Virus record (IMG/VR): IMGVR_UViG_3300009702_000018
Location: 39,046-103,045 of that record
Source of the DNA: a virus
Strand: one strand, 5' to 3'
Length of the DNA stretch: 64,000 bases
The notes under the pieces are model-generated. The model did not search any database, had not been told where the DNA came from, and worked only from the letters and a program-made list of their open reading frames with translations. Shown here piece by piece: positions 1-64,000 of this stretch. Made by a program: the position numbers and the translations under genes. Every line of letters begins with the position of its first letter. Positions within the stretch are counted from its first letter, which is position 1.

Positions 1-1173
1 TCCTGCAAAATCTATAAATTTTTTCTTCTCATAAAAAGATGATCCACAAATACCTGCCTCTGTCAATAAAATTTCATATGCTTTATATATTTCCCAACCA
101 TCAAATGTTCTTGGTTTCAAATTTCCATTAACATATCCAGGTATATTTGTCAAATAACCTGCTTGGATATAATCTATTTTTGTGGGAGCAGACAAATTAA
201 CAGAATCTTTTAAAAATACAGAATAATCATAGCAAGTAATAAATAGAACATCAGCTCCATTAGATTTATATTTTTTCTCGATTTTTCTTATTTGTCCAGT
301 AAACTTTGTCATTAATTCATCTTCACCCTGAGAGTTTCTATATCCCTCGCTATATCGAATCATTCGATATTCTTTTAGTGTTTGTCCAGATGATTTTTCT
401 ATATATGTTTTACTTGTTGAAACATAGTAATACCCAAATTTATTATAATAAGAAGATGAAGAAATAAAAGGAACTTCAAATGTAAAAATTGATTTTCCAT
501 CTTCATTTTCTGTATATGAAGTTTTGCTAACATGTGAAAGTTCTGTAAAAGCGATAGAACCAAGCCCAGCATAAGAAATAGGATAAAATTGTTCTCCACC
601 TATTAGCTGATATTCAGAAGTAATACTTGCACTATCTGTTTTCCACAATCCAACAAACCCATATTCTTTTTGTTGTTCTGGAGTATATAGAATAAATATT
701 GAATATATATCACCTTGAGTTAAATCAACACTTGAAACATGATAATTCTGATCTTCAAAATTCATACTATAAGAAGTAGCCAATGTTTGTGTGGCACCAC
801 GAAATATGTAAAATCCTATATTCCCTGACCCACCAAAAGCAAAATAATGTTTCCCCGTATAATTACATGTAAAATAATTTGTCATATTAATTGACCATTT
901 GTAAGTATCTTGCCAATTAATAATAGTATCTGGTCTTTGATTCCCATAATAAAATTTACAATTAGGAACAACTCCAGAATAAGAACCAATTTGTTGGGAA
1001 GTAGAGGTTAAGGTATTCCACCTCACATTAAGTCCATATGATAAAGTATTATATACTGTATTAGCATATTCCACTTTGTTAATCGGGATATTGCGTTTTT
1101 GAAAAAAGGGCTCTAATCTATTTTTTTGTTCAAAAACAACATTTTGACTGGGTGTTGATAATGTTTCTATCAT
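1..1173 (-). CDS. Baseplate hub/tail-associated protein, partial (runs off the window); possible PA14-like N-terminal domain
   Basis: Not in the ORF track. Read manually from ATG at 1173 (ATGA overlap with the upstream gene): MIETLSTPSQ... open to base 1. Contains hub-like FTGQIRKIEKKY...LFITCYD and lies after the tape measure and Dit-like genes. Confidence 0.6.
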   Translation of the reverse strand, partial: MIETLSTPSQNVVFEQKNRLEPFFQKRNIPINKVEYANTVYNTLSYGLNVRWNTLTSTSQQIGSYSGVVPNCKFYYGNQRPDTIINWQDTYKWSINMTNYFTCNYTGKHYFAFGGSGNIGFYIFRGATQTLATSYSMNFEDQNYHVSSVDLTQGDIYSIFILYTPEQQKEYGFVGLWKTDSASITSEYQLIGGEQFYPISYAGLGSIAFTELSHVSKTSYTENEDGKSIFTFEVPFISSSSYYNKFGYYYVSTSKTYIEKSSGQTLKEYRMIRYSEGYRNSQGEDELMTKFTGQIRKIEKKYKSNGADVLFITCYDYSVFLKDSVNLSAPTKIDYIQAGYLTNIPGYVNGNLKPRTFDGWEIYKAYEILLTEAGICGSSFYEKKKFIDFAG

Positions 1174-1589
1174 ATTTTCTCGGGTTGTAATAAAAGTTCA
1201 ACTTTATCATATATTAAATTTCCACCGGACGCAGGAGTAGTTTTAATTGTTACAATTTGAGCTTTCTTCCAATCTGCACTTGAAGCTTCAATTGGCCATC
1301 TATAGTTTGCAATTTGAATATCATTAAAATCAAAATATCTTATTTCACCTTCCAATGGTCTAAAATAATTGATAATATCACTTAAAGCAGCATTATCCAT
1401 AGGGAATCTTACCCAAGTCATTGTTCTTACTCTGCTATCAAAAGCTCGTTCTTGATAACAATCTGATCCATGTAAAATATCTATTTTTTCTACATCAGCA
1501 GCATCAACAGGATTATATATACTTGGATTAACTCCAAAAGTAAAATTAGCAGGTCCTGGTAATACACTTGTTACTTGTATTCTGATCAT
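1170..1589 (-). CDS. Distal tail (Dit-like) protein
   Basis: 139 aa, directly after the tape measure gene, ATGA-coupled. Confidence 0.5.
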   Translation of the reverse strand: MIRIQVTSVLPGPANFTFGVNPSIYNPVDAADVEKIDILHGSDCYQERAFDSRVRTMTWVRFPMDNAALSDIINYFRPLEGEIRYFDFNDIQIANYRWPIEASSADWKKAQIVTIKTTPASGGNLIYDKVELLLQPEKI

Positions 1590-4500
1590 ACTGGTACAAA
1601 CCCCCGACTACCCGAATTTTGAATTTGAACATCATAATCTCCTGATAGTACTTGTTTAATTGTTTCAGCAATATGAGCATCATTTGTTGAATTAATATGT
1701 ATTGTAATTGCAGGATTTCCATATCCATAATTGCCAGTAGGAAGATTAAATCGTGTTGGGGCATTATATATTTTCTTATCAATTTCTTTTAAGGCTATTG
1801 TATTTTGAATTGTTGCATTTGTATTTTGATCCATTGCTTTTGATAATGGTTCTTGTTTTTTTGGTCTATGTCCAAATAATCCCCCAAATAATCCTCCAAG
1901 AATTCCACCAGCAAGACCAAATAGAGGTCCTCCAAAAATACTCATTAATGTGCCAGGATTTTTAAACAAATTAGTAAATAAAGATTGTCCTATTGCAGAT
2001 CCAAATCCAACTCCTACTGATGCACCTTTATTTTTTGTTCCAACAAGACTGGCTGCTAATGTATAACTTATCATTGAAGCAAATGATTTTAAATTACTCT
2101 GTAAATCATTTAATTCTTTGACTGTTTGTTTGGGAGTGGGATCATTTTTTGGATTGTTTTGTTTTGTTGCATCTAAAATACTTTTATTTGTATTTAAAGT
2201 TTTTTCTGCTGTATTTTCTAAATTAGATGTATCAATTGCTTCGGGTTTTATACCAACTATTTTTGCCATATAAGCAGCAGTATTGATCGTTGGTGCTGTT
2301 TGTGCTATTGTATTTACATATTTATTTTTTTCAACAGACTCTATTTTTGTTGTAATAGTTGTAGGGATTTGATTTACGGAAGTATTAAAATAATCAACTA
2401 CTTTTTTAAATTCAGTTGTATCAATCTTTTCTGGTTTTATTCCTACTACTTTATTAGTATATTTTTCTTGATTAATGGGTTTTATATTATGAAGAGCAGC
2501 AAGAACATAATCAATTATCTTTTTCAAGCTTATAAGAAATTTATCATTTGCTGAATTCAATTTAACAAAATAAGTATTATATATATTTGATAATTGATTT
2601 TGATAATCTTTATTAATTGCTTTTAATTTTGTTGCATATTCTGTTTGTAAAGCAGATAGAGCCTTCATATATCCTTGTTGAAAATTATTAGTAGCATTAG
2701 TGATTGAATCACCAATAAGTTTACCCACATCTTGATTTTTATTAACTTTAATATTAGATAAATTTTCAGCAAATTGATTAACTAAGTTTTTATAAAAAGC
2801 ATCACTAATACTGCTCATTACATCTAAAACAATAGTTTTAATCTCTTTCCAGCCCTTACGATACTCTTTCATTTCGTCTTTTACAAGGTTCAATCTATTT
2901 TTAGCATCTTGAATTGATTTTTGATCTCCGCTCATTCGAGCATTTTGTAAATCTATTTCCGCTTGTTTTATTTCATAAGATAAATCTTTTCTTTTCTGGG
3001 AATTCTCTAAAATATTATTTGGTAAATCAGTGAAAGCATCTTTAATTGTATTTTTAAATATTTTGGCATTATCAACACTATTCTCCATTACCTTATCAAT
3101 ACGAATTTTAAATTCTTTATCTAATAACTTTATTCTTTCTTTGTGTTCTGTATTAGCGGCTTTTAAAACAGCTTTATATTGTTTTTCTGCAGATAATAAT
3201 GGGAATTTTTTATTATCAAATGACTTTGCAATTTCTTTACCTTGCTGGACAATTAAATTTGTTCTTTCTTTTTCAAGAGCAATTATTTCTTGTTCTTTAT
3301 TGGGGAATTTCGACAAATATTTTAATTGTAATTCGACATTTTTAATTGAAGTATCATAGCGAGCATTAATGTCATTTTGAAGTAAAATATTTTCTTTTGA
3401 TTCTTTATTATATTCTCTAATATATTTTAATGCTTTCACAAAATATTTAGATATATCTAATTGATTAAGAAGTTGCTTATAACTTGCTAAATCATTTTTA
3501 GCTTTGGTTAATTCTTTATTAATATCTGGTATGGGAGTCGCTGAACCCGCTGCAATCTGCGAATATTGTGTAGGAATATCTTTTAATAGCTTAGGAATGC
3601 TTTCTAAAACTTTTAAATTTGATTTGTTTATTATACCATTCTTCATTGGGAGTTTCGTTTCCAATATGTCTTTCATTTTTGTTAAATTATTTATTTTATC
3701 TGTGGTATCAGAAATCTTTATTGCTAAATCTTGAAATTTTGTTCCAGTAGTTTTTACTATATCAACCATCTTACTTATTTTAAAAGCATTTTCATCAACT
3801 ACTTTACCAAATAGTAAACTACTCTTCAATACATTAAATTGTTCTGTGGTAGTTTTAAATTTTTTGATTAAAGAATCCATTGATTTAGAAAAAGTAATAA
3901 TATCATTTGAAGGTTTTGTTCCTATTTCAAGAGTAGTTTTAATTTTATTCTTGTTTCCATTTAATTTATCAATTTCTATTTGATCTTTCGCTATTGATAC
4001 TCCAATCTCATTTAATATTCTTCCTAATTGACCCAAAGTACCAAATTGTCCTTTAACCCAAATAAAAGTACTTTTTAATTGTTGTCCTATATCTGCATAA
4101 AGTTCTTGTGTTAATTTTTTATTTCCTAAAATTTTTGAAAGAAATTCTTTTGTATCTGATATATTTCCTATTGCATTCTTATCTTTTACAAGACGATCTT
4201 TAAAGGTTTTAATAGCCTCATCAACAGCATTTTGTATCCTATATGTAATTGTTTTACTTTCTTCGTCTGAAATACCCAACATATTTGCATATTTTTTAGC
4301 AAGACCTGTTTCAGTGAGTGATTCTTTAGCCTGATTTGATGCATCTTTAATGGCATTCACCATATTTTTAATATAAGTATCTATAGATTCTTTTAGATGA
4401 TATTTGGGGGGAGTTAAAAATACATCTTCAAAACCTAGATTAATTTTTTGATTTTTAAAAATCATTTTTCTAATATCTGACATAAAAGACATAAAATTAA

Positions 4501-7141
4501 ATCTTTTAAGAAAATAAGCCTGAAATTCTTTTCCTGTAAGTTCTGATGGGGGCGTTTCAAGCGGTAAAGGAGTTTTATTAAGATTTTTAAAGGTTTCATT
4601 AATTTTTTCTTTAAAATCTTTCAACATTTTTATCTGTTTTGTAAATCCTGCCATTTCACCCGTTAATTGAATAATTCTTGATTCTTTTAGATTTTTATTT
4701 ATTTGTTCTAAATCTTTAATTTGTTGAATATTTCTTTTATGCAAATTATCATTGGCTGTAATTACATTATTTATGGCTGTTGTAGTATTTGTATGTGCAT
4801 TTGTTAAAGTATTAGTGGCATCAATAAGTTCATAACTTGAATTGGATAATAATTTAAGATCTGCTACCATTTTAGTTAAAATACCGGCTTTTATATTTGG
4901 TTTATTAGCCCTGTCAAGTGCAATTCTATAGTTAATTAACTCTTTGGTAACATCTGTAGTAAGTTTGTTTTCTTCTTTTAAACTCTTTATACGATCTTCT
5001 GTTACTTTAATGGAATCTTTTAAACTCATAGTAGTTTTAATAACAGCATTTGATGCAACACTTTGAGAAGATCCAAATAATGCCCAACCAGCAGAAATTA
5101 AACCAATGGCTATACTTGCTGCCATTAATACAGTACCAAATGTTCCCATTGCTAATTTTATGCCATTAATAGCACCTATAAATCCGACTGAAGAAGCAGT
5201 TGCAGCTTCTTCGGATGCTTCAAATCCTATTGTTTGTGCTGTTGCCGCCCCTGTTACTATTCCATATTCTATCATTTTGGCATGTAATCTTCCCATAATA
5301 AATTTGAAACCTGCAATAGCAATCGACCCAATTGTAACAACACTTCCAAATGCAACAACAGAGGCAACAATTCTTCCTAAAACGCCATGAAAGAAATTGA
5401 GTACTTTTAAAACACCCTTTAATAAGAATACAAGACCCGATAAAGGACCAGCTAATGATTGACCCACAATAACTCCAAATTGTGTTAATGCTGCAGCAGC
5501 CTGTTCCCATGATTTTTTAAAAGTATTTAATGTTAATTGATTAGCTTGTAATGCTTCTGTACTGGCTCGCTGTGCTTTAATTGTGGCTGCTGTTTTCATA
5601 TTATAATTATCCATTAATGCTATAAAATCAGCATATCTTCTAATTCCACCAAATGTAACAGCAATATGTGCTTTTTCAACAGAAGATAAATTTCCCCACT
5701 TTTTATGTAAATCATCTAATACGTCATCTAAATCTCTTAATTCACTTGCATTCTTTAAAACAGCAACACCAATATTTTCAAATACACTTATAACTTTTTT
5801 TCTTGGCAATCTGGCAAACATAGTTTTTAAAGATTGACCAATGGCTGAACCAGATTTTCTGGTAATAGCTCCAATAGCAGCGACATACCCAGCTAAATCA
5901 TTAAGATCAACTCCCACAACTTTTGCAGCAGCACCTACAGCTTTTAATGAATTGGCAAGATCTTGAGCAGTAACAGGAAAATTCTTTTGAACTACTAACC
6001 ATTTAGATATAACTTGAGTAACATTGGACGCTTGAACCCCATAAGTAAATATAGCAGAAGTGAGAGCTTCTGTAACTTCTGTAGCAGTAGAACCTAAAGC
6101 GTTAACACCAACTAAAGTTGCCGACATAGCAGCTAATACATCATTTTGTTTTAATCCCGTTTGTGCCCAAACTTTCATAGATTTAATAATGTCGCCAACA
6201 CCAACACCAAAAGTTTTACTTAGATTAAAAGCTTCTGTTCTATATTTTTTAATACTATCTGTATTTTGATCAATAACCTTCTGTAAGTCAGCTAAAAGAA
6301 ATTGAGTATCTGCAAAATCTTTAATAGATTTTTTAGTTGCATCTATTGCACCTCTCATTAAAAAGAAAGCAACACGATAACGAATTAATTTTCCAATAGC
6401 AACACCGATTTGTTTATTAAGCTTGCCTTGTTCTTCTTCTGTTTTCGCCGTACTACCACTTGCTTTTTGTTGTGCTTTTGCAACTTGATTTAATTCTTCT
6501 CTAACTGTTTCTAATCGTTTAAGATATTTTTCAAATTCTTTAACATCTTTTGGTTGTACAAAGCCTTGTGTAAAATTACTTTGAACTCCCAATCTTCTAT
6601 TCATTAACGCATATATATCTATTATACGTTTTAATTTTTTATTTCTTTGATCATCTATTAATAGAAGATCTTTATTTTTTAGAACTTGATCATCAATTAA
6701 TGTTTGAATTTTTTTATATATGGTTAATTGATCTCGTTGAGATTTAACATTAAGTGTTTTAATCTCATTTATTACTTTTTGGAGTTTGGGAAGATCTTCT
6801 TGTGTAATATCAAAAGAAATAGGAATTTTATGTTGTTTCTCTAACTTTGATATATTATCTATTGTTCTTTTAGACAATTCAGCATCAATAAGAAATCTGA
6901 TTTTATTTCCATGTATTCCTTCAGTAATTTTATAAAATTCAGATAAAAACTTTCTAATATCTCCGGAAGCAATACCAGTTCTTTTAGAAACAGTGTCAAT
7001 AGATTGTATAATTTTATTAATATTACTTGGAGCCACAGTTCCAATTTCTTGATAAATACTAAGTAGTATATTAACCTTGTTGATTACATCTTTAAGACCT
7101 TGAGCCTCAAAAAAGGTTGTAATTGTGTCTTGATTAGCCAT
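1586..7141 (-). CDS. Tail tape measure protein (TP901-type core)
   Basis: 1851 aa, helical. TP901-like core (GSAIGQSLKTMFARL, LRDLDDVLDDL), hydrophobic central segment, GGLFGGLFG near the C-terminus. Confidence 0.92.
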   Translation of the reverse strand: MANQDTITTFFEAQGLKDVINKVNILLSIYQEIGTVAPSNINKIIQSIDTVSKRTGIASGDIRKFLSEFYKITEGIHGNKIRFLIDAELSKRTIDNISKLEKQHKIPISFDITQEDLPKLQKVINEIKTLNVKSQRDQLTIYKKIQTLIDDQVLKNKDLLLIDDQRNKKLKRIIDIYALMNRRLGVQSNFTQGFVQPKDVKEFEKYLKRLETVREELNQVAKAQQKASGSTAKTEEEQGKLNKQIGVAIGKLIRYRVAFFLMRGAIDATKKSIKDFADTQFLLADLQKVIDQNTDSIKKYRTEAFNLSKTFGVGVGDIIKSMKVWAQTGLKQNDVLAAMSATLVGVNALGSTATEVTEALTSAIFTYGVQASNVTQVISKWLVVQKNFPVTAQDLANSLKAVGAAAKVVGVDLNDLAGYVAAIGAITRKSGSAIGQSLKTMFARLPRKKVISVFENIGVAVLKNASELRDLDDVLDDLHKKWGNLSSVEKAHIAVTFGGIRRYADFIALMDNYNMKTAATIKAQRASTEALQANQLTLNTFKKSWEQAAAALTQFGVIVGQSLAGPLSGLVFLLKGVLKVLNFFHGVLGRIVASVVAFGSVVTIGSIAIAGFKFIMGRLHAKMIEYGIVTGAATAQTIGFEASEEAATASSVGFIGAINGIKLAMGTFGTVLMAASIAIGLISAGWALFGSSQSVASNAVIKTTMSLKDSIKVTEDRIKSLKEENKLTTDVTKELINYRIALDRANKPNIKAGILTKMVADLKLLSNSSYELIDATNTLTNAHTNTTTAINNVITANDNLHKRNIQQIKDLEQINKNLKESRIIQLTGEMAGFTKQIKMLKDFKEKINETFKNLNKTPLPLETPPSELTGKEFQAYFLKRFNFMSFMSDIRKMIFKNQKINLGFEDVFLTPPKYHLKESIDTYIKNMVNAIKDASNQAKESLTETGLAKKYANMLGISDEESKTITYRIQNAVDEAIKTFKDRLVKDKNAIGNISDTKEFLSKILGNKKLTQELYADIGQQLKSTFIWVKGQFGTLGQLGRILNEIGVSIAKDQIEIDKLNGNKNKIKTTLEIGTKPSNDIITFSKSMDSLIKKFKTTTEQFNVLKSSLLFGKVVDENAFKISKMVDIVKTTGTKFQDLAIKISDTTDKINNLTKMKDILETKLPMKNGIINKSNLKVLESIPKLLKDIPTQYSQIAAGSATPIPDINKELTKAKNDLASYKQLLNQLDISKYFVKALKYIREYNKESKENILLQNDINARYDTSIKNVELQLKYLSKFPNKEQEIIALEKERTNLIVQQGKEIAKSFDNKKFPLLSAEKQYKAVLKAANTEHKERIKLLDKEFKIRIDKVMENSVDNAKIFKNTIKDAFTDLPNNILENSQKRKDLSYEIKQAEIDLQNARMSGDQKSIQDAKNRLNLVKDEMKEYRKGWKEIKTIVLDVMSSISDAFYKNLVNQFAENLSNIKVNKNQDVGKLIGDSITNATNNFQQGYMKALSALQTEYATKLKAINKDYQNQLSNIYNTYFVKLNSANDKFLISLKKIIDYVLAALHNIKPINQEKYTNKVVGIKPEKIDTTEFKKVVDYFNTSVNQIPTTITTKIESVEKNKYVNTIAQTAPTINTAAYMAKIVGIKPEAIDTSNLENTAEKTLNTNKSILDATKQNNPKNDPTPKQTVKELNDLQSNLKSFASMISYTLAASLVGTKNKGASVGVGFGSAIGQSLFTNLFKNPGTLMSIFGGPLFGLAGGILGGLFGGLFGHRPKKQEPLSKAMDQNTNATIQNTIALKEIDKKIYNAPTRFNLPTGNYGYGNPAITIHINSTNDAHIAETIKQVLSGDYDVQIQNSGSRGFVPV

Positions 7142-7397
7142 TTACTCTATATACCTCTTGCATTTCTGATGCTGGAGTAGTTTTTCTATGTCTATTCATT
7201 TTTTCTTTGAATTTTTTATCTTCAAACCATTTATCTAATAAAACATCATAATTGATAATAAAATCACTGGGACGTTCTTCTTCTTTTAAATTAAATACAT
7301 TATTATTATAAAAACTCATCCAATATAATAGATTTTTTTCATTAATGGTTAAATCATATAAATTACCTTTAAACATTGGCATATGTGTATCTATCAT
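7134..7397 (-). CDS. Tail assembly chaperone, downstream (T-like) part
   Basis: Lies between chaperone and tape measure; frame stays open upstream into the end of 7421-8140. Confidence 0.55.
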   Translation of the reverse strand: MIDTHMPMFKGNLYDLTINEKNLLYWMSFYNNNVFNLKEEERPSDFIINYDVLLDKWFEDKKFKEKMNRHRKTTPASEMQEVYRVNG

Positions 7398-7420
7398 AAT
7401 ATTATATAAGTTTTGTAATT

Positions 7421-8140
7421 CTATGCTTCTTGCAAAGTATCTGATTTCTCTTCCTCCCCGCCGAATAATTGTTCAGCAGGGAGCACTTGAATTATCTCTT
7501 GTGATAAACCAGCCCAAAAGAGAAGAGCTTCTTGTGTAATTTTATATAGCATATCTTGATCTTCTTCTTGATCAAGTGCTTCTATACTATCCCACACTCT
7601 ATCTCCATTAGCAAATTTAACACAATGAGATAATCTTACTTTAATTTCCCTTTCATTAGCTCTGCCTTCAACACTATTATTTAAATATTGATTATGTTCT
7701 TCATACATTTGAGCTATTTTATCTCTATATTCATACCACTTATCTCGATAATAATCTAATTTCTTTTTATTAACTTTATGTTTTTTCCTCATATCAGCAA
7801 CAGCTAATTCAATAAGTTTTATTTCTTCATAATAATCAGCTACTTTTTCTTCTTTATCTTTCCCCCAAATCCCTCGTTGAATTAAAATTTCTTCTAATTG
7901 ATCTTTTGTTAAAATATCAGGATCTTGAATTAACCGATTAAATGTTTTCACATAAGCATCAGTAGCTTCACTTTCAATTTTTGGATTAGTATTATGAATA
8001 TGAATTTCTACATTTTTTTTATCTCTAAAAGTTTCAAAAGTAATTGAACGATATTTTTGTTTAATTTCTTTTTCCGCTTTTTTAATATCAACTTCTGGGA
8101 TTTTATCTCCCAATCTTGGTTCTGCTTTTTGTTTTACCAT
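7421..8140 (-). CDS. Tail assembly chaperone (G-like)
   Basis: Helical, acidic; sits between tail tube and tape measure. Confidence 0.6.
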   Translation of the reverse strand: MVKQKAEPRLGDKIPEVDIKKAEKEIKQKYRSITFETFRDKKNVEIHIHNTNPKIESEATDAYVKTFNRLIQDPDILTKDQLEEILIQRGIWGKDKEEKVADYYEEIKLIELAVADMRKKHKVNKKKLDYYRDKWYEYRDKIAQMYEEHNQYLNNSVEGRANEREIKVRLSHCVKFANGDRVWDSIEALDQEEDQDMLYKITQEALLFWAGLSQEIIQVLPAEQLFGGEEEKSDTLQEA

Positions 8141-8160
8141 AACCTTTCCTCTTTGCTCTG

Positions 8161-8186
8161 AAAAGGGGAAAAATTTCCCCTTTATT
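8161..8186 (-). terminator. Hairpin after the tail tube gene
   Basis: AAAGGGGAA-aaat-TTCCCCTTT inverted repeat. Confidence 0.55.
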
Positions 8187-8188
8187 TA

Positions 8189-9601
8189 TTAAGTCCATCC
8201 ACCAACGACATTAGTTCCGCTGCCAACAATTGAAATATTATCAGCAGTAAAGTTTATTTCGTTAGTAGCATTATTTCCAACTGACACATTGAAATTATTA
8301 GCTTGAACATACATATTCTCAACAGTAATGGTATCTAATAATGTAGTTTTAGCTTTATCTTTATAGATCTGTATTTTTAAGTTATTATATCCATTAAAAT
8401 CAGAAATTGTTAATGATGTAACATTACTCTGTTCATAGTCTTGACTAGTGAGTGCAGCAAAATATTCCAAATCAGAATCTTCAGCAGTAACAGAAACAGT
8501 AACTGGAACAGGGGTTTTCTTTGAAATAGCATAAAATCCATCAGTCCCAAGCTCATATAACTTATCTTCTCCAAGAGCAACATCAATAGTAACAGTTTGT
8601 AGTCTTAATGCTTGACCCGCAGCACTATAAGTTCCCTTACCTGGAGTTTGAGTATTCCATAAATAAGCAGTGATTTGACCTCGTCTAATAGCACCAAGTG
8701 CTCCTGCAGTAGATTCTAATTCCCATCCTGGATCCGTAGCAGCAGAAGAAGATTCCCATAGTGTATAATTTGAAGCAGGCTTAAAAACGACCCATACTCT
8801 ATCAGTAGAATCAGCGGCAGTACTAACCCACGGAGTGGATAACACATCAGAACTAGCAGTAAAAGCACCACTGGCGACTACAGAAGCAGTCATATTGCTT
8901 GTTACTCCACCACCACCAGCAGTACTACGTAGAATTACATTATTAACACCAATTGCTAATACACTTGAACCATCGGGGATAACACTGGTCAAATTAGTAA
9001 AATGTTGACTCGTTCCACCGGCAGTACTAATATTTTCCAAAAGCAATTTAGAACAACGAGCATTTGCCCAATTTCCTAGAAACCAAGTAGCATTATCAGC
9101 AGCCAAAGTGTAATTAGCGGCAGCATTTCCATTGACATCATAAGAAAGATTAACTGCAGTTAAAGCACAGTGGTTCATCCACATAGTACTTGCAGCAGTT
9201 TCAGTTTCTTCATTAAAAGTAGCAGTTATATCACAATACCCATTCAACATATCAGTTTGAGTAATTGTAGCAGCATTGGCACTGGCAGCTTTAATATAAT
9301 ATTTAATATTTGTTCCACCAGCGGCATTAGCAGAAGCACCAGAATAACTACCTCCTTGATCAAGTAAACTATCAGTTAAAAGAGCCAAAGTATCTACTGC
9401 ACCAACGTCATTAGTATCTATTTGAATAGTAACATTTGGAGAATCAGCTATATATTCAACAATGCCAGAATTAGCAAGCTCTTCAGCCTGTTCTCTAGTA
9501 ATATCAACATTCCTACCAAAAGTCTGAACTCGTTTTAATACAATACCATCAGCCATAACAGATATATCAGAAGATTTAGTCTTCTCAGGTTTACTAGCCA
9601 T
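8189..9601 (-). CDS. Major tail tube protein with internal insertion domain
   Basis: 470 aa, Ala/Ser/Thr-rich. Two tube-like segments (LKRVQTFG..DITREQAEEL; LRLQTVTIDVALGEDKLYELG); strong GGAGG RBS. Confidence 0.7.
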   Translation of the reverse strand: MASKPEKTKSSDISVMADGIVLKRVQTFGRNVDITREQAEELANSGIVEYIADSPNVTIQIDTNDVGAVDTLALLTDSLLDQGGSYSGASANAAGGTNIKYYIKAASANAATITQTDMLNGYCDITATFNEETETAASTMWMNHCALTAVNLSYDVNGNAAANYTLAADNATWFLGNWANARCSKLLLENISTAGGTSQHFTNLTSVIPDGSSVLAIGVNNVILRSTAGGGGVTSNMTASVVASGAFTASSDVLSTPWVSTAADSTDRVWVVFKPASNYTLWESSSAATDPGWELESTAGALGAIRRGQITAYLWNTQTPGKGTYSAAGQALRLQTVTIDVALGEDKLYELGTDGFYAISKKTPVPVTVSVTAEDSDLEYFAALTSQDYEQSNVTSLTISDFNGYNNLKIQIYKDKAKTTLLDTITVENMYVQANNFNVSVGNNATNEINFTADNISIVGSGTNVVGGWT

Positions 9602-9617
9602 GTTTGATTCCTCCTTA

Positions 9618-10115
9618 TTATAAATTCGGTAACAATAATAATCCGTCTATCATACTATGATGATTTAATCCTTCAATTGTAGAATCTTCGGGATCAAATG
9701 GGGTAATGGTTAATTTTGATACCCCATAATTACCCAACACAGGGATTCCCGTATAATCCCCTAGTATTGTTGGAAAAGCTGAATTAAAATCATATAAATT
9801 ATATGAATTCTCATTAAGCTCGTTCCACAAAATATACGATAAATCATCTCGTTGTGAATCAGTAATCGCAAAAACGTCAATTGCAATTGTAAACGTAGGC
9901 CATACCTTCGATCCCAATTCAACGTCTCTTCCAAATAATTGACCTACACCGACGGATACAGTAGGCCAAATTATTGGATCTCTTAACTCTGATTCACTTG
10001 GATAACCATCTACAACACGATAATTACCTGACACCCATCCATTTGCTTCAATTATTTCTTCTATCTTATAAATAATTGATAAATGGGCTAATCTTAATAG
10101 ACTCATATTAGGCAT
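9618..10115 (-). CDS. Tail terminator/completion protein
   Basis: WPTVSV...IAIDVFA..DSQRDDL pattern typical of tail terminators; gene position. Confidence 0.65.
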   Translation of the reverse strand: MPNMSLLRLAHLSIIYKIEEIIEANGWVSGNYRVVDGYPSESELRDPIIWPTVSVGVGQLFGRDVELGSKVWPTFTIAIDVFAITDSQRDDLSYILWNELNENSYNLYDFNSAFPTILGDYTGIPVLGNYGVSKLTITPFDPEDSTIEGLNHHSMIDGLLLLPNL

Positions 10116-10743
10116 TACTAAAATATCTCCTCAATTCTTGTCTAACATAAAATCTAAAATCTTTTGCCGCTTGATCACTTTTTAAATATCGTCTTGTATA
10201 TAAAATAAAATGACGAGCAGAAACACCAGGATGTTTAATATAGAACATTTTCATACTTCTAAAATCTTTCATCCAAGCACTTATAGCTTTTCTTTCTTTA
10301 ATGGGATAAAATTTCCATCTATGATCTTCAACACTATAATATCTTCTATATAGTTGTGCCCTAACAAAAGATTTAAATCCTTGTTCTTGCCACTTTAAAT
10401 GTGGAAGATCTCTCTTAATTTCAACTAAATCTCTAATAATATTAAGCTCAAATTTTCCTGGTCCTTTTTTAACTACCATATCTGAATAACCTGGTTTAGT
10501 TCCAAATAATCTATATGTTAAATGTTGATTCAAAGGCTTTCTATGTCTATCTTTTTCTTTTGAAGATCGAGTTGCAAAAAATCTATTTCTTAATATATTA
10601 TAAGCATTTTGTCCAACTTTATATGTGGCTTTTGGTATAATATCTTTCTCAAGCGATTCTTTATATATCTTTCTATAACCTCGTAAATTATTAAGATTAT
10701 ATGAAACAGATAATCCTCGTTTTTTCTTTATAACAAAACCCAT
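10108..10743 (-). CDS. Basic neck/tail completion protein (HK97 gp10-like)
   Basis: Basic protein with HPGVSARHFI C-terminal motif; gene position. Confidence 0.55.
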   Translation of the reverse strand: MGFVIKKKRGLSVSYNLNNLRGYRKIYKESLEKDIIPKATYKVGQNAYNILRNRFFATRSSKEKDRHRKPLNQHLTYRLFGTKPGYSDMVVKKGPGKFELNIIRDLVEIKRDLPHLKWQEQGFKSFVRAQLYRRYYSVEDHRWKFYPIKERKAISAWMKDFRSMKMFYIKHPGVSARHFILYTRRYLKSDQAAKDFRFYVRQELRRYFSNA

Positions 10744-10745
10744 AA

Positions 10746-10958
10746 TTATTCCTGAAGAAAAGTTAACACCCTACATGTATTATTATAAAAAGTATTAATT
10801 TCATCTAATATTACACTTCTAATATTTTTTTTATTTTTGTTATCCATATCCAATAAATCTAAAGCATCTAAAATCTTTTTGATAGCAGTATTTTTATTAG
10901 TTTTTAAATATTCTGTAATATCAACATCCATCTTATTTTTAAAATTATCATAGATCAC
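10746..10958 (-). CDS. Hypothetical protein
   Basis: 70 aa ORF coupled within the neck operon. Confidence 0.6.
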   Translation of the reverse strand: MIYDNFKNKMDVDITEYLKTNKNTAIKKILDALDLLDMDNKNKKNIRSVILDEINTFYNNTCRVLTFLQE

Positions 10959-11422
10959 TTTATCTCCTCCAAAGTTGAAACTAAAACAACAAGATCATTT
11001 ACCCCCGTTCTATATGTGTTTTTTATTTTATATTTTAATCCATCTACTTCTATTCTTATACTTTTATCTAAATATGTATATCCCGTTGCTGAATCACAAT
11101 CAATTAAAATATCTGGCAACCAAAATGTTAACCTAGCATCTGATTGAGGAACAAATCCAAATTTTTCTAAAGCATAATCTTGATATTTCATATTTCCTAT
11201 AAATGTTTTTAATACTCCCTTGACAGGATAAGTACTTTCTATTTGATAAAAATATTTACCTCCACAAGTGGAACAAGCAGGATTTGTTGCTTCATGAGAT
11301 ATTGGATCATATCCACAAGAACTACAAGTTACGGTTGATCCCCAAATAATTGATACATCCCTACCCCAAGATCTAATACTATTCTTTACTTGAGCTTCAT
11401 ATCCATCAGCAATTTTGCTCAT
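10955..11422 (-). CDS. Head closure/head-tail joining protein with Zn ribbon
   Basis: CSSC...CSTCGG, followed by beta-rich IEVDGLKYKI. Confidence 0.55.
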   Translation of the reverse strand: MSKIADGYEAQVKNSIRSWGRDVSIIWGSTVTCSSCGYDPISHEATNPACSTCGGKYFYQIESTYPVKGVLKTFIGNMKYQDYALEKFGFVPQSDARLTFWLPDILIDCDSATGYTYLDKSIRIEVDGLKYKIKNTYRTGVNDLVVLVSTLEEIK

Positions 11423-11430
11423 AATAATCC

Positions 11431-12225
11431 TTATTCATAAATAACATAACTTGAATTATAAGTATTATTTATTATCCCAGTAACAAAAGTATCAATAGCA
11501 TAACCATCGTTAGTATTCATTTTTACACTATATAATAATTTGTTATATTCCTCATATAATCTTTTAAGATTGTTACTTCTCAGTCTTAAAATAGATCCTA
11601 TGTCAACTTTAATATCTCCAACTTGAACATTGGCTCCATCAAATAAATAATCATTCATTGTGGATTCCAAAACCAAAATCAATGTTCTCATTTTAAATAA
11701 AGCCAAAGCAATTGTGGTTAAATCATGATTCCAAGTAACACTTGTTGGAGTAATTGTTAAAATATATCCCATATTAAATTCTGCTTGAACATCATCAACA
11801 GCATCTGACAAAAAATAATATAGATCTAAATTAGAAATTCTATAATTATTGGGATTTGTATCGCCTATCATTCTTCTAATAGATTGAATAATATTGCTTG
11901 GTTGTGTCATCTGCCAAGGAATTCGCATCCCATAAAAATATTGGGGGACATCCATTGTTACAAATTCCCCACCTACTATTCCTTGCCAATATGCTTGATA
12001 AATTCCTTCTTGTTGGGTGGATGCAGTTGATAATGTTACTTCATAATAATATACGCCTGTACTAAATTTAGTAGGAGTTCCACTATCATATAAAATACCA
12101 CTTGGATCATATATATCTACATGAGGAGAAGTTGGATCTGTTAAAACTCCATCATTATTTTTATAATTTGTATAAATTCTTTCTGGTTTCCCAAATAAAA
12201 CTTTTTTTAAAGAATCATCGTTCAT
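11431..12225 (-). CDS. Head-tail adaptor with N-terminal Ig-like domain
   Basis: N-terminal LTDP...IYDPSG...TGVYYY...GIYQAYW; C-terminal adaptor-like IRRMIGD. Confidence 0.55.
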   Translation of the reverse strand: MNDDSLKKVLFGKPERIYTNYKNNDGVLTDPTSPHVDIYDPSGILYDSGTPTKFSTGVYYYEVTLSTASTQQEGIYQAYWQGIVGGEFVTMDVPQYFYGMRIPWQMTQPSNIIQSIRRMIGDTNPNNYRISNLDLYYFLSDAVDDVQAEFNMGYILTITPTSVTWNHDLTTIALALFKMRTLILVLESTMNDYLFDGANVQVGDIKVDIGSILRLRSNNLKRLYEEYNKLLYSVKMNTNDGYAIDTFVTGIINNTYNSSYVIYE

Positions 12226-12287
12226 TTTTTAATCCAATCTGTTTTTCATAATAATATACGGTATTTAACCATATAATATATAAATTG

Positions 12288-15200
12288 TTATGACAATCGC
12301 TCCTTTTCTTTCTCTCTATTTGTCTTATAAATTTGAATTTTTGCCTTTTTCTCGTTAATTTCTATTTTGCTCTTATCTGGAAGTTGACAACTATCAATAT
12401 GTGCTTTTTGATTATATGCGGTAATTGATGGTTCTTTTGTTATAATATATATTTTACCTCCACCAATAGATTTCCAACTAATTCGTATGGTATGTCCTAA
12501 TATTTCTCCTACTGTATTATAAGCTAATATAATAGAGCCAAAAGATTTTTGCTCAATTCCATTAAAACTAATTGTTATATAAGAACTTAAAGATAAAGCA
12601 CCATTAAAACTTATTAAAATCTTTGAATCTTTTTTAAATTGAGAAGTAAAAGTATAAATAATTTGTTTATTAATAACACCAAATGAATTAAAAGTAAGCA
12701 ATAATTTGTTTGATTGACTTAAAATACCTTCAAAAGTAATTGGAATTTCAGAAGTATTAATTGTTTGACCAGTAAAACTATAAATATATTCAGATGAAAT
12801 AGTATCAAGCCCATAAAAAGTATATTTTAATAATTTGTTATTAGAATAAGCAGATTTAAATGAAATAAGATATTTAAAGGATAAAGTACTATAAGATTCA
12901 AATGTTATTTTTTCAATATCAGAGTTGACATCTTGAGCATTAAAAGAAAATTTAATTAATTTATGTTTTTTTACGGCTAAAGAAGAAATTGATAATAAGA
13001 TTCTATTGGAAGCGGATCCTTTGCCGTAAAAACTAAATTTAACTTTTTTAGAAGAAAAAGATTGAGATCTAAAGCTAATAATTTGTTTAATATAACCAAT
13101 CGTTTTTGAATGGAAACTTAATAAAATTAATTTATCTTTATGTTGTACAGCAAAAAACGTATATTTAATTTGAGAACTATTTGTTGTTTCAGAAGTAAAA
13201 GATAAAACAATATCATCTTGTTTAATGCCATAACTATTAAAAGAATATTTAATAATATGTTGAACATTATACGATGATAAAAATGTAATTTTTTCTTTTA
13301 ATGATATAATATCATAAGAATGAAAACTAATTAATTCTTTATGGCTTGAACTTTTAGCCGCTGAAAAAGTCAAATCAATATTATTTGTTAAATATGATTG
13401 ACCCCTAAAAGATAATAATAATTGATTAGATTTTTTAAATTGAGCTATAAATGAAATTAATAATTTTTTATCTAAAGATTTAGCACCAGAGAATGTAATA
13501 TTAATTCTATTATTATTTGTATTAAATGACCCAAAAGTTAATAATAATTTATTGTTATTGATACCAAAAGCATAAAAAGTATAAAATATGAAAGCATTGT
13601 TTGAATTTGAAGCCAAAAAAGTAATTTGTTCTTTTTTACTATCTGTGCTATATGATCCATAAGAAATAATTTTTGTTGCATATAAACTTTTAGCTGCAGA
13701 AAAAGTTATATGTGCTGTCTTGGACAAATAAGAATAAGCACCGAAAGACAGTATAATATTTTTGGGTAATTCATGTTGAGCTATAAACGAAAATAATATT
13801 TTTTTACTATGGGATTTTGCACCCGAAAATGTGATATTTATTTTATTAGAATTTATACCAAATGATCCAAAGGTCAATAATAATTTATTATTATTAATCC
13901 CAAAAGAACCAAATGAATATAATATTATATGATCATTTGTATTTGAACCCGAAAAAGTAATTAATTCTTGTTTATGTTGTGTATCCTTTGCTCCATAAGT
14001 AATTATTTCTTGGGAAGAAGTATGCTCTGATGCAGAGAAAGTTAAATTTAATTTATTACTTAAATAAGAATAAGCACCAAAAGACAACATAACATTGTTA
14101 GATAATTGACTTTGAGCTTCAAATGAAATTAATGATTTTTTATTAATAGATTTTTTGCCCGTAAATGAAAGCATAAGTTGATTTGAGCTTTCATAATAAG
14201 CCCCAAAAGAAAACAAAAATCTATTTGCTGAAATATAATAAGCACCAAATGTGCATTTTATTTTTTGTGAATAAAAAGAATATCCACCATAGGTTAAATT
14301 AATTTTTGATGATAAATGTCTTGCTCCAGAAAAAGTAACTTTTTTTGTCGCCGATGTTGAACTAACTCCATGAAAAGTAAGATCAAAATAACCTACGCCA
14401 CCACTCTGATATACAAGTTTTAATTGTCCATATTCATTCCCATAAAAATCAAAAAGTATATGCTTGCTATTATAATAAGTGGGTATAATATTTGTTTTTG
14501 TGGAAAATACATTATCAAAAGCACCCTGAATAGTAGTTTTAGTAATAAATCCTCTATATAATTCTACTGATTTATTTAATTTACCATCAATTTTGCTAAA
14601 ATCTATAACTTGATAAAAAGCTGTAACCGTAGCAGTAGGACCTGCCCACACTATTTGAGCAGTATCTCGTGATATAGGTTTGGAATAAAAAGTAGCAAAA
14701 TCAGGAAAATCTTCGGATCGTTGTGCAGAACTTTTAGCACCAATTATCATTAAATATGAATCAGAAGTTTCCACATCAATAGAAACAGACGTGGATAATG
14801 AATATCCTACAGATATTGGATTTCCAGATACTGTTACGCTATCTGTATATACATTCAATTTAGGATGATTTATAAAATGAAAAATAGCATTGTTAACCGA
14901 TAGAAATAGATCCACAGTGCTTGTATAATAATAAACCTGATCTGACAATCCAGTATCTAAATATCCTACCCATAAAGGAACATTGGACACATAACCATAA
15001 TCTCGTCTACTATATTCTACAAAAGAATGTTCTCCTAAATATGGAAAAATTGTTGTGGATGTTGTAAAGTCAGAACCATCTGGAGTCAAAGATATATTAT
15101 TTATAATTGTCCAATTTTTTCCAAATTCGACCAATGAATAATTATATTCTACTCTAAGAATGCCACTTGCTCTATTTAAATCAATATATGCATTTGTTCC

Positions 15201-15683
15201 TGTCCCAGAAATTTGAGCATTAGCAAGTAATGAAGGTGTTATTTGTGCTGTTCCATAATATTGAAAAGAAAATCCTCTAAAAAATGGAACACATTGATTT
15301 TTATCATTTACCGCTACCGGATTAGAAGAACCAATGGTAATACCACTATCCAATACAATAGTTGGGACATCTCTTACTATAAAAGCATCTTGAGAAGAGG
15401 TATCTCCTTCAATGCTAATAAGGTCAAATGCCGCTTCTACAGTAGAATCATAATAATCTCTTGAAAGGGAAATATATTGATGTGTTACAAGAGATGCTTT
15501 AAATGCACCATGATTATAATCTTCATAATAACTGGTATCATTCAGAAGTTGTAATTGATTTATTCTAATAAAAGCATATTTTACAGATTGAACGGAATCA
15601 AAATCATTAGGTGCTTGAAGTCCCAGAGAAACTACATTGTGATTAAGTGTTGCATGAAGATGTTGAACTTTAATATAAGACAT
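12288..15683 (-). CDS. Virion fibre-like protein with about 45 tandem 14-aa repeats
   Basis: Period-14 (F/Y)x(G/A/S)...(I/L)x(I/L/F/Y)(S/T) repeat from aa ~437 to ~1075. Confidence 0.65.
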   Translation of the reverse strand: MSYIKVQHLHATLNHNVVSLGLQAPNDFDSVQSVKYAFIRINQLQLLNDTSYYEDYNHGAFKASLVTHQYISLSRDYYDSTVEAAFDLISIEGDTSSQDAFIVRDVPTIVLDSGITIGSSNPVAVNDKNQCVPFFRGFSFQYYGTAQITPSLLANAQISGTGTNAYIDLNRASGILRVEYNYSLVEFGKNWTIINNISLTPDGSDFTTSTTIFPYLGEHSFVEYSRRDYGYVSNVPLWVGYLDTGLSDQVYYYTSTVDLFLSVNNAIFHFINHPKLNVYTDSVTVSGNPISVGYSLSTSVSIDVETSDSYLMIIGAKSSAQRSEDFPDFATFYSKPISRDTAQIVWAGPTATVTAFYQVIDFSKIDGKLNKSVELYRGFITKTTIQGAFDNVFSTKTNIIPTYYNSKHILFDFYGNEYGQLKLVYQSGGVGYFDLTFHGVSSTSATKKVTFSGARHLSSKINLTYGGYSFYSQKIKCTFGAYYISANRFLFSFGAYYESSNQLMLSFTGKKSINKKSLISFEAQSQLSNNVMLSFGAYSYLSNKLNLTFSASEHTSSQEIITYGAKDTQHKQELITFSGSNTNDHIILYSFGSFGINNNKLLLTFGSFGINSNKINITFSGAKSHSKKILFSFIAQHELPKNIILSFGAYSYLSKTAHITFSAAKSLYATKIISYGSYSTDSKKEQITFLASNSNNAFIFYTFYAFGINNNKLLLTFGSFNTNNNRINITFSGAKSLDKKLLISFIAQFKKSNQLLLSFRGQSYLTNNIDLTFSAAKSSSHKELISFHSYDIISLKEKITFLSSYNVQHIIKYSFNSYGIKQDDIVLSFTSETTNSSQIKYTFFAVQHKDKLILLSFHSKTIGYIKQIISFRSQSFSSKKVKFSFYGKGSASNRILLSISSLAVKKHKLIKFSFNAQDVNSDIEKITFESYSTLSFKYLISFKSAYSNNKLLKYTFYGLDTISSEYIYSFTGQTINTSEIPITFEGILSQSNKLLLTFNSFGVINKQIIYTFTSQFKKDSKILISFNGALSLSSYITISFNGIEQKSFGSIILAYNTVGEILGHTIRISWKSIGGGKIYIITKEPSITAYNQKAHIDSCQLPDKSKIEINEKKAKIQIYKTNREKEKERLS

Positions 15684-17458
15684 TATTCATAAACTTTTTC
15701 AACGGTTAAAAAATCCCAATACAATTGGGGATTATTGTCTCCTCCATCATATCCATATCCAAACCATAAAATAGCGGGAGTACTTAATAATTCCAATTCA
15801 GGAGATATTAGTTCTTTATTTAAATAAAAAGTAATTTTATTGGAGACAATTTTAAAAGAAAGTTGTTGAAAATTTTTTATTGTAGGTTGCCAAGGACTTG
15901 AAACAGCAACTGATGACCAACCCGCTATTCCATTACAATAACCAACTTTTAAATCTTCATAAAGCAAGCCTATGGCATAATAACTGGAGTCTACCGTTTT
16001 TATACCAAAAGAAGCTCTTGGTTGTCCAAATGATTCATCCCACACACCTATATTTGCTTCGATATTATTAGTATAATTAGTGGGCAACGCCGTATAGGCA
16101 TATGCTGTGGTTACCGTGCCAATTTGTTTTTGCATTTGTAAAGATTTATCACCTGAAAAAATTTTATTGGTATGTGTGCTTTCAGAATTAACGACTTGCC
16201 AATCATTATGTAAAATATTATATAATGGCCATACTGATGTATTTATAAAAGAAGGAACTTCATAACTTTCAAAATTTTCATAAATACCAAAAATTTTCTT
16301 TGGATTATAGACATAAGGAGTAGAAGTCATTTTTCCATAATATAAATAATGCATTCCTGCAGTATCATAGGCTCTGGCTGTGGGAATTGTGGTCGCTAAT
16401 TCATAATATATTTTTGTTTCTTCTTCATTCCAAAAATCAGCTATGGTATTAGTTGGAACGTCAACCTCAGAATTTCCCCCTGAATATATACATACTACAT
16501 CCTCACCACCGTCTTGCATTCTTCCATATTCTTTAATATCAGAATAATAATATACATCATATCCGGCATTGGATACAATTTCTATTTGATTATTTTCTAT
16601 ATTATGTTTACCATTAACCATTCCAATACCAAGAGAACTTCTTCGAGTAATATATCTTAAATCCCAAGTGGATCCTCGATCATGTGAATACCATTCCACT
16701 AATTCTGCTCCCCACCAAGCACTATCTGTAAATCCATTTGCATAAGTAGTATCTTGTATTAATCCAAAAACATGAATAATATTATTTAAATCTATTTCGA
16801 TTGTTCCGTAATGTCTTCCCTTCCAAGCTCTCACAGAGGAATCATATCCATTTGATAAAAGAGCAGTAGAAATATTTCTGGTAATCCAACCATTTAATTG
16901 TGCTCCAGAAGAAGCGGCATCATGCCAAGCAACATAACATAAACATGGATTGTTAACATTTTCTTGGAATTGGTGAAAAGTAAAATATGGTTTTTGCATT
17001 GTATATGTTCCATTATCTGTTGTAATACTTACTGTATCAACGGGAGATACTGCCAATCCTTGAGTATTAGTCATATCGCTTATTCCATGATAAGTAGATA
17101 AATCTTTTCGGCTATATGCAGTTGCAACCAATGAACTTGCAGCAACAGTACTTGTTAATACCATAGGATAAGGATTTAATTTATGATATGGTTCTGCTTG
17201 CAAATGTCCATATATATCATACCACCTACTTCCAGATAAAGCTACATTAGATCCCGATTTTGCTTGTTGACTTCTTGCCGTATCTGATGGACTCCATAAA
17301 TAATAAATAGCACAGGCTGAATTGGTATTTCCATAGGAATCATCTTGTGCCAATACAAGATGTATAACATCATATTTGTCAATAACCACTCCTCCTGAAT
17401 ATATACTTTTATTAATACCAGAAACGCTTGCTATTGTTTCTTCACCTGTCCATTGCAT
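15683..17458 (-). CDS. Virion protein: C-terminal half of a BNR/Asp-box propeller, plus DUF2341-like and lectin-like domains
   Basis: Asp-box SHDRGSTW; IDKYDVIHLV; IEIDLNNIIHVF; beta-sandwich-like C-terminus. Confidence 0.55.
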   Translation of the reverse strand: MQWTGEETIASVSGINKSIYSGGVVIDKYDVIHLVLAQDDSYGNTNSACAIYYLWSPSDTARSQQAKSGSNVALSGSRWYDIYGHLQAEPYHKLNPYPMVLTSTVAASSLVATAYSRKDLSTYHGISDMTNTQGLAVSPVDTVSITTDNGTYTMQKPYFTFHQFQENVNNPCLCYVAWHDAASSGAQLNGWITRNISTALLSNGYDSSVRAWKGRHYGTIEIDLNNIIHVFGLIQDTTYANGFTDSAWWGAELVEWYSHDRGSTWDLRYITRRSSLGIGMVNGKHNIENNQIEIVSNAGYDVYYYSDIKEYGRMQDGGEDVVCIYSGGNSEVDVPTNTIADFWNEEETKIYYELATTIPTARAYDTAGMHYLYYGKMTSTPYVYNPKKIFGIYENFESYEVPSFINTSVWPLYNILHNDWQVVNSESTHTNKIFSGDKSLQMQKQIGTVTTAYAYTALPTNYTNNIEANIGVWDESFGQPRASFGIKTVDSSYYAIGLLYEDLKVGYCNGIAGWSSVAVSSPWQPTIKNFQQLSFKIVSNKITFYLNKELISPELELLSTPAILWFGYGYDGGDNNPQLYWDFLTVEKVYE

Positions 17459-18837
17459 TATGTACTTCCTCCAGTTTGTGGTTCATCCCAATAGATATTC
17501 ATACACCAGTTACTATTATTTCCAGTAATTCCTCTATAAGTTACATATAAACCATTATCGCTATGTATTAATCTCGGATAAGTCCCATATAAAGGAATTG
17601 CAACAGTATCCACAAAACCCCCACTTAAATCATTGATATTTGCAGATTTAGATAATTGCCCAGCACTATGATGTCCTTCTAATTCTAACCATAAATAACC
17701 TTCATGATCTACTTCTAAACTAGGATAAAAATGACTATCCCAATCTGCATGCCCAGTAATGCCATTAATACCAAGATTATATGCGGTCGACCAAGTATTT
17801 GTATTGTGATATAAAGTTCTTCCCCATGCATATCCATTCATTGCTCTCCAAACAACATGAGTTTTTCCTTTGTAATATACCACATGATTACCCGATGAAT
17901 GTTGAATTGCTTCATTAAAATGCCCGTTACTCGCAATCTTTTTTCTATGACCTGTGGGCATTATAATAAAAGAATTGGTTCCTTTTGGCATTTGATCATG
18001 ACTATCATTTTGATACAATGGAATTCTAAAAGCATAAGTAGATGCTATATTAGGCCATTTAACCTCAGGTCCTAAAGTAATATTACAACTGGTATCTTTA
18101 TGTGTCGCAAATTCAATAGTAGAAGGATTAAATTCCCATTTATATTTTGAAAAAGAAAAATGAGATATTTGATCAGCATCTGCAGAGGCAAACATAGCAT
18201 ATCCCGCAGAATTAGTATATTGATATGATACAATCACACCAGAATTATCCAACCCATCTATTTTAACATGTTCAACTGGCTCTTTATAATACCAATCTTT
18301 TACATAAAAAGATATATCATGAAGATCTTGCGGATATTCATAATTAATAATCAAATAACATTGAGTAACTCTGGTATAATTGCCAAGACCTATTCTATTC
18401 AACTTAAAACCAAATTGTAAACCATTGAGATCTGATTGAGTCCATGCATTGTAAGTTAGTGGATTTGCACTCCAAGTTTTGGTATATCCACTCCAAGAGC
18501 CGACAGATATATATCCTTGAGTATCAATATAGTCCGACCCATTAATATTTAACATAGGATAGGCTGTACCCTTATCGGTACTTTGATTAATGTTGAAATG
18601 TATGGAAACACTATTTATTACAGTTATCTGAGAAAAATTTGGAACATCTGCGGTATCATAATTATATAATTCATTTGATCTTTTAAGAAATGTAGCTGGA
18701 CAATATATATATGAGGTATTTCCATCTGGTGTAGAAAAGGGATCGTCAATTGCTTGCCAATGAGATGTTGCTCCACTTAAAGATAAATCTGAATAATTTC
18801 CTGTGCTAACCGCTAATACGCTGGCATTTTTAATCAT
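17458..18837 (-). CDS. Virion protein ending in the N-terminal half of a BNR_4-like propeller
   Basis: DSHFYPSLEVDHEGYLW...HH...TYP motifs typical of BNR repeat family 4. Confidence 0.55.
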   Translation of the reverse strand: MIKNASVLAVSTGNYSDLSLSGATSHWQAIDDPFSTPDGNTSYIYCPATFLKRSNELYNYDTADVPNFSQITVINSVSIHFNINQSTDKGTAYPMLNINGSDYIDTQGYISVGSWSGYTKTWSANPLTYNAWTQSDLNGLQFGFKLNRIGLGNYTRVTQCYLIINYEYPQDLHDISFYVKDWYYKEPVEHVKIDGLDNSGVIVSYQYTNSAGYAMFASADADQISHFSFSKYKWEFNPSTIEFATHKDTSCNITLGPEVKWPNIASTYAFRIPLYQNDSHDQMPKGTNSFIIMPTGHRKKIASNGHFNEAIQHSSGNHVVYYKGKTHVVWRAMNGYAWGRTLYHNTNTWSTAYNLGINGITGHADWDSHFYPSLEVDHEGYLWLELEGHHSAGQLSKSANINDLSGGFVDTVAIPLYGTYPRLIHSDNGLYVTYRGITGNNSNWCMNIYWDEPQTGGST

Positions 18838-18868
18838 AATTTAGTCTCCATAATAAGGAGATATTTTT

Positions 18869-19186
18869 TTATTGATATATTTGGGGACATTGTTCTTCTC
18901 TCAATTCTCCTGTGATAGAATCGAGAGAAAAAAATGGGGAAGAAGCATAGCCAAAGAAATATTTTAAATTCTCTAATTTATGAGGATTTAAACTATAAAA
19001 CCATCTTCTAAAGAAAACAAATTTTTTATCTCGGTCTATCACTAATTCATATTGTTTTTTATCAAATTTAGATTTAAAACTAACTTTGACAACTGTATCT
19101 TTATCATAATGATCGCAGTCTGTAATTTTTCCAGTATTATGATAAAATAATACATTCCATCTTTTTTGTATATCAGCTTTCGTCAT
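18869..19186 (-). CDS. Hypothetical protein
   Basis: Track ORF 18869-19246; likely start MTKAD at 19186. Confidence 0.5.
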   Translation of the reverse strand: MTKADIQKRWNVLFYHNTGKITDCDHYDKDTVVKVSFKSKFDKKQYELVIDRDKKFVFFRRWFYSLNPHKLENLKYFFGYASSPFFSLDSITGELREEQCPQIYQ

Positions 19187-19682
19187 ATGAATAATGGTAT
19201 ACCATTGCTTCTCCAGCATGATCTCCCACCGCAGCAGAAGAATCAACCCTCATTTGCATCACAAGATATTCACTTGTATCTCCAATAGAAGTCATTGTAG
19301 TATCACTCCACAACATGGTTTGAGACATATCTGGATAAGCTGTTGAATTGGTTGTTGCTAAAGAAGAAGTACTTAAAGAGGGTGTTGCAGCAACAGAAGT
19401 TGCCCCAACATACATAAAAATTCCCTGACTAGGAGGGAAAGGAGACCCCCAAAATCTTATATTTGTAACATTGTTATTTGGGGCATTTATAACTTTTAAA
19501 TAAAGCCACACTTCTATTGAAAAACCAAATCCCGAATCATGTGGTTTTCTAATAGGGAAAAATGAAGCATCTGCTTGAGCACTATCTATAGTCCCAAATT
19601 GAACAAAATTATCATAAAATGCATCACTTTCCCTTGCCAACGAAGTTCCAAGACCTCTTTTCAGTTGCAATGTGGCAGACAT
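19173..19682 (-). CDS. Putative virion structural protein
   Basis: Ser/Thr/Ala-rich beta protein in the head module. Confidence 0.5.
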   Translation of the reverse strand: MSATLQLKRGLGTSLARESDAFYDNFVQFGTIDSAQADASFFPIRKPHDSGFGFSIEVWLYLKVINAPNNNVTNIRFWGSPFPPSQGIFMYVGATSVAATPSLSTSSLATTNSTAYPDMSQTMLWSDTTMTSIGDTSEYLVMQMRVDSSAAVGDHAGEAMVYHYSYDES

Positions 19683-20138
19683 TTATTCCTCATACATCTT
19701 CTTAATAACACTATTTTCAATATCACTAAATTGCTTTTCTATTTTACTATGAGGATTAACAACATTTAATATTTGAGAATAAGAAAAATTATTTTTTTCA
19801 TTTACCCACAAGAAATGTCTATAATCTCCTAATCGATAAGATAGTCCCGTATAATTATCTTTTCTGTTCCCACCAGCTAAATCACTAACATGCTTATAAA
19901 AAATCCAAAATTTACCAAAATCTTCAGAAGAAAGAAATAATGAATTTTTACTCAAAGTAGGACTATTATATCTAACATTATTAACAATTAACTCCACATG
20001 AGTTATATACTTTTTTTCTTGATTTATATCTAGATTTTTTCTTAAATATTCTAATACTTTATCCCAAGGATTAACATTGGAATCAAAACTATTAGAAGAA
20101 ATTCTTTGTCCATCTGACACAGAAACAATCCAATTCAT
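19683..20138 (-). CDS. Hypothetical protein
   Basis: 151 aa ORF with RBS. Confidence 0.55.
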   Translation of the reverse strand: MNWIVSVSDGQRISSNSFDSNVNPWDKVLEYLRKNLDINQEKKYITHVELIVNNVRYNSPTLSKNSLFLSSEDFGKFWIFYKHVSDLAGGNRKDNYTGLSYRLGDYRHFLWVNEKNNFSYSQILNVVNPHSKIEKQFSDIENSVIKKMYEE

Positions 20139-20151
20139 AATAAACCTTTCT

Positions 20152-20343
20152 TTATTTTACTTTTTCTATTGTAATCTTTACTTTATTACCTTTAAATTTT
20201 TGCCAAATTTCAAATGGCAAATTTATTGTACCATAATCAATAGCAGATTCTGGTTTATCAATATTTTTCTTATTTATTTTGTTAAAATTAAATTCAATAT
20301 TATTTGAATTTTTCCAAAATGTTACATTCCCATAAATTTCCAT
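20152..20343 (-). CDS. Hypothetical protein
   Basis: 63 aa ORF with AGGAG RBS. Confidence 0.55.
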   Translation of the reverse strand: MEIYGNVTFWKNSNNIEFNFNKINKKNIDKPESAIDYGTINLPFEIWQKFKGNKVKITIEKVK

Positions 20344-20353
20344 ATCTTACTCC

Positions 20354-20992
20354 TTAATAATAAGTACATTCAACTTTAAGTCTGTTACTATCATTAAATC
20401 CCACAATAGTTGGCATTATTGATATTCCTATAAACCAATCATGATCAGTATCGGCACTCGCAGTATGAGCTGTAAGACTTAATTTATTAGTCGGATCAGG
20501 AGTTGACCATTGAGGTGATACAGTATGTAACTCAACCATTCCCACAATACAATTTGTAATTGGGCTATCTCCAGTAGTACCAGAACCAGCCCAAACATTA
20601 ACAGGATTACATCTTACACCAAAAGTATGATTAAAATGTAAATCGATACCTTGCGAGGGACGAGGGCTTGATGCTGACATCGTAGCAATTGAACTGGCAC
20701 TATTAATATAACAAACTGCTGCAGAAGACCAACCCCCCGTTGGACTAAAACCAGAAGCAGGATGTAAAGGCCATAAGTGATTAGTAACACAAAGATCAGT
20801 AGAACTTTCTGCTGTATTTGCTGCAAGATGTAATGCATTATTCCAAGTATTTAGATTTATATTGCCCTGAAAGTTAGAACGTCCACCCGCCCCAAAAGAT
20901 AAGGCATAAGCACTGGAACTACTTAAAAACACAGCAGTTGCAGTAGAAGTAGATGTTCCACTTTCCCAAGCGTAAAAAGTCCATTCAGCCAT
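20354..20992 (-). CDS. Putative virion structural protein
   Basis: Ser/Thr/Ala/Gly-rich; AGGAG RBS. Confidence 0.55.
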   Translation of the reverse strand: MAEWTFYAWESGTSTSTATAVFLSSSSAYALSFGAGGRSNFQGNINLNTWNNALHLAANTAESSTDLCVTNHLWPLHPASGFSPTGGWSSAAVCYINSASSIATMSASSPRPSQGIDLHFNHTFGVRCNPVNVWAGSGTTGDSPITNCIVGMVELHTVSPQWSTPDPTNKLSLTAHTASADTDHDWFIGISIMPTIVGFNDSNRLKVECTYY

Positions 20993-21004
20993 TTAATTTT
21001 CTCC

Positions 21005-21547
21005 TTAAATTTCTTTATCTACTGGAGATTTTTTACTCTCCAAATATTCTTCTTCAATTTTTTTAATTTTATGATCACAATAGATAATTAAAGAACTAGG
21101 ATAATCGGCTTCAATTAAAGAATCTTTAAATCTTTTTACCGCAAATTCACTTGTCATCGCATCAATAATTTTTTCTAAATCATCAGGATTATCCTTATAT
21201 TTTTCAATAATTCTTTTCATAGTAGAATCGTTCATAGCATTTTTATTATATAATTCTTCTTCACTTTCTATATTTTTATCTTCAACTATCCAACCGTTCA
21301 TAAAATCTTTAGATTTTAATAAAATTTCTCTTTCTTGTTCTGTAATATTAGTTTTTGTTTCATGACCTTCGAACCAATCAGTGCTTCCATCTTCACGAGG
21401 GAAAAACATAAGTCCTGGTCTTAAATTAGTAAAACTATAATAAACTTTTTCTTCCAAGACGACCAAATGTTCGTCGCCTAATTGATCCCTTAAAATTTTT
21501 GCTTTTTTATTAGGGACTATTTTTCTTTTAGTTGTTTTTTTAGCCAT
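21005..21547 (-). CDS. Hypothetical protein after the major capsid gene
   Basis: 180 aa ORF with RBS. Confidence 0.6.
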   Translation of the reverse strand: MAKKTTKRKIVPNKKAKILRDQLGDEHLVVLEEKVYYSFTNLRPGLMFFPREDGSTDWFEGHETKTNITEQEREILLKSKDFMNGWIVEDKNIESEEELYNKNAMNDSTMKRIIEKYKDNPDDLEKIIDAMTSEFAVKRFKDSLIEADYPSSLIIYCDHKIKKIEEEYLESKKSPVDKEI

Positions 21548-21562
21548 TCTTTACCTTTCTGA

Positions 21563-21582
21563 TTAGGGGCTAATAAGCCCCC
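21563..21582 (-). terminator. Hairpin after the major capsid gene
   Basis: GGGGCT-aata-AGCCCC; weak U-tract. Confidence 0.4.
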
Positions 21583-21587
21583 ATATA

Positions 21588-22505
21588 TTAAGTAATAACG
21601 ATTTTTGCCATTCTTTCGGGGAAGAATACAGCAACACCCATTTTCATATAAATATGAACATGCCACATAAGAGTATCTACGTCAATATCATCTTTAGAAC
21701 GAAGTTCTTGAGATACGACATATTTACCAATATCTTTACCTACAATTAAAATAGTATCTTGTGGAATGGTAATATGACCAAATCCATCACGATACTGTTG
21801 TAATCCAATAATTGGAATACCACGATAAAGTTGTATCTTCCCAGTTTTCATAATCTGATCTTTTACAGAATCAGAATAGACTCCAAGATCACCAGCAGTG
21901 GTATCAGTATTAAAATCTAAAATAGAATATAATAGATTTCTTCGACCGATAATAGCAGTGGCTCCACCCACTTGATCTTCAACCCAGTTGATAGCCTGAT
22001 CCAAAGCTGTTTTACTTAAACCACTAGCGGCAGTAAAATAATTTGAATCAGTTGCAGAAACAGAACCAGAAATAGTATTAAAGACTCTAGTATTAATAGC
22101 AGCCAAAATAGCATCACGTGCAGCTTTAATTTGATCTTGAGCAGTACCATATCGACCAGCTTCTAATTGAGAAATTTCATACTCTGGATGAGCAGAAATC
22201 ATCCAAGTTGGTACAGTAAATACTTTTTGGATCATTTGGGTTCTAGGAGCATAAGAACCAGGTTCGTGCCAAAAAGCTTTCAACTTGCCAGGCAGTGCAA
22301 ATTCAGCACTAGTCCCAACAGGGATAGTTTCTTTTGGCAACATTAAAGCGGCAAGGTCTTTCTGTTCTACACTATCACTAACATATTTCACGATTTTATT
22401 GGCAACAGCATGCCTCTGTTCTTGAGAACCAAGAACAGCTTCTTTCATCTCTTTAGCAAACTGTTCCCATACTTGTTTAGTGTTCAATTTAGAACCTCCT
22501 TGCAA
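21588..22505 (-). CDS. Major capsid protein (HK97 fold)
   Basis: 305 aa, follows the scaffold and decoration genes. G..QLYRGIPII and MKMGVAVFFPERMAKI C-terminus typical of major capsid proteins. Confidence 0.85.
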   Translation of the reverse strand: MQGGSKLNTKQVWEQFAKEMKEAVLGSQEQRHAVANKIVKYVSDSVEQKDLAALMLPKETIPVGTSAEFALPGKLKAFWHEPGSYAPRTQMIQKVFTVPTWMISAHPEYEISQLEAGRYGTAQDQIKAARDAILAAINTRVFNTISGSVSATDSNYFTAASGLSKTALDQAINWVEDQVGGATAIIGRRNLLYSILDFNTDTTAGDLGVYSDSVKDQIMKTGKIQLYRGIPIIGLQQYRDGFGHITIPQDTILIVGKDIGKYVVSQELRSKDDIDVDTLMWHVHIYMKMGVAVFFPERMAKIVIT

Positions 22506-22510
22506 ATTAA

Positions 22511-23080
22511 TTAAATAACAGGTTGATTTTGATTAGCCGGTGTAGTGCGAACACGCAATAATAAATTGTTAGTTGTAGAATTGCTATAATAAGCACCAGT
22601 TACAAAACCAATTGATTGAGCAGTACCTAATGCACCAGAAGCAGAAGTATCTCCCCACAACTTACCATCACCAGCAGTGGATACATAAACTCTATGTAAA
22701 CCAACAGTGGCAGCAGCCGTAGCTGAACCAGGCATATACATTGTAGAACCAGTAACAGAAGATACTGCAGTGGAAATAGAGATACCAAAAGATAAAGCAT
22801 CAAATTGGTCAGTACCATATTCACCAGCATCATAATATATTACTGTATCACCTTTTGCAGGTTTATCAACAGAGTCAGATGTATCATTCAAATCTTCTTC
22901 AAAATAATATTTATTTATTGGGTAAAACGAAGCAGCAGCTTGAGCAGCAGTAACAGCAACATTAAGCGTGATATTTCCATCAGAATCAAATCCGGAAATA
23001 TAACAAAAAGAACCTCGATGTGCAGCACTGGTATCAATAATCCCGCTATATCTTACTCCAGGAATAAAAACTTCTAACAT
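22511..23080 (-). CDS. Capsid decoration/cement protein
   Basis: Small Ala/Gly/Ser-rich protein between scaffold and major capsid genes. Confidence 0.6.
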   Translation of the reverse strand: MLEVFIPGVRYSGIIDTSAAHRGSFCYISGFDSDGNITLNVAVTAAQAAASFYPINKYYFEEDLNDTSDSVDKPAKGDTVIYYDAGEYGTDQFDALSFGISISTAVSSVTGSTMYMPGSATAAATVGLHRVYVSTAGDGKLWGDTSASGALGTAQSIGFVTGAYYSNSTTNNLLLRVRTTPANQNQPVI

Positions 23081-23096
23081 TTAATATTCCTCCTTT

Positions 23097-24896
23097 TTAT
23101 AAATCAAGAATTTGTTTCAAACCAAGATCAATTCCTGATTCGTTTTTCTCGTTTTCGTTGTCGACTTTAGAAGCAATAGCAGTCTTGTTAGATTCCTCAA
23201 CGGGATCTTCCTTTTTCGTTCCCTTACTTTCATCCTTATTCGTTTCAACAGACGCTTTCGCATTTTCAGAGACTTCATTTAAAATAGATAGAAATTGGTC
23301 AAAAGAATCATTGTTCAAACGAGCAATACTTTCTTTTACAAAATCTAAATTATCTTTAAATTCAAATCCCTTTTCTATAAGAGTCTCATATCTAGCTTCG
23401 GCTGTTTTTTGAAGCTCGATGTTTTTTTTATACTCTTCTAATTCTTTGGCAATGGCATCTTTTTCTTTCTCTTTTTCTGCCATTGACAATTTTAAACCCT
23501 CAATTATTTCACTATTATCGGTAATTTCTTGTTCTAATTGAGCTAGTTTACTTCCATTTTCAATTTCCTTCAGACGATCATTAAGCTCTGCAGCAACAGC
23601 CTCTTTAAATTCTGCAGAATTCTTGTCAATAGTCATATCTTCAGTTCCTCCTTTATCATCTTCATATAAAAATTCATTTATATCTATGTTAAATGCTTTT
23701 GCAGATTCTATGATTTTCTTAACGAGAAAGATTTTTTCTTCATTGTTATAAAATTCACAATCACTATTAAATATTTTTTCAGCACTGGAAAAAAGATTTT
23801 CTATGGAGTCAATAGGGAAAATTCGATTAATCGCATCTGCAAATGCTTCATCAGGTAATTCTGATAAATTATTATTGTATTCATCTGGTATGTTTGCTTT
23901 TTTACTAATTGTAATATTAGCCTGAGCCGTTAATAGATTAGAAAATAATGTCTTTTTTAAATTCATACTTTTAATAAAATTAGTATTCATTAATGAATTC
24001 ATTATTTTATCATCTTCTACTAAAGAGGCTAATGCTATGCTTTTTGCATAAACATCTGCTGGTCCTTGAGTAACTCCAGCACCAACAAAATTACTATCAA
24101 TAAATATACGGGAAGCAATACCTGTTTGTCTTCGTGTTAATAGATGATCACAATATTCAAAAACACTATTAAATGTTTCATGACAAACAGAACAAGAAGC
24201 GGCACCAAATTGATTTTCCATAGAAAAGAATAAGTTGCCATTTTTTTGTCTGTCTCTCATTTTTTTTGCCTCAATAGGATTTTTGTATTCCCAAATAGCA
24301 GCTTGACACACAACAAAATCTTTTTTCAGTGGGTCTATTTCTTTATAATATTCTTTCTCTGCATCTGTAAGATTTTTAACATCAACAAATTTGCTAGCAT
24401 AAATCACTCCAATATTATTGTTGGAATGTTCCCAATTAACAGGTTTATTAATTGCAGTTGGAGCTGCATTTCTTAAATCATCTGCAGTAAATTCGTCAAG
24501 GTTACTATTCTTATCAGCATGACATAAAATAAACTCAACATGCATTAAATCCGAATTTTGATGTTGTTTCGCAATTGCCTCAGATTCAGGGCTATTTGGG
24601 TTTTCAATAATTCTAGAAGCAGACGTATAAATTTGAACAGAATTCAAAGAACCTTTTCCTCCATTCAATTTCGCATGTAATTTTCTATGACAACTACGAC
24701 ATAAATATTCTAAATTACTACGAGCATTATTATTTCTATTCCCATCTTTATGATGGATTTCTAATGTTCCTTTTGTTGTTCCGCATCGAGCACATACTTT
24801 TTTTAATGGTTTGAATTTTTTATTACCTTTATTATGCTTTCTGTCCGGAGCATATCTATTATGATAGGTGTCATCTGCAAAAGAAACGTTTTTCAT
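23097..24896 (-). CDS. HNH endonuclease - prohead protease - scaffold fusion
   Basis: N-terminal CARC...EIHHKDGNRNNN...LCRSCH (HNH); middle KPVNWEH...FSME...CSVC...FVGAGVTQGPAD (protease-like); C-terminal acidic coiled coil. Confidence 0.7.
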   Translation of the reverse strand: MKNVSFADDTYHNRYAPDRKHNKGNKKFKPLKKVCARCGTTKGTLEIHHKDGNRNNNARSNLEYLCRSCHRKLHAKLNGGKGSLNSVQIYTSASRIIENPNSPESEAIAKQHQNSDLMHVEFILCHADKNSNLDEFTADDLRNAAPTAINKPVNWEHSNNNIGVIYASKFVDVKNLTDAEKEYYKEIDPLKKDFVVCQAAIWEYKNPIEAKKMRDRQKNGNLFFSMENQFGAASCSVCHETFNSVFEYCDHLLTRRQTGIASRIFIDSNFVGAGVTQGPADVYAKSIALASLVEDDKIMNSLMNTNFIKSMNLKKTLFSNLLTAQANITISKKANIPDEYNNNLSELPDEAFADAINRIFPIDSIENLFSSAEKIFNSDCEFYNNEEKIFLVKKIIESAKAFNIDINEFLYEDDKGGTEDMTIDKNSAEFKEAVAAELNDRLKEIENGSKLAQLEQEITDNSEIIEGLKLSMAEKEKEKDAIAKELEEYKKNIELQKTAEARYETLIEKGFEFKDNLDFVKESIARLNNDSFDQFLSILNEVSENAKASVETNKDESKGTKKEDPVEESNKTAIASKVDNENEKNESGIDLGLKQILDL

Positions 24897-24900
24897 TGTA

Positions 24901-25077
24901 TTAAGCTCTGGGATTAGGATTAGCAGTATTCTTTAATAGTTTGTCTTTTCTTATAACATGCTGTGGCTTTTTAGGAGCTATTTTTTTCTTAGGATACGCT
25001 TTAATATCTTTTTTCGGAGTAACTGCATTAAAAGCTTCAGCAAAATCTTCAGCAAATTCCTCGTATTTCTCTGGCAT
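24901..25077 (-). CDS. Small basic hypothetical protein (58 aa, MPEKYEEFAE...)
   Basis: Read manually (below the track cutoff); AGAGGA RBS. Confidence 0.55.
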   Translation of the reverse strand: MPEKYEEFAEDFAEAFNAVTPKKDIKAYPKKKIAPKKPQHVIRKDKLLKNTANPNPRA

Positions 25078-25092
25078 GATTAATTCCTCTTT

Positions 25093-25428
25093 TTAAATAT
25101 TTTCATTTAATTCCAATACCACTTGGGCACTACTTACCAAAGCACCTGATACAACAGGTACGACCTCCAATAAAATACCTAAATTATCTAAGTGTATAAC
25201 ACTAGAATTTCCCCCAGCTATAGCACCAGATGAGGCATGTACAAACATATGATTGGTATTATAACCTGAATATACATAAACATTTGTATTGGAAGATCCC
25301 GATGCTTTGGTTACATCTACATATAAATTACCACTTTTACTATGTTTATTCTCATAAAATACTCCTGTTGCTGTTCCTATTGGGAGAATAACATCAAAAA
25401 ATGGCTTTTCAATTCTTTTTAAAATCAT
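25093..25428 (-). CDS. Hypothetical, possibly structural, protein
   Basis: Likely start MILKR at 25428 with AAGGA RBS. Confidence 0.5.
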   Translation of the reverse strand: MILKRIEKPFFDVILPIGTATGVFYENKHSKSGNLYVDVTKASGSSNTNVYVYSGYNTNHMFVHASSGAIAGGNSSVIHLDNLGILLEVVPVVSGALVSSAQVVLELNENI

Positions 25429-25484
25429 AATAATATCCTTGTCTTTCATTAACATATACGGAAAAATATTCAATATATGTTAAA

Positions 25485-25868
25485 TTATAGCTTTAACTTA
25501 ACAAAATAAAAGATTAATGAAAAAATTTGGTCTATTAAAAATACAGCAATGGCAGTATAAATAAACATTTTAACTTTCAAAGTTAATACTGAATCTTTTA
25601 TTTTTTGTAAATCTATAGATTTAAATGTTATAAAATCATCTTTTAAATCTTTTATACTTTTTTCAATTTTATCCATATCCTCGCCAATAGAAGATAATAC
25701 CTCTGTAGTAATTGCCTTGAATTCAATCATCGAAGAAGTATTTAATAAATGTAGTTTAGTTTCTATTTCACTCATAGTAATTGTATACTTTTCATTCATT
25801 TGATGATATTCGTCTTCTATTTTATTTATACGTTTATTCAAATCTCTTATTTCTTCGTTCATTATCAA
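25485..25868 (-). CDS. Coiled-coil protein with C-terminal transmembrane helix
   Basis: Heptad-rich N-terminus; hydrophobic C-terminus FIYTAIAVFLIDQIFSLIFYF. Confidence 0.55.
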   Translation of the reverse strand: MIMNEEIRDLNKRINKIEDEYHQMNEKYTITMSEIETKLHLLNTSSMIEFKAITTEVLSSIGEDMDKIEKSIKDLKDDFITFKSIDLQKIKDSVLTLKVKMFIYTAIAVFLIDQIFSLIFYFVKLKL

Positions 25869-26241
25869 ACTCCGTGTTGTATTGTTCTTCTTTTGGCTGT
25901 AAAATTAATATCGCATGACCTCCTGGAGATAAAATTCCCCCATGAGGAGTTTGAGGTGGAACGGCATATACTTCTGTTTCTTTTACAACATCCCCATTAT
26001 TAAACGTTATTGTACCTTTAACAACATAAAATGTTTCTTTACTATTTTCATGAATATGTTCGGGAATTTTTTGTCCATTCCCAATAATTGGACTAACCAA
26101 TTCAAATATTTGACAATAAGGAGAAGTCATATAATTATATATACGAACCATATATTCATCGGTTTCTTTCCAATTAATTATATTCATATCTCTTATTGTA
26201 ATATCTTTTAATTTTTGAATACCTTCATTTAGCTTTGACAT
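25834..26241 (-). CDS. Cupin-domain protein
   Basis: PEHIHENSKETFYVVKG and VPPQTPHG cupin motifs; likely start 26241. Confidence 0.8.
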   Translation of the reverse strand: MSKLNEGIQKLKDITIRDMNIINWKETDEYMVRIYNYMTSPYCQIFELVSPIIGNGQKIPEHIHENSKETFYVVKGTITFNNGDVVKETEVYAVPPQTPHGGILSPGGHAILILQPKEEQYNTEFDNERRNKRFE

Positions 26242-27805
26242 TTGGTTTAACCTTCTTTTCTTCTTGTAAATTAATGGTTTCATTTTTCGTTTGAGTTTTC
26301 TTAAGTTGATTTTTTGTCATTTTTGGATTAATATCAGGAGGTCTTGTATTATCTTTCTTTGTATCATTACCACTGAATGGTAATTTTGGAGGCATAAAAT
26401 ATTCTGCTTGTTTTTGTTCTTTTTTCTTGTTTGTTAGTTCATGATCAAAATTATATCCCGATTCTTTTAAAGCAGTATGGGTAGAGATTAATCCTCTATC
26501 ATAAAAAGCCATTATCAAATTTTTAACTTCAGATTCTTTTGTAAGATTCATTCTGTCCCACTTGACAGAAAGATCTACATCTTCAAATCCATTATAATCA
26601 GCAATTTGATTCATAATTTTTACTAACCATAAAGCAACAATTTTCCTCCAATTAGACAATCTTTCTACCAAAGACATAATAGAAACCCAAGCATCCCCCT
26701 TTTGATCCATAGACATTAATGATTGGGGAACGCCCAAAGCAATTAAAACATCTTGTTTAGCATCTTCATATTTATTCTTAAATGCTAATATTTTACCATC
26801 TGGTCCGACTTGTTCAACACTTACATCGTGTGCCCAAACTAAAGTCGTTGTTGCTTTTGGGTTTCTAATCAAAGATGCAAATTTCTTTAATCTATCTCTT
26901 GTGGCGGGATGTTCTTCTGTTCCAATTTTAAAAATTGTTATTAAATTCAATAAACCAGTTGTTATTGATTCATCCAGTTCTCTTAATTTCTCTAAAATAG
27001 AGACAGCAGAAAAACATCTCGATAAATATGGGATGCCCCATGCTTGATAACTTTTTGATCTCCTTTTAATATGTGTAACATATTTGGGATTTAATCTAAC
27101 TCCATCAAAACCAAGTTTATTCTTTTTAAGTGAATTTAAAATACTTCGTGGAACAGCCTGTTTAATCAAAGCTGATTCGGGATTACTTCTTCCATCTTGT
27201 CTTATTTTGTCTAATAATTCACTATCATATTTTAAATATAATACTTCTTGTCCAAAAGCAATTGGTCCAGATGGTATTTTTATTGATGTAGGATTTATTA
27301 AAGTAATTAACATAGGTAATTTAACTTGTCGCCCATTAACAGTTTCATTAGTCCATCTGGCATATGGAAAAGCATTTCCAGAAGTGAACCATTCCAATGC
27401 TATTTCTTGAGCTACATTATAAATACCTGGCAATGAATTAGTATTTTTATAGTTAATTTTTCTAAACCAATATGCTAATATTTTATCTAATTCTTTATTT
27501 CCTGTCGCATTTGGTTTAACATCTGTAACAGCAAAATCTATTAAAACATCAACAGCATTACCAACTAAGCTATTATATTTATATATTTTATTACTAACTT
27601 CTATCTGTTTATATATATCATTATAAATATCTTTATATTTTCTTAATGTAGATAAATAAGAAGTAGGAACTTGAACAGAAGTAGGAACTTTATATCCTAC
27701 TGCTAAAGTACCATCATCTTCATCTATTTCTACATTTTCTGTATCAATATTTTCAAAAGACACGTTTTTTCTCCTAAACCCAGAATCCAGTTGCTGGCTC
27801 TGCAT
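26225..27805 (-). CDS. Portal protein
   Basis: 526 aa after TerL. EWFTSGNAF, VTHIKR...WGIPYL, IALGVPQSL portal motifs. Confidence 0.85.
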   Translation of the reverse strand: MQSQQLDSGFRRKNVSFENIDTENVEIDEDDGTLAVGYKVPTSVQVPTSYLSTLRKYKDIYNDIYKQIEVSNKIYKYNSLVGNAVDVLIDFAVTDVKPNATGNKELDKILAYWFRKINYKNTNSLPGIYNVAQEIALEWFTSGNAFPYARWTNETVNGRQVKLPMLITLINPTSIKIPSGPIAFGQEVLYLKYDSELLDKIRQDGRSNPESALIKQAVPRSILNSLKKNKLGFDGVRLNPKYVTHIKRRSKSYQAWGIPYLSRCFSAVSILEKLRELDESITTGLLNLITIFKIGTEEHPATRDRLKKFASLIRNPKATTTLVWAHDVSVEQVGPDGKILAFKNKYEDAKQDVLIALGVPQSLMSMDQKGDAWVSIMSLVERLSNWRKIVALWLVKIMNQIADYNGFEDVDLSVKWDRMNLTKESEVKNLIMAFYDRGLISTHTALKESGYNFDHELTNKKKEQKQAEYFMPPKLPFSGNDTKKDNTRPPDINPKMTKNQLKKTQTKNETINLQEEKKVKPNVKAK

Positions 27806-29357
27806 TTTTCTTTTCTATATTATTCCCCAAAAATTCATCTGCAGCACGCAATGCTAAAGTTAAAGCAGTAATTCTATCTTTTTTAAATTGAGAAGGAACA
27901 TCAAAAGTATAATAATTACCCTTGCCTTCAGCTTGTATAACAAGCATTTCTCTTTTTAAACTTAAAATTTCCTGTGCCATTTCTTCATATTCTTTATCTG
28001 AATGATGTCTTATATCAATTGGGAACTCTATCATTCTATGTTGCATTTCTGCTTTTAATTTAATATATAAATTATTAATTACAGGAGTAGTAAAATTAAC
28101 CATTCTCAATATATGTTCTCCTGGTAAATCAATTGTATCTTTATCATCCATATCATAAATAGGTGGCTGTGTTTCTCCTGTTTCTGTAACATGTTTAACT
28201 GCTAATAAATCTTTTAAAGTGGTTCCTCCTCCCCCAGAATCCATGTTAATCTGAACAACATTAAATAAACTTATAAATTTTCTAATAGCAGAAACCATAG
28301 CTTGATATGTTTTACCATTTAAAGTAAAACATCTGACAACTTGTTTTTGTCCCCCTATTAATTTTAAAAGCACAATAGCAAAATTATCTCCCCCCAAAGC
28401 TCTTGCAGCATCAACTCCCATAACATAAGTAGCAGTATCATCTCCAATTGTTTCTATAGGACATTCTGATCTTACAATAACCCCATTTGAATTAACTCTT
28501 GTTTCTGGAGTACATGCATCAATTAATTTTTGAGAAAAAAATCCAATATTTTCAACGGGGAATATACACAAGTTTTCCATCAAATATATTGATCTAATAG
28601 TATCCATCTTCATCATTTTATATACTTCATCATCAACTTCAAAGGGAGGATCTTTTTGAAGTTTTAAATCATCAACAGTATATTCTGATAATCCATATTT
28701 TTCTGGTTGTTCTACTGATAAAATATTATACATTAAATATTGCAAATAAAAATGATTCCAAGTATAATAAGCGGTTGAAGAAATAACATATTTATTTTCA
28801 ACATCTTTTTGTTTAACGTTCATCATTGGGCGAATAACCATTTTCACAATATCCTCACCAACTTGAGCATATTCATCTATTAATACAACATTATATCTTC
28901 GACCTCTAACTTTTTGACCTGTCCCTAATGGTAATCCCTCAATAAAGGATCTATTATGAAATCTAACAATATCTTTAAATGTAGTCCTTTGTAATTTTCC
29001 CTTGACGGAAGCCCTAAAAAAAGCAGAATCTTCAAAAAAATCTGCTATTTTTTCAAATAAAAAATCAGTTTGTTTAAAAGATGGTGTTAATATTCCAATT
29101 TTAACTTTGGGATATAACATTGCATATAAAACAGCAAATAAAGCTAATAACCATGTTTTACCAATACCACGACTCATTAAAACTAAATTATTTTTCTTAA
29201 ACCAAAGAGATCTCAAAACCTTTCTTTGATACCAAGCCAAATCAACACCTAACAAATCTTTAGCCGCAATAACGGGATGTTGTCTATAAAATAAAATTAG
29301 TCGTTCACTATTGTTTAATTTATATTTTTCATCTTTTGCTAATCTAACATATGTCAA
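27774..29357 (-). CDS. terL: Terminase large subunit
   Basis: YQ motif, Walker A SRGIGKT, RGRR, Walker B VVLIDE, RNase H-like GVDAAR, C-terminal KDRITAL. Confidence 0.92.
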   Translation of the reverse strand: MTYVRLAKDEKYKLNNSERLILFYRQHPVIAAKDLLGVDLAWYQRKVLRSLWFKKNNLVLMSRGIGKTWLLALFAVLYAMLYPKVKIGILTPSFKQTDFLFEKIADFFEDSAFFRASVKGKLQRTTFKDIVRFHNRSFIEGLPLGTGQKVRGRRYNVVLIDEYAQVGEDIVKMVIRPMMNVKQKDVENKYVISSTAYYTWNHFYLQYLMYNILSVEQPEKYGLSEYTVDDLKLQKDPPFEVDDEVYKMMKMDTIRSIYLMENLCIFPVENIGFFSQKLIDACTPETRVNSNGVIVRSECPIETIGDDTATYVMGVDAARALGGDNFAIVLLKLIGGQKQVVRCFTLNGKTYQAMVSAIRKFISLFNVVQINMDSGGGGTTLKDLLAVKHVTETGETQPPIYDMDDKDTIDLPGEHILRMVNFTTPVINNLYIKLKAEMQHRMIEFPIDIRHHSDKEYEEMAQEILSLKREMLVIQAEGKGNYYTFDVPSQFKKDRITALTLALRAADEFLGNNIEKKNAEPATGFWV

Positions 29358-30238
29358 CTTAAATCAATCCCGTCTGGTAATTCTTTTTCTGTTTTCTTAG
29401 GAACTTCTTTTTTATCATTCAAAGACAATGCTATTTCTTCGGCAATCTTTTTAGTTTGTGCTTCTTCAATAACCTCTGGATTTTTCCCATTCAACTGTAA
29501 CATAGCTTTCATTTTTTCAATTGGAGGTAAAACATTGTTGGGGGGTTTTTGATCTTTTTGAAATTGTAGTTTGGCTTCTTGCTCATACATTGCTTTTAAT
29601 TCTTCTGGCATTTTTTTAAATTTCTCTTCCAATTCTAAAGCAATTTCTGCCACATTGCCATCAATTTTATTTATTATTCCTGCTCTTTGTTCTCTGGTAA
29701 TACCCAACTTAGTTTGTAATTCAGTAATTCGTTTTAAGTTTTCAGTCATTCTTTTCCCATAATCGTTTTTAGGATAAGCAATTTGTTTTTTAAATAATCT
29801 TCGTTGTAATAACTCTTCTACAAGTAATTGTTGTACAAGAGGTTTGTCAGAACTATTATTAAAATCAAAATCTCTAAAATATATTTTTTCTCTTTCTTCC
29901 CACCATTTTCTTTCCCCTTTTGTCATACTATTGAAAAAATATTGATCAGTAAATTCATTTTCATCTTTATCTTCTTCAATTGATTCTTTTTCATTTTCAT
30001 CTAATTTTTTTCTGGGTTGTAGATTAGAATGAGACTTCCATTGATACCCTGTTTTCATTTTAATTCTTGTGGCTAAACTATATGGAGCTCTTTCCCATCC
30101 AACTTGAACTTCATCAAAAATTTTATCAATTTTTTCCATTGCTTTATCTTCTGTTAGCCCCTTTTTAATATAATAGTCTAAAAGCAGTTTATACCACTTC
30201 TGCTTATCTTTATCCGACATTATCATTAATTTGCTCAT
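29354..30238 (-). CDS. Putative terminase small subunit
   Basis: Directly upstream of TerL, helical, KLGITREQR motif; start MSKLM at 30238 with AGGAG RBS. Confidence 0.5.
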   Translation of the reverse strand: MSKLMIMSDKDKQKWYKLLLDYYIKKGLTEDKAMEKIDKIFDEVQVGWERAPYSLATRIKMKTGYQWKSHSNLQPRKKLDENEKESIEEDKDENEFTDQYFFNSMTKGERKWWEEREKIYFRDFDFNNSSDKPLVQQLLVEELLQRRLFKKQIAYPKNDYGKRMTENLKRITELQTKLGITREQRAGIINKIDGNVAEIALELEEKFKKMPEELKAMYEQEAKLQFQKDQKPPNNVLPPIEKMKAMLQLNGKNPEVIEEAQTKKIAEEIALSLNDKKEVPKKTEKELPDGIDLS

Positions 30239-30303
30239 TATATCTCCTATTTCATTATTAAATACGGTTAAATGCAGATAAAATATAAAAAAACCAAAAA
30301 AAT

Positions 30304-30329
30304 ATCCCATTCAATTCAGAATGGGATAA
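30304..30329 (-). terminator. Hairpin between the metabolism and packaging modules
   Basis: ATCCCATT-caattcag-AATGGGAT, followed by T-rich sequence on the minus strand. Confidence 0.5.
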
Positions 30330-30358
30330 AGTATAATTAAAAATTAGAGAAATAATAA

Positions 30359-30862
30359 TTATAATAATTTAAATTCTTTTGCTACCTCCAATATAACAGA
30401 TTTAATACGTCTAATATTTCCGACAAAAGAAGAATAGCTAATGTTAATAAATTCAGCAATTTCTTTATAACTTTTTCTATCAACATTATATAAAAAAGCA
30501 TAAAAAATAGATATTTGATTTTGAGTCTTTAATCTTGTTACAATTGTACTAATAAATTGATCATAATTACAAGATAAATTTTTTGATACTGTGGCATTTT
30601 CAAATATTCTTACAAAACTATCTTCAAAAATATCTTGTCTTTTTGTATCATATATTAATCTCCTATATTTTGTTTTAATAAGCATTTTAATATAAAAAGG
30701 CAAAGATGATTTTTCTATTTTATAACCATTTAATTTTTCAAAAATAAAAATTCTTATTTCTTGTGCATAATCTTCGAACTTATCCATTGATATTTTCTTT
30801 GCATAATAAACAATATAATTATTATAAGATTGTAATATGTTATTATAATTAAAAATTATCAT
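30359..30862 (-). CDS. Sigma-70/ECF-like factor
   Basis: Region-2-like FEDYAQEIRIFIFEKL..Y...KSSL; C-terminal HTH SYKEIAEFINISYSS. Confidence 0.6.
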   Translation of the reverse strand: MIIFNYNNILQSYNNYIVYYAKKISMDKFEDYAQEIRIFIFEKLNGYKIEKSSLPFYIKMLIKTKYRRLIYDTKRQDIFEDSFVRIFENATVSKNLSCNYDQFISTIVTRLKTQNQISIFYAFLYNVDRKSYKEIAEFINISYSSFVGNIRRIKSVILEVAKEFKLL

Positions 30863-31956
30863 TTTTCAAGCCCAATAAAAAATTGTAAAACTTTACCATC
30901 ATATAAGTATTGAATCTGATTTGAATCTTTTGTAACCCATTTTGTATCAGAAACTGATTTATATAATGCTTCTTTGAGATTTTTGCCATCTACAAACAAA
31001 GATAAATCAAGATCTCCAGAAGACTCAAATAATTTAATTGTTTCATATGCATGTGTCCTATTTTCTACAAATAATGTTAAAGTATCTTTAGAACACTTAA
31101 TTCCTACTGAATTAGTTTCAGTATCTGAAAAAATTAAAATTCTATTTAAAGCATCTAATACTGTATCTGGATCAATTTTAATATAATAAGCATCATCCAA
31201 TTTATCATAATTATCAATAATCTCTTTTATTTCTTCATATGGATATTTAGTTTCAATTGTAGTAGTAAATATAAAATTTTCAGTATTTCCAATAATTTTT
31301 CCATTTGATACAGAAATATGAATTTCTCCTACTTGTCCCACATTCATCAAACAATCACATGCTTTTTTATGCAATGATAAATCATTTACACTTTTATCAA
31401 AATCAATAGTAGCTCCTCTAATTCCATCACAAGCAATCATTCTTCCATCTGTAATATAAATATTTTGAAGATCATATTGAGACAAATCTTTTGACAAACA
31501 ATGTGAAATACTATTATATTTGTCTGTAAATTCTTTAACGGAAATTTGATAATCTGGAGTATAAACTTGATAATAATCAATATCTAAAAGTTCTCCATTT
31601 TCTGATGCATATTCTTCGTCCAAAAGAGGAAGAGTATATTTAGAATTTCCATGTATAAAAAAGCATTTATTATCCTCAAAAGATATGACAACTTCTCCAT
31701 TGTTAAACCCATTAATTAGCCCGAATAAATACTTTCCCAAGATATATCTATTTTCTTTATCTTCGTCTTTCATATCATAATAATTAATAAATACTGAACC
31801 AATCGTATAATTATCAAATGCTTTTAATTCAATTTGATTTCTTTTTAATCTTATCAATAAATATCTATAAATTAATTGTGTATGATTGTGATTAATAATT
31901 GAATTTAAAATTTGCATCGCTTTTTTTAATTCTGATATTGTTGTTTTAAATTTCAT
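30859..31956 (-). CDS. dnaN: DNA polymerase III beta sliding clamp
   Basis: 365 aa; MKF....ELKKA, IACDGIR, ALNRI..F, beta-clamp pattern. Confidence 0.75.
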   Translation of the reverse strand: MKFKTTISELKKAMQILNSIINHNHTQLIYRYLLIRLKRNQIELKAFDNYTIGSVFINYYDMKDEDKENRYILGKYLFGLINGFNNGEVVISFEDNKCFFIHGNSKYTLPLLDEEYASENGELLDIDYYQVYTPDYQISVKEFTDKYNSISHCLSKDLSQYDLQNIYITDGRMIACDGIRGATIDFDKSVNDLSLHKKACDCLMNVGQVGEIHISVSNGKIIGNTENFIFTTTIETKYPYEEIKEIIDNYDKLDDAYYIKIDPDTVLDALNRILIFSDTETNSVGIKCSKDTLTLFVENRTHAYETIKLFESSGDLDLSLFVDGKNLKEALYKSVSDTKWVTKDSNQIQYLYDGKVLQFFIGLEK

Positions 31957-32332
31957 TTCTCTTATTCCTTAAATATTTAATGACATCAGCGTATCTTTTA
32001 GGATCTATCATATTTAAATGATATAAAATAAAATCACGCCCGCTGATAAACACCTTATCTTTTATAAAACCATCATGTACTTTTCTATGACAGTTAAAAC
32101 ACAAAGCAATTAAATTTCCCATTGAATCATCTCCTCCATCACTTCTATATCTAATATGATGAGAAGATACCATTACATTACTCCCGCAGATTTTACATCT
32201 GTGTTCTGACGCTTCCAATTTAATATTCTTTTTACTTTTAATTTTCTTTTTCTTAAAAAAATGTTTCTGCGGCGATTTGTTATTTGTAAAATACTTTTTA
32301 TAACCATTAGAATTTACTTTATTTTTTGACAT
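31946..32332 (-). CDS. HNH endonuclease
   Basis: CKIC...HHIRYRSDGGDD...NLIALCFNCHRKVH. Confidence 0.85.
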   Translation of the reverse strand: MSKNKVNSNGYKKYFTNNKSPQKHFFKKKKIKSKKNIKLEASEHRCKICGSNVMVSSHHIRYRSDGGDDSMGNLIALCFNCHRKVHDGFIKDKVFISGRDFILYHLNMIDPKRYADVIKYLRNKRNEI

Positions 32333-32675
32333 TATTATCCTTATATGGTTTGCTAATTTCTGTTCTTGGATCAAACTCTGGATGTGTTCTTTCATACTCC
32401 ATTAGTGTAAAAGCACACCAAACAACAGACGCTAAATGATGTTGTTTATCTTCTTTGTCTATTGTTTCTCCTCCCCACCAAGCATTAGCATGTCTCATCA
32501 TAGCCGCATATAATCTTCCCCAATCAATTCCTTTTTCCCAATTTCTATCTGTATATTTATATGCTCCAATTGTATATACTTCAGCAAGTTTTCTCAAAGG
32601 TTCTATTGGGATTAAATCATATCGTTCTTTTCCATTATCATATTTAATACCTTGTTTTATTTTTTCTGATGGCAT
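32319..32675 (-). CDS. dATP/dGTP diphosphohydrolase (DUF5664)
   Basis: GIKYDNGKERYDLIP...GAYKY..RNWEKG...AAMMRH...GE..D.E...HHLA. Confidence 0.85.
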   Translation of the reverse strand: MPSEKIKQGIKYDNGKERYDLIPIEPLRKLAEVYTIGAYKYTDRNWEKGIDWGRLYAAMMRHANAWWGGETIDKEDKQHHLASVVWCAFTLMEYERTHPEFDPRTEISKPYKDNNVKK

Positions 32676-33346
32676 ATTTTATATACCCTTTCTTTCAAAT
32701 CTAAAATAGATTGTAAAAATTCTCTTATATCATTTTCTGATTTTTTATCATAATATGAAAAAGAAACCGTATCAACTGCATATTTCCCCCCAACTCTATC
32801 AATAAAATTATTAACCGCTTTCTTTGTCCAATTAGGATTTCGTTGATAATCAAGAGGAAACATATGATTTTTAACAATAGTGCAAATTTTTTCACTATGT
32901 GGAATATTATACATTTTACATAATCCTAATGATAGTTGATAACTATATAAAGCATGATTCTTAAAGTTTCCATATTTAACATAAGAATCATATTTACCTA
33001 AATCATGAAACAATGCCACCCACCTTAAATCAATATTTTCTTCTCCTATTAATTCAAGAACATTCATTGTGTGAGCAAATGCATTTTTAGTTTTATGTTT
33101 TTTCTGAGGAATTTTCACTAATCTATTTAGATATGGGAAAATTCGATCAAGTAATTTATTCTTTTTCAAATACTTGAAACAATCAACTGGATGTTTAGAA
33201 TGAATAATAAATTTTAATATTATTTCTATATCTTTTACAGATAAAATGTTAATATAATCTTTGGTTTTAATTTCTAAATAATATGGAACAGTTTCGTGAT
33301 TATCAACTTTATATAATGAATCTATAAAATAATTTATAATTTTCAT
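32657..33346 (-). CDS. HD-domain protein (resembles the C-terminal part of CCA-adding enzyme/poly(A) polymerase)
   Basis: LL..IFP.L......PQ..H....AFAHT, ALFHDLGK, NHA, KNHM. Confidence 0.8.
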   Translation of the reverse strand: MKIINYFIDSLYKVDNHETVPYYLEIKTKDYINILSVKDIEIILKFIIHSKHPVDCFKYLKKNKLLDRIFPYLNRLVKIPQKKHKTKNAFAHTMNVLELIGEENIDLRWVALFHDLGKYDSYVKYGNFKNHALYSYQLSLGLCKMYNIPHSEKICTIVKNHMFPLDYQRNPNWTKKAVNNFIDRVGGKYAVDTVSFSYYDKKSENDIREFLQSILDLKERVYKICHQKK

Positions 33347-33720
33347 TTTTCTTTATCTTCCGTTAAAAACCAATTCTTTCCCAATATTCTATTTTTTTCT
33401 TCTACAATAACAGTAAGAATCCATTTAATTGCTGTCCCATCAAACCACTCTAAAACCATAGGGAATTTAACAAGATCATCAATAAAACTTGCAGCTAAGT
33501 CTAATTTATCCCTACTACTTAAAGAGTCTATATCTCTTGAAAATTTTTCTACTAAATTAATGATATTCTCAAATAAATCAATCATATCATGTGCTTTTGT
33601 AAAAAGTAAAGTCGCATCTTGTAAATGCCACCCTGTAAATGCTTCTGTTGCTTGTTTGGACAGTTTTTCATAGTTTGTATATGATTTTGCCCAATCAATA
33701 AATTTCTCTTTATTAAACAT
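33343..33720 (-). CDS. Hypothetical protein
   Basis: 125 aa ORF with AGGAG RBS. Confidence 0.6.
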   Translation of the reverse strand: MFNKEKFIDWAKSYTNYEKLSKQATEAFTGWHLQDATLLFTKAHDMIDLFENIINLVEKFSRDIDSLSSRDKLDLAASFIDDLVKFPMVLEWFDGTAIKWILTVIVEEKNRILGKNWFLTEDKEK

Positions 33721-33729
33721 TATATCTCC

Positions 33730-34200
33730 TTAATTATATTGAACTTGTTGACTTTCCATTTTATCCCAACTTAATAATGTTCTACCAATATCAAGAAGAG
33801 TACTAATTTCTTTAACTTTGTCTTTCCCCCTTGCAGCAATATATTCATATGTTTTCACTTTAGAAATCTCATCATTTAATGTTGTAATTTCACCATCAAT
33901 ATCAACATGTATTGTTCTAATGTATAATTTCTTTTCTGTGCTTTTCATACTGTCTGGGGCTTGCTCCCAAGCTATACTTTCTATTTTATCTCTAAATACT
34001 TTAGCCTGTTCTAATATTAAAATAGCATTGGTTGCTAACTCATTAATTCTGCCATATAAATTAGATAATTTAGATAAATCATCCCTTAAAGCATGACCTC
34101 TCTTATTTGTATCTAAATATAAAGTAAAAGTATCAAAAATTGTCTCTGGACAATTCTGAACTTCTTTATTTGCTTTTTGTAATAGTTCTTTATTTAACAT
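33730..34200 (-). CDS. Hypothetical helical protein
   Basis: 156 aa coiled-coil-like ORF coupled to nrdJ. Confidence 0.55.
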   Translation of the reverse strand: MLNKELLQKANKEVQNCPETIFDTFTLYLDTNKRGHALRDDLSKLSNLYGRINELATNAILILEQAKVFRDKIESIAWEQAPDSMKSTEKKLYIRTIHVDIDGEITTLNDEISKVKTYEYIAARGKDKVKEISTLLDIGRTLLSWDKMESQQVQYN

Positions 34201-36326
34201 TTGCTATATCCACAAGATGGACAAGAAATACATCCATCTGTTCTCCACATTTTTGTATTGCAATTAGGACATCTAATTAATAATAATTCTTTTTCTTGTT
34301 CTTCTTTTTCTTTTGAATATTCTAATAATCGTTTAGCCACAAGATCTAAAATGCTTGTATATTTAGATCCATTGTGGAATATCATTTCATCTCCTTTCAC
34401 TCCTTTTATTTGTTTTGCTATTTTTTTAGCAGGAATCCCATGTTGTAAAGAAACAGAAATTAATCTTCCTACTCCTTCAGCAAAAGCATTAATATCTGCT
34501 CCAGATTTCCCAATTGTTAAAATAACTTCACAAATATTGCCTTGACTTGTTTCATTAAATGTTAATAATAGATTCCCAAAAGATGTTTTTATTTTTTCAG
34601 TAGTTCCTTTCATTAATGTTACTCGATTAAAGACTTTTCTATCAAATGCCTTATTTTCCTTCTTTGTTGACAAAACTTGATTTTGTCTTGATCCGTCTCT
34701 ATAAACAGTAATACCCTTACATTTCAAATCATAAGCCATTTGGAATGCTTTATCAACATCTTCTACTTTAGCAGATTCAATCATGTTGATAGTTTTAGAT
34801 ACTCCACTATCTGAATGTTTTTGAAATATAGATTGTATTTTAACATGTTGTTCAATAGATAAATCTGCCGCAGTAACAAACAAATCTCTAATATGTTTAG
34901 GTATTTCTTCAATATTTTGAATACTTTGACTTGATATAACTTTTTCTTTTAATTCTTGTGTAATAGGAATTTCTTCTTCTTCAAGAGCTTCTTCAAATAA
35001 TGAATTAAATTCAATAAGTTTAGTATTATCCATAACATTTTTAATAAAAGCAACAGCAAAAATAGGTTCAATGCCAGAAGATACACCTGCTAACATTCCT
35101 GTGCTTCCCGTTGGGGCAATAGTAGTAGTCCACAAATTTCTTCTTTTAATTTTTAACTCTTGACATGCTTTTGGTATTCCTTTTATTTTCCCAAGATGTT
35201 CACTTGCTTCTAAAGACCACTTATGAATATTTCCATATACTTTATCTGCAAAATCTTGAGATTCTTTGGATCCATAGACAATTCCTAGTTTAATAAGTGC
35301 ATCTGCAAATCCCATAATACCAAGCCCAATTTTTCTTGTTTCTGCATGTGTCGTTTTAATAATATCTAATGGATAAGAATTCATTGAAACAACAGAATCT
35401 AAAAATCTTGTGGCACTATATGTATCTTCTCGAAGTAAATCAAAATCAAACTTTTTATCCTTAACATATTTAGTTAAATTAAGTGCTCCCAAATTACAAG
35501 ACTCATAATTTCTTAATGGTTCTTCTCCGCATGGATTGGTTGATTCAATTGTCCCATATTGATTTGCTTTATTAGTTGTATCAATAAAAAATAAGCCTGG
35601 TTCTCCTGTTTTCCACGCATTTTTACAAATTTTATCCCAAACATCTTTTGCTTTTAACTTTCTAACAACTTGTTTAGTATTAGGGTCAATTAATTCATAT
35701 TCTTCATTTTTCCTCAATGCTTTCATAAATGTATCGGTTATGGCAACAGAAAGATTAAAATTGGTTAATTCAGAAGTATCTTGTTTGACATCAATAAATT
35801 CTAATATATCTGGATGTGTAACCGATAAAATCCCCATATTTGCTCCCCTTCGTGCTCCTCCTTGTTTTATTTGCTGGGTTATACTATTATACATTTTCAA
35901 AAAACTTACTGGTCCACTTGCTACTCCAGATGTTGTTTTAACTCTACTACCTCTGGGTCTTAATTTAGAAAAATTAAATCCTGTTCCCCCTACACTTTTA
36001 TGAATTAAAGCAGCATATTTTGCTGTATCCATTATGCTTACCATTGAGTCTTCTATCCCTAAAACAAAGCACGCTGCCAATTGAGCATCAGCTTTTCTAG
36101 AATTTATAAGAGTAGGTGTATTTGGAACAAATCTCAAATCATTAATCATTTCATAATATATTTTAAACCACTTGTTCTTATCTGCTTTAGTCTTTTCATC
36201 TTGTGAAATATAATCTGCTACTCTTTTACATAAATCATCCCAATTTTCTAAAATTTTTCCTTTTGCATCTTTTAATGCATATCTTTTATTAAATAATATT
36301 TGTGCATTTTCACTCAATACGGTCAA
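34194..36326 (-). CDS. nrdJ: Adenosylcobalamin-dependent class II ribonucleotide reductase with C-terminal TSCPD-like domain and Zn ribbon
   Basis: PNTPTL, AACFV, RRGANM, TNPCGE, ESCNLG, TIAPTG, VSKTIN, YRDGSR, C-terminal CPNC..CPSCGYSKC; no beta subunit in the window. Confidence 0.92.
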   Translation of the reverse strand: MTVLSENAQILFNKRYALKDAKGKILENWDDLCKRVADYISQDEKTKADKNKWFKIYYEMINDLRFVPNTPTLINSRKADAQLAACFVLGIEDSMVSIMDTAKYAALIHKSVGGTGFNFSKLRPRGSRVKTTSGVASGPVSFLKMYNSITQQIKQGGARRGANMGILSVTHPDILEFIDVKQDTSELTNFNLSVAITDTFMKALRKNEEYELIDPNTKQVVRKLKAKDVWDKICKNAWKTGEPGLFFIDTTNKANQYGTIESTNPCGEEPLRNYESCNLGALNLTKYVKDKKFDFDLLREDTYSATRFLDSVVSMNSYPLDIIKTTHAETRKIGLGIMGFADALIKLGIVYGSKESQDFADKVYGNIHKWSLEASEHLGKIKGIPKACQELKIKRRNLWTTTIAPTGSTGMLAGVSSGIEPIFAVAFIKNVMDNTKLIEFNSLFEEALEEEEIPITQELKEKVISSQSIQNIEEIPKHIRDLFVTAADLSIEQHVKIQSIFQKHSDSGVSKTINMIESAKVEDVDKAFQMAYDLKCKGITVYRDGSRQNQVLSTKKENKAFDRKVFNRVTLMKGTTEKIKTSFGNLLLTFNETSQGNICEVILTIGKSGADINAFAEGVGRLISVSLQHGIPAKKIAKQIKGVKGDEMIFHNGSKYTSILDLVAKRLLEYSKEKEEQEKELLLIRCPNCNTKMWRTDGCISCPSCGYSKC

Positions 36327-37039
36327 TTTTTACCTCCAATATTTAAATCTAATCTAACAGCCTCTGCTCTCCAATCTTTTGTATCTATTATTAAATAGCC
36401 ATTATCAATAGATGGAATTGTAATAAAATTAGAAGTTGGGAAAATCTTAACTGCACCCCACCAATTATACTTCCCAACAATAGTATAATAGGGTCTAACT
36501 GTTCTTAATAGAGAAAACATTTCTGAAGAAAAATGAACACTATTTTTTTTATGATTATCAATTATATCATACAATAATAGAATATTTATATTTGCTTTTT
36601 TCAATTGATTTACCATTGTTATATTAAAATGTCTTTTTTCATATCCAAACAATTTTGTATGATTATAATATTTGTAACTATAACTTCCTCCCAATCCACC
36701 AACTATGATAGATTCTTCATTTTTCTTTAATTCAATCGTCTCTCCGTCTTTTATTAATGTAAAATTGTTAATTTGTAATGAATGATCATAAATTTGTCTT
36801 ATAAATGATAAATTATCATGAGGTCCTCTAACGGCATAAACGGGAACAATAAATTTCTCCTCACCATATAAATATTTATAAAATTGATTATCTTTTATAA
36901 ACTTGGGTAATTTATTTTCATTCTTATAGAGAATCCCAAAGTCTCCAGTACATAAAACAAAATCTGCTCCAGATTTCTTTATATATTCATTTATTTTATG
37001 AAGTTTCCCTTGAGTATTCCCAACAACTAAAATTTTCAC
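36323..37039 (-). CDS. Calcineurin-like metallophosphoesterase with degenerate metal motifs
   Basis: VGNTQG / CTGDFG / RGPHD / GGLGG pattern. Confidence 0.7.
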   Translation of the reverse strand: MKILVVGNTQGKLHKINEYIKKSGADFVLCTGDFGILYKNENKLPKFIKDNQFYKYLYGEEKFIVPVYAVRGPHDNLSFIRQIYDHSLQINNFTLIKDGETIELKKNEESIIVGGLGGSYSYKYYNHTKLFGYEKRHFNITMVNQLKKANINILLLYDIIDNHKKNSVHFSSEMFSLLRTVRPYYTIVGKYNWWGAVKIFPTSNFITIPSIDNGYLIIDTKDWRAEAVRLDLNIGGKN

Positions 37040-37980
37040 CTGTATAATCCTAACAACATTTCTTTGGTTGCTTTTAATTGTTTTTCAAAAGGATAATAAT
37101 CACTTACATGTTTTCGCAACTTTTCTCTTATTTCTGCTTTGTTATCCGATTTTTGAAATCTATTTACAATTTCCACCGCTTCTTCTGGTGTGTCAAAAAT
37201 ATAATCTCTGGGATAGAATTGTTCTGACCCTACCCAACTATGACAAAGAGGAACTAATCCTTGAGACATTCCTTCTGCTAAAGAATATTGAAAAGACTCA
37301 AAAATAGAAGTGGAAATAACAAAATCCTTATCTTCTAAATATTTGTGTATATCATTTTGCCATCCATCGAAATTAATTTTAAATGGTAACTTTTGCATCA
37401 TATTTTGCATATATAATTGAAATCTTTCATCTTGATATGTTCCAGCTATATGAAAAGTAAATTCATGATCAAATTCCCAAATCTTTCTAAATACCTCTAA
37501 TAATAATTGTGGTCCTTTCTTATAATTAATGAATCCCACAAACACTACTTTCTTATTGTATGTTTTATGTTCGGGGATTGGAAATCTTGACATATTAACC
37601 CCATTTGGAATTACTGTAGTAATTTCTTTGGGAATATTCTTAAATTTGCTCAAAGTATATTGTTGACAAATGGGATTTACAAAAATTAATTTATCAACCT
37701 TGTTCCAATCTACTTGACCAGGAAGAGGAGTAAACATTTCAAATGAATGTAGTCTAATAATATATTTTTCAGACATTTTAGGAGGAATAGTTAATGCTCT
37801 GGCCAAATCATTACACCACTCAAGCCAAACAATATGTGTATCGTGTAATAATTGTCTAAACTCCTTTTCGTCTCCTCCCATAAACATTTTCAAATCATAA
37901 TCCGCTTTTAATCCTGCGAATAAATCTCGAAGAAAAGCATCTCCTACTGTTGTAAAAAAAGTTAATTTTTTCTTATTCAT
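37036..37980 (-). CDS. Glycosyltransferase, GT4-like
   Basis: VIPNGVN, FVGFINYKKG, STSIFESFQYSLAEGMSQG. Confidence 0.88.
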   Translation of the reverse strand: MNKKKLTFFTTVGDAFLRDLFAGLKADYDLKMFMGGDEKEFRQLLHDTHIVWLEWCNDLARALTIPPKMSEKYIIRLHSFEMFTPLPGQVDWNKVDKLIFVNPICQQYTLSKFKNIPKEITTVIPNGVNMSRFPIPEHKTYNKKVVFVGFINYKKGPQLLLEVFRKIWEFDHEFTFHIAGTYQDERFQLYMQNMMQKLPFKINFDGWQNDIHKYLEDKDFVISTSIFESFQYSLAEGMSQGLVPLCHSWVGSEQFYPRDYIFDTPEEAVEIVNRFQKSDNKAEIREKLRKHVSDYYPFEKQLKATKEMLLGLYR

Positions 37981-39007
37981 TAAATACTCCTAAAAGTCTA
38001 TCTATCATTTTTTCTACTGTATATTCTTTTCTATATAAATTATAGCCATCTTCAGCTAATTTTTCATATAGGTCAGAATCTTCATATAATAATTTAATTT
38101 TCTTTCTTAAATCATTAATACTACCCTTTTTTGCATATAAAACCTTGTCTTTAAATAATTCTTTTGCTATTGGATAATCATAACAAATAACAGGGGTTTT
38201 TAAAGAAAGAGCATCAACAATACTTCCAACTCCCAGCCATTCTATAATTTGAGGGTATACTAACATTGAAGCATTATAAATATACTCTGATCTTTTTTTA
38301 GAAGAAAGATTTTTATAAAACTTAAAAGAATTATCTTGAACTTCACATGAAACTCTAATGGAGTCTAAATATGGTGGATCAACATTTCTATATATATGAA
38401 TATAATCATAGGGTAATGAGGATAAGGCACTTATTAAAAGATGAATACCTTTATATTTAAAAACAGAAGAAGAACCTACAATATATTCTTTTGTTTTATC
38501 CCCAAAAAAATCTTCAACTGAAAAGAAAGCAGGATGATGAACCACATAGGGAATCCTTTTATATCTTTTAAAAAATTGATCTGCAAAATATTGATTATGA
38601 AAAATAACACCGTCAAGTTCCAAAGCACAATTTACCCAATAATAGAATTTTTGAGAATAATTAAAATCATAGTTATCTGTATCTTTTCCATCTACAATCC
38701 CAACAGGAAAATCGAAGAATACACAATATCCTTTTATTTTATGATGTTTTTTATATTCTGATACAAAAGGAGCCATTGATTGTGAATATCCCAAAACAAT
38801 ATCTATATCTTTTAATTTAATATTCCCAAATACATAATCATCTTTATCGATATTATAAATATCTATTAATTCATTTGGAAACGGAGCTGTAAAATTAGCT
38901 ATTGTTACCAAAGTTACTTTATGTTTTCTCTTTGTAAAATGGGACGCAATTATATACCCATTATAAGAAGAAACATAGTTTTCGTTGCAAAAATATAATA
39001 TATGCAT
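37973..39007 (-). CDS. Glycosyltransferase, GT4-like (divergent)
   Basis: YKGIHLLISA, EWLGVGSIVDALSLKTPVI. Confidence 0.78.
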   Translation of the reverse strand: MHILYFCNENYVSSYNGYIIASHFTKRKHKVTLVTIANFTAPFPNELIDIYNIDKDDYVFGNIKLKDIDIVLGYSQSMAPFVSEYKKHHKIKGYCVFFDFPVGIVDGKDTDNYDFNYSQKFYYWVNCALELDGVIFHNQYFADQFFKRYKRIPYVVHHPAFFSVEDFFGDKTKEYIVGSSSVFKYKGIHLLISALSSLPYDYIHIYRNVDPPYLDSIRVSCEVQDNSFKFYKNLSSKKRSEYIYNASMLVYPQIIEWLGVGSIVDALSLKTPVICYDYPIAKELFKDKVLYAKKGSINDLRKKIKLLYEDSDLYEKLAEDGYNLYRKEYTVEKMIDRLLGVFNE

Positions 39008-39020
39008 AGTCTTACTATTA

Positions 39021-39049
39021 AATGTCCATTTTTCCTTATTTTTTTACAA
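39021..39049 (-). promoter_or_regulatory. Sigma70-like promoter for the GT-RNR operon
   Basis: TTGTAA-N17-GACATT; spacer nearly identical to that at 40038-40066. Confidence 0.5.
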
Positions 39050-39062
39050 TTTGAATAAAAAA

Positions 39063-39092
39063 AAGATGGGGAATATTAAAATTCCCCATCTC
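39063..39092 (-). terminator. Intrinsic terminator after the OMP gene
   Basis: GATGGGGAAT...ATTCCCCATC with T-tract on the minus strand. Confidence 0.7.
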
Positions 39093-39104
39093 GTTAAAAA
39101 GGAG

Positions 39105-39587
39105 CTAGAAAGTATAGATAACACCGCCGCCCGCTACATAAGTGTTATCAAAAGCGTTCTTTTCAAAAGAAAATCTCCGTTTACAGAAACCTGTGAATCC
39201 AATTCCATTATCAAATAGATAGCCAGCAATAACGCCAGCGGCTCCTGTAATATAAGCGGCTGCAGATTCTCCATCGTTTGTTTGATCGAGCCAATCTACA
39301 TTAGGACCAAGAATCGGTCCGATAAAAATATGATCAGTAATAACGGGAGATTTAATAATATACGCCAAAGCGGTTTCGGTAGATGTTTGTTGAATAGTTC
39401 CATCTACTTTACCAAACTTAATACTTTCAAAACTCCAAATATTGCCCTTTACCTTTTGTCCTGTCCCAACAGACCCATAAAAGGTATTATCATATTGAGC
39501 AACACTATACACTACATTATTGTGAGCAACCTGCCCAAAGGCACTGGCAGCAAACAATAAGACTAAAATGAATATGAAATATTTCAA
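39105..39587 (-). CDS. Small outer-membrane beta-barrel protein with signal peptide
   Basis: Sec signal MKYFIFILVLLFAASAFG, alternating beta strands, C-terminal GGGVIYTF (terminal Phe beta-signal). Confidence 0.65.
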   Translation of the reverse strand: MKYFIFILVLLFAASAFGQVAHNNVVYSVAQYDNTFYGSVGTGQKVKGNIWSFESIKFGKVDGTIQQTSTETALAYIIKSPVITDHIFIGPILGPNVDWLDQTNDGESAAAYITGAAGVIAGYLFDNGIGFTGFCKRRFSFEKNAFDNTYVAGGGVIYTF

Positions 39588-39588
39588 G

Positions 39589-39999
39589 TTATTCTCCTAT
39601 GTTTGAACATGGTTTAACTGGGGGTTGATTACTATTTAAAAACGCCCAGTCTATAAAATACATTAGATCATCATAATTAATTGCACAATCCCCATTAAAA
39701 TCTGCTCGTCTATTGATTTTAGCAGGTTTATTGTATACAATATCGATTGCAGCGATTAGATCACCAATATTTACACTTCCGTTTCCATCTACATCTCCAT
39801 ATACATATTTAACCCCTGTAGGTGGTTTGGCAGCAAAAATATTACTGTCTTTAACCTCTGCAAATTTGTTTTCAAAATCTTGTTGAGTATATTGTCCTAT
39901 TTTATATGTTGGCATTAGTTCTTTATGAGTCGGTCTAAAAACTAATACCATCACAATAACAATAATGACAATACCCGCAACAATCAAAAAAGACTTCAT
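39589..39999 (-). CDS. Membrane-anchored dockerin type I domain protein
   Basis: N-terminal TM; GDVDGNGSVNIGDL...ADFNGDCAINYDDL duplicated EF-like loops. Confidence 0.8.
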   Translation of the reverse strand: MKSFLIVAGIVIIVIVMVLVFRPTHKELMPTYKIGQYTQQDFENKFAEVKDSNIFAAKPPTGVKYVYGDVDGNGSVNIGDLIAAIDIVYNKPAKINRRADFNGDCAINYDDLMYFIDWAFLNSNQPPVKPCSNIGE

Positions 40000-40037
40000 A
40001 CAAAGTCCTCCTATTATAAAGGTTCATTCTTTATTAA

Positions 40038-40066
40038 ATACTATTTTTTCCTTATTTTTTACGCAA
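40038..40066 (-). promoter_or_regulatory. Sigma70-like promoter for the dockerin-OMP pair
   Basis: TTGCGT-N17-TAGTAT. Confidence 0.45.
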
Positions 40067-40109
40067 TTATATGGAAAATTTTACATTTTATATAAAAAAG
40101 AGGAAATAA

Positions 40110-40406
40110 ATGAATAATTTAATAGAACCGTCTGTAATTACGGGGATAATTGCTTTATTTAAGCCATTCTTGATCAAAGTATTGCGATATTATTGGATTG
40201 ATAAGCATATTCCAGTAATATTACAAGATGATTTTATTGATGTTACGGCATATATTTTGGGATTTATTATTGCCTTACTTGTTAACTATATGGGACATTT
40301 TAATTTAGCCATATTTACTTGTTTTTTAATAGGAACAGGAATATCAAAGCCCGTAAGTCATTATTCTAATAAAACTATAAAAAGGATTACAAATGGCAAA
40401 AAATAA
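40110..40406 (+). CDS. Small membrane protein, holin-like
   Basis: 2-3 hydrophobic segments, basic C-terminus. Confidence 0.45.
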
Positions 40407-41364
40407 AAAAACTGTTCAAGATAATCTAGATGTCGCTATGAAAATGCTTGAAAAACAATATGGTAAAGGAGTAATCTTCAAAATGAACTCTGCTCCATTA
40501 CAAGCTGATGTAATACCAACTGGATCTATGTTGTTAGATAAAGCATTGGGGGTTGGGGGGATACCAAGAGGAAGAATTACTGAAATATATGGTCCTGAAT
40601 CTGCAGGTAAGACTTCTCTTGCTCTACACATCATAGCAGAAGCTCAAAAACAAGGGGGGAAAGCTCTATTCATCGATGCTGAACACGCTATGGATCTCAA
40701 ATATGCTAAAAATATAGGAGTTAATGTAGATGAACTTCTTATTTCACAACCCGATTCAGGTGAACAGGCTTTGGAAATATTGGAAACTATGGTTCGTAGC
40801 GGTGAAATATCAGTAATTGTGGTTGATTCAGTCGCCGCCCTTACTCCCCAAGCAGAAATAGATGGTGATATGGGATCTTCTCATATGGGACTTCACGCAA
40901 GATTAATGTCTCAAGCAATGAGAAAATTAACGGCAATTATATCAAAAAGTAAAACTGCTGTAATCTTTACTAATCAAATAAGAATGAAAATTGGAATTAT
41001 GTTTGGGAATCCCGAAACGACAACAGGAGGGAATGCTTTAAAATTTTATGCCAGTATTAGATTAGAAATTAGACGAATGAAGAAAATTGAAGATAAGTTT
41101 GGTGAGTTCATTGGGAATGAAGTGAAGATAAAAGTGGTTAAGAATAAACTCTCCGCCCCATTCAAAGAAATCAATACTGCTATTCTATTTGGTAAAGGAA
41201 TATTTAAAGCTGCTGAACTCTTGAATATATATATAGAAAAAGGTGAAATTCAAAAGAACGGAAGCTGGTTCAAATATAAAGATCAAACAATTCAGGGAAT
41301 GGAAAATATGCTCAAATATGTGGAAGAAAATCTTAGTGAACTCCCGCAAGATCAGCAATCGTGA
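40393..41364 (+). CDS. recA: Recombinase A
   Basis: [36 protein letters not shown]. Confidence 0.98.
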
Positions 41365-41776
41365 TTCCTTCTAAATGATCATATTCATGCCCAAATATAC
41401 ACGCTAATTTTCCCTCAAACTTCATTGTGTGCATATGTCGATCGAGATCGAGAAATTGAACACCTATGGTCTTTGGTCTCACAATCGTCGCCTCAACACC
41501 CGGACAGGATAAGCACATTTCCTTTGAATCCTGTTCGCCTTCAACAAATAATATAATAGGATTAATAATAGGTATGAAGTTCTTATGTTCCTGATCCCAC
41601 ATAATAAATGCTCGTTTTGTCTTCCCTATTTGAACAGCGGCGATCCCTACGCCCTTATGCTCTACAAGAGTATCCTTCATATGATTCATTAATCTCCTAA
41701 TGTTCTTGAAATTCTTCACAGGAGTGGATCTTTTGTTCAAAAGAGGGTCTGGGGTAAATACTAGATCTTTAATCAT
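41333..41776 (-). CDS. def: Peptide deformylase
   Basis: [15 protein letters not shown] (EGCLS variant), HEYDHLEG. Confidence 0.93.
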
Positions 41777-41994
41777 TTTTTCTTATGAAGAGTCTTAAAG
41801 TACTCAATTTCTCCTAATCTTATAAGAGCCTCTTGCCTGGTCTTATATGGACCACCCATTACTTTGGTCTTATCTTTGCTATAAACATAGTAAGATCCTT
41901 TTTTCTTAACTATCATATCAATATCCTCGTTTAATATGTCTTCAAGTGTTTTGATCGTTACATCACCTGTAACGAAATTATCCTGCAATTTCAT
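41773..41994 (-). CDS. Hypothetical protein
   Basis: 73 aa ORF with AGGAG RBS. Confidence 0.55.
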   Translation of the reverse strand: MKLQDNFVTGDVTIKTLEDILNEDIDMIVKKKGSYYVYSKDKTKVMGGPYKTRQEALIRLGEIEYFKTLHKKK

Positions 41995-42183
41995 AAATTT
42001 CTCCTGTCTATAAATAAATACGGATGATTTCGTGGTTTTTGTCGTCTAAAGGTCTGTTTTGATAGGTTTAATTGTCTTTGAGGTTGATTATTTGATGTCG
42101 GTAGTATAAAGATTTTGTCTACGAGGTGTGTTTTGATGGTTGGCAGTATTTAGAAGGGAATACACTATATTTTTCAACATAGC

Positions 42184-42438
42184 TTGTGAATTTTTTCACA
42201 AAATGCCCCCCCTTATATAACTTATTGTCTCCCAGCAAGTTAGCCCTAAAATTATTTTTGAATAAAAATGAAGAAACTATTGACAACTACGGGATAAATG
42301 ACGATATTACTTATTTGTCATGATTTCTTTGTGAATTTTTTCACATATATTGTGAATTTTTTCACAAAAAAAGTGGGGAATTTTTTTCGCTTGTGAATTT
42401 TTTCACAAGCATTCGTAACTTTGTGAAACTTTTCACAA
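42184..42438. promoter_or_regulatory. Cluster of five TTGTGAA-N4-TTCACA(A/T) operators (Rex/CRP-type)
   Basis: Boxes start at 42184, 42329, 42350, 42391, 42421. Confidence 0.75.
42280..42308 (+). promoter_or_regulatory. Early promoter
   Basis: TTGACA-N17-GATATT. Confidence 0.7.
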
Positions 42439-42472
42439 TATAAAAATAAATGAAAAAAAACAAAAAAAACAC

Positions 42473-42501
42473 TTGACAACTTGCACGTAAATGACGATAT
42501 T
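42473..42501 (+). promoter_or_regulatory. Early promoter
   Basis: A-tract UP element, TTGACA-N17-GATATT. Confidence 0.8.
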
Positions 42502-42522
42502 ATATTATAGAAATTTAAAAAC

Positions 42523-42564
42523 GCAAGCTCAATAACGGGCTTGCATAACTTTAATGTAAGGGTT
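42523..42564 (+). repeat. Leader hairpin + RBS, copy 1 (copy 2 at 42825-42866)
   Basis: GCAAGCT(C/T)AATAACGGGCTTGCATAACTTTAATGTAAGGGTT duplicated before two ATGs. Confidence 0.8.
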
Positions 42565-42568
42565 TTGT

Positions 42569-42781
42569 ATGATGAGAACAAAAAGCTATTATATCAGAAA
42601 AGGGTATTTTTTCTTGCAGTTGGGGGGCAAATATTATAAAAAGGGGAGTAGTATAATCAGAAGGGGGATTACTCCCGAAAATCAAGAAGCCCGTGATAAT
42701 TATTATGAAAAGGGGAATAAATGCTTTTCTATAAGTGATAAGTATTATAGAAAAGCCCGAAGTATCAAAGAAGAAGACTAA
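42569..42781 (+). CDS. Early hypothetical protein with YY.KG repeats
   Basis: Between promoter and terminator; YYIRKG, YYKKG, YYEKG, YYRKA. Confidence 0.6.
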   Translation: MMRTKSYYIRKGYFFLQLGGKYYKKGSSIIRRGITPENQEARDNYYEKGNKCFSISDKYYRKARSIKEED

Positions 42782-42786
42782 CAATA

Positions 42787-42817
42787 AAAAGTGTGCAATT
42801 ACTTGCACACTTTTTTT
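42787..42817 (+). terminator. Cassette terminator T1
   Basis: AGTGTGCAA-TTAC-TTGCACACT followed by T-tract. Confidence 0.8.
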
Positions 42818-42872
42818 ATTTACTGCAAGCTTAATAACGGGCTTGCATAACTTTAATGTAAGGGTTGTTAAA

Positions 42873-43385
42873 ATGAAAACAACAAAAAAAACAAAGACAA
42901 AAAAAACAGCAACAAAAAATGAATTTGCAAAAATAGAAAAAGACTATATTGCAAGTTCAAAAAAACACACTCTTTTGAATAAAAGAGTTCAAACTTTCGA
43001 CTATAGGGATATCACAATCCCGAAAAGTCATGATGCAGGGTGCTTGTTATCGTTCTTTTTCAGTCAACAAAAGAACGCAAGCATACAAGACTTACTGAAT
43101 TTGATTCAAAAGATAACGGGAGTAAATCTTTTGAATAAATATCGTGCTGATTCATATCTGCGAGACGGGATCTATACTCTCACAAAAGATCCCGTTGCTA
43201 TGAATCGAAAGATTGATAGCAAAAATAAAGACTATTATGCAGTATCCCGTTTTGGGTTCCCGTCTCAAAAAAGGGTTTCACTCAAAACGGGCGTTTTTTG
43301 TTTCATTCATGGGGCAAAGTATAGACGCCCTGACGCAAGCGAATTGAAAGAAGCTTGCAATAGAATAGTCAACAAAATGAAATAA
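42873..43385 (+). CDS. Early basic hypothetical protein
   Basis: Start MKTTKK at 42873, after the duplicated leader. Confidence 0.7.
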   Translation: MKTTKKTKTKKTATKNEFAKIEKDYIASSKKHTLLNKRVQTFDYRDITIPKSHDAGCLLSFFFSQQKNASIQDLLNLIQKITGVNLLNKYRADSYLRDGIYTLTKDPVAMNRKIDSKNKDYYAVSRFGFPSQKRVSLKTGVFCFIHGAKYRRPDASELKEACNRIVNKMK

Positions 43386-43392
43386 ATTGCAG

Positions 43393-43425
43393 GGGAGTGC
43401 AAGAAATTGCACTCCCACTTTTTTT
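43393..43425 (+). terminator. Cassette terminator T2
   Basis: GGGAGTGCAA-GAAA-TTGCACTCCC followed by T-tract. Confidence 0.8.
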
Positions 43426-43432
43426 ACCCTGC

Positions 43433-43556
43433 TTGTGAAATTTTTCACAAACTGTTCTACGGGGATGCAAGATATTGCACAAATTGTGCAATGATTTTCA
43501 CATATTACGAATGCTTGTGAAATTTTTCACAATCTTGCTTGTGAAATTTTTCACAA
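43433..43556. promoter_or_regulatory. Three more TTGTGAA-N4-TTCACAA operators
   Basis: Boxes at 43433, 43515, 43539. Confidence 0.75.
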
Positions 43557-43732
43557 TTACGACTACCTGTCCATATACCTGACCATAAACCGCTGACCGA
43601 AATATCTGCGGTCTATCCTGTCCATAATATACGGTGTGGATAGCTGCGGAACTACCTCGGTGTTACCTTTCCTGTCCATACAAACCTTACCAAAATAGCT
43701 ACGGAACTACCATAAAAAAATAAAAAAAAGAC

Positions 43733-43761
43733 TTGACAATTTTAGCAGATATGACGACATT
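43733..43761 (+). promoter_or_regulatory. Early promoter
   Basis: TTGACA-N17-GACATT. Confidence 0.7.
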
Positions 43762-43813
43762 ATAAGTGTATTTTAATTATGAAATACACAACAACAAAAT
43801 AAAGGGATATATT

Positions 43814-44020
43814 ATGACCCCAACAAACAATGATATACTCAAACGCAAGTTACATGAGTATAGACGCATATTACGTGAAACTGATGATATAAAGACTATT
43901 TACAAAGTCGAAAATTCTCTCATTGGGTTCACTATGAAAAATTGTAACAAAAATGAATTTGACTTAATTTTTGATTTAATCACTGAAGCTAAATTATTCA
44001 AATTTAATTTAAAGGGTTAA
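43814..44020 (+). CDS. Early hypothetical protein
   Basis: Start MTPTNN after AAGGGA; cassette context. Confidence 0.65.
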   Translation: MTPTNNDILKRKLHEYRRILRETDDIKTIYKVENSLIGFTMKNCNKNEFDLIFDLITEAKLFKFNLKG

Positions 44021-44037
44021 AAAATAGAAAAATAAAT

Positions 44038-44066
44038 AGTGTGCAAGAAATTGCACACTTTTTTTT
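44038..44066 (+). terminator. Cassette terminator T3
   Basis: AGTGTGCAA-GAAA-TTGCACACT followed by T-tract. Confidence 0.8.
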
Positions 44067-44324
44067 ACCCATATTATCCAATGGTTTTATATCACCATTT
44101 CATTCCTTTTCCTCTTTCCTCTCCATACCTATAATCTTCTATACCTATCCTTACGAATACCTTTCCATATACCTCGGTGAATCACTGCGGAATCACCTCG
44201 GTATCTCCTCAACCGCTACTGATCCTTACCATCACCTTTCCTGTCCATAATATACACCGAAAATAACTGCGGTACAACCAATGGATGGAACCGAAAAAAA
44301 AATTTAAACAACCTTGGAAAGTAC

Positions 44325-44353
44325 TTGACAAACCGTGGGGAATTGTCGATATT
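44325..44353 (+). promoter_or_regulatory. Early promoter
   Basis: TTGACA-N17-GATATT. Confidence 0.75.
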
Positions 44354-44405
44354 ATTATTGTAATTCAATTATGAATTATACAACATTGAAAAACGGGAGT
44401 TTATT

Positions 44406-44636
44406 ATGAGCTTCACAACACAAAAAGAAACACACATAAATAAACAAATCAGAAAACTTCTGAATGAAGTTTTTAAAATGCACGATGCAAAAATGATAAC
44501 AACAGCACTTGCATCAGAATTTATTAAACAAATTTTAGAGGGGCAAAATTTTATACTGTATAATAATAAAGATAAAGAACTTTTAGAAAAAGCGACATAT
44601 CTCATGTTTCATAACTTTTTGAATAGCAAAATTTAA
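44406..44636 (+). CDS. Early helical protein (family C)
   Basis: GGGAG RBS; cassette context. Confidence 0.7.
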   Translation: MSFTTQKETHINKQIRKLLNEVFKMHDAKMITTALASEFIKQILEGQNFILYNNKDKELLEKATYLMFHNFLNSKI

Positions 44637-44657
44637 AATTCCCTTATTTTATTATTA

Positions 44658-44690
44658 AGAGAGTGTGCAAAATATTGCATACTCTTTTTT
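44658..44690 (+). terminator. Cassette terminator T4
   Basis: GAGTGTGCAA-AATA-TTGCATACTC followed by T-tract. Confidence 0.75.
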
Positions 44691-44837
44691 ATATATATTA
44701 TCCACTGGTTCTATATTCCTTACGCACCTTTACGACTACTTTGGTATAGGTTCGACTTGGCTTAACATAGGTCTCTCCTTCGAAGAACCACTCATAATAT
44801 ACACCTAAAATAACTGCGGTACTACCATAAAAAACAC

Positions 44838-44866
44838 TTGACAAACCAAGGGGAAATGTCGATATT
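44838..44866 (+). promoter_or_regulatory. Early promoter
   Basis: TTGACA-N17-GATATT. Confidence 0.75.
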
Positions 44867-44918
44867 ATAGTTGTAACTTAATAACAAGTTACGCAACTAC
44901 AAATTAAGGGAGTTTATT

Positions 44919-45146
44919 ATGACTCAAGCAACAAGAGAACAAACTTTTTTAAACGAACGAATTAAAGAGTTTATTCGGGATTTGCAATCACAAGAAAAAG
45001 ACGATTTGGAGATTGTTAGTGAAGTTATAGCATTGGGAATTGATGCTATGATTGAAATTTGGGAAGCGGAAAATAAGGACACTGAACAACTACGCTATTT
45101 GATGCATCTAATAGATGAATCAATAGAAAAAGTAGAGTTAATCTGA
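44919..45146 (+). CDS. Early acidic helical protein (family C)
   Basis: GGGAG RBS; cassette context. Confidence 0.7.
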   Translation: MTQATREQTFLNERIKEFIRDLQSQEKDDLEIVSEVIALGIDAMIEIWEAENKDTEQLRYLMHLIDESIEKVELI

Positions 45147-45155
45147 ATTGTAAAC

Positions 45156-45189
45156 AAAGAGTGTGCAAAGAATTGCATACTTTTTGTTT
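45156..45189 (+). terminator. Cassette terminator T5
   Basis: AGTGTGCAA-AGAA-TTGCATACT followed by T-tract. Confidence 0.75.
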
Positions 45190-45359
45190 ACAAAAATTCT
45201 CCTCTGGTTTCCCATTCCTCTAATTTATAAACCTTGGTTCTATCCTTTCCATTACGAGTACCTTGGTACAGGTTCGACTTGGTTCAACATAGGTCTCTCC
45301 TTCGAGGAACCGCCCATAATACATACCAAAAATAGCTGTGGTCTAACCGTAAAAAACAC

Positions 45360-45388
45360 TTGACAAACCGAGAGTAGTTGTCGATATT
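45360..45388 (+). promoter_or_regulatory. Early promoter
   Basis: TTGACA-N17-GATATT. Confidence 0.75.
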
Positions 45389-45434
45389 ATAAGTATAATT
45401 CAATAAAGAATTATATAACTTGAAGGGATTTAAA

Positions 45435-45677
45435 ATGTTAAACAAAACAGAAAGACAGTTGACGGAGTTCATTAGACTTCTCAAAACTGAAGCAGACAAT
45501 TCGGAGGGCGAAATAACAGATTTGGATGTAGCCCGTTCATTAGAAGGGGTTTTGGCGGATTCACTACTTAATATCTACGGGAGTAGAAACTCGGAGCATT
45601 CTATCGGGAAATCAGAAGTAAAAGTATCGGATGCTATATTCGATTTAATCAACGACATAGAATACGGCTCAAATTAA
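45435..45677 (+). CDS. Early acidic helical protein (family C; paralog of 49828-50139)
   Basis: ERQLTEFIRLLK...DLDVARSLEGVL aligns with QKELTEHLRILK...DEDIARSIENVV. Confidence 0.7.
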   Translation: MLNKTERQLTEFIRLLKTEADNSEGEITDLDVARSLEGVLADSLLNIYGSRNSEHSIGKSEVKVSDAIFDLINDIEYGSN

Positions 45678-45689
45678 CTCCCTTCTGTT

Positions 45690-45721
45690 AAAGAATATGC
45701 AAGAAATTGCATATTCTTTTT
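45690..45721 (+). terminator. Cassette terminator T6
   Basis: AAGAATATGCAA-GAAA-TTGCATATTCTT followed by T-tract. Confidence 0.75.
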
Positions 45722-45898
45722 ACCCCATATTAACCTCGGTTTATCCCCAGCCATTCCATTGGTCATTATCCTCTTACGAATACCTTATAACCTGGTCAAA
45801 ATAGCTGGGAAACTCCTATCCATAGGTCTGGAATTACCTATCATATATACCAGACAAAATTACTGCGGTCTCATCTTAACATCATCTCCTTTCTATTT

Positions 45899-46114
45899 TT
45901 ACATTTTAACCAGTAATGTCTTATTCCCTCCATTTTCTATAAACATTCCATTGTCAGCCAAATAATGAACAAATTCATTTATTGCCGTCATTTTATCATT
46001 GGTCTGAACTTTGAACCGACAGATGTCTCTTCCATCATATGCGGTGAATAATCTGAACCGATAACGATTATCAATCTCCGCATAGAAATATTCGAGCTTT
46101 GCTCTGACCTTCAT
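45899..46114 (-). CDS. Early hypothetical protein (inverted cassette)
   Basis: Start MKVRAK at 46114 with GAAAGGAG RBS and its own promoter. Confidence 0.65.
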   Translation of the reverse strand: MKVRAKLEYFYAEIDNRYRFRLFTAYDGRDICRFKVQTNDKMTAINEFVHYLADNGMFIENGGNKTLLVKM

Positions 46115-46162
46115 CGTGTCTCCTTTCACGATTATCTTTGTTAATCTTTTTGTTGTCGATAC

Positions 46163-46191
46163 AATATAATGAATAAGCAGAGGTTTGTCAA
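46163..46191 (-). promoter_or_regulatory. Early promoter on the minus strand
   Basis: TTGACA-N17-TATATT. Confidence 0.7.
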
Positions 46192-46656
46192 GTGATTTCC
46201 TTGGCGATTTAATAAAAACCTGTACTTTACCCCCTCCAAAACCATACAAATTTTCTGGTAATTTCCAGACAAAACTCCAAACACGAGGCACCAAAGTGGT
46301 CGGCATTGGTCTTAAATGAGGTTGCTCTTAACCAAATAAAACCTTGTACTGCACGCTGCCAATACCATACAAAATGGCATTTGCCGCTCCTTAAACACCA
46401 CTTTTTCTCTCTCCAAATCTTCCAAAATACCGAAATTTTCACCTATTTTAATGAAATCTGGTGAAGAAATGACCAATCCAGAGGAAATTTGAGGAAAAAA
46501 CCAGGCTAAAAATACTTGAATATACCTTTAGCAATCTTTATATAAGTATAGTATAGTAGTCTTATATCTGTATAATGAGAGAAAATAGATAGCGATAAGT
46601 CGTTGGATGAGAAGAGGATGAAGGCATATTGGAATATATGTAGGGGACACCTCTCC

Positions 46657-46905
46657 CACAAAATCGTTAATTTTGACTCCATTTTAATATAAAATCAATA
46701 ATTTTAACCATACTATTGTTTAAGTATTGATATTTATATGGATAATAACAGTAATAAACATAAGAACTTAACCTCGGCATTTCGCACAAAATCGTTAATT
46801 TTGACTCCTTTTTTAATAATATCAATAAATATGATAAAATATATTTATAATATAGTTATATTGATATAGGTAACAACAATAATGAACATAAGCATTTAAC
46901 CTCGA
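46657..46905. repeat. Degenerate 128-bp tandem duplication in AT-rich non-coding DNA
   Basis: CACAAAATCGTTAATTTTGACTCC exact at 46657 and 46785; both units end AACATAAG...TTAACCTCG. Confidence 0.8.
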
Positions 46906-47040
46906 AATTAGGCAGTCGTAAAGGCAAAATCATCACCTCAAATAATTTCAAAATACCGTAAATAATTCTTGTTTTTTAAGTAAAATATGATATATTGTAG
47001 TATAAAATGTATAATAGAACTATGAACATAGAGGTTTGAA

Positions 47041-47259
47041 ATGATAATACATTTAAAATCGAATAAAAAGAAATTGGATAAAAAGAAAACAGACACATCG
47101 AATCATATCGCAAAACTTTGGTATGATGTCTTGAAAATGGATGCAGAAATAGAAGACGAACCATATACTTGGTATACAGTCGGAACTTTAACTTATGAAG
47201 ATTGGATGAAAGAATATGTAACTCAACCTTTTATATATGAGGAAGATAATGAAAATTAA
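47041..47259 (+). CDS. Hypothetical protein
   Basis: GAGG RBS; coupled to the family A array. Confidence 0.6.
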   Translation: MIIHLKSNKKKLDKKKTDTSNHIAKLWYDVLKMDAEIEDEPYTWYTVGTLTYEDWMKEYVTQPFIYEEDNEN

Positions 47260-47497
47260 ATTAAAGAGAAAAGATAAAGGAGAAGTATATTTTGAAATTG
47301 GGAAAGTATATTTTAAAGGAAATATACAAAATAAGATTTTTACTTTAAACAAAATAAGTATGGATTTTTTCAATTATTCCTGTCCCGAAATCGAATTATA
47401 TTCAGCATACCTTAAAAAGATTATAGACAAAAAAAGGTTGATGATACCATCTGAACAGAAATTGCTTAAGGAAAAAGGAATAATATATGAAAGTTAA
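47249..47497 (+). CDS. Family A paralog 1
   Basis: MKIKL...YF.I...FKG.I....FTL...CP.IEL...KIIDK...KGIIYE. Confidence 0.8.
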   Translation: MKIKLKRKDKGEVYFEIGKVYFKGNIQNKIFTLNKISMDFFNYSCPEIELYSAYLKKIIDKKRLMIPSEQKLLKEKGIIYES

Positions 47498-47747
47498 ATT
47501 AGAACCGATGAAACAAAAAGTCTATTTCACGATTGGAACAGATCGTTTTGGAGGAATATTAAAACATAGAATTTTCTATTTAAAGGAAATTGTTTTAGTG
47601 AAAAGTTATGTTATCCCCTATCCTCGCATTGAATTAAATTCATTTAATATAACCAAAGTTGTAGATAGAGAAAGAATGATGCTATCTTCTGGTGTTCAAC
47701 AACTCGAAATAGAAGGAATAGAATATGCATATAAGCTTAGGAAATAA
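47487..47747 (+). CDS. Family A paralog 2
   Basis: Same motif set. Confidence 0.8.
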   Translation: MKVKLEPMKQKVYFTIGTDRFGGILKHRIFYLKEIVLVKSYVIPYPRIELNSFNITKVVDRERMMLSSGVQQLEIEGIEYAYKLRK

Positions 47748-47970
47748 GGAACGAGAAGTATATTTTTATATTCTGGATTATAAATTTAAGGGAACTATAC
47801 GAAATAAAGTTTTCACCTTAAAAAAGGTATTACCTAGTAATGTTCCTTTATCTTGTCCCAAAATAGAATTAAGTACCGAATATATAACAAAGGTTATAGA
47901 TAAGGAAGTAATAATGGTGTTATTTGAACGCAATGTTGTCAGAACAAAAGGAATAATATATGAAAATTAG
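47725..47970 (+). CDS. Family A paralog 3
   Basis: Same motif set. Confidence 0.8.
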   Translation: MHISLGNKEREVYFYILDYKFKGTIRNKVFTLKKVLPSNVPLSCPKIELSTEYITKVIDKEVIMVLFERNVVRTKGIIYEN

Positions 47971-48208
47971 ATTAGGAAAAGAAGAAAAGGAAGAAGAAGT
48001 ATATTTTCTTTTGGAGGGTTATTTTTTTAGAGGAACTTTGAAAGATGAAATTTTTACCATAAAAGATGTTCTTATCGGCACTTATCCAAAATCTTCTGAC
48101 CTCGTTGTAGATCCATTCTCTTTAGAAAAGGTTATAGATAAGGAAACAAGATTATCTCCTCTTGAACGCCGAATACTTGTAGGGAATGGAGTAGAATATG
48201 AGAATTAA
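47960..48208 (+). CDS. Family A paralog 4
   Basis: Same motif set. Confidence 0.8.
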   Translation: MKIRLGKEEKEEEVYFLLEGYFFRGTLKDEIFTIKDVLIGTYPKSSDLVVDPFSLEKVIDKETRLSPLERRILVGNGVEYEN

Positions 48209-48226
48209 AATTACCTTAAATAATGC

Positions 48227-48255
48227 TTGACAATCCAAGCATAATTGTCGATATT
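48227..48255 (+). promoter_or_regulatory. Early promoter
   Basis: TTGACA-N17-GATATT. Confidence 0.75.
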
Positions 48256-48306
48256 ATAAACGTGCAATAATAGTGTTGCATAAAACCCATAAACGGGAGT
48301 TTAACA

Positions 48307-48864
48307 ATGTTTTATGAAAGCGAACAATTATCAGGCAGCATTTATACATTTGAAATCAAATGTGAAAAATGCAGAAAGGTATTTTCGGGAACAGTAGAAA
48401 TCCCATATAAGGACTTCTATTGTAAATCAGCAAGAGAAATAAGGAACTCGTTGAAAGAGGACATCGAAAAAGTCTACAACAAACATTCTAAAAAATGCAA
48501 AGGAAAGTTAAAAAAGGTTAAAAAAATTGTCCCAATCAAAAAGTTAGTGGAGCTATCAGAAAAAGATATTGCTAAAATAATGAAAATGAAACCGGTCAAG
48601 AAGATTGTCCCAACAAGTAATTATCAGGAACTTATTTCTGATATTGAGTTTAAGAATTTTAAGCTCGGTCGCTGGGGCAATATCTCTTATAATGATGAAA
48701 GAGAAACAACGGAATTCATTTATCCCGAATTAGCAATGCGATTTGCGGAGCTTAAAAATGTCCCAATCACAACAACGGCGGGGGAAGAGTTTCTTGAAAT
48801 GTCAGAGGAAATTCGAGCAAATAAAAAGAGAAAAGAAAAGTATATAAGGAGTGCTTTGAGGTAA
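48307..48864 (+). CDS. Hypothetical protein, possible Zn finger
   Basis: CEKC...HSKKC; repeated KKIVP. Confidence 0.65.
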   Translation: MFYESEQLSGSIYTFEIKCEKCRKVFSGTVEIPYKDFYCKSAREIRNSLKEDIEKVYNKHSKKCKGKLKKVKKIVPIKKLVELSEKDIAKIMKMKPVKKIVPTSNYQELISDIEFKNFKLGRWGNISYNDERETTEFIYPELAMRFAELKNVPITTTAGEEFLEMSEEIRANKKRKEKYIRSALR

Positions 48865-48964
48865 AAATTTGTTGTTCGTGTAACTCCCTAAAACAAACGA
48901 GGTGAGCTTTGATGCTTATCTCGTTTGTGAAAAATAAGGGAGGTAATCGTAAAGGAGAAATAAA

Positions 48965-49342
48965 ATGGAGATAAATCTCACTAATCAAACGGACATAAAA
49001 TATTGCGAAGATAAAGATATGAACCAATATTTTTATTCTAAAAAATATGATATAATGCTATACAAAAGTAATCTGATATGGTATCTAATAAGTTTAGAAA
49101 GTTTTCCTCATCCTCAACTTATTGAAAAAAAATATCCAGAGGGAATGATGATTGTATGGCAACATAATGTATCTGATGCCATTTCTTTTTCAGAACAAAG
49201 AGACTTTTTTAAGGAATTGAGTAAAGAATATGGTGTAAGAATAGGAGTAATGGATCTTGATAAAAAATACAATAAGATTACAGCATTTACCAAATATGAA
49301 TGGGGCAAAGAAATAGATACCGATGTCGAGGTCAATAAATGA
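48965..49342 (+). CDS. Outlying family B paralog
   Basis: MEINL...TDI...YSKKYDIMLYK...W...FFKELSKEYGV. Confidence 0.65.
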   Translation: MEINLTNQTDIKYCEDKDMNQYFYSKKYDIMLYKSNLIWYLISLESFPHPQLIEKKYPEGMMIVWQHNVSDAISFSEQRDFFKELSKEYGVRIGVMDLDKKYNKITAFTKYEWGKEIDTDVEVNK

Positions 49343-49554
49343 GAAAAACAAATAAGGAATATAAAAAGCAAGAGATTTGGTTAAGTAATTTTTCTAACTT
49401 GTTCTCATATAATCGGTTAGAAAAAACTGGGATAGGAAGTCAATATATATGATTAGGTCATATAAAGTGTTAAACAATAAGAGGTTAAGAAAATGTCGTT
49501 TGTCCGTTTTATAAGATTGACACAAGACATATCACCTCACAAAAGGAGTCCCCT

Positions 49555-49818
49555 ATGAACGCAATCGAGAAAATGATAAAGGAGAAAAAAGAAAGAACAA
49601 AAAAACTACATAGGAATCTAACAACATACCTTCACGAAGTAATATTGTCAAATGTGGATAGTGAAATCATTGCAGATGAAATTATAGTTTTGGTTCTTGA
49701 TTCATTATTTGAAATATACGATGTGGATAAAAACAAAGTTAATACCTCACATTGGGAAAATGAACTTCTGGACTCAATATCTGAAATAATAGATAAAATT
49801 AAAACCAGCAGAAAATAG
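49555..49818 (+). CDS. Helical protein (family C-like)
   Basis: AGGAG RBS; DSEIIADEIIVLVLDSLFEIY. Confidence 0.65.
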   Translation: MNAIEKMIKEKKERTKKLHRNLTTYLHEVILSNVDSEIIADEIIVLVLDSLFEIYDVDKNKVNTSHWENELLDSISEIIDKIKTSRK

Positions 49819-49827
49819 GAGTATATT

Positions 49828-50139
49828 ATGAAAGATTCAGTAACCAGACGACAAAAAGAACTAACAGAACATCTTCGGATATTAAAAAATAAAACCTCAA
49901 ATCATAGAGGGGAAAGGCTTTTTGACGAAGATATTGCTCGGTCAATTGAAAATGTGGTTCTCGATGAAATACTTTTAACCAAAAATGCTATATTTAATGT
50001 TTTTGAAAATAATGATGGAAAAACTATCAAAAATACGGAAATAAAATTGATAGAATTTCTCTCTGGTGTCTTTGACAAAATTGACAACAAAAGGTATTTA
50101 AACTATTCTTATTTTATAAATAAGGAATTATGGAATTAA
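49828..50139 (+). CDS. Helical protein (family C)
   Basis: Paralog of 45435-45677. Confidence 0.7.
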   Translation: MKDSVTRRQKELTEHLRILKNKTSNHRGERLFDEDIARSIENVVLDEILLTKNAIFNVFENNDGKTIKNTEIKLIEFLSGVFDKIDNKRYLNYSYFINKELWN

Positions 50140-50169
50140 AAATAATGATGAAACAACCTCAAATAGTGC

Positions 50170-50198
50170 TTGACAAACCGAGTAAATATGTCGATATT
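50170..50198 (+). promoter_or_regulatory. Early promoter
   Basis: TTGACA-N17-GATATT; downstream ATAAACGTGCAATAATA shared with the 48227 promoter. Confidence 0.75.
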
Positions 50199-50252
50199 AT
50201 AAACGTGCAATAATAATGTTACACACAAACAACAAAGCAAAGGAGAAAAACT

Positions 50253-50528
50253 ATGAAAGTAGTTGAAATCTCAAACCAAAAGTCAGTCTGCAATATCATT
50301 AAAAAATTGCATCATTTGGATGACAATGTATTTGTTCTTGAATCTCCCCCAGAAGATATTCCTGATAATTTGCTGACAAAAGTCGGGGATGGTATCTTTT
50401 CAGAAATGTGGAGCATAAAACATATCAGTTTCAATAAAATTCCTGTGTTCGCTAAAAAATTCAAACTCGGATATAAATATTATACAGATGCGAAATATAT
50501 TATTTCCATCATTGCTCATAATGTTTAA
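50253..50528 (+). CDS. Hypothetical protein
   Basis: AAGGAG RBS. Confidence 0.65.
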   Translation: MKVVEISNQKSVCNIIKKLHHLDDNVFVLESPPEDIPDNLLTKVGDGIFSEMWSIKHISFNKIPVFAKKFKLGYKYYTDAKYIISIIAHNV

Positions 50529-50553
50529 TATCTTGGAGAAAAAGGAATAAATT

Positions 50554-50805
50554 ATGATAGTTAGATTAAAAGAAAGAGGTCGAGAAGCATATTTCAGTAT
50601 GGAGGGCTTTTACTTTAAAGGAGTTATAGAAAATAAAATTTTTACCATAACTCGTATAATGTCAACAAAGACCAATATGACTTGTCCTCATATTTTTTTA
50701 GATAGACGAATTGTAAGAAAAGTTGTGGATAAACATAGATTTATAACATACTCATCGACCTTAAAACATAATCTTTCAATATGTGGAATAGAATATGAGA
50801 ATTAA
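50554..50805 (+). CDS. Family A paralog 5
   Basis: YF...FKGVI..KIFT...CP.I.L...KVVDK...GIEYEN. Confidence 0.8.
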   Translation: MIVRLKERGREAYFSMEGFYFKGVIENKIFTITRIMSTKTNMTCPHIFLDRRIVRKVVDKHRFITYSSTLKHNLSICGIEYEN

Positions 50806-50823
50806 AAATGCCTTAAAAAAAAC

Positions 50824-50851
50824 TTGACAATCCTGACAAAATGATTATATT
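50824..50851 (+). promoter_or_regulatory. Early promoter
   Basis: TTGACA-N16-TATATT. Confidence 0.6.
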
Positions 50852-50897
50852 AAATTGCATAAATACGAACAACGAACAAATAATGAAAGGACAAAAA

Positions 50898-51071
50898 ATG
50901 CACGAAACAAAAGACAAATTGGAAGAACTTAAAAGAGAATATTCAAAAGCTCTTAAGGAAGCAGAAGACATTCCTGAAAAATTTGAATATCTTGCATCAT
51001 TAGAAATGGCAATATATGAATTGGAATCTTCTCTGAACGAACTCATAATTTTAAGAGGAGAAAAAATATGA
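50898..51071 (+). CDS. Small acidic coiled-coil protein
   Basis: Start MHETK after AAAGGA. Confidence 0.6.
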   Translation: MHETKDKLEELKREYSKALKEAEDIPEKFEYLASLEMAIYELESSLNELIILRGEKI

Positions 51072-51322
51072 AAAATCAATCAGACCAAAACAAATTTGAA
51101 ATTCAGGAAGCGTTTTTTGACCTCGGGAATTTACATTTTAAGGGAACAATAAAAGACAAAATTTTTATTCTGGAAAAAATAATACTCAATTTTATCCTCT
51201 TATCAATCCCCAAAATTGAATTAAACCAATTGTATATAAATAAGATTATAGATAAGAAAAAGTTAATGGTAAAACATGAACGACAAACTATAAAAGACAG
51301 AGGAATAGAATATGAAAACTAA
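51068..51322 (+). CDS. Family A paralog 6
   Basis: Same motif set. Confidence 0.8.
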   Translation: MKNQSDQNKFEIQEAFFDLGNLHFKGTIKDKIFILEKIILNFILLSIPKIELNQLYINKIIDKKKLMVKHERQTIKDRGIEYEN

Positions 51323-51539
51323 ATTAAAGGAAACAAAAGAAAAAGATTGTTATGTAGATGGATTTATACGGAAAAAGGTTCTTACTTTAAAGGAAGTTGT
51401 ATTTCTCGTTCCTGATCCAAAGTTCCATTCACACGAGATAAGTCGATTTGAAATAATTAAGGTTATAGACAAAGAACACAGATTGCCATTAATTGCTCAA
51501 GATATTCTCAAAGAAAAAGGAATAAAATATGAAAATTAA
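51312..51539 (+). CDS. Family A paralog 7 (internal deletion)
   Basis: KVIDK...KGIKYEN. Confidence 0.75.
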   Translation: MKTKLKETKEKDCYVDGFIRKKVLTLKEVVFLVPDPKFHSHEISRFEIIKVIDKEHRLPLIAQDILKEKGIKYEN

Positions 51540-51771
51540 ATTAGATACAGCAAAAAAGGACGTATATTTTTCCATTAAAGAGTATAAGTTTAAAGGAGTT
51601 TTAGAAAACAGAATTTTCACCTTATTAAATGTATTAAAAGTTATTCCTGTTAATTACTCCCCCGTTGAATTGGACCAATTTTATATAACAAAGATTGTGG
51701 ATAAGAGACAAATGATGATAACGAAAGAACGACTTCTTCTTGGAAAGAAAGGGATAGTATATGAAAATTAG
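51529..51771 (+). CDS. Family A paralog 8
   Basis: Same motif set. Confidence 0.8.
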   Translation: MKIKLDTAKKDVYFSIKEYKFKGVLENRIFTLLNVLKVIPVNYSPVELDQFYITKIVDKRQMMITKERLLLGKKGIVYEN

Positions 51772-52006
51772 GTTAGACAAAGAAGAAGAACCGAGACATT
51801 TTGGGATAAGCGGTATTTATTTCGAGGGAGTCATACGGAGCGGGATTTTTACTGTGCAAAAAGTAGTATTTGACCGTAGACGATTATCCTGCCCTTCAAT
51901 CGAATTAAATAAACCATACATAATGAAAATTATAGATAGAGGAAGAAAGCTATTGTCGTATGAAAAGAAATTTATTAAAAGAAGAGGCATAGAATATATA
52001 GATTGA
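51761..52006 (+). CDS. Family A paralog 9
   Basis: Same motif set. Confidence 0.8.
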   Translation: MKIRLDKEEEPRHFGISGIYFEGVIRSGIFTVQKVVFDRRRLSCPSIELNKPYIMKIIDRGRKLLSYEKKFIKRRGIEYID

Positions 52007-52018
52007 AAGGAATAAATA

Positions 52019-52330
52019 ATGAAATGTAATGAATGTGGACAAGAAACAAATTTAAAATGCGTATTTTGCCATAAACCACTATGTCAAAACTGCGTATATT
52101 ATTGGACAACAAGAAAAGAACCTTTGTGTTCAAATTGTTTTGATAAAAGATTTGAGGAAAGTTGGTTAAGTATTGATTTGATTAAGCAAGGGTTTGGAAA
52201 TGAAGTTTTGAGAAGGTTTAATATAAAGACACAATTGACAGTGGACTCACAAACTATTGCCAATGAATTAAATACCTATCAAAAATTACAACACAATAAT
52301 ATATTTGAAGAAGGAAAGAGGCACTCGTAA
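52019..52330 (+). CDS. Double Zn-finger protein
   Basis: CNEC..CVFC..CQNC..CSNC. Confidence 0.7.
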   Translation: MKCNECGQETNLKCVFCHKPLCQNCVYYWTTRKEPLCSNCFDKRFEESWLSIDLIKQGFGNEVLRRFNIKTQLTVDSQTIANELNTYQKLQHNNIFEEGKRHS

Positions 52331-52471
52331 ATGAAAAAGGTAGATTGGGTTTATTTGGGATTAGGTCTTATCTTAACGGCTGTATGGGTTGCTGTTATAG
52401 GAGATATTTTAATGCCACAACGATTTTTTGAAGGAAAATTAATTGGGTGGATAGTGTCTTTAATACCTTAA
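52331..52471 (+). CDS. 46-aa membrane peptide
   Basis: Read manually: MKKVDWVYLGLGLILTAVWVAVIG... Confidence 0.5.
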   Translation: MKKVDWVYLGLGLILTAVWVAVIGDILMPQRFFEGKLIGWIVSLIP

Positions 52472-52478
52472 AAAGTGC

Positions 52479-52507
52479 TTGACAAACCTTAAACGATTTA
52501 TTATATT
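52479..52507 (+). promoter_or_regulatory. Early promoter, probably giving a leaderless or near-leaderless mRNA
   Basis: TTGACA-N17-TATATT; ATG only 6 nt downstream. Confidence 0.65.
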
Positions 52508-52512
52508 ACATT

Positions 52513-52752
52513 ATGAAAACATATAATTATAAAGTAACATCAGGAAGCGAAACTCTACTACAAGGTAGATTAGTAGCGTTTAACAAACAGCAAGCTATTG
52601 GTATTATGTTCAAAAAGATAGCAACTAAAAAATACATAAACGGACTTACAATCAGTCTTGATGGAAAGATCGTTTATAAGGAAAAAGACTTTCCCATATT
52701 TAAGAGGTGGGTAGCAAGGAAAGTTGATAATAGACCGAAGAATGAGTGGTGA
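52513..52752 (+). CDS. Hypothetical protein
   Basis: 79 aa ORF behind the promoter. Confidence 0.6.
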   Translation: MKTYNYKVTSGSETLLQGRLVAFNKQQAIGIMFKKIATKKYINGLTISLDGKIVYKEKDFPIFKRWVARKVDNRPKNEW

Positions 52753-52755
52753 AAA

Positions 52756-53313
52756 ATGAAGTTAGAGAAGCTGGATAATAAAATAATAAAATTTACCTAT
52801 CAAATTGTAATTAACCTCTACAATAAACATTCAAACGATGTTATTGATGATATTGTAGGTGATTGTCTTTTATATTATGCAAAGCAAAAGCAGACCAAAT
52901 TTAAGAATTTTAAAACCAAGAAACATTTTTTAAATTGGTATGCGATTAAATGTAAATATATTGGCATAGATTATTTAAGAAACAATGGCAGATATAATTC
53001 AAGATGGAAGGGAAAATGGGATCAACCAAGAGCTACTTTGTTGTCAGATTTTCCTAAAGATCCTCTATACAATATTCGGGATGAACATACCCCTTTCCAT
53101 TTAACAAAACATTTATTGGAACAATCTTCTAAAACTCTTGGAGATAGAAGTAGGAGAGCAATAGAATATTATTTTATTCCTGAAAAAATGCCAGATGTAA
53201 AAGATATGACCTCTCAAAATAGAGGTTGCTTAAAATATAATGTTTTAGATAGAGTAACTCCAGTAATAAAACATAATTTAAAAGTTTTAAAGGAATTTGG
53301 GATAACAGAATGA
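52756..53313 (+). CDS. Sigma-factor-like protein (region 2)
   Basis: DDIVGDCLL...FLNWYAIKCKYIGIDYLR. Confidence 0.55.
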   Translation: MKLEKLDNKIIKFTYQIVINLYNKHSNDVIDDIVGDCLLYYAKQKQTKFKNFKTKKHFLNWYAIKCKYIGIDYLRNNGRYNSRWKGKWDQPRATLLSDFPKDPLYNIRDEHTPFHLTKHLLEQSSKTLGDRSRRAIEYYFIPEKMPDVKDMTSQNRGCLKYNVLDRVTPVIKHNLKVLKEFGITE

Positions 53314-53618
53314 TTATTAGCCTTACAACAAAAAAAATACTAATACACTCTGATTCTCCGGATCATATTAGTGTTAATGGAGTATTTTTATGCAATTCTT
53401 TGGGTAAAAAAACCGATATAAGAACTATGAGAACATTGACAAGTTTTTCTCCTAATAATTATGTACCGACATTATCCGTTAATAATTATATGAAATATCT
53501 GGAAGAGAATCATCATCGAATAATATGCGAAGATTGTATGGTCGCATTAAAAAAAATAGATAAGGAAGCTTATAGAAAAATAGATAGAAATGGCAGATGT
53601 GTTATGTGGAAAAGTTAA
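53310..53618 (+). CDS. Zn-binding protein (family D)
   Basis: HISVNGVFLC...CEDC. Confidence 0.6.
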   Translation: MIISLTTKKILIHSDSPDHISVNGVFLCNSLGKKTDIRTMRTLTSFSPNNYVPTLSVNNYMKYLEENHHRIICEDCMVALKKIDKEAYRKIDRNGRCVMWKS

Positions 53619-54030
53619 ACAAAGGTTAGTTAAAATGTATAAAATACCAAAAATTGAAGAAAAAACAAAAACTAAATTAGCTACCGACAAAGTACCAAGT
53701 CTAAAAAAAGAATATAATCTAAAAAGGAAACTTACAGTAGGAAAATATATGAGAGAAGTAGCTCTGGTATATAAGAAATTAAAAGACTGGCAAACAATCG
53801 AACGAGCCGATTTAATTATTCCATATGAATTTACAGAACAAAAGAATCTGCCCACAGGATATAGAATTTGGTATTTATCTCAAAGTAAAGGAGGAAACTA
53901 TTATAATGGACAATTCTTTGATTTGAAAATTAGTGGAAAGAAAAAACAAATAAGGAAAGAATGTAAATTAAGTAAGGAAGCTATAAAATTCTTTTCTTCA
54001 TACGATATAAAGAATGGAGATGAGATATGA
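53590..54030 (+). CDS. Basic hypothetical protein
   Basis: 146 aa ORF in the operon. Confidence 0.6.
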   Translation: MADVLCGKVKQRLVKMYKIPKIEEKTKTKLATDKVPSLKKEYNLKRKLTVGKYMREVALVYKKLKDWQTIERADLIIPYEFTEQKNLPTGYRIWYLSQSKGGNYYNGQFFDLKISGKKKQIRKECKLSKEAIKFFSSYDIKNGDEI

Positions 54031-54335
54031 TTATTCACCTAAACAAAGATTGGTTAGATAGAATAGAATTATGTTGGACTCACTATGAAAGTAATTCTAA
54101 AATACATATAAAGATAGATGGTAAAGAATTATGTCTATCTTATAATCCTTTCTGTTGTATAAATAACCAAGAATCACGGTTGTTAAATATAATGAGATTT
54201 CAACTTCGTTCCTCTTATTTATGTAAACATTGTAGAAAGAAACTGGAGAATAAATATATATCCGTTGAGATACTTTCATCTCTCGCCGAAAAAAAATTAA
54301 ATATCCTCGAAAAATGCTTGACAAACCATATATGA
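54027..54335 (+). CDS. Zn-binding protein (family D)
   Basis: HIKIDGKELC...CKHC. Confidence 0.6.
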   Translation: MIIHLNKDWLDRIELCWTHYESNSKIHIKIDGKELCLSYNPFCCINNQESRLLNIMRFQLRSSYLCKHCRKKLENKYISVEILSSLAEKKLNILEKCLTNHI

Positions 54336-54346
54336 TTATGTATATT
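54318..54346 (+). promoter_or_regulatory. Promoter of the ubiquitin-like operon
   Basis: TTGACA-N17-TATATT, then AAGGAG RBS. Confidence 0.75.
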
Positions 54347-54393
54347 ATGTTTGCAACTAAAAAACAAAAACCCTTAATTAAAGGAGAAATCAA

Positions 54394-54612
54394 ATGATTT
54401 CTATCAACATCATTAGTGGTGCTAATGAACACAACAATGTATCCGTTAGCAATGGGTATACTGTAGGTGATCTTCGTGAAGACTTTGGGAGTGCTTTCGG
54501 TATCCCATATGGCTCAAACGCTGTTATTGACGGAGTAAATCGTTCTGACGATTATGCTCTTCGTGATGGAGATACCATCACGTTTCAGAAAGAGACTGGA
54601 ACAAAAGCATAG
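54394..54612 (+). CDS. Ubiquitin-like beta-grasp protein (Ubl)
   Basis: 72 aa; TVGDL helix, A.IDG, LRDGDTITF, flexible tail KETGTKA. Confidence 0.85.
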   Translation: MISINIISGANEHNNVSVSNGYTVGDLREDFGSAFGIPYGSNAVIDGVNRSDDYALRDGDTITFQKETGTKA

Positions 54613-54639
54613 TCTTGTTGTTCCATCAGATTATAACAT

Positions 54640-54669
54640 AAGGGAGAAGAGTCCTTCTCCCTTTCTTTT
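54640..54669 (+). terminator. Terminator/attenuator between Ubl and E2
   Basis: AGGGAGAAG-agtc-CTTCTCCCT followed by TTCTTT. Confidence 0.7.
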
Positions 54670-54683
54670 AAGAAAGGAAAAAA

Positions 54684-55463
54684 ATGAGTGAAATTATTTT
54701 GACCGAGAATACAGCAAAGTTAGTAGAAAGGACTGTGATTCACGAAATCCCGTTAATGGATTTTTTGAACTCTGTTAACAAAAATATTCCACTAATATTT
54801 CCAATATTACCCAATAATATTCGTGGATTTATAAGTGGAGAAGTTACTTCTAACTTGATTATAGAGCAAGCTCCGAGAAAGATAAAATTGAGATTTAGAA
54901 CAACCGAGAATGAAGACAGTGAGGAAGATGATCGGATCTTTAATTTCAATGTATATATGCCGTATATCTATTATAATATCAATATTCAAAATAATCCTGT
55001 TTTGATAAATACTGTCAAAATGGCATTTGCTACAGCACCTGTAACAGACGAAAACTCAATATTGGGAACTATGCCGATGCCCAATATTGATGGCAGTCAA
55101 ACAATTTGCTTAGGAGATATAAATATCAAAGATGATTTACCTCTTCATATGGCAATTTCTGAATTGATTATTAAAATCTTATCGTCTGTTTGGAACTCTG
55201 ATTTATTTGATATAGATGGGATGGAGCCCATTCCATTCTTTAGTAAAGCGATAAAAAAATATGCAAATCATAATAGGTTAAAAGAACAATCTGATGATGA
55301 GGTTGCTAAATATTTAGTTACCCACGATTATAATGCCTTTGTCTCATATTTGTATGCTTGGGATGAAGCCACTCAACATATGAATTTACCTGAATTTATA
55401 AAAGCATTGACTTTTTCTCATACTTTCACTTATGGCAGTTATTTAAGAAGCACAGGAGTATAA
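54684..55463 (+). CDS. Prokaryotic E2-like protein (family D / PRTRC-B-like)
   Basis: PYIYY...AFAT...L..MPMPNIDGSQTICLGD with putative catalytic Cys. Confidence 0.72.
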   Translation: MSEIILTENTAKLVERTVIHEIPLMDFLNSVNKNIPLIFPILPNNIRGFISGEVTSNLIIEQAPRKIKLRFRTTENEDSEEDDRIFNFNVYMPYIYYNINIQNNPVLINTVKMAFATAPVTDENSILGTMPMPNIDGSQTICLGDINIKDDLPLHMAISELIIKILSSVWNSDLFDIDGMEPIPFFSKAIKKYANHNRLKEQSDDEVAKYLVTHDYNAFVSYLYAWDEATQHMNLPEFIKALTFSHTFTYGSYLRSTGV

Positions 55464-55467
55464 TAAA

Positions 55468-55833
55468 ATGAATGATTTCCAAACACTTAAAAATATATTT
55501 CAATATGTCTCTCCTTTGAAGAAAGTTCAAACTTTTCCTACCCCCAAATTCGCAGAGAGAAATATTGGAGTAATAGTCAAAGAAACAGGAAGCCCTATTA
55601 CAAAAAAGAATTTTGAATCAGTAAATTTCATTAGGTCTCAAATTGCAGATTATTATCGGAATAAAGGATACAACAATTCATCTAAACAAGCAGTTGCGGT
55701 CGCTTCAGCATTATTCAGCATACTGGGAGAAAATTCCAATCATATGATAAATCAATTAACTGATAGTTTAAAATTTGACGTAATGGCAAAATCTATCAAG
55801 AACCTACTCGTAATAAAAGGAAGAAGAAAATAA
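55468..55833 (+). CDS. Unknown protein within the Ubl operon
   Basis: 121 aa; TAATG-coupled to the JAB gene. Confidence 0.65.
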   Translation: MNDFQTLKNIFQYVSPLKKVQTFPTPKFAERNIGVIVKETGSPITKKNFESVNFIRSQIADYYRNKGYNNSSKQAVAVASALFSILGENSNHMINQLTDSLKFDVMAKSIKNLLVIKGRRK

Positions 55834-56717
55834 TGTCTTTACCTGTATTTTATAAGCTAAAAGATAAATTCTTTGATGTGGCAACAAATCAAGAAGTTGA
55901 TATTAAAGAAGTCAGCTACGGATTTGTTATAAGCAAAAAAGGATTATTTTCAATTCTTGTCTCAAAAGGACATTCTATTATAAGACCTGCAAAAACAGAA
56001 TTGGAACGCTTTGATGAAATAGAAGAAGAAGTAACCTACAATTATCCAAAAGTATCTTATGCTATTTATAGTAAAGCCCTCCAATTCTTCAGAGAAGTAT
56101 ACAAAAAACATCAAAGCGAAGGTGCTTTATTATTAGTCTTAAATAGAACACAGCCCTTAGAGGAACAAGAATATAAAATCTATATTCCGAAGCAACAAGT
56201 AAGCACTGCTGGAGTTGATTATACCGTTGATCATTCTGAATTGGGTAAAGATGAATTTCTGGCAGGGTCAATTCATTCTCATCCTGACTTCGATGCATTT
56301 CAATCGGGTGTGGATGAAGAAGATGAGTTTACTTTTGATGGAGTTCATTTAACATTCGGACATATTCAACAAACTGTTCCCGACATTCACGGAAGAGTTG
56401 TGTTAGCAAGACAATCTTATGAGGCAAAAGATTTGATTGAGATTGCTCCTCCCTCATCAGATACAATCCCAGAAGATTGGATGAAGAAAGTAGAAAAGGA
56501 AACTTACAATGCTATTGTTGGAAATTATATGAATAATTATGGTAATTATGGGTATAATGGATGGGGCGAAGAAATATATCACAATCAGAACCGAAATAAA
56601 AATTCACAACAATATAATTTTTCCTCTAATAGTGTCGAAGAACTAATTGCGGCGATGAAACCTAAAAATCTTGTCAATAATAAGCACACAAAAAAACTAA
56701 AACCTATATTAAAGTAA
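55833..56717 (+). CDS. JAB/JAMM metalloprotease (deubiquitinase-like)
   Basis: SEG...PKQQVS...GSIHSHPDFDAFQSGVD: E-x(n)-HxH-x7-S-x2-D. Confidence 0.88.
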   Translation: MSLPVFYKLKDKFFDVATNQEVDIKEVSYGFVISKKGLFSILVSKGHSIIRPAKTELERFDEIEEEVTYNYPKVSYAIYSKALQFFREVYKKHQSEGALLLVLNRTQPLEEQEYKIYIPKQQVSTAGVDYTVDHSELGKDEFLAGSIHSHPDFDAFQSGVDEEDEFTFDGVHLTFGHIQQTVPDIHGRVVLARQSYEAKDLIEIAPPSSDTIPEDWMKKVEKETYNAIVGNYMNNYGNYGYNGWGEEIYHNQNRNKNSQQYNFSSNSVEELIAAMKPKNLVNNKHTKKLKPILK

Positions 56718-56727
56718 AGGAGACAAA

Positions 56728-57432
56728 ATGAATTTCAAAAATTTTAACAAAATCGTCATAGTTGGAGACGGGGGAGTTGGAAGCAATCTCGTTGTTCCTC
56801 TTATGAAATTTATCAAGACAATGAGAGAGTTAGGTTTCAATAATAAACTTGACCTCTTTATTTGTGATGGAGATGTTGTTGAAAAGAAAAATCTGGCAAG
56901 ACAAGATTTTGTGTTTTCAGATATAAGGAAAAACAAAGCAGAAGCAACGGCATCATATATCGCTTCTTCATTTCCTGTCGAAGATGTAAAGATAATTCCC
57001 GTTTCGGAATATATTAAAGCAAATAATTTGGAGTTCGTAAGCGATGGAACTATTTTATTCGTCGGTGTCGACAACTATATTACAAGAAAAACGATTGAGG
57101 ATAAAATGAAAGAAATTAATGGAGAAATTCTCGCAATCTTCGGAGGGAACGAATATGATGATGGAGATGTAAATGTAGTTCATAAAACAAAAAGTGGGTT
57201 TACCACCCCATTATATTCTAAAAAGCATCCTGAAATAATGAAGAAGGATAGATTCCCAGATGAAATAGGATGTGAAGAAGCGGCACAAACTACTTCTCCT
57301 CAATTGATATTCACAAATATGATGGTAGCTAATTATATGTTGGAAGCGTTTTATGCTTGGGCAACAAATAAAGTGCAATGGCACGAGAAACTATTTGATT
57401 TAAAAACAGGAGCAGTGAGGGTAGTAAAATGA
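56728..57432 (+). CDS. ThiF/E1-like Ubl-activating enzyme
   Basis: VGDGGVGS, DGDVVEKKNLARQ, NKAE, GVDNYITR, GCEE (putative catalytic Cys), PQL..TN. Confidence 0.9.
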   Translation: MNFKNFNKIVIVGDGGVGSNLVVPLMKFIKTMRELGFNNKLDLFICDGDVVEKKNLARQDFVFSDIRKNKAEATASYIASSFPVEDVKIIPVSEYIKANNLEFVSDGTILFVGVDNYITRKTIEDKMKEINGEILAIFGGNEYDDGDVNVVHKTKSGFTTPLYSKKHPEIMKKDRFPDEIGCEEAAQTTSPQLIFTNMMVANYMLEAFYAWATNKVQWHEKLFDLKTGAVRVVK

Positions 57433-58070
57433 AAGGACAAATTAACATTCAAAAACACAATACAAAAATTCAATTGGACAACTTAAAAACAATAATAGAT
57501 AATGGTATATTTGAACAAGATTATTGGGTATTCAAAAGATTACTCGCCATTATGATGTCGCAAAATCATTATATCTGGAAATTCTTTCACGATGTAACAA
57601 AAGGAGTTGCTCCTAATAAACGAGTAGATATATCAGAAAAGGCTGATTATGCTTCGGATTTTATGAACGCAATGTTTGAATTAACTGGAGCATTAGATAA
57701 TATATTCAAAGAAATAGAAAAGAAATGGACTTCTTTTAATCATCATTCAGAATATAATGGATATTATTCTACTTCTTATCATACCAAAATAACAAATCTA
57801 TTCTATGACGATTTATTTTCTGGAGCATCTAAAGAAGAAAGTCCTTCTTATTATATGAGTCTATTAGGAGATAGTTACTTTGATAAAGAAGTCCATAAAG
57901 AATTATTCAATATATTATTGGATGCAATATGTTCTTTCGATAATATTGCTACAAAATATTGTATGGAAATTGAACCGAGAGAAAGTAAGGAAGATAGATG
58001 GAAATATATAGAAAAAGAAGTCGCAAAAATAAGGAAGCAAAATAAAAAGACATATTTATTATCTTTTTAG
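57429..58070 (+). CDS. Unknown helical protein coupled to E1
   Basis: 213 aa; ATGA overlap with E1. Confidence 0.65.
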   Translation: MKGQINIQKHNTKIQLDNLKTIIDNGIFEQDYWVFKRLLAIMMSQNHYIWKFFHDVTKGVAPNKRVDISEKADYASDFMNAMFELTGALDNIFKEIEKKWTSFNHHSEYNGYYSTSYHTKITNLFYDDLFSGASKEESPSYYMSLLGDSYFDKEVHKELFNILLDAICSFDNIATKYCMEIEPRESKEDRWKYIEKEVAKIRKQNKKTYLLSF

Positions 58071-58079
58071 GAAATAAAA

Positions 58080-58751
58080 ATGTTAGATATAATCGAAAAA
58101 AATAAGCCTTTGATAAGAAAAATCGCAACCAGATTATGTAAGCAAAATCAAGATTATACCTATGATGATATTTCGAGAATGACCATTACTTCTCTATATG
58201 AATCTTATTCAAAGGAAAAGAAAATCAATTTCATAGATATATATACTAAAACACTAAATAGGATATTAGAAGAAAAAGGTTTCAAATATATAAATGAAAA
58301 ACCTATTAACATATTATCTAACGAGCCTATTGTAGAAAACCAAAATAAAAAATATTATGACCTCATTAACAAACACTCCATTAAATCTTTGATTGATATG
58401 GCGTTCAAAAATACTAAACTAACTCAGGAAGAAATATTTATTATATCTTTGTCTTTCAATTTGGATACCCCAGATGCATTAAAAGGTGAATATAAAAATA
58501 AATTGGACAATATTGAACCCATATATTATATGAGAAAATTAACCAAAAAAGAAATTGCTAAAATAGCAGGAATGACTCCTTCTCAAGTTGCAAGGATTCA
58601 AAAGAAAGCCCTTATGAAAATGGAACAACATTGTGTTATTGAACCTGCTAAAAAATTTAAACGGCTACTTTTGAAAAATGCAAAAGCTATTAGGAAAGAG
58701 AAGAATCGCAATGTTAAAGCTGGAACAATTCATTGGTCAAAAAAAGATTAA
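58080..58751 (+). CDS. Sigma-70 family factor
   Basis: IEKNKPLIRKIA (region 2.1); LTQEE...LTKKEIAKIAGMTPSQVARIQKKAL (region 4 HTH). Confidence 0.78.
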   Translation: MLDIIEKNKPLIRKIATRLCKQNQDYTYDDISRMTITSLYESYSKEKKINFIDIYTKTLNRILEEKGFKYINEKPINILSNEPIVENQNKKYYDLINKHSIKSLIDMAFKNTKLTQEEIFIISLSFNLDTPDALKGEYKNKLDNIEPIYYMRKLTKKEIAKIAGMTPSQVARIQKKALMKMEQHCVIEPAKKFKRLLLKNAKAIRKEKNRNVKAGTIHWSKKD

Positions 58752-59607
58752 ACAGGAATTACAATTTTATATAATCAATTCCAATACTAACAACATTCCC
58801 CTACCCCACACAATATTATATGGAAGTGCGGGATTGGGAAAAACTTCGTTGGTTCATGTTGTAGCAAATGAAACAAGCTCCAATTTAATTGAAAAGACAG
58901 GTAGCGAATTAAATACAAAAATAATTCAGGAAATATTACAAAAAATATATTTTGGTACAATCTTATTTATTGACGAAATACATAATATGCCGACAAAATC
59001 TGCTGAGGTATTGTATACCCCTATGCAAACGATAAATAACCAAATGCTACAACAACAAATTGATAGTTTTGATTTTGAAGGCATATCAATATCTCCTTTT
59101 ACAGTCATAGGAGCAACAACATCTGCAGGCATGTTATTAAAACCTTTCAGAGATAGAATGATATTGGACTTTCATTTTCAATTATATACAAAAGAAGAAT
59201 TGGTTCAAATATTACTGAACAACAAATGTCCTCTCAATATAGCGAAAATGATTGCCGATAGATCAAGGGGAGTTCCTCGTATCGCAGTAAATTTCTTTAT
59301 AAGGATAAGAAATGAATCTATAATTGAAAAATATATTACGGAAGAAAAATGTTTAAAATTTTTTGACAGAATAGGAATTAATAAAGATGGATTCAATGCT
59401 ACTGATAGAATGATATTGGAATACTTATATGAATATAAAGTGGCAAGCGAATCTGAACTCACAAAAACTTTAGGAATAGATTTATTTGATTATAAAAACA
59501 TATATGAACCTTTTTTATTATCAAAGAGAACAATAAAAATTTCCAGTAAGGGCAGACAAATTACAGATAAAGGAATTGAATATTTTGAAGAAAATTTTCA
59601 GGAATAG
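58711..59607 (+). CDS. ruvB: RuvB-like Holliday junction branch migration AAA+ ATPase
   Basis: FIGQ, HTILYGSAGLGKTSL, LFIDEIH, PFTVIGATT.AG.L.KP.RDR, SRGVPR, YEPFL...GR. Confidence 0.88.
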   Translation: MLKLEQFIGQKKIKQELQFYIINSNTNNIPLPHTILYGSAGLGKTSLVHVVANETSSNLIEKTGSELNTKIIQEILQKIYFGTILFIDEIHNMPTKSAEVLYTPMQTINNQMLQQQIDSFDFEGISISPFTVIGATTSAGMLLKPFRDRMILDFHFQLYTKEELVQILLNNKCPLNIAKMIADRSRGVPRIAVNFFIRIRNESIIEKYITEEKCLKFFDRIGINKDGFNATDRMILEYLYEYKVASESELTKTLGIDLFDYKNIYEPFLLSKRTIKISSKGRQITDKGIEYFEENFQE

Positions 59608-59632
59608 GTATTCGTAAAACCTTAAAAAAAGA

Positions 59633-59661
59633 TTGACATTTAATCAGGAATATGTTATATT
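59633..59661 (+). promoter_or_regulatory. Promoter for the family B array
   Basis: TTGACA-N17 with extended TG-n-TATATT. Confidence 0.75.
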
Positions 59662-59682
59662 AAAATAAAAGAAAGTTAAGCT

Positions 59683-60015
59683 ATGAAAATTACCTTAAAA
59701 AGAAAAATTTCACACAAAGACTATTTAAAATTTTATATAAACAAAAGCCACTTTGAAATGGGAATAAGCTCTTATAATTTGGATATAGATTTATATATAG
59801 ACAAAGAAAATGAATGGTATATGGCAAAAGCATATATTCCTGATGATGACATCATAGATATTATATCCGATCAAGAATTTCCAACAAGAATAGACATTAA
59901 TTGGTATAATATAGTAAGTATAGAAGAAACAAAAGTAAAGAAATTTACAACAATCTTGGATGAAGAATATGGCATACAACTAATAATTCACCGCAAGACA
60001 GATTTTGATTATTAG
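59683..60015 (+). CDS. Family B' paralog
   Basis: Highly similar to the next ORF (NKS.FEM.ISS..LDIDLY, PDDDII, FPT.I..WYNI). Confidence 0.8.
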   Translation: MKITLKRKISHKDYLKFYINKSHFEMGISSYNLDIDLYIDKENEWYMAKAYIPDDDIIDIISDQEFPTRIDINWYNIVSIEETKVKKFTTILDEEYGIQLIIHRKTDFDY

Positions 60016-60031
60016 AAAGGATGTTATTAAA

Positions 60032-60379
60032 ATGAAAATTACCTTACAAAGAAAAACGACATACAAGGATGATTTAATATTCTATATGAATAAAAGTAAT
60101 TTTGAAATGGTAATAAGTTCATGTGATTTGGATATAGATTTATATATGAATGATGAATATGAATGGTTTATAGAACACGCATATTATCCTGATGATGACA
60201 TTATCGAAACAATATCCGATAATGATTTTCCAACAACAATCGTTGTTCATTGGTATAATATAGAAGATATGGACGAAGAAGTGATAAAAGAACTAATAGC
60301 AATATTGGATCAAAAATATGGAATAAAAGTAATCATTCATAGCAAGACAGGTTTTTATTCCGCAGAAGGGACATTCTAA
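60032..60379 (+). CDS. Family B' paralog
   Basis: Start MKITLQRK after AAAGGA. Confidence 0.8.
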   Translation: MKITLQRKTTYKDDLIFYMNKSNFEMVISSCDLDIDLYMNDEYEWFIEHAYYPDDDIIETISDNDFPTTIVVHWYNIEDMDEEVIKELIAILDQKYGIKVIIHSKTGFYSAEGTF

Positions 60380-60380
60380 A

Positions 60381-60695
60381 ATGAGAATTAGATTAGGTAA
60401 CAAAACAAAACCAGATATTGTCTTTTTCAGAGATGTATTATATAATCAATATGTTATCCAATCTCGTGATTATGGTATAGATATATATAAAGGATTAGAT
60501 TGGACATCATCAGAACCTTGGGCAGTAAATAATTCTCATGATACCGAAGAAAAATATAAAAAACCACTCGTCCCACAATCTCTTCCTAAAAAAATATTTA
60601 TTAATCCATACGATGAATATAAGGATTTACATTATTTTTTAAGAGAATTATACGAAATTTATCAAATAAAAGTAGAGGTTCAATATGAAGATTAA
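60381..60695 (+). CDS. Family B paralog
   Basis: DIVFF...I.S..Y.IDIY...W...PW...FL.ELY..Y.I. Confidence 0.8.
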   Translation: MRIRLGNKTKPDIVFFRDVLYNQYVIQSRDYGIDIYKGLDWTSSEPWAVNNSHDTEEKYKKPLVPQSLPKKIFINPYDEYKDLHYFLRELYEIYQIKVEVQYED

Positions 60696-61005
60696 ATTGG
60701 ATAACTATATAAAATCGGATGCTATATTTTTTAGAGATGCAAATCAGTTGGTAATTCAATCCTCTAAATATAATATAGATATATATAGGATAAATTATTG
60801 GGATAGAACAAAATCTTGGCAGATATGCGAAAAAATAAAAACTCCAATTAATCAAAGAAAAGAATTGGACGCAAAAACAATTTCCTATATTAATGTTTAT
60901 CGACCTCGCACTCTTCAAATTATATCAAGAGAAAAATTGGAGATGTTTTTAAAGGAACTATATAATACTTATAAAATACGAGGAGAAATAATCAATGAAT
61001 ATTAA
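60685..61005 (+). CDS. Family B paralog
   Basis: Same motif set. Confidence 0.8.
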   Translation: MKIKLDNYIKSDAIFFRDANQLVIQSSKYNIDIYRINYWDRTKSWQICEKIKTPINQRKELDAKTISYINVYRPRTLQIISREKLEMFLKELYNTYKIRGEIINEY

Positions 61006-61330
61006 ATTGACTAACAAACCAAAATCAGATATTACCTTTTTCTTTGATATGTTATTAAATGAATTTGTTATAAATTCTCCTAAATATAAAATAGATATAT
61101 ATAGAGGCATTGATTGGTCAGAATCAAAGCCTTGGCATGTTTGCAATCAAATGCCCGTTGAATTAAAATATAAAGGAGAATTATATGCAAAAGATATAAG
61201 TTCCTATATTGATATTTTATATACTCACAATGAATTAGTAGTGGAAGATGATTTGGACATGTTTTTGGATGAATTATATCGAAACTATAATATTGAAGGA
61301 GTGCTAACAGATGAAGATTACATTGAATAA
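60995..61330 (+). CDS. Family B paralog
   Basis: Same motif set. Confidence 0.8.
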   Translation: MNIKLTNKPKSDITFFFDMLLNEFVINSPKYKIDIYRGIDWSESKPWHVCNQMPVELKYKGELYAKDISSYIDILYTHNELVVEDDLDMFLDELYRNYNIEGVLTDEDYIE

Positions 61331-61634
61331 TAAGGTAAAATCAAATGCTATTTTTTTTGTGGATAGAGCTTATAATAATTTTGTCATTTATTCTCCTAAA
61401 TATGAAATAGAGATATATAGAAATTTAGATTGGAATATGTCAGACCCTTGGATAGCATGTCGCAATATTAAAATTGATGAGGATAATATACTAATTTTTA
61501 CACCACATTTTATTTCCAACGATAGAAATATATTTGTCCGATCTCATATTCCAAAAGAAAAATTACGATATTTTTTACAAGAACTACACGATACCTATAA
61601 TATTGAATATCAAATATATGGAGATAAAAAATGA
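61311..61634 (+). CDS. Family B paralog
   Basis: Same motif set. Confidence 0.8.
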   Translation: MKITLNNKVKSNAIFFVDRAYNNFVIYSPKYEIEIYRNLDWNMSDPWIACRNIKIDEDNILIFTPHFISNDRNIFVRSHIPKEKLRYFLQELHDTYNIEYQIYGDKK

Positions 61635-61951
61635 AAATTATATTAGGGAATCAACCAAAATCAGATATTGTATTTTTTAAAGATACTATATTGGAACAAC
61701 TTGTCATAAACTCACCTAAATATAAATTAGACATATATAGAAATATGGAATGGGAAGAATCAGCCCCTTGGAAAGTAAATATTGCAGGTGTAACTGCTAA
61801 AAAAGATAGAAAACCATTAGACCCAAAATCAATATCCAAACATATATTTATAAAACCTCATTTTTCTAACCATTTAGCTTTTCCCATAGAAAGATTAGAA
61901 AACTTTCTAAAGGACTTATATGAAGATTATCAAATAATAGGAGAAATATAA
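61631..61951 (+). CDS. Family B paralog
   Basis: Same motif set. Confidence 0.8.
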   Translation: MKIILGNQPKSDIVFFKDTILEQLVINSPKYKLDIYRNMEWEESAPWKVNIAGVTAKKDRKPLDPKSISKHIFIKPHFSNHLAFPIERLENFLKDLYEDYQIIGEI

Positions 61952-61952
61952 A

Positions 61953-62261
61953 ATGAAAATAAAATTGGCACAAAAAGCAAAAACAGATATTGTATTTTAT
62001 TTGGAAAAATTGCAAAATCTAATTATTATCTATTCTCCTTCATATGAGATAGTTATGTATAAAGAATTATATAAGGACGAATTATATCCATGGAAGGCAT
62101 ATTCATTCGGTGATATTACTAATATAGGTAAAGAATTATTGACTCCTCGATCAATTCCAAGATACATATATATTAAAGAATATGGTAAATTAAAAAAATT
62201 ACAAGATTTTTTAAAGGAACTATATCTAAATTATCAAATAGTAGGGATAATGGTAAAATGA
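61953..62261 (+). CDS. Family B paralog
   Basis: Same motif set. Confidence 0.8.
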   Translation: MKIKLAQKAKTDIVFYLEKLQNLIIIYSPSYEIVMYKELYKDELYPWKAYSFGDITNIGKELLTPRSIPRYIYIKEYGKLKKLQDFLKELYLNYQIVGIMVK

Positions 62262-62566
62262 AAATTACATTAGGAAATAAAATAAATATTACCTTTTTTA
62301 TAAATACATTAACAAGAGAAATTATTATCCATTCTGAAAGATACGGAATAAATATATATAGAAAAATAATTTGGCATAGATTAGAACCTTGGGTAGCATA
62401 TCGAGGAAATATCTATATCAACAAAAATATAAAGACAATACATCCATTATTGATTCACAAACATATATTTGTTAAACCATCGTCAGATGATCCATTAAAA
62501 AACTTACCACATTTTTTAAAAGAACTATCTGAACAATATGACATATCAGGAGAAATAATAAAATGA
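62258..62566 (+). CDS. Family B paralog
   Basis: Same motif set. Confidence 0.8.
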   Translation: MKITLGNKINITFFINTLTREIIIHSERYGINIYRKIIWHRLEPWVAYRGNIYINKNIKTIHPLLIHKHIFVKPSSDDPLKNLPHFLKELSEQYDISGEIIK

Positions 62567-62871
62567 AGATTACATTAAAGGAAAAGAAACAATCGGATAT
62601 TATATTCCGTATGAATAGGCTACAAAGACGATTTATTATTTATTCAAATAAATATGGAATAATTATACACAGAAATATAAATTGGACAAAATCAAACCCT
62701 TGGATAGCATATCCAGCAAAGAAGATTATTGGAAAAAATATAGAATCATTAAATCCAGAATTAATACATAATCATATATTTATTAAATCCTATGCCTCAT
62801 GGGAGAACAATTTAAAACCTTTTTTACAAGAACTACACAAATACTATCATATCTTAGGAGATTTGGTATAA
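62563..62871 (+). CDS. Family B paralog
   Basis: Same motif set. Confidence 0.8.
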   Translation: MKITLKEKKQSDIIFRMNRLQRRFIIYSNKYGIIIHRNINWTKSNPWIAYPAKKIIGKNIESLNPELIHNHIFIKSYASWENNLKPFLQELHKYYHILGDLV

Positions 62872-63137
62872 TAGTAATCACAAAATCAATTTCCTCTTCT
62901 AAAAAATAAAAACCTAAATCAAATAATTCTTTGTATCTCTTCTGGTTACAGAGGAGGTTTTTATAGTAACTATTACACATTGGTTATTGCACGATAATAT
63001 ATCCAATGTTAATGTGAAATAATTGGTTTACTATTCCATACTTATTTTTACCATTACGAATACCTCGGTTAAGGTTATATTTATTCTTTAAAAACCCCAC
63101 CTTATATATCTAACCTATTTCTTTCCCCCACAACGGT

Positions 63138-63155
63138 TTGTGAAATTTTTCACAA
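63138..63155. promoter_or_regulatory. Ninth TTGTGAA-N4-TTCACAA box, at the far end of the early region
   Basis: TTGTGAAATTTTTCACAA. Confidence 0.7.
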
Positions 63156-63230
63156 AGTCTATTTCCGCAGTGTTGTGTTTTGTCTCTAAAAATGCCATAT
63201 AACAAATTCCAAAAAAGCTGCGGTCCAAAC

Positions 63231-63563
63231 CTATTTTTTTCCTTTAAAAAACTTATCTTGAATTATTTCTTTTAAAACTGATTTAGGTAAAGCTCCAGAA
63301 TAAAAAGCCACTACTTCTCCCTTTTTAAAAAATATTAAACTAGGTATGGATATTATATTATATTTTGAAGTAGTTTTATTATTGGAATCAACATTAAGTT
63401 TGACAATTTTTATCTTCTTTTTATATTCTTTTTCTAATTCTTCTAAAATTGGAGTAATCATTTTACAGGGAGCACACCAATTTGCCCAAAAATCTACAAT
63501 TACTGGCACTTCTGACAAAAGAACTTCTTTTTCAAAAGTTTTGTCCGTTATACTTTTAATCAT
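63231..63563 (-). CDS. trxA: Thioredoxin
   Basis: VDFWANWCAPCK, SIPSL.FFK.G. Confidence 0.95.
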   Translation of the reverse strand: MIKSITDKTFEKEVLLSEVPVIVDFWANWCAPCKMITPILEELEKEYKKKIKIVKLNVDSNNKTTSKYNIISIPSLIFFKKGEVVAFYSGALPKSVLKEIIQDKFFKGKK

Positions 63564-63780
63564 TCTTTATTTTCCTCTATTTTTTTAATAAAGCAATATT
63601 ACAAACCATTTTTTTTTAACAGAAAGATCTAATCTTTCCGAATACAACCCAATTCATACTTATATGTAATTTTTTCCTTATAATTATCGATAAAAATAAA
63701 AAAAAAGTAAAAAATTATTATTTTTTTATATTTAAATATATTATTATATTATTATTCTAGATTATGTTATAGGTTCCAAT

Positions 63781-63858
63781 CTAGATCCCTAGTCTAGATC
63801 CCTAGTCTAGATCCCTAGTCTAGATCCCTAGTCTAGATCCCTAGTCTAGATCCCTATT
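63781..63858. repeat. 13-bp tandem repeat CTAGATCCCTAGT x6 (last copy variant)
   Basis: Direct reading. Confidence 0.95.
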
Positions 63859-63862
63859 CTAG

Positions 63863-64000
<138 letters not shown>

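Follow-up and report, generated by a model that had tools for sequence, protein, structure and literature searches.

The PRTRC system (ParB-Related, ThiF-Related Cassette; NCBIfam TIGR03734-03742) is carried by plasmids or ICEs. Like the phage family described here, it is experimentally uncharacterized, and we know of no biochemistry on either. By gene content, PRTRC seems to correspond to operon type 6d of Iyer, Burroughs and Aravind 2006 (PMC1779556). The characterized bacterial systems based on ubiquitin-like proteins (Ubls), type II CBASS and Bil, all act against phages and contain JAB peptidases by which conjugation is reversed (PMC11601603). In lambdoid phages, a Ubl plus JAB pair has been described in tail assembly (Iyer et al. 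2006; PMC1779556). Our literature search found no published description of PRTRC-like cassettes in phages.

The window analyzed here is a 64-kb part of a 103-kb viral record from an uncultured phage. It contains, at 54394-58070 on the + strand, what is seemingly a full gene set for coupling a small ubiquitin-like protein onto others. Comparison of the sequences places PRTRC nearest, with the phage cassette as a distant, stripped-down relative. We based this comparison on the PRTRC locus of the Methylomonas koyamae plasmid pFW12EY (L054). Both cassettes have a stand-alone small Ubl, a separately encoded E2-like protein that has a conserved Cys and lacks the classical HPN His, a JAB protein that carries an additional domain at its N-terminus, and a compact ThiF-type E1. 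Both are also carried by mobile elements and have the order Ubl ... E2 - JAB ... E1. The three enzymes are remotely homologous, with hhalign values for E2, JAB and E1 of 95% (against a PRTRC_B protein), 96% and 98.7%, respectively, and NCBIfam E values of 4e-8 for JAB against PRTRC_A and 1e-21 for E1 against PRTRC_ThiF, all PRTRC and Prok-JAB matches of the window proteins being under the curated cut-offs. Unlike PRTRC, the phage record has no ParB anywhere. The phage lacks the accessory genes of PRTRC, among them one for a large alpha-helical protein (of 406 aa in L054), and has X, Y and up2 in their place. The PRTRC-type Ubl ends ...K-G, whereas the window Ubl ends in Ala. Compared with the type 6d E2 as described by Iyer et al. 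(PMC1779556), the phage E2 has an invariant Asn in its P-N motif and no conserved His after the Cys. Finally, PRTRC sits on a plasmid or ICE, whereas the carrier here is a tailed phage that is probably virulent. hhalign detected no sequence link to PRTRC parts for X, Y or the Ubl (the last against PRTRC_C), and up2 is likewise unlike the PRTRC accessory genes.

Other systems share fewer features. Type I and type II Bil (BilABCD) have four separate genes in the order Ubl - E2 - JAB - E1 (PMC10557695, PMC11601603). Conjugation has been demonstrated in Bil, and its passage of a thioester from E1 to E2 and its JAB-dependent maturation and deconjugation are predicted here for the phage proteins. 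The type II Bil E1 is large and two-domained, combining an adenylation domain that is inactive with a mobile CYS domain, whereas the 234-aa phage E1 is a single domain and carries its Cys within the main body of the fold. Moreover, Bil is host-encoded and aimed at phage tail proteins, whereas the present cassette is phage-encoded, and no sequence link between cassette and Bil proteins was detected. Type II CBASS (Cap2/Cap3) similarly combines a ThiF-type adenylation domain with E2 and JAB (Cap3) partners and conjugates a protein C-terminus, as predicted here. In CBASS, however, E2 and E1 are fused (Cap2) and the C-terminus of the CD-NTase acts as the 'Ubl'; the phage cassette has a dedicated beta-grasp Ubl and no CD-NTase or effector. 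The Bub system (6E/DUF6527) has a Ubl, E1, E2 and peptidase set and conjugates (PMC11601596, PMC11601603), and its Ubls have variable N-terminal domains, as do those of the phage relatives. Bub differs in its Ubl-E2 and JAB-E1, or E2-E1, fusions and in its DUF6527 serine protease, none of which occurs in the phage cassette. The lambdoid/T1 TAPI and JAB-NlpC/P60 (TAPK) pair (Iyer et al. 2006, row 5) is likewise encoded by phages and joins a beta-grasp protein having a C-terminal Gly with a JAB peptidase, but lies within the tail module without E1 or E2, and its Ubl is processed, not conjugated.

Gene layout and transcription unit

The viral record has direct terminal repeats, and its genes include those for a tape measure, portal, terminase, RNR and clamp. 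Searches of it for an integrase or resolvase found none, so the phage is probably virulent. The cassette lies in a small-gene arm, and the structural module is at 1-30 kb on the opposite strand. The six + strand ORFs, from Ubl to Y, are spaced by 71, 4, -1, 10 and -4 nt. Upstream of them, at 54318-54346 (+), is a putative sigma-70-like promoter, TTGACA-17-TATATT, that matches 11 of 12 consensus positions and whose score is tied for best within 53500-60000. TTGACA-N16-18-TAWAWT occurs at seven sites in the window versus 0.85 expected, a number reached in none of 100 shuffles.

Between Ubl and E2, at 54640-54663 (+), a G+C-rich hairpin with a U-rich tail resembles a terminator. The terminator scan assigned it 10 pairs, 5 of them G-C, and RNA folding gave a 9-bp stem (z = -2.3). 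This hairpin therefore probably attenuates transcription past Ubl into the enzyme genes. The scan returned a further terminator-like + strand site at 55215-55232, inside the E2 gene, and none downstream of this in the region scanned. As there is also no 11/12 + strand promoter match after the 54318 site until 59633, the transcription unit probably extends through the following two genes, making 58070 an arbitrary endpoint. These genes encode a sigma-70 region-4 protein (58080-58751, +; Sigma70_r4, E 4.5e-6), probably co-transcribed, and a RuvB-like AAA+ ATPase (58678-59607, +; RuvB_N, E 2.4e-32; RuvB_C, E 5e-12), whose gene overlaps the former by 74 nt.

The preliminary description of this locus had portrayed six tightly spaced phage genes driven by one TTGACA/TATATT promoter. 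The ORFs, their strand and their phage origin were borne out, as was the promoter motif; to the unit so drawn are added the hairpin after Ubl and the probable extension past 58070.

The Ubl and its enzymes

The Ubl (54394-54612, +; 72 aa) was modeled using AF2 with a pLDDT of 86.9 and a bb-a-bb-b topology. The best Foldseek matches of this model were SUMO1, ubiquitin, NEDD8 and MoaD (TM ~0.7, probability 1.0). At the sequence level, the protein matched only ThiS and ThiS-like Pfam models, and weakly (E 0.0015-0.14). Residues 69-72 form a tail that is disordered in the model, as in conjugated Ubls. The C-terminus, F-Q-K-E-T-G-T-K-A, ends in Ala. Among ~80 distinct phage Ubls, all but three keep G-x-K-G, either as the exact end (53 proteins) or followed by 1-67 further residues (24 proteins), and the window Ubl is the sole one ending G-x-K-A. 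The extended Ubls are predicted to need a peptidase for maturation; the mixture of exact and tailed ends is therefore the pattern predicted where conjugation is paired with a protease that processes the Ubl. Since relatives keep G-x-K-G, the terminal Ala may impair or alter activation or deconjugation of the window Ubl, or the base responsible may be an assembly error: a single change, GGA to GCA, separates the two. In many phage relatives, a Rho_N/SAP nucleic-acid-binding domain is fused to the Ubl.

The E2-like protein (54684-55463, +; 259 aa) is of the Prok-E2_D/PRTRC_B type. A homologue search yielded 96 cluster representatives. The motif is MPN-x7-C(142)LG, with Cys142 as the putative catalytic residue; P-N-x7-C is invariant across 68 homologues, as are P93, N134 and C142, and no His C-terminal to the Cys is conserved among them. 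The window E2 itself had no direct match to any Pfam or NCBIfam model; among the 68 homologues, 27 matched Pfam Prok-E2_D and 18 matched NCBIfam PRTRC_B. Its modeled fold (pLDDT 93.7) is of the UBC/RWD type. The top PDB matches of this model were E2 and RWD proteins, with middling scores (Foldseek E 0.014 at best; VIA Z 4.2-5.7 over 117-136 residues) in a range, Z 4-6, that chance arrangements also reach.

The JAB/JAMM metallopeptidase (55833-56717, +; 294 aa) is of the PRTRC_A type. Its match to PRTRC_A spans residues 31-194 (28-200 in hhalign), and it matched Prok-JAB with E 8e-4, likewise under the cut-off; its PDB matches, to Rpn11, were weak. The JAMM motif, E96...H148-S-H150-x7-S158-x2-D161, is invariant in 12 sequences. 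The E1 (56728-57432, +; 234 aa) is an adenylating enzyme of the ThiF type, compact and of one domain only, with Cys182 as its putative catalytic residue. It matched Pfam ThiF (E 1.9e-15), MoeB models and, among PADLOC models, those of Cap2 E1-E2 (up to E 2e-9). Every adenylation motif is present, including GDGGVGS, together with IGC(182)EE; G13, G15, G16, G18, D47, D49, R58, Q59, K70, D115 and C182 are invariant in 22 sequences.

These results agree with the proteins named in the preliminary description, namely a family-D-like E2 with PN...C, an intact JAMM protease and a ThiF/E1 with GxGGxG and a GCEE cysteine. Among the findings that it said would refute it were a Ubl without a beta-grasp fold and an E2 cysteine that is not conserved; the Ubl gave a confident beta-grasp model with SUMO, ubiquitin and MoaD matches, and the E2 cysteine proved invariant. 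Its likening of the cassette to PRTRC had named the right nearest family. It did not mention the terminal Ala of the Ubl, the conserved gene at 53590-54030, the sigma-like and RuvB-like genes or the frequency of the cassette among phages.

Distribution and accessory genes

This JAB type is present in 126 IMG/VR contigs. In 72 of 80 IMG/VR loci examined, which were found via JAB alone, Ubl, E2, JAB and E1 occur together. The four-gene core thus distributed appears to be selected and kept as a set across phages. Some carriers are culturable, among them Bacillus phage vB_BceM_WH1, Salmonella phage Arash and Vibrio phage D69.

Family and fold searches with X (55468-55833, +; 121 aa) and Y (57429-58070, +; 213 aa) returned no match. 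An ORF of 98-140 aa lies between E2 and JAB in all Ubl-first cassettes checked (L034, L038-L043, L056, L058, L084, L095, L104); X thus keeps its position, and it evolves fast. Y resembles the gene after E1 in L037 and L046 (phmmer, E 1e-5 and 3e-4), with a common G-V-x-P-N-K...E-K..Y block, and is conserved in its close clade only; outside this clade, the gene at the Y position encodes a Cys-rich N-terminus. X and Y are possible substrate adaptors. The gene up2 (53590-54030, +; 146 aa), which is more strongly conserved than the Ubl, may be a seventh component of the cassette. It matches the gene immediately 5' of Ubl in L034, L039, L042 and L043 (phmmer, E 1e-22 to 1e-32) and L056:1954-2352, ~1 kb upstream of the L056 Ubl (E 3.5e-23). 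It had no Pfam match and only one relative in the database search. No E3, target or adaptor was identifiable in these analyses.

The neighboring genes are also shared. The sigma-like gene lies 3' of the cassette in L034, L037, L038, L040-L044, L046 and L056, and the RuvB-like ATPase matches its counterparts in relatives (E 1e-69 to 1e-89) and is syntenic with the cassette.

Proposed function and alternatives

The genes present, their predicted folds, the catalytic residues, the homology to PRTRC A, B and ThiF, and the wide conservation of the four genes in phages are consistent with a working phage-encoded Ubl protein-conjugation cascade of the PRTRC/Iyer 'type 6d' kind, cut down to its enzymatic core, which we consider fairly probable. 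In such a cascade, host RNA polymerase would initiate at the sigma-70-type promoter at 54318, and the hairpin after Ubl would leave Ubl message in excess of enzyme message. The compact E1 would adenylate the flexible C-terminal tail of the Ubl and then carry it as a thioester on Cys182, from which the Ubl would move to Cys142 of E2 and thence to an amino group of a target protein. The JAMM peptidase would mature the tailed pro-Ubls of relatives and remove or edit conjugates. X, Y and up2 would be lineage-specific accessory proteins, most plausibly acting in target choice or regulation. Our best guess for the target class, from gene neighborhood only, is DNA- or transcription-associated phage or host proteins in early infection, because the cassette has sigma-like and RuvB-like neighbors, the Ubls of many phage relatives are fused to Rho_N/SAP domains, and canonical PRTRC travels with ParB.

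It seems unlikely that the JAB protein or the whole cascade instead serves to undo or jam Ubl-based immunity of the host. Variants of such counter-defence include stripping the Bil Ubl from tail proteins, removing Cap2-made CD-NTase conjugates, and tagging and inactivating defence proteins. The anti-phage function and conjugation-reversing JAB of known bacterial systems (PMC11601603), the probably virulent phage and the location in a small-gene arm behind host-type promoters are consistent with this role. The weak similarity of E1 to Cap2 models also fits, but this sole PADLOC match is to the generic E1 region of Cap2. Moreover, deconjugation needs JAB alone, yet Ubl, E2 and E1 are kept with it in 72 of the 80 JAB-selected loci; the nearest JAB family is PRTRC_A, not Cap3 or BilC; and searches with X, Y and up2 gave no anti-defence family. 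A role in the virion, with the Ubl attached to or cleaved from structural or packaged proteins, or with the enzymes packaged and injected, is distinctly unlikely. It has the lambdoid Ubl/JAB precedent (PMC1779556), the 'structural protein' annotation of the Arash E1 and E2 homologues, which derives from LC-MS of particle preparations (PMC10585845), and the 'virion structural protein' annotation of the Ubl-containing gp211 of vB_BceM_WH1. However, carry-over is likely in Arash because the 116 'particle' proteins include RNR, RNA ligases and other enzymes. Further, the cassette lies on the strand opposite the structural module, and its neighbors are sigma-like and RuvB-like rather than virion genes.

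The terminal Ala could also signal decay, the Gly-to-Ala change disabling the modifier and leaving the enzymes as relics. The uniqueness of this end and the single base that it takes favor such a view. We nevertheless regard it as improbable: all catalytic residues of E1, E2 and JAB are intact, and none of the six closely packed ORFs, which follow a near-consensus promoter, is interrupted. Ala-ended ubiquitin can still be activated and conjugated, but is poorly deconjugated, and an assembly error is equally possible. ThiS/ThiF and MoaD/MoeB are sulfur-carrier pairs using a Ubl thiocarboxylate, and the ThiF-like enzyme might similarly make a thiocarboxylate for thio-modification of a cofactor, tRNA or DNA, with no protein conjugation. 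The ThiS-only sequence matches of the Ubl, its structural match to MoaD and the ThiF and MoeB matches of E1 are in keeping with this. Nonetheless, it is very improbable. Rhodanese and MoaE are absent from the whole 103-kb record, upholding the earlier claim that no sulfur-transfer genes are nearby, and family scans of the proteins examined found no partner of the thiazole- or molybdopterin-synthase kind. A protein of UBC fold whose Cys is invariant and a JAMM protein, neither needed for sulfur transfer, are kept with E1 and Ubl at the same 72 loci, and the C-terminally extended Ubls would need proteolytic maturation.

Organization of the cassette and its source phage

The preliminary description had placed a six-gene ubiquitin-like (Ubl) conjugation operon at 54318-58070. 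All six plus-strand ORFs were found exactly where it had put them. They encode the Ubl, a putative beta-grasp modifier (54394-54612, 72 aa), an E2-like protein (54684-55463, 259 aa), protein X (55468-55833, 121 aa), a JAB peptidase (55833-56717, 294 aa), an E1 (56728-57432, 234 aa), and protein Y (57429-58070, 213 aa). The gap between the Ubl and E2 genes is 71 nt; from E2 on, successive genes are spaced by 4, -1, 10, and -4 nt.

The window corresponds to bases 39046-103045 of a 103,045-bp IMG/VR viral record that carries direct terminal repeats. The minus-strand half of the window carries genes for a tape-measure protein, a portal, a large terminase, a class I ribonucleotide reductase, and a protein resembling a sliding clamp. 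The large terminase shares only ~31% identity with its counterpart in any cultured phage; Bacillus Basilisk-like phages and Microcystis phage MaeS matched best. Searches across the whole 103-kb record detected no integrase or resolvase, which makes a prophage-borne defense system less likely. Based on the structural and replication genes, the lack of integrase and resolvase, and the divergence of the terminase, the source is taken to be a tailed phage that is probably virulent and belongs to an uncultured lineage.

Sequence and structural analysis of the enzymes

E1 matched the Pfam ThiF model (PF00899) above its cut-off (E = 1.9e-15) and, with E-values of up to 2e-9, CBASS Cap2 models in their E1 portion. 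It also matched PRTRC_ThiF (TIGR03736) with E = 1.1e-21, scoring 77.3 bits where the model's cut-off is 144.75. Judged by its sequence, E1 is thus a homolog of PRTRC_ThiF that falls under the equivalog threshold. The closest relatives are P0002 (71% identity), P0017, encoded on a 130-kb NCBI contig, and P0020, encoded on a 118-kb contig. In an alignment of 22 homologs (41-71% identity), residues G13, G15, G16, G18, D47, D49, R58, Q59, K70, D115, and C182 are invariant. The feature set in these 22 sequences therefore comprises a Rossmann-type GxGxxG loop, an Arg-Gln pair with a Lys, an Asp, and a conserved Cys. By analogy with MoeB and ThiF, we assign the Arg-Gln pair and the Lys to the ATP site, the Asp to Mg binding, and the Cys to thioester formation.

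The E2-like protein had no direct match among Pfam and NCBIfam models. An exhaustive HMMER search yielded homologs in 96 cluster representatives, 68 of which were aligned. Within this set, 27 matched Pfam Prok-E2_D (PF14460; best E = 2.3e-10) and 18 matched PRTRC_B (TIGR03737; best E = 3.2e-7). P93, N134, and C142 are invariant in the 68 homologs and G144 is nearly so, defining the pattern P-N-x7-C-x-G; C142 is the cysteine that the preliminary description had noted. In the window, the active-site stretch reads M-P-N-I-D-G-S-Q-T-I-C-L-G. We take its spacing to be that of a classical E2 active site, as it resembles the eukaryotic H-P-N-x7-C-L.

An AlphaFold model of the E2-like protein had a pLDDT of 93.7 and a pTM of 0.86. 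In Foldseek searches of the PDB, the top matches were nearly all E2 proteins, with weak E-values of 0.014-0.4; 10 of the first 11 rows were structures that include an E2 (UbcH7, Pex4), at E = 0.014-0.11. In an independent all-against-all structural search, VIA-align 2 returned Z-scores of 4.2-5.7 over 117-136 residues, with RWD domains and E2s at the top: E2S, UbcH5, Ube2T, Ubc12, Ubc9, Pex4, the Tsg101 UEV, and RWD domains. Sequence searches of the PDB with the protein and its profile gave chance-level matches only. The best matches of the model in a viral structure library, with E-values down to 1.5e-10, were all annotated as uncharacterized proteins of uncultured phages. The middling Z-scores would be unconvincing by themselves; combined with the consistency of the structural matches and the sequence evidence, the model indicates a UBC fold consisting of an N-terminal helix, a beta-meander, an active-site loop, and C-terminal helices.

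The JAB peptidase matched Prok-JAB (PF14464) at E = 8e-4, under the gathering score. Over residues 31-194, it matched PRTRC_A (TIGR03735) with E = 4.1e-8 and 33 bits, against a cut-off of 101.8. The full JAMM motif, E...H-x-H-x7-S-x2-D, is present, and its residues E96, H148, H150, S158, and D161 are invariant in the 12 sequences aligned.

Fold and C-terminus of the Ubl

Sequence evidence for the modifier was weak: the window Ubl had a ThiS-like match at E = 0.037, 6 of 10 homologs matched ThiS at E = 0.0015 or weaker, and a word-index search for homologs returned the query alone. A structural model built from the 10 homologs had a pLDDT of 86.9 and the order beta-beta-alpha-beta-beta-beta, with residues 69-72 of the tail disordered (pLDDT <50). 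Comparison of the model with SUMO1, ubiquitin, NEDD8, MoaD, and the archaeal ubiquitin of Caldiarchaeum gave TM-scores of 0.65-0.78. The modeled Ubl is accordingly of the beta-grasp type with a flexible C-terminal tail, as had been predicted from the sequence. With this fold and the invariant E2 cysteine, the preliminary description withstood the two refutation tests of its own that could be computed.

The window Ubl terminates in G-T-K-A, the Ala codon GCA directly preceding the stop TAG, and so has no C-terminal glycine. It aligns residue-for-residue with its relatives until the final position, where Gly is replaced by Ala. This end is the single such case among ~80 distinct phage Ubls, 53 of which end exactly in G-x-K-G and 24 of which have 1-67 extra residues after the motif. 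The other features of the window cassette are intact. The Ala may be a genuine variation that leaves the Ubl open to activation, may have disabled the modifier, or may stem from an error in assembly.

The Ubls with extra C-terminal residues would need trimming, which, on the sequences, matches what is predicted for a conjugation system with a maturing peptidase. A one-residue cap after G-x-K-G, usually Cys (...KGC), recurs in many phage Ubls of this family; exactly one residue follows the motif at loci L131, L106, L080, L134, L082, L104, L129, L067, L094, and L058.

Relationship to PRTRC and other Ubl systems

The preliminary description had listed the PRTRC-like kind (ParB-Related, ThiF-Related Cassette; NCBIfam TIGR03734-03742) among known Ubl-E1-E2-JAB operons, and this family naming proved correct. 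As a reference for the phage genes we used the canonical PRTRC locus of a Methylomonas plasmid (L054), whose order is ParB, a 144-aa protein, PRTRC_C (the Ubl), a 406-aa protein, PRTRC_B, PRTRC_A, a 71-aa protein, and ThiF. Phage-family profiles were aligned to the proteins of this locus using hhalign. The E2 profile aligned with PRTRC_B at a probability of 95.2%, the JAB profile, including its N-terminal domain, with PRTRC_A at 96.0% (residues 28-200), and the E1 profile with PRTRC_ThiF at 98.7%. The phage Ubl reached 0.4% with PRTRC_C (TIGR03738) and had no NCBIfam match. The two modifiers are alike in size and beta-grasp fold, and the ...K-G end of PRTRC_C is shared by relatives of the window Ubl, whereas the window copy ends in Ala.

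The accessory genes gave a different result. Profiles of X, Y, and up2, a 146-aa ORF upstream of the Ubl gene, reached at most 0.4% with the 144-, 406-, and 71-aa proteins of the Methylomonas locus. None of the three matched the NCBIfam models, which include those for PRTRC accessory proteins D, E, and F with the large alpha-helical one. No ParB_N domain (the PRTRC ParB is TIGR03734) was detected in the 103-kb record, using a search that matched 11 of 14 genomes as a control, and no ParB was seen in the syntenic relatives L034-L046. On ParB and on the accessory genes, the cassette thus departs from the named PRTRC family. Taken together, the sequence comparisons indicate that the window cassette is the enzymatic core of a PRTRC-like system with its own modifier and accessory genes.

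This kind of system was predicted in 2006, as the PRTRC/type 6d class. In operon type 6d of Iyer, Burroughs and Aravind, a Ubl with a C-terminal Gly is joined by an E2-like protein, a JAB with an N-terminal domain, an E1, and an alpha-helical protein that diverges fast (PMC1779556). Judging from its genes, PRTRC seems to be this type. The bacterial Ubl families that have been studied are type II CBASS, Bil, and Bub, in an account that does not mention PRTRC (PMC11601603). These bench-studied systems are host-encoded, and CBASS and Bil are anti-phage. In the type II Bil structure, the E1 is large and includes an adenylation domain that is inactive and a CYS domain that is mobile (PMC10557695); in contrast, the window E1 has 234 aa and a single ThiF domain.

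The literature searched yielded no functional study of PRTRC. Nor did it yield a paper on a phage-encoded E1/E2/JAB/Ubl system, in a search that barely reached subscription journals. Relative to that literature, what is new is the prevalence of the cassette as a ParB-less module of tailed phages.

Distribution and gene layouts in phages

Detection of related loci required profile queries, single proteins being insufficient: scans of viral contigs with the single E1 protein confirmed zero loci, as did those with the single E2 protein. The E2 alignments (A2 and A4) were too variable for locus scans, and the JAB profile was used instead. With this profile alone, a scan of IMG/VR identified 126 contigs. 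In 72 of the 80 contigs kept, the Ubl, E2, JAB, and E1 genes lie side by side, and most of the others are cut by contig ends. On these counts, a ParB-less version of the PRTRC enzymatic core is carried commonly, and in conserved form, by large tailed phages.

Three layouts were distinguished. Layout A, that of the window, is Ubl-E2-X-JAB-E1. The longer arrangement up2-Ubl-E2-X-JAB-E1-Y, followed by sigma-like and RuvB-like genes, recurs in short contigs from metagenomes (L034, L037-L046) and in a 111-kb viral contig (L056), counting copies that are whole or cut by a contig end. In layout B, the commonest, the E2 domain lies within an 820-890-aa protein and is followed by JAB, E1, and a Ubl preceded in the same protein by a Rho_N or SAP domain; it was observed in the IMG/VR set L057-L135, and L062:2343-9108 and L004:1166-9176 are examples. 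A second, longer ThiF-like gene often occurs 1-2 kb downstream of layout B. Layout C consists of two E2-like genes, JAB, E1, and Ubl. A radical-SAM-like gene was noted upstream in L004, L006, and L007.

Accessory genes and transcription signals

In all layout-A loci, the gap between E2 and JAB is filled by X, a very rapidly diverging protein that frequently has basic C-terminal residues. A search with the X profile recovered its own training sequences alone. Y is recognizable in the close clade only, some relatives having a Cys-rich N-terminus at this position. In the ESM Atlas, X and Y had low-confidence models (pLDDT 0.43) and no usable neighbors. The closest relatives have up2, a 146-aa protein (53590-54030 in the window), immediately ahead of their Ubl gene, with E-values of 1e-22 to 1e-32, and it is conserved more strongly than the Ubl. 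X, Y, up2, and their homologs had no significant match in Pfam, PHROGs, NCBIfam, or PADLOC; two hits from these family scans, a weak one of X to a PHROG 'minor head protein' (E = 0.0025) and one to DUF4080 (E = 0.003), were dismissed as noise. up2 may be an unrecognized part of the module, and an adaptor role for X, Y, or up2 is speculation.

In the window, a 102-aa Cys-containing ORF starting M-I-I-H-L (54027-54335) sits between up2 and Ubl, with the Ubl promoter overlapping its 3' end. It is absent at that position in relatives, which have many similar small Cys-rich M-I-I-x-(F/L) ORFs elsewhere in the same arm. Downstream of the cassette, at 58080-59607, the gene for a sigma-70 region-4 protein overlaps by 74 nt the gene for a RuvB-like AAA+ ATPase, which matched RuvB_N (E = 2e-32) and also has the RuvB_C winged helix. 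This pair follows the Ubl cassette in every close relative.

The promoter-like sequence TTGACA-17-TATATT at 54318-54346 matches the sigma-70-type consensus at 11 of 12 positions. It belongs to a near-consensus family, TTGACA(AACC)-N-TATATT, with 7 sites in the window versus 0.85 expected by chance. The sites lie at 31491, 46163 (minus strand), 50824, 52479, 54318, 59633, and 63400, five of the seven being on the plus strand within 50-64 kb. The 71-nt gap between Ubl and E2 contains a G+C-rich hairpin of 9-10 bp with a U-rich tail, which suggests attenuation after the Ubl gene. Scans found no plus-strand terminator-like site past 55215-55232, inside the E2 gene, and no plus-strand 11-of-12 promoter match between the cassette promoter and 59633. 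The sigma-70 region-4 and RuvB-like genes are probably on the transcript of the cassette. The operon of the preliminary description stands in its six ORFs and promoter; the hairpin and the likely downstream extension modify its picture.

Predicted chemistry and role

The cassette most likely performs a canonical E1-E2 relay. E1 would adenylate the tail of the Ubl and then load the Ubl onto Cys182. The Ubl would move from E1 to Cys142 of E2 and then to a target amine, while JAB would mature the Ubl and reverse conjugation. Sulfur-carrier chemistry, in which the E1 and Ubl would serve sulfur transfer, is unlikely: no rhodanese or MoaE gene occurs in the whole record, family scans of the proteins examined detected no sulfur-transfer partner, and the phages keep E2 and JAB alongside E1 and Ubl.

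With respect to the targets of the predicted relay, our leading guess is DNA- or transcription-associated proteins. This guess draws on the sigma-like and RuvB-like neighbors, the Rho_N and SAP fusions to the Ubl, and the presence of ParB in PRTRC. Roles in counter-defense or in virion assembly are both live alternatives. A broader proposal, to which we give only tentative credence, is that tailed phages widely encode complete Ubl conjugation and use it offensively in lytic infection, tagging host or phage DNA-, transcription-, or defense-associated proteins to reprogram the cell. If true, such tagging would be the prokaryotic counterpart of the ubiquitin machinery of eukaryotic viruses and the mirror image of the anti-phage Bil and CBASS systems of hosts.

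Cassettes in cultured phages

A blastn search of cultured phages with the 3.8-kb cassette gave no match. Cassette profiles matched gp211, gp214, gp215, and gp216 of Bacillus phage vB_BceM_WH1, which infects Bacillus cereus (L053, LC597490.1 178788-184817), and gp246c-248c of Salmonella phage Arash (L136, OQ632216.1 176281-179301). In Vibrio phage D69 (L137; cassette at VPHD69_0301-0307), E2 and JAB were matched, together with a weak Ubl-profile match; an E1-like region was detected by tblastn only, the E1 profile having missed it. As these carriers can be grown, the role of the phage Ubl tag is directly testable, and it is in this testability that the value of the finding lies. An answer would provide the first functional handle on PRTRC.

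The cassette genes of the cultured carriers are annotated merely as hypothetical, 'structural protein', or ThiF. The 'structural protein' label is carried by the E1 and E2 homologs in the Arash record. It goes back to LC-MS on preparations of particles in which many enzymes were present as well, in a paper whose gene numbering may differ from that of the record (PMC10585845). The label thus shows expression rather than a virion role.

Cassette-type E2-like, JAB, and ThiF genes were also observed on plasmid pNP144 of Butyrivibrio hungatei (L055, NZ_CP017832.1 67.8-72.3 kb). They adjoin genes for Rad52, a helicase, DNA polymerase III delta, and SSB. The plasmid, which is 144 kb and non-mobilizable, may be a phage-plasmid.
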